From an uncultured archaeon (GTDB lineage: Archaea > Micrarchaeota > Micrarchaeia > Micrarchaeales > CABMGC01), in contig CAWBCT010000016.1 of NCBI GenBank assembly GCA_963787445.1, positions 1-15,647 on the forward strand: a stretch of 15,647 nucleotides of DNA, read 5' to 3'. A program made the position numbers and the translations under genes. This document shows positions 1-15,647 of the stretch, piece after piece. The first letter of the stretch is position 1; each line of letters starts with the position of its first letter. The notes below the pieces were generated by a model. It saw only the letters and a list, made by a program, of their open reading frames with translations. It had not been told where the DNA came from and searched no databases.

Positions 1-2
1 TA

Positions 3-341
3 TCGTGCAGTTCCGCCAAGGAACTTGGTGACAGCACAATATTTCCAGGAGCACGTTGCTACGTAGGCTATACAGAGGATTTCATTTTTGTTCTAGATGA
101 TAATAACTCAACACACCCGTCTGAGGATAACTTTTCTGGATTGTTCCTAGAACATACGTATGTTTTCATGAACGGGCTGTTCAGGGGGGCTTCGGTGGGT
201 GATGCGTATGAAAAGGCGCGGGAGTCGTTGTGGTCTAGCATATCCATAGCTGAAAGCAGCGGCAATAAAGGGATACTCAGCTGGCTGGTTTGGGACTACT
301 ACGCATTCGTGCTGAAGGGCGATGGCAGCGCAATGCTGTGA
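3..341 (+). CDS. Hypothetical protein, 5'-truncated by window edge; possible caspase/gingipain(C25)-like fold
   Basis: The frame of ORF 141..341 is open back to position 3 (SCSSAKELGDSTIFPGARCYVGYTEDFIFV...SLWSS...DGSAML*). The SC-S-A...GA-x-YVGY pattern resembles the catalytic-Cys region of caspase-hemoglobinase-fold proteins (inference). Converges on the ileS stop with a 9-bp gap. Confidence 0.6.
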   Translation, partial: SCSSAKELGDSTIFPGARCYVGYTEDFIFVLDDNNSTHPSEDNFSGLFLEHTYVFMNGLFRGASVGDAYEKARESLWSSISIAESSGNKGILSWLVWDYYAFVLKGDGSAML

Positions 342-350
342 AAGGTTGGG

Positions 351-3300
351 TTAGACCTTCTCCACAGCGATATTCGCGGTCTCCCCTTCGATCTCGAACA
401 GCTTCGCGTGGGGGGAGCAGCTTCAACCAGTACCGTCGCGTTCACGTCCTTCCTGATCTTCTTCATATTCTCTTTCATCATTCACCCGGGAATAGCGGCG
501 AGCCGGTGTAGTGCACCCTTACCTTATCGGGCTTCCTCAGCTACATCTCCTTCCTGAGCATCTGGATGTGCCTCTCGAACTCCCTGATGAGCGCCTCGGC
601 CTGGAGCTCCCTGTCGATCTGCGGGTCGATGTAGGCTATGCCGGCCCGGAAGGGAACGCTGTTGGGCTTGGAGGCCTTCTCGAGCAGGGTAAAGTGCTCC
701 TTGGTCACCTCAACGGGCCCCTTGGAAGTATGGAGCATAAACACCCCCTTGGATGATATGCCAGCCTCGAGTGCCTTGGCATCGGCGGTCTTCAAGGCCT
801 CGGCCACGGCAGGGCCTTCTCCTTGAAGGCGGGGCCGAGCTTCGCGAACATAGGGCGAATCTCCACCTCAAAGTCCTCGGTGCGCTTGACTTCGAGGTGC
901 TTAAAATTAGTATAGTCTTCCACAAGCCTTGCGAACCGTTGCAGAGACTGCTCAGATTCCGCCTTGTGGACTTCAAGGGTTGCCTTCGATAAGGGTTGCC
1001 TCAACTTGATGTTCGCCTTCTCCCTGCTGCTCAATATGGCAGTGACCGAGTCCATCGCAAGATCAAATCCAGTCTCAACCTCTGTATTAATCATCTTCTT
1101 GCTAACTTTTGGCCAGTCATTCAGGAAGATGCTCTCTGCTGAGCCCTCTTTCTTGTAATATTTCAGATAAAGATACTCTGAAGTGAACGGGATGAACGGC
1201 GAATAGGCCGTGATCAGTGTATAAAGTAGGTAGTTAATTAGGTCCAGGGTCTTCTTTGCCTCTGACCTGCTCCCATCGATTATCCTCTTCTTGGCTATCT
1301 TGAGGTAGAATCTGCTCAAATCATTAAGGCAGAACTCGCCTAGAGCGTTATTCGCTACCTGAACTTCGTACTTCTCAAGAGACTCACTCGCCGTCTTCAG
1401 AGTAGAGTTTAGCCTCGACACAATCCAAACATCCTCCAAATTACTCTTATCATTAATTCTTGGCTTCTTGATCTTGTCTGCCTTGTAGTCTATCGCAGAG
1501 GCGTAATCCTCAAACAACTGGAAAACGTTATACAAAATGTTAATCTTCTTGCTCGCCTCCTTTATCTCATCCTTCTTGAACTGCAAATCAAGCCACTGCG
1601 TATGGCTGGAAACCCATAATCGATACGCATCCGCGCTGGTAAACGTCAAAAGTTCCTTCAATGAGATGTAATTGCCCCAACTCTTGTGCATCTCCCTTCC
1701 ATCTTCAGCAAGTAGCATCCCGTCTATTACCACATTCTTGAAGGGGGTCTTCCCATAGACCATGACGCTGCTCTTCAGCAGTACAGAAAACCACCCTCTT
1801 AGTTGGTCCTTACCCTCAAGATGAATGCCGCAGGGAACAGCCTCTCGAACTCCTCCTTGCTCAGGCTTGCGACGAAGGCGATGCTCGCATCGAACCAGAC
1901 GTCGGCAACATCGCTTATGCGGTGCATCTGGCCCTTGCACTTCGGGCAGTCCAGTAAGATTGTATCCACATGAGGCCTATGCAAATCATGCAGCTTTGCA
2001 ACCGCATCCTTATTGTGAGCCTTCTCTGAAAGTTCATGGATAGACCCAATAACTTCAATGTGCTTGCACTCGCCGCACTCCCAGATCGGAATAGGAGTTC
2101 CCCAGTATCTCTGCCTGGAGAAACACCAGTCAGGAGAGTTCTGGAGCACGTCTTCCATCCAGGCTTGTGCCTCGGCAGGGTGCCACGAGACCTTACGGTT
2201 CTCACTGATAATCTTCTTCTTGACCTTCTGCACGTTCAGGAACCACTGACGAGTGCCAAGCATGATGAGTTTGGTATTGCACCTCCAGCAGTGTGGATAA
2301 CTGTGTACTACAGTGCCCTTATCCAAAAGTGCTCCAGTAGTGGTTAAGTATGACAGAACCTTCTCATTCGCCTCTCCGGGAACTGTTATGCCTTCCAAGG
2401 TGCCTGCATCAGAAGTATAGTGTGCATGCATATCAAGAGGGACAAAGATCGGCAGCTTGTTCTTCTTGCCTGCAACATAGTCCTCAGCTCCGTGGCCAGG
2501 CGCTATGTGGACGAGGCCGCTTCCTTCAGTAGAGGAGACAAGTCCTTCCTCAAAGATGACCTTATGGAACTTCCTGAACTCCTTCTGCTTTGGTATCTGG
2601 TCCTCAAGAGGGCTCAGATACTTTATCCCTTCAAGTTCGCTACCGTAGAACTCACTTTCAACGACAGCGCTCTCTCCAAGGACATCAACAACCGCATCAA
2701 GACGGCTTTGGGCAATTATGAGTGACTTGCTGCCAACTGTTGCCTTCACATAACGTCCTTTGGGGTTTACTGCCACGGCTATGTTGGCAGGTATGGTCCA
2801 TGGTGTGGTGGTCCAGATGAGCAGGTAGGTGTTGTCATCTATCTTTATCTTTGGCCTTGACGCCTTCGTATCCACCTTGAATGCGACAAATATGGCAGGA
2901 TCCTTCTCATCCGAGTAGGAGACCTCGAGGGTTCCCTGTGCAAGGACTGTCTCGCAGTGCGTGCAGTAGAGCATGGACTTGAGATCCGAGTAAAGAAGTC
3001 CTTTCTCGTACTCTTTCTTCAGTATCGACCATCCTGCCTCTATGAACTCCCTTTTGTATGCAAAGTACGCATTGTCAAAGTCAAGGGACATGCCGAAGCG
3101 CAGATAGTCCCTTTTCATATTGGGGATGAGGGCGTCGACGAACTCCTTGCAGCGCTTGATGAAGCTCTCGACCCCGATTCCGGTCTCGATATCCCTCTTG
3201 GAGGTTATCTTGAGCTCCCTCTCCACCTTATTTTCGATAGGAAGGCCATGAACGTCGTAGCCGGCGCGATCGTGGACATCCCAACCGTTCATGCGGCGGT

Positions 3301-3490
3301 ACCTGAGGAGTATGTCCTTAACGTCCTTTACCCAGATTTGGCCAGGATGAAGCTCTCCTGAGGCGTAAGGTGGGCCATCGAGGAAGTAGAAGGGCTTCTT
3401 GCCCTTGTTCTTGGCGCGTGTTTTCTCGAGGATGCTGTTCTCGCTCCAGTACTTGAGAACCTCCTCTTCGTTCTTATTAAGGTCGAACAC
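351..3490 (-). CDS. ileS: Isoleucyl-tRNA synthetase, archaeal type, left copy (~1045 aa reconstructed; interrupted by ~4 frameshifts and one TAG)
   Basis: GTG start 3490. Motifs: FYFLDGPPYASGELHPGQ (HIGH region), GYDVHGLPIE, WTTTPWT and GSGLVHIAPGHG (editing domain), YPHCWRC, DWCFSRQRYWGTPIPIW, EGKDQLRGWF, EMHKS (KMSKS region). ORFs 1799..3490, 792..1940, 541..807 and 299..481 join via frameshifts at ~1820, ~813, ~490 and ~410, plus CAG>TAG at 541-543. The first three shifts and the TAG are judged against the right copy; the ~410 shift is inferred from a plausible C-terminus ...KLFEIEGETANIAVEKV*, TAA at 351-353. Confidence 0.95.
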
Positions 3491-3543
3491 GTAGACACCA
3501 ATGAATAAGAATATAGGCGATGTGAAGCTCTTAAAGGTTTTGT
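444..3543. repeat. Left outer arm of ~3.1 kb diverged inverted repeat (ileS plus 53-bp upstream region); partner 12549..15647
   Basis: The reverse complement is collinear with 12549..15647. Proteins are roughly 90% identical by eye. Homology stops abruptly at 3543/12549. Confidence 0.95.
3491..3543 (-). promoter_or_regulatory. ileS promoter/leader (left): ACAAAACC-TTTAAG BRE/TATA-like element and GGTG SD-like motif
   Basis: Minus strand reads acaaaacctttaagagcttcacatcgcctatattcttattcattggtgtctac-GTG; 100% identical to 12549..12601. Confidence 0.55.
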
Positions 3544-3572
3544 CTGTAAATTACAAACAACAAATCAAAGAC

Positions 3573-3580
3573 TTTAAATA
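3573..3580 (+). promoter_or_regulatory. Archaeal TATA box (TTTAAATA) for the vsr-dcm operon
   Basis: Ends 21 nt before ATG 3602, the spacing expected for a leaderless archaeal transcript; divergent from the ileS promoter. Confidence 0.5.
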
Positions 3581-3601
3581 GTTAGAAAACGACAGAGCAT
3601 T

Positions 3602-4006
3602 ATGGCTGACATCTTTGATAAGGAGAAAAGGAGCAAAATAATGTCATCTGTACGGTCACGAAATACAAAACCAGAAATATTAGTTAAAAAGTCACTCAGA
3701 GGGCTTGGGTTTCTTTATCAGCCAAAAATTAAAGGGAACCCAGATTTTATAAATAAAAAAATGAAGATTGCTATTTTTGTAAACGGGTGCTTTTGGCATA
3801 AGTGCAAACTTTGTTACAGGCCCCCTAAGACCAATAAAGCATACTGGTCATTAAAAATTTCTAAAACTGTCAAGAGAGATAGGATAAATACTCAAAAACT
3901 TAGAAAAGTGGGTTACAAAGTTATTGTAATATGGGAACATCAAATAGGCGGCAAAAATTTAGTAGAAATTAAACATTTGTTTTTCAATATCAAAAATAGG
4001 GCATAA
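3602..4006 (+). CDS. vsr: Very short patch repair (Vsr) endonuclease
   Basis: MADIFDKEKRSKIMSSVRSRNTKPE, GNPDF, FVNGCFWH, YWSLKI...RD and GYKVIVIWEH match the Vsr signatures; directly upstream of a C5 methyltransferase. Confidence 0.93.
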   Translation: MADIFDKEKRSKIMSSVRSRNTKPEILVKKSLRGLGFLYQPKIKGNPDFINKKMKIAIFVNGCFWHKCKLCYRPPKTNKAYWSLKISKTVKRDRINTQKLRKVGYKVIVIWEHQIGGKNLVEIKHLFFNIKNRA

Positions 4007-4037
4007 TTATTTATAATACAAAGAACATGGTGATATT

Positions 4038-5177
4038 ATGGTTAAAAATGATACAAATAATGTAAAGAAACTTACGGCGATAGACTTGTTTAGCGGGCCA
4101 GGCGGCTTTAGCAATGGTCTTGAAAAAGCCGGATTTGAAGTGTTAACGGGTATTGACTTTGATAAAGATGCTGTAGAGACATATAATTTGAATCATAAAA
4201 ACCCGGCTATGCTTGCTGATTTGACGGACTTGGATCCCAAAGAAATACAAAAATTCATAGGTACGAAAAAACTTGACGTTATTGTTGGGAGTCCGCCTTG
4301 CCAAGGATTCAGCGTTGCTGGTAGAAGATACGCAGAGGATCCAAGAAATAAATTGTACAAAGAATTTGTCCGTGTAGTTAGCTTTTTTAAACCGAAAATA
4401 GTTGTTTTAGAAAACGTTTATGGACTTATTGAAATGAGAAAGAAAGATGGAAGGAAAGTTGTTGAGGACATTATTAAGGATTTTGAGGAATTAGGTTACA
4501 ATATTGAGGTCAAAGTTTTAAATGCTGCAGATTATGGTGTTCCGCAGAGAAGAAGAAGAGCAATATTTATTGCAAATAACTTGAAGCTAGAAAATATTTT
4601 TCCAGAAAGTACTCATCAAGATATTGGATTCTTACAAAAAACACTAGTCAACCGCCGAAGCCACGTAACTGTAGACGACTCAATTTCAGATCTTCTAGAT
4701 AAAGAAATTCCTAAACTGAACCATGTTGCAGCAAAAACAAGCAAAGAGGATTTGGCAAGAATAAAACTTCTTAAAGAAGGCCAATGGGCAGCAGATTTGC
4801 CATCAGAGTTACAACCCAAAAAGTGTAAACCACATAATGGAGGTGGGGAATGGTTTTATGGAAGATGCAGAAGAATGCATGGAAAGGAAACAGCAAGAAC
4901 AATTACTGCGGTTGCTCCACTTTATCATCCGCGATTTAATAGAAAGCTCACAGTAAGAGAAAATGCCAGGCTACAATCATTTGATGATAATTTCATATTT
5001 ACCGGGAATATAGGTTCAATGTATAGACAAGTTGGAAATGCTGTGCCGCCGCTTTTAGCACGGAGAATTGGAGAGTCAATAGCTCAAATGTTAATGGGCA
5101 ATAAAGCAAGAAAAAGAGTCAGACTACCAAATACGTGGAAGAAAAAACTAGAAGTTTTAGAATTAACTGTCAAATAG
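4038..5177 (+). CDS. dcm: DNA (cytosine-5)-methyltransferase
   Basis: Motif I DLFSGPGG, motif IV GSPPCQGFS, motif VI LENV, motif VIII YGVPQRRRR, motif IX LTVRENARLQSF, motif X QVGNAVPP; GGTGA SD-like motif upstream; ORF intact. Confidence 0.96.
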   Translation: MVKNDTNNVKKLTAIDLFSGPGGFSNGLEKAGFEVLTGIDFDKDAVETYNLNHKNPAMLADLTDLDPKEIQKFIGTKKLDVIVGSPPCQGFSVAGRRYAEDPRNKLYKEFVRVVSFFKPKIVVLENVYGLIEMRKKDGRKVVEDIIKDFEELGYNIEVKVLNAADYGVPQRRRRAIFIANNLKLENIFPESTHQDIGFLQKTLVNRRSHVTVDDSISDLLDKEIPKLNHVAAKTSKEDLARIKLLKEGQWAADLPSELQPKKCKPHNGGGEWFYGRCRRMHGKETARTITAVAPLYHPRFNRKLTVRENARLQSFDDNFIFTGNIGSMYRQVGNAVPPLLARRIGESIAQMLMGNKARKRVRLPNTWKKKLEVLELTVK

Positions 5178-5961
5178 TATACTTGGATTTATCTTGAATT
5201 GCAACTGATTTGCTGATTTTCTTCCACCATCACCACCTTTCCTTTGCATGCCTATTTGACCTATATTAAGACTTCCTTTTGGGCTTATTTCTACTTCCCC
5301 CCGTTCAAATATGCTTATAGCCTTGTTTATATCTGTCAAAGCCCACTTAGTTTCATGCTTTTCTTTGTTGTACAATGTAACAAGCATCCAACCAGCAGGA
5401 TATTCGTCATTGCCACGAATTATGTCAGTTACTACTAGCATTTTATTGGCTCGAAAAAATGCAACAACCATGTTTGCATCTGTTCTATCAAATTCATTAA
5501 GAAATAGTCTGCGTTTTTTCTTATCTTTTAGGCTTCTATACTTTTCTTTTGTGATGATTCCCAATTTTAGTAGCTGCACAGCAGGCGCTTTCGCCAGTAA
5601 ATCGTTTAAGCAATTCAGTTACATCGTCAGGCATGGCCCACATTTTCTTGTATTTGTCAACCCAGCGTTTGTCTACCTGATTAAAACTTGCATCTGAATT
5701 TGCTTTTTTGACTGAAAGATTTTCTACAGAAAATCCTTTTTTCAATTTAACTATAATTTTAACTTGTAAATCAGTCTTGTGATGGCCAGGTATAACATAT
5801 GCATCCACATCTTCTATTTCATCAAGTTTGTAGTTCATTCTTAAAAGCCATTTTCTTGCTTCTTTGTCTGTTTTCCAGGCATTAAATTTCTTTGCAACCT
5901 CACGCTCGTTTGCAAAACCGCCTTTTGCGGTCTCAGAGCCTATTCTAACCAAATCTGTCAT
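5163..5961 (-). CDS. Type II restriction endonuclease, HinP1I-like (one frameshift near 5580-5590)
   Basis: Joining ORFs 5536..5961 and 5163..5579 gives ~265 aa with GSETAKGGFANE, KTD, FNQVDKRW, FTGE, ISPKGSL and MQRKGGDGGRKSANQLQFKINP, which follow R.HinP1I as I recall it. Converges on, and overlaps by 15 bp, the methyltransferase. Confidence 0.85.
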
Positions 5962-6034
5962 GCTTTAACATTAAAAGCAAATCTATAAAACTCTGTCTAA
6001 TAATGTTTTTATGGATTTTTCCACAGCCATAACA

Positions 6035-6337
6035 TTATCTTCTTAGTAAGCCCGCAAGAAATCTTCTACTCTCACCGATCTTCATCTTAACTCCACCCTC
6101 CTCGTCTTCCTCCTCCTCTTTTGAGGTAGTTCCGCTCTGCTCAGGGAATCCTTTCTGCAAGTCGTTTCTGTTCAACACCAGCCCATCCCAGACCGCTAGG
6201 GCTCCGGGATCCCTTCTAAGTGCTGACTCGGCGAAGACTCTAAGTAGGTCTAATTTTTCTATCGGGGCTTTTTCGTCCGAGACGAGAGGAGTCCTAGTCG
6301 CTTGCGCTCTCGCTCTAGTTTTGGCTTCGGCTACCAT
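6035..6337 (-). CDS. Hypothetical protein X (left copy), 100 aa, acidic EEEEDEE tract
   Basis: Homologous to 7489..7836 on the opposite strand. Differences are mostly synonymous (CCG/CCA, CTT/CTC, GAT/GAC, GGA/GGC), which supports real coding. TATAAATA lies ~28 nt upstream. Confidence 0.7.
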   Translation of the reverse strand: MVAEAKTRARAQATRTPLVSDEKAPIEKLDLLRVFAESALRRDPGALAVWDGLVLNRNDLQKGFPEQSGTTSKEEEEDEEGGVKMKIGESRRFLAGLLRR

Positions 6338-6386
6338 TTCCCCGATTCAATAACTCATTCCAAATATTTATACTTTCTGTACAGCT
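6090..6386. repeat. Left inner arm of diverged inverted repeat (gene X and its promoter); partner ~7440..7745
   Basis: Collinear reverse-complement alignment starting without a gap at the IS boundary: 33/49 identical in the leader, 114/120 in 6181..6300 vs 7526..7645, 45/60 in 6121..6180 vs 7646..7705. Confidence 0.9.
6365..6372 (-). promoter_or_regulatory. TATA box (TATAAATA, with purine-rich BRE-like CAGAAAG upstream) of left gene X
   Basis: ~28 nt upstream of ATG 6337; positionally conserved as TTAAATAT at 7455..7462 in the right copy. Confidence 0.55.
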
Positions 6387-6404
6387 AACTGTGTCCAATA
6401 AATC
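6387..6404 (+). repeat. IS left terminal inverted repeat (18 bp)
   Basis: aactgtgtccaataaatc, the exact reverse complement of 7422..7439. Confidence 0.9.
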
Positions 6405-6427
6405 GGTTGTCCACTATTCAATAAAAA

Positions 6428-6452
6428 GTCGTGGGTCATAAAAACCCACGAC
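6428..6452 (+). promoter_or_regulatory. 9-bp perfect stem-loop in the transposase leader
   Basis: GTCGTGGGT-cataaaa-ACCCACGAC between the left TIR and ATG 6476. Confidence 0.5.
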
Positions 6453-6475
6453 ACACGTATTGTTTTGGCGACAAT

Positions 6476-7423
6476 ATGTGTGAGAGTAATAGAAACTGGA
6501 AAATGTATAACAGTAAGTTGGTAAACAGAGGAAGGATGGTAACCCTCCTTCTAGAACCTTCTTTGGTCGAACCCCATTCTGTCGACGACCTAAACCGTAA
6601 GAAGAAGGGGAGGCCATTCGTCTTCTCAGCCGCGCTCATACGCGCAGTACTTGCGGTGAAATGTGCCCTCCATCTGGGATATCGTCAATTAGAAGGACTT
6701 GTAAACGATGTCTGCAAGAAATTAGACGTCAAAGTTCCAAATTTCAGAACTATCTGGTGGCGTTTCGACAAATCCAAAATTGAACCGATTAAACGTCTAA
6801 CACCACATAAGAGTCGTGCCATCATGGCAATTGACGCCACAGGTCTGCGTCCAGTGAACGATGGTGAGTATCGTGCGATGAAGTACGATAAAAGACGCGA
6901 GTGGATCAAGATGCATGCGCTATTTGACGTCGAGAACAAAGAGTTTGTGAATATATCCATAACTGGTGGGAGAATAAACGACTGCCTGGAGTTTGAGAAG
7001 GTGATCAAACCGGTGGCCCATGACGTCTCGGAGATTCTCGCAGACAAGGGGTACGACACTAGTAACATATTCGAGATTTGTAGGAAGGGAAATATCGTAG
7101 CAAAAATACCCGTGAAATTGAACTCGACGAACTCCAGTTCAACCTCCCGTTCTAGACGGGACGCAGTAGTAGATCAACTTGGGTTCCAGATAAGGCCGGG
7201 TTCGAATAAATTGAACATTGGTTTGACGGAGGAAAAGAGGCTGGAAAACCAGAATGAATGGAAATCTAGGGTGGGATACGGAAGAAGATCCCTAATTGAG
7301 TCATCATTTTCGGCGTATAAACGCATATTCGGAGAATATGTTTTCTCGAGGAAGAAACGTAACATCAGAAAAGAGATTGTGGTAAAACTGAACCTGTTCA
7401 ATCTCTTTTCGGTAATGAGGTGA
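6476..7423 (+). CDS. IS5-family (IS903-like) DDE transposase
   Basis: NWKMYNSKLVNRG N-terminus; AIDATGL (D1), WIKMHALFD, LADKGYD (D2), WKSRVGYGRRSLIESSFSAYK (Y-R-E-K motif). The ORF is open from GTG 6431; ATG 6476 is the more likely start. Confidence 0.93.
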   Translation: MCESNRNWKMYNSKLVNRGRMVTLLLEPSLVEPHSVDDLNRKKKGRPFVFSAALIRAVLAVKCALHLGYRQLEGLVNDVCKKLDVKVPNFRTIWWRFDKSKIEPIKRLTPHKSRAIMAIDATGLRPVNDGEYRAMKYDKRREWIKMHALFDVENKEFVNISITGGRINDCLEFEKVIKPVAHDVSEILADKGYDTSNIFEICRKGNIVAKIPVKLNSTNSSSTSRSRRDAVVDQLGFQIRPGSNKLNIGLTEEKRLENQNEWKSRVGYGRRSLIESSFSAYKRIFGEYVFSRKKRNIRKEIVVKLNLFNLFSVMR

Positions 7424-7439
7424 TTTATTGGACACAGTT
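7422..7439 (-). repeat. IS right terminal inverted repeat (18 bp)
   Basis: gatttattggacacagtt; overlaps the transposase TGA (7421-7423). Confidence 0.9.
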
Positions 7440-7745
7440 TCTTGCACAGCAGACTTAAATATCTCAAATGAGTTATCTCATTGGGGAAATGGTAACCGAG
7501 ATAAGAACTAAAACGAGAGCGCCAGCGACTAGGACTCCTCTCGTCTCGGAAGAAAAAGCCCCAATAGAAAAATTAGACCTACTCAGAGTCTTCGCCGAGT
7601 CAGCACTTAGAAGGGACCCCGGCGCCCTAGCGGTCTGGGACGGGCTTGTACTGAATAGGAACGACCTACAGAAAGGGTTCCCTTAGCAGGTAGGTACAAC
7701 CTCTAAAGAAGAAGAGGAAGACGAAGATAGCAGTGCTGTTAAATC
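7440..7745. repeat. Right inner arm of diverged inverted repeat (gene X and its promoter)
   Basis: Reverse-complement homologue of ~6090..6386. Confidence 0.9.
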
Positions 7746-7836
7746 TAAGTCTGCTGGAAAAGGTCAAAATCCTTTATTAATCTCCGAAGACGATAGTTTC
7801 ACACACAAGGATTCTAGTATAGTATTAGTTTGTTAG
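7489..7836 (+). CDS. Hypothetical protein X (right copy); in-frame TAG at 7684-7686
   Basis: MVTEIRTKTRAPATRTPLVSEEKAPIEKLDLLRVFAESALRRDPGALAVWDGLVLNRNDLQKGFP*QVGTTSKEEEEDEDSSAVK...; homology continues past the TAG (GAG in the left copy) and the next stop is at 7834-7836. ATG 7489 is preferred over 7468 because of TATA spacing and because the left copy has TGA in that extension. Confidence 0.65.
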
Positions 7837-7891
7837 TTATCTATCCATTGATTTATGCACCTTTTTATCCTTTTCTACATAGTTTTTAACT

Positions 7892-8631
7892 ATGTCGGCT
7901 ATCGATACCCGCAAGATTAAGAGTATAAGGGAATTGCTAGCAAAAGCAAAATGGTTGGAGGGAAAAACTCTCCAACAAATAAGTAAAGAAATAACCAAGA
8001 CTGATAAGGCATCTAGGGTCACAACCAAGGGCAATGCGGGTTATGTCATTGAGGAAGGATATTTTGGTATAAAGAAGAATAGTGAGCAGAAAGCAGACAT
8101 AGGACACTTGGGTGTTGAAGTTAAGACCTGCCCTCTGCAATATAATAGGGCTAGAACAAAACTTTCAGTAAAAGAACCATTGTCCCTCAACATCATTAAT
8201 TATTATGAAGAAGCAAAGCACACTAATCTAACCGAGTCATCGATGTACAAGAAGAATAGAAAAATCCTCTTCGTTTGTTATATTCATGACGAAAAAGGGC
8301 CCAGATCAAAGTACAAGGTCAAGTACGTTTTCTTATGGCAGATGACACCCGAAGTGATAGATGAGTTAGAACCTGACTACCAAAAGATACTCTATATGAT
8401 TAATTCGGGAAAAGCCCACCAAATACATCAAGGACAGAATGAATACCTTACCCTCTGTCCAAAGCATAACGGAGACTATAGCAATCCCATTGATATGAAA
8501 TCAAAGGCTAAACAACCCTATAGCAAAGTATTGGCTGAAGGAGGGCATTCAGACTCAAGGTTAGATACATGAATCTAATAGTGAGCAGACATCTGGGTAT
8601 AGAATTAAAGAAAGGTGGATGGGAAATATAA
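7892..8631 (+). CDS. MutH/Sau3AI-family endonuclease, single domain (~246 aa; frameshift near 8540)
   Basis: TTKGNAGYVIEEGYFG...ADIGHLGVEVKTCPL...KEPLSL...YLTLCPK...KQPYS fit the MutH/Sau3AI fold. A frame change gives RAFRLKVRYMN...GGWEI*, restoring the RAF-x-LK motif, with TAA 8629-8631 abutting the convergent vsr stop. Confidence 0.85.
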
Positions 8632-9039
8632 TCATGCACCAATAATTTTAGTTGCCTTATCAAAAATGTTTGTTAAATTTCCACCTAAATCATGCTCCCA
8701 TATCCTAATCACATTCCAACCGAGTTTTCTCAGTTCTTTGCTGCCATTTCTATCTCTAAACCTGTTTGCCTTAATCTTAGGTATCCAGTATTTCCTATTT
8801 GATTTCGGTTCTTTGTAACATTTTGGACAACCATGCCAAAAACAACCATCTATGAATATGGCTATCCTCTTTTTCGGAAATGCTATATCTACAATCTTCG
8901 ATCCCACACGATAATTCTTTCTGTATCTATATCCATTTCTAAAGAGCATATTTCGAAACAAAAGTTCTGGTTTTGTGTCGTACCTACCAATTTTTGACAT
9001 TATCTTGCTTCTTGTAGCTTTGGAGAACTTATCCGGCAT
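8632..9039 (-). CDS. vsr: Very short patch repair (Vsr) endonuclease, second, not a recent copy of the first
   Basis: MPDKFSKATRSKIMSKIGRYDTKPE, FIDGCFWHGC, YWIPKI...RD, LGWNVIRIWEH. The ORF could extend to GTG 9048. Confidence 0.93.
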   Translation of the reverse strand: MPDKFSKATRSKIMSKIGRYDTKPELLFRNMLFRNGYRYRKNYRVGSKIVDIAFPKKRIAIFIDGCFWHGCPKCYKEPKSNRKYWIPKIKANRFRDRNGSKELRKLGWNVIRIWEHDLGGNLTNIFDKATKIIGA

Positions 9040-9057
9040 GTTGTGCACTTCTATGGT

Positions 9058-10153
9058 TTATGCTAAAGATTGTGCGCTTATAACTTCATCCTGAACTTTG
9101 ATTCCAGCCTCCTTGATAATCGCCTTTGCTACTGCATATGATAGTTTTGCTGGAACAGAGTTTCCTACTAATTTATACTTAACAGTTGGATTGCTCCCCA
9201 AAAAAGAATAATTTATTGGATAGCATTGCAGTGAAGCTGCTTCACGTATAGTAGGTTTTCTATAAATTACCTTTTTACCTTTCTTGGCTTCTAATACCAT
9301 GGTCTCTCTAGATGCATTGAATTGAGTGGCCATCACCGTTCTCGAAGGCCTATCCAAATCATCAGGAAATTTCATATTGCCGTAGTATGGATGTTCCACT
9401 TTTTGTTTCCTATTTCTAGCGGCTTCCTCTTCACTCATGACCGAATATTTTCCAAAGTGGTCTTCGGAGTTCCTTTTCCTCAATTTTAATATTATAATTT
9501 GGATTTTCGACTAAAGAAGAGGTTTTTGGCCTACCCAAAGGATTAGGGTATGATTCTATAACATGTCTCATTGAAATCCATTTTTGATATCTATCGCCGA
9601 AAAGATTAACAGTAGGATTTTCTGAATGTGTCTGTATCGGATTAGGGTACACTCCGGAGAATAGACGTAACCTCTTTTGAGGGGCACCGAAATCTGCAGA
9701 ATTAAAAATCTGTAATTTGGGTATATCGAAATACCCTTCTTTGTTTATTCCTATATCCTTTAGCTTGAATCGGTTTGGAAGAGCTTGCATAAGTCTAGGC
9801 ACATTTTCCATAATCCACCATCGTGGTTTCAGAGAGTCTAAAAATAGTACAAATATCTCGATACCAATATAAGCCCCTTCTTGAAATCTCCACCACCACC
9901 CTTCTTCGGATCCGGAGAACTCGGTGCACGGCGGCCCTCCGATAATAACATCTGCATGTGGAACATCAGAAGCATCAAGAGTCAGAACATCCGCCTTTAT
10001 TGTTTCAGTATCTGGATTATTGAACTTAAAAGTATCAACTGCAGGGCCCCAATTATCTGTCGCATATATCACATCAAAACCAGCCTGCTTAAATCCTTCT
10101 GAAAATCCACCGGCACCAGCAAAGAAATCTACAACTGTCAATTTTTTATTCAT
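9058..10153 (-). CDS. dcm: DNA (cytosine-5)-methyltransferase, second (frameshift near 9470 plus a probable compensating pair near 9908 and 9842)
   Basis: ORF 9431..10153 has DFFAGAGG, GGPPCTEFS, MENVP and FGAPQKRLR; ORF 9058..9483 has FPDDLDRPSRTV, TIREAASLQCYP and VGNSVP. The odd EEGWWWRF segment reads KKGGGGDFKKGLILV in another frame. Confidence 0.9.
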
Positions 10154-10265
10154 CCAATCACATCATATTTGAACATCAAGTTATATAAAAGCACTATGTT
10201 GCATAATTATTACTTTATTACATTAATACTAAAAGTATTTAATACCATGCATCGTACTAAATACC
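10154..10265. promoter_or_regulatory. Divergent AT-rich promoter region between dcm and the RHH gene, with candidate operator repeats
   Basis: TTATATAAAA at 10181-10190; inverted repeat AATACT-aaa-AGTATT at 10225-10239; direct repeat AATACCATG at 10241 and 10260. Confidence 0.45.
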
Positions 10266-10404
10266 ATGACTAAAATTCTGTCGAGAACGACTATACTTAT
10301 AGATAAAGAATTGTGGAAACGCTTCAAGATAAAAGCGATTAGGGAAGGCGTTTACTGCTTCGGGACTACTCGAAAGACTCATCAAAAAGGAAGTAGAAAG
10401 CTGA
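10266..10404 (+). CDS. Small ribbon-helix-helix (CopG/Arc/MetJ-like) DNA-binding protein (~45 aa; frameshift near 10352)
   Basis: MTKILSRTTILIDKELWKRFKIKAIREGV; removing one T from GTTT gives TASGLLERLIKKEVES* (TGA 10402-10404), a typical strand-helix-helix pattern. Confidence 0.75.
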
Positions 10405-10438
10405 TGAGTTCATTAAATAATAACCTTGAGGATATAGG

Positions 10439-12415
10439 ATGGTTGCATTCTACCGCAATAATGTAAATGATTTTCTAAAAGACGGGAAAGCTAGCGTGCT
10501 TGGGGCCCTTGCGTCTGGGCAAGCATCTAACAGTTTTGAGACAAGACCTGAGCAAGAAGTTTCATGGGAAGAAGAAATAGAGATGCTTGAAAAAACCCTA
10601 TCAGCTCTTAATCATAATTATGGCCCGCTAAGCTGGGGATTGCTTCTAGAATATACGATACCTCGACGTCCAAAGAGAATAGATGCTGTGATTTTAGCAG
10701 GGAGCGTAATATTTATACTGGAATTCAAGAATACCATTTCTAACAAATATAAACATGCTGATAAACTTCAAGTGGAAGATTATTGTCTAGATCTTGAAGA
10801 TTTCCATAAAGAATCCACAGGTAGGACCATAGTCCCAGTGCTGATTGTGCCTGACGCCGCATATGAAAATAGCCCGATTCCTAATGGCCACGGTGTCAAC
10901 AATGTTCTTTTAGCAAACAGAAATAATTTAGGAGAGATTTTGTGGGTAACTTTTCAAAAACTCAACGGTGGAACGCAAATTAATCTTGAGTTGTGGAGCA
11001 ATAGTATCTATTCACCAACACCAACAATAATAGCGGCTGCGCAGTACATGTATGCCACACACAATGTATCTAATATAACAAGGAACGACGCTGGACACGA
11101 GAATCTTAAAAAGACTTCAGATGTGATTATTTCGGCAATACACGACGCAAAGGCGAATAACAAAAAGCTAATATGCTTCATCACTGGGGTACCAGGATCT
11201 GGAAAGACATTAGCGGGCCTGAACATTGTGCATAATTTTAGCCTTCATGGTGGCAGTGACCTAGGGATATTTTTATCCGGTAATGGCCCCCTAGTAGAGG
11301 TATTGCAAACTGCTCTTGTAGAGGATGCCCATTCAAGAAGAAAAATACCATTACGTAAGGCTAGGCACGAAGCTGAAACATTCATACAAGGTATGCATGG
11401 ATGGATTAAACATTACGATACTGCGGAAAAGTGCGAGCCATTGGAGCATGTGGTAATATTCGATGAGGCCCAAAGGGCATGGAAGGCAGGCAGGAGAGGT
11501 AGATTTCAAGGAGCGCGTAGTGCATCTGAACCAGAGCTCATTTTAAACATAATGGACAGGCAAAAGGATTGGGCTGTCATAGTAGCCTTGGTGGGATTAG
11601 GCCAAGAAATAAATAAAGGCGAAGGGGGATTGAGGGAATGGGGAACTCTTCTAAGTACCAAATTCACTGATTGGAAAATTTATATTTCTCCTGAATTGAA
11701 AGTAGGAAACCGTAATTCAATAGGTGATACTTTATTTGACTCTGTGCCAACCGGACGCGAAGTCATAGAAAATGGCGATTTACATCTTGACGTCTCCGTA
11801 AGGTCCTACCGTGCTGAAAAACTTTCACAATGGTGCGAATATGTCTTGAACAACGAAAACGAAAAAGCAAAAGAGGTATTAGAGGCGAGCTTAAAATCAT
11901 ACCCAATAAAACTTACGAGAGACTTGGACAAAGCGCGGAGCTGGCTAAAAATTCAATGCAGAGGGCTAAGACTCTCAGGCCTACTGGCCACTTCAGAAGC
12001 TAGAAGACTTAGACCGTATGGTGTCTTCGTAGATATGCATGTCGATGCAAGCAAATGGTTCTTAGGCGCTAAAGATGATGTGAGATCTTCATCCTTTTTA
12101 GAGCTTGTAGGCAAAGAATATCTCGTACAAGGTCTAGAATTGGATTGGACAGGCCTGTGTTGGGACGCTGATTTCAGGAGAGACGGGAATAATTGGGGAT
12201 TTTATAGTTTCAGGGGCACCAAGTGGCAAAAAATAAAATCAGAGATAAGCAAGAGATATCTTTTAAATAAATACAGAGTTCTACTTACGCGAGCCAGAGA
12301 AGGTATGATTATATGGGTTCCAAAAGGCGACGAGGATGATAGCACAAGAAATCCATTATTTTATGATGCTATTGCAGATTATCTAAAACAATGCGGTGTG
12401 GAAGAAATATTATAG
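10439..12415 (+). CDS. DUF2075 (Schlafen group-3-like) helicase/ATPase with N-terminal PD-(D/E)xK-like nuclease domain
   Basis: N-terminal LEYTIPRRPKRIDAVIL...ILEFK; Walker A ITGVPGSGKT; LSGNGPLV; Walker B VIFDEAQRAW; GLGQEI; VQGLELDW; NKYRVLLTRAREG. Intact 658 aa. Confidence 0.85.
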   Translation: MVAFYRNNVNDFLKDGKASVLGALASGQASNSFETRPEQEVSWEEEIEMLEKTLSALNHNYGPLSWGLLLEYTIPRRPKRIDAVILAGSVIFILEFKNTISNKYKHADKLQVEDYCLDLEDFHKESTGRTIVPVLIVPDAAYENSPIPNGHGVNNVLLANRNNLGEILWVTFQKLNGGTQINLELWSNSIYSPTPTIIAAAQYMYATHNVSNITRNDAGHENLKKTSDVIISAIHDAKANNKKLICFITGVPGSGKTLAGLNIVHNFSLHGGSDLGIFLSGNGPLVEVLQTALVEDAHSRRKIPLRKARHEAETFIQGMHGWIKHYDTAEKCEPLEHVVIFDEAQRAWKAGRRGRFQGARSASEPELILNIMDRQKDWAVIVALVGLGQEINKGEGGLREWGTLLSTKFTDWKIYISPELKVGNRNSIGDTLFDSVPTGREVIENGDLHLDVSVRSYRAEKLSQWCEYVLNNENEKAKEVLEASLKSYPIKLTRDLDKARSWLKIQCRGLRLSGLLATSEARRLRPYGVFVDMHVDASKWFLGAKDDVRSSSFLELVGKEYLVQGLELDWTGLCWDADFRRDGNNWGFYSFRGTKWQKIKSEISKRYLLNKYRVLLTRAREGMIIWVPKGDEDDSTRNPLFYDAIADYLKQCGVEEIL

Positions 12416-12548
12416 CTCAAGCTAATTATTCCTTCAATGCCTTTCCATTATTCACCCAGAAACAGCTGGCTATTTGTATAGCGTTGCCATAGCGCATTTT
12501 GTTAACCCTCTGCTATTATTGGGAGCTCGAAATTTGAACCAATATGAC

Positions 12549-12601
12549 ACAAAACCTTTAAGAGCTTCACATCGCCTATATTCTTATTCATTGGTGTCTA
12601 C
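12549..12601 (+). promoter_or_regulatory. ileS promoter/leader (right)
   Basis: Identical to the reverse complement of 3491..3543; TTTAAG at 12557-12562 and GGTG SD-like motif before the GTG. Confidence 0.55.
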
Positions 12602-15600
12602 GTGTTCGACCTTAACAAGAACGAAGAGGAGGTTCTCCGCTACTGGAGCGAGAACAGCATCCTCGAGAAGACACGCGCCAAGAACAAGGGCAAGAAGCCC
12701 TTCTACTTCCTAGACGGCCCTCCCTACGCCTCCGGCGAGCTTCATCCTGGTCAGATCTGGGTGAAGGATGTCAAGGATATACTTCTCCGCTACCGTCGCA
12801 TGAACGGGTGGGATGTCCACGACCGCGCCGGATACGATGTCCATGGCCTTCCCATTGAGAATAAGGTGGAGAAAGAGCTGAAATTAGGCTCCAAGAAGGA
12901 GATCGAGAGCATCATTGGGGTGGAGAACTTCATCAAGCGCTGCAAGGAGTTTGTTGATGCTCTTATACCTAACATGAAAAGGGATTATGAGCGCTTTGGC
13001 GTTTCCCTCGACCTTGATAATCCTTATTATGCCTACAAGCGCGATTTTATTGAGTCCGGATGGACAATATTGAAAAAAACGTATGAAAAAGGATTGTTGT
13101 ACCAAGACCTCAAGTCGATGCTTTACTGTACTCACTGCGAAACGGTTCTGGCGCAGGGAACCCTTGAAGTGTCTTACTCTGACGAGAAGGACCCCGCCAT
13201 ATTTGTTGCATTTAAAGTTGATGCGAAAGCCTCTAAGCCAACGATAAAGATCGATGAAAACACCTATCTGCTAATCTGGACCACAACCCCCTGGACCATA
13301 CCTGCCAACATTGCAGTTGCTGTTAATCCTAAAGTGCGTTATGTGAAGGCAAGAATAAGCAACAAATCACTGATAATCGCGCAAAGCCGCCTTGATGCCG
13401 TTGTTGATGTCCTTGGAGAGAGTGCAGTCGTTGAGAGCGAGTTTTATGGCAGCGAACTTGAGGGAATAAAGTACCTGAGCCCTCTTGAGGACCAGATACC
13501 TAAGCAGAAGGAGTTCAGGAAGTTTCACAAGGTCATCTTTGAAGAGGGCATTGTTTCATCCACTGAGGGGAGCGGTCTTGTCCACATAGCGCCCGGCCAC
13601 GGCGCAGAGGACTACGCTGCTGGAAAGAAGAACAAACTTCCGATTTTCGTGCCCCTTGACATGCATGCTCACTACACCTCTGATGCAGGAACCCTGGAAG
13701 GTATAGCTGTTCCTGGCGAGGCGAACGAGAAGGTCCTTTCTTACCTAAAGACGACTGGCGCTCTTCTTGATGTAGGCACCGTAGTTCACAGTTATCCTCA
13801 CTGCTGGAGGTGCAATAACAAACTAATCATGATTGGCACACACCAATGGTTCCTTAACGTCCAGAAGGTCAAGAAGAAGATAATCAGGGAGAACCGCAAG
13901 GTCTCATGGCATCCCGTAGAAGCGCAGGCCTGGATGGAGGATGTACTTCAGAACTCTCCGGATTGGTGCTTCTCTCGTCAAAGGTACTGGGGGACCCCGA
14001 TACCGATCTGGGAGTGTGAGAAGTGCAAGCACATTGAGGTTATCGGATCTGTTGAGGAGCTTTCACAAAAGGCGCACAACAAAGAGGCAGTAGCAAAGCT
14101 GCATGACCTTCATAGACCTTACGTAGATGCGATATTACTAGACTGTCCTAAGTGCAAGGGCTCCATGCGCCGCATCAACGATGTGGCGGACGTGTGGTTC
14201 GATGCAAGCATAGCATTTGTCGCAAGCCTGAGCAAGGAGGAGTTTGACAGGCTGTTTCCTGCGGCGTTCATACTTGAAGGCAAGGACCAACTAAGGGGAT
14301 GGTTCTCTGTTCTACTTAAGAGCAGTGTAATGGTCTACGGCAAGACGCCGTTCAAGAATGTGGTCATAGACGGCATGTTACTCGCGGAGGATGGCAGGGA
14401 GATGCACAAGAGTTTGGGCAATTATATCTCACTGAAGGAGTTACTCACACTTACTAGCGCAGATGCGTACCGACTTTGGGTTTCAAGCCACACCCAGTGG
14501 TTGGACCTTCAGTTCAAGAAGGATGAGATAAAGGAAGCGAGCAAGAAGATTAATATTTTGTATAACGTTTTCCAGCTGTTTGAGGATTATGCCTCTGCCA
14601 TAGATTATAAGGCAAACCAGATCAAGAAGCCTAGAATTAATGAGAAGAGTAATCTGGAGGATGTTTGGATTGTATCGAGACTTAATTCTACCCTCAAGGC
14701 TGCTACCGAATCTCTTGAGAAGTATGAGGTTCAGGTTGCGAACAACGCACTTGGGGAGTTCTGCCTCAACGATCTGAGCCGATTTTATCTAAAGATAGCC
14801 AAGAAAAGGATAATCGATGGGAGCAGGTCAGAGGCAAAGAAGACCCTTGACTTGATAAATTACCTACTTTACACGTTAATTTCTGCGTACTCTCCTTTCA
14901 TACCGTTCACTTCAGAGTATCTTTATCTGAAGTATTACAAGAAGGAGGGCTCAACAGAGAGTATCTTCCTGAATGATTGGCCGAAGACGAACAAGAAGCT
15001 GATTAATGTTGAAGTTGAGGCTGGCTTTGAGTTGGCAATGGACTCAGTAACTGCGATACTCAGCAGCCGTGAGAAGGCGAACATTAAACTGAGGCAGCCA
15101 TTATCGAAGGCAACCCTCGAAGTTCACAAAGCAGAGGCCGAACAGTCCCTTCAGAGGTTCGCAAGGATCGTGGAGGACTACACTAACCTCAAGCATCTCG
15201 AAGTCAAGCGAACCGAGAGTTTCGAGGTGGAGATCCGCCGATGTTTGCGAAACTAGGCCCAGCCTTCAAGGACAAGGCTGGGGCTGTTGCTGAGGCCTTA
15301 AAGACCGCGGACGCTAAGGCGCTTGAGGCGGGCATAGAGAAGAAGGGGACGTTTAGCTTGCATACGGCTAAGGGCCCAGTTGAGGTCAGTTCCGAGCACT
15401 TTACCCTGCTCGAGAAGGCCTCCAAGCCCAACAGCGTTCCCTTCCGCGCTGGCATAGCCTACATCGACCCGCAGATCGACAAGGAGCTCCAGTCCGAGGC
15501 TCTCATCAGGGAGTTCGAGAGGCACATCCAGCTCCTCCGCAAGGAGATGCAGTTGAGAAAGCCCGATAGGGTAAGGGTTCACTACACCGGCTCGCCGCTG

Positions 15601-15647
15601 CTCGCCGGGTTGGTGAAGGAGAATATGGTTAAGATCAAGAAGGACGT
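12602..15647 (+). CDS. ileS: Isoleucyl-tRNA synthetase, archaeal type, right copy (one frameshift near 15237; 3'-truncated by window edge)
   Basis: Same IleRS motifs (GPPYASGELHPGQ, WTTTPWT, SRQRYWGTPIP, EMHKSLGN). After restoring one C (CGC CCG ATG) the frame stays open to the window end (PMFAKLGPAFKDK...REFERHIQLLRKEMQLRKPD...). Confidence 0.96.

Follow-up and report, generated by a model that had tools for sequence, protein, structure and literature searches.

Strain-variable defence hotspots, in which restriction-modification (RM) systems are substituted as alleles between conserved flanking genes, have been described by Furuta, Abe & Kobayashi in 2010 (PMC2853133). It has also been reported that insertion sequences (ISs) mediate rearrangements and are linked to the movement of RM systems (PMC3031569). 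On the technical side, palindromic or foldback reads arise in long-read libraries (PMC13265396, 10.1101/173872, PMC12870357), and strain-chimeric contigs occur among metagenome assemblies. The window analysed here, which is the entire 15.6-kb contig C16 of a Micrarchaeota bin of 19 contigs and 1.05 Mb, can be compared with each of these.

The interval between ileS and a small gene, gene X, in this contig is a known kind of locus. Like the loci of PMC2853133, it is bounded by conserved anchors (ileS and gene X) whose order does not change, with differing, mostly RM or other defence genes between them and transposases nearby, and one of its alleles is nearly empty (a vsr remnant only), as in hotspots of that kind. 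Unlike the loci presented in the available part of that paper, the variation lies within one uncultured Micrarchaeota population rather than between sequenced isolates, gene X is an anchor confined to the lineage, and the surroundings of ileS are not conserved in the 10 relatives compared. The likeness to the systems of PMC3031569 consists in an IS directly beside an RM cassette and a junction that resembles recombination within an IS, but the window differs from what the available portion of that work describes in having no second IS copy, composite-transposon structure or target duplication. C16 resembles foldback reads in its hairpin form and in being about as long as a read, and the bin contains another contig of this form (C4), whose ends coincide and whose loop is noisy; unlike the reads characterised in the accessible parts of those reports, the arms of C16 are two alleles with different gene content and not two strands of one molecule. 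The features shared with strain-chimeric metagenome contigs are a join in a repeat identical in both lineages, natural flanks, a missing target duplication, a strain-mixed bin and a short contig. The difference is that C16 is palindromic instead of being a collinear chimera; for this form the IS must sit in opposite orientations in the two lineages, and the mis-join is proposed from contig-level evidence.

The first-pass annotation had described the contig as a giant imperfect palindrome, and this was borne out. In a blastn comparison, the outer arms (444-3543 and 15647-12549) are 82.98% identical over 3103 columns, with 521 mismatches and 5 gap openings. A repeat search of the window resolved the symmetry into inverted repeats of 1723 nt (1821-3543/12549-14271, 83%), 967 nt (854-1820/14273-15239, 83%) and 326 nt (485-810/15283-15608, 84%), as well as a 306-nt pair formed by the gene X arms (6099-6404/7422-7727, 84%), the final 18 nt of which are the ends of the IS. 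Between the outer arms lie two unrelated RM cassettes, two gene X copies and one IS5-family IS of 1053 bp (6387-7439). The gene order claimed outward from this IS (gene X, an outward-facing endonuclease, an inward-facing methyltransferase/vsr pair and an outward-facing ileS) agrees with the gene calls, with one gene in addition in the right arm. In this assembly the contig, and with it the mirror, ends at 15647. Outside the palindrome, downstream of the left ileS, the 3' part of an open-ended ORF (3..341, plus strand) has no Pfam or PADLOC family; its counterpart in contig C19 (375-1022) is an ORF of 215 aa, likewise without a Pfam family.

The left cassette comprises a very-short-patch repair endonuclease gene, vsr (3602..4006, plus strand; Pfam Vsr 8.4e-24; TIGR00632 115.7 bits, cutoff 97.85), a C5-cytosine DNA methyltransferase gene (4038..5177, plus strand; Pfam DNA_methylase 7.2e-75; TIGR00675 217.6 bits, cutoff 100.65) and, adjoining the latter, a gene for a HinP1I-like type II restriction endonuclease (5163..5961, minus strand; Pfam R-HINP1I). 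The nuclease gene is split between two frames: its ORFs (5536-5961 and 5163-5579) overlap within an A-rich stretch, and profile positions 1-87 and 85-208 fall on the two of them. In the right cassette, a candidate type II restriction endonuclease of the Sau3AI/MutH fold (7892..8572, plus strand; Pfam MutH 4.4e-22; PADLOC REase_II 1.6e-29) is followed by vsr (8632..9048, minus strand; Pfam Vsr 4.9e-22; TIGR00632 131.5 bits) and a split C5-cytosine DNA methyltransferase gene, dcm (9058..10153, minus strand; Pfam DNA_methylase), whose ORFs (9431-10153 and 9058-9483) match profile positions 2-161 and 237-324 and overlap in an A-rich stretch. A full Sau3AI-type enzyme at 7892..8572 was considered and rejected, as the NCBIfam model restrict_Sau3AI is matched at 148.7 bits (cutoff 300) and only over the N-terminal profile positions 4-185 of 475, leaving a MutH/Sau3AI-fold domain. 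The additional gene of the right arm (10439..12415, plus strand) encodes a Schlafen-group-3-type helicase, the candidate defence gene PDC-S41 (PADLOC PDC-S41 3.7e-239; Pfam SLFN-g3_helicase 1.2e-71), and covers the model at full length (residues 2-657 on profile positions 3-653 of 657).

The claim that the two cassettes are unrelated holds for the DNA, where blastn found no match between them at E<=1e-3, and fails for part of the proteins, since the Vsr (44% identity) and Dcm (33-42%) products are distant homologues. By exact look-up in a protein collection, four of five cassette proteins, the left methyltransferase among them, were known from this contig only, and the right-hand Vsr was absent from the collection. 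The closest metagenome relatives of the PDC-S41 protein, at seven loci, are at most 46% identical, and no natural copy of the right-hand locus was found among these seven. The one informative cluster member, P0011, encoded on a contig of 88,047 nt, represents the allele of contig C18 (99.9%) and not the right-hand one.

The further proposal of a hypervariable slot between gene X and ileS was supported by other alleles of the same bin. Gene X is represented in the window by allele A' (6035..6337, minus strand), a 100-aa ORF with no Pfam or PADLOC match, and by allele B (7468..7758, plus strand), a 72-aa ORF that ends in TAG while the homology runs on to 7758. In all four complete alleles of the bin (C16-left, C16-right, C18 and C19), ileS and gene X bound the interval in fixed order and orientation, and each time the content differs: Vsr, Dcm and the HinP1I-like nuclease in C16-left (about 2.5 kb); the Sau3AI/MutH-like nuclease, Vsr, Dcm and PDC-S41 in C16-right (4.8 kb); a transposase, a type II N4/N6 methyltransferase and several ORFs without a family in C18 (8.2 kb); and a truncated vsr alone in C19 (1.2 kb). 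Most of this content is defence-related (Vsr, Dcm, R-HINP1I, MutH/Sau3AI-like REase_II, PDC-S41 and the N4/N6 methyltransferase), and the reading of gene X-cassette-ileS as a hypervariable, swappable defence slot with strain-dependent content is supported. Following the interval into related genomes was not successful. In tblastn searches of the ileS flanks of 10 relatives, ileS itself was found in all 10 and gene X and the cassette genes in none; gene X was present only in G000 among 41 genomes searched and in 0 of 40 relatives, G038 included. Since ileS synteny is missing and gene X is lineage-specific, the hotspot is not traceable beyond this species, and the survey of the slot is one within the bin.

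The two ileS anchors were said to be homologous yet clearly diverged, and the example given, 11 mismatches in 60 positions between 3301-3360 and 12732-12791, holds, with all 19 complete codons encoding unchanged residues. Allele A' (490..3490, minus strand) is of the type with a C-terminal DUF5915 and lies in three ORF pieces (1799-3490, 792-1940 and 541-807; Pfam tRNA-synt_1, Anticodon_1 and DUF5915), and allele B (12602..15645, plus strand) consists of an 884-aa ORF and, in another frame, the DUF5915 part (15241-15645), which runs off the contig end (TIGR00392 at 807 bits, with a DUF5915 match). Over the whole ileS arms, mismatches at the three codon positions number 68, 36 and 357 of 885, 885 and 884 sites, and 556 gapless codons contain 210 synonymous and 50 non-synonymous differences. 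Because the mismatches are concentrated at third positions, with synonymous changes prevailing and few gaps, the divergence of the arms is evolutionary and not noise. This bears directly on one technical account of the hairpin form, in which template and complement of a single molecule were read through and the arms differ only by sequencing error. The overall shape of the contig would fit such an event, but 357 of 461 ileS mismatches at third codon positions, the small number of indels and cassettes without DNA similarity refute it, and the identity of the right arm to the left one (83.0%) does not exceed its identity to C19 (84.8%) or C18 (83.8%); this account can be regarded as practically excluded.

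The bin as a whole (82.3% completeness, 5.4% contamination) is demonstrably a strain mixture. It contains ileS in C16-left, C16-right, C18 and C19 and a partial copy in C3, which amounts to at least four and probably five alleles. The A-type copies are 93-95% alike, with 94-95% identity of C16-left to those of C19 and C18. The B allele of C16-right shows 82-85% DNA identity to all four others, and its IleRS protein is 93% identical to that of C18. Many small contigs of the bin are 93-99.9% variants of other contigs, and C6 has a segment collinear with C5 at 82%. Both window copies of ileS are broken by frameshifts. With the intact gene of C18 as reference (no indels), single-base indels number seven in C19, two to three in C16-left and one in C16-right, and their scattered occurrence points to a low-coverage long-read consensus. 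Palindromic form is found in two of the 19 contigs, C16 and C4, both of about 16 kb (15.6 and 16.7 kb) and turning near the middle. C4, the second A/B palindrome, has arms that are 83-93% alike with third-position-biased differences (38/18/156 by codon position); its turn falls within an intein and the loop there is noisy, its two ends coincide within 4 nt, and it has neither an IS nor an inverted shared element.

The IS at the centre of C16 (6387..7439, plus strand) is intact, with a transposase ORF at 6431-7423 (NCBIfam transpos_IS5_2 197.1 bits, cutoff 140; Pfam DDE_Tnp_1 and DDE_Tnp_1_5) and perfect terminal inverted repeats (6387-6404 vs 7422-7439, 18 of 18 nt). The sequence itself and public contigs, identical to the window over 6387-7438/9, define its ends, and it is the sole copy in the bin. 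Of 117 other genomes of the family, 7 contain matches to it, all of them partial (71-83% identity) and uninformative on target choice. No direct target-site duplication surrounds the element, which is flanked by GTACAGCT on the left and TCTTGCAC on the right. This absence is the main argument that the window copy is a hybrid of two insertions.

Independent data contain the expected partners of both flanks. Before the left IS end, public short-read contigs of X1 and X2 read ...GTTGTCTTGCAC, identical to the 8-mer of the right flank of the window; beyond the right IS end, X3 continues with GTACAACT and then GAATTTCTATC...; in X2, an empty A' site reads ...GTACA|ACTGAATTTC immediately after window position 6383. 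As these partner flanks carry the matching 8-mers, each half of the window IS is part of a regular insertion, flanked by its duplication, in a locus that is collinear. The 26-30-nt flank in X1 and X2 can be aligned with the beginning of the downstream region at a score of 10 (shuffle mean 4.5; 15 of 2000 shuffles reach this score). In the public-run search, in which shares were only small (0.05-0.15), four runs were compared with the window, and none of the listed pieces and joints bridges 6386|6387 or 7439|7440 as in the window. With the organism at about 2-9x in these runs and with short contigs, this silence is weak evidence. Pieces specific to the B arm (8946-9096 and 10161-10353) match in X1 with 0-1 differences, and one X1 contig shows an A'-type gene X flank on the opposite end of the IS compared with the window.

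Taken at face value, the contig would carry two versions of the locus in one molecule, as the first-pass annotation had proposed in the form of a merodiploid. Such a molecule could have originated by homologous recombination in a cell between oppositely oriented IS copies, one on the A' chromosome and one on incoming or co-resident B DNA, but this origin appears unlikely. The position of the join, inside an IS that is complete and intact and has natural junctions on both sides, is exactly what a crossover in the IS would give; both arms appear functional apart from single-base frameshifts; the B-specific pieces in X1 place both lineages in the same public soil samples; and the odd IS junction in X1 shows that real reads do contain rearranged surroundings of the IS. 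On the other hand, a single crossover between two chromosomes would merge whole genomes, and the inverted insertion of a B fragment alone would need a second inverted homology, of which none was seen. The bin also holds no reciprocal junction, with the IS occurring once and the 30-nt flank S_B having no exact match. Nor do relatives show a second isoleucyl-tRNA synthetase: among the matches listed, 39 of 40 (G038 included) have one IleRS-level match each, G007 (58% complete) has none, and no relative has two. In view of these points, together with the strain mixture of the bin and a palindromic contig formed without an IS, the merodiploid proposal is not supported, and it is doubtful that a Micrarchaeota (DPANN) cell carries a head-to-head fusion of about 17%-diverged ileS-defence-gene X alleles made within an IS5-family element after exchange between lineages.

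The main alternative named by the same annotation, a chimera in which the IS connects two related genomes, fits better, and C16 probably represents the loci of two strains (A' and B) joined artefactually through a common IS. The strain-mixed bin with at least four ileS alleles, the IS without a target duplication and its partners in collinear public contigs all favour this reading, as do the absence of a bridging contig among the public pieces listed, the second A/B palindrome and the lack of a second IleRS-level match among the matches listed. Under the proposed scheme, two co-occurring lineages of one Micrarchaeota population, about 83% alike in this region, would each have the natural layout ileS, variable defence cassette, gene X, (IS) and downstream genes, and the same IS5-family element would have entered the same 8-bp target upstream of gene X in opposite orientations. 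With 1 kb of identical IS in both, a join inside the element would produce ileS_A'...geneX_A'-IS-rc(geneX_B...ileS_B), that is, a head-to-head palindrome. The join most likely arose as an artefact rather than by recombination in a cell, and it would most likely have been made during the assembly of low-coverage, strain-mixed long-read data, with template switching in the library a less likely source. The latter would mean that during amplification or library preparation a strand copied from A' stopped within the shared IS, then paired with a B strand and continued along it, and that the assembler kept the product, one or a few molecules, as a read-sized contig. The read-like sizes and central turns of C16 and C4, the coinciding ends and very noisy loop of the latter, and the description of palindromic or foldback reads as an artefact of both amplified and plain long-read libraries (as presented in the available parts of PMC13265396, 10.1101/173872 and PMC12870357) would agree with it. 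The foldbacks described there, however, pair two strands of one molecule and not different alleles with unrelated cassettes, amplification of the sample would be an assumption, and the IS, identical to that of the public contigs, and its flanks are clean, which suggests more than one supporting read; a library origin is therefore very unlikely.

Several observations count against the two-strain chimera as well. A simple two-locus model does not predict that an X1 contig should have the A'-type gene X flank at the opposite end of the IS, and the same IS in the same 8-bp target in opposite orientations in two lineages would be a coincidence unless the site is a hotspot. No assembler route was found that would pair an A with a B arm in C4, and the proposed homology of the 30-nt S_B flank depends on a short alignment.

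If the fusion were true, one cell would have two isoleucyl-tRNA synthetase genes and two incompatible RM sets at once, and the contig would be a snapshot of defence cassette swapping between lineages. Read at face value, it would present an archaeon in which an essential synthetase is duplicated and the defence repertoire doubled; a mis-join is what the evidence indicates instead. Users of this metagenome-assembled genome should handle C16 and C4 as chimeras and read the bin as several strains combined. What is real here is of modest value but still useful: a clear defence hotspot in a DPANN archaeon, adjoined by an active IS5-family element, with four fillings in one population, which hold two RM sets, a PDC-S41 helicase, a methyltransferase set and, in the smallest of them, a decayed remnant.

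The window is a giant imperfect palindrome, as the first-pass annotation had described it. Its outer arms (444-3543 versus 15647-12549) align by blastn at 82.98% identity (521 mismatches and 5 gap openings in 3103 columns), and its inner arms (6099-6386 versus 7727-7440), which carry gene X, a ~100-aa anchor gene of no known family, are ~84-85% alike. From left to right, the 3' part of an ORF (3-341) is followed by an ileS copy spread over three frames (~490-3490, minus), a cassette of vsr (3602-4006, plus), a C5 methyltransferase gene (4038-5177, plus) and a HinP1I-like nuclease gene in two frames (5163-5961, minus), and the left gene X (6035-6337, minus). Beyond a central IS5-family element (IS; 6387-7439) come the right gene X (7468-7758, plus), genes for a MutH/Sau3AI-fold nuclease (7892-8572, plus), Vsr (8632-9048, minus), a C5 methyltransferase in two frames (9058-10153, minus) and a helicase (10439-12415, plus) with a full-length match to the PADLOC candidate defence gene PDC-S41, and the right ileS (12602 to contig end, plus). 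Both ileS copies are of the type whose product ends in a DUF5915 domain.

The divergence between the arms is evolutionary, since ileS mismatches fall at codon positions 1/2/3 in the numbers 68/36/357, and 556 gapless codons show 210 synonymous and 50 non-synonymous differences and no stops; the example of 11 mismatches in 60 (3301-3360 versus 12732-12791) is correct. The right-arm ileS is 84.8% identical to that of C19, 83.8% to that of C18 (two other contigs of the bin) and 83.0% to the left arm, and the left-arm copy shares 94-95% identity with those of C19 and C18. A right arm that is a degraded copy of the left was ruled out, as it is equally far from the other bin alleles. The cassettes had been called unrelated, which holds at the DNA level, where no similarity between them was found, but not for their proteins: Vsr and Dcm are distant homologues (44% and 33-42% identity).

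The bin comprises 19 contigs and 1.05 Mb (82.3% complete, 5.4% contaminated), and the window is one entire contig of it. The closest named IleRS genes belong to Candidatus Micrarchaeota MAGs (57-63% identity), relatives have genomes of 0.6-1.1 Mb, and on contig C10 the region neighbouring the slot (the interval between ileS and gene X) carries genes such as those for Nop5 and an archaeal-type ProRS. The bin clearly mixes several strains: ileS is present on both window arms, C18, C19 and partly C3, many of the small contigs match stretches of other contigs at 93-99.9%, and a C6 segment is collinear with C5 at 82%. Single-base indels in ileS number 7 in C19, 2-3 in the left arm, 1 in the right arm and 0 in C18, and the ORF overlaps of the split cassette genes fall in A-rich stretches; we infer that these frameshifts are consensus errors of low-coverage long reads. 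C5 also contains a very long diverged tandem array (105289-120783), with a period of ~303 nt and 83-89% identity between copies, which is probably one giant gene for a repetitive surface protein, and smaller repeat arrays at 36-39 kb, 195-197 kb and 381-383 kb.

The ends of the IS are fixed at 1053 bp by public contigs that match 6387-7438/9 with 0 differences and come from one lake run and three soil runs of a single study. It has perfect 18-bp terminal inverted repeats, its transposase exceeds the NCBIfam IS5-family cutoff, and the window's copy is the only one in the bin. No direct target duplication is present at the window IS, which has the 8 nt GTACAGCT on its left and TCTTGCAC on its right; the right 8-mer does not repeat the left one but is its homologue in reverse complement. 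The missing duplication partners are present in contigs of public short-read runs. In X1 and X2, ...GTTGTCTTGCAC precedes the left IS end, and this flank, reverse-complemented, aligns with the beginning of the sequence that lies downstream of gene X, at a score that 15 of 2000 shuffled sequences attained. After the right IS end, X3 reads GTACAACT-GAATTTCTATC.... X2 also carries an empty site of the left-arm lineage (A'), ...GTACA/ACTGAATTTC..., immediately past window position 6383. The same organism also shows IS polymorphism at other sites, since a further X3 flank maps to C11 (~190-220) and C14 (4922-4950), where the empty site lies. C11 begins ~200 nt from that site, and IS polymorphism may be breaking the assembly there.

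The simplest reading would be two ordinary IS insertions at the same homologous 8-bp target, giving gene X - IS(+) - downstream region in lineage A' and gene X - IS(-) - downstream region in the right-arm lineage, B. The window would then join, at some point within the identical IS, the left half of the A' insertion to the right half of the reverse-complemented B insertion. That the assembly made this join between two strains' loci, the main alternative of the first-pass annotation, is quite likely; its preferred claim, that one molecule carries two restriction-modification (RM) versions as a merodiploid, is not supported, given the strain-mixed bin, the lack of a target duplication and a second palindromic contig, and an assembly chimera is probably what is seen instead. 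An artefact is also favoured because the contig is short and stands alone and, as weak evidence at a depth of only 2-9x, because neither window junction occurs among the public contigs listed. A real head-to-head fusion in a cell, with its crossover within the IS, is unlikely: such a crossover would leave the identical sequence whether in cell, tube or assembler, yet it requires multiple crossovers or fusion of whole chromosomes, the bin holds neither a reciprocal junction nor a second IS, and, among the matches listed, the 39 relatives that have any show one IleRS-level hit apiece. An in-vitro chimera is very unlikely. The foldback and palindromic reads described in PMC13265396, 10.1101/173872 and PMC12870357 join strands of one molecule, which the window's arms are not, and this mismatch counts against an artefact.

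The second palindrome, C4 (16,677 nt), which on the map of C10 falls ~16 kb away from gene X, combines an A-type arm with a more diverged one, 83-93% alike (1-3058/16673-13594, 83%; 3185-5626/13304-10867, 92.7%; 6283-7931/10171-8490, 83%), with differences biased to the third codon position (38/18/156). Each arm has a tRNA-Thr(TGT), the contig ends coincide to within 4 nt, and the turn, an offset foldback whose loop (7944-8477) is very noisy, falls within an intein that interrupts a DEAD-box helicase gene. That 2 of 19 contigs are palindromic points to the data or the assembler as the source, rather than to a separate biological fusion in each, and thus favours an artefact for the window. Against an assembly join count the same target struck in opposite orientations in two lineages, which the model requires; the pairing of two alleles in C4, whose arms have no inverted shared element through which to join; and X1 record 6, where an A'-type gene X flank sits on the opposite IS end from the window's, for which inversion in place between the 18-bp repeats, a second insertion and chimera formation primed by the repeats are all possible causes. 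The helicase gene on C10 (15518-17812, minus) is likewise split by an intein, which contains a LAGLIDADG homing endonuclease; at the protein level, the inteins of C4 and C10 are only ~54% identical and the N-exteins ~85%.

The proposal that the slot is a swappable, hypervariable defence locus is supported by four alleles with four contents: ileS and gene X are kept in all four complete bin alleles, and the interval holds Vsr, Dcm and a HinP1I-like nuclease (left arm); a MutH/Sau3AI-like nuclease, Vsr, Dcm and PDC-S41 (right arm); 8.2 kb with a DDE transposase, a small ORF, a type II N4/N6 methyltransferase and ORFs without family (C18); or, in 1.2 kb, no more than a truncated vsr and one ORF without family (C19). 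Allelic replacement of RM systems between conserved flanks has already been described (PMC2853133), and the slot is of the same kind. The hotspot could not be traced to other species: ileS flanks of 10 relatives held ileS in 10/10 and gene X and cassette genes in 0/10, and gene X was found in 0/40 relatives (a tally that includes one unpublished genome). On C18 (8356-11200), the DDE transposase directly adjoins ileS, and the small ORF (119 aa; weak SWIM and IceA/NlaIII-like nuclease matches) adjoins the methyltransferase, possibly as a decayed CATG-type system. An AbiEi/AbiEii toxin-antitoxin pair lies on C10 (2698-4022, minus), ~2-3.5 kb from gene X and beside an aldehyde dehydrogenase gene; the ends of C18 and of C19 fall ~5.1 kb into this region of C10, which suggests another variable point nearby. 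The left arm is a mosaic, its ileS 94-95% but its gene X only ~83% identical to those of C18 and C19; this gene X (6062-6384) is about as far from C10 196-519, C18 16431-16731 and C19 5433-5733 as from the right-arm copy. It seems that alleles of the cassette-side anchor travel together with the cassette.
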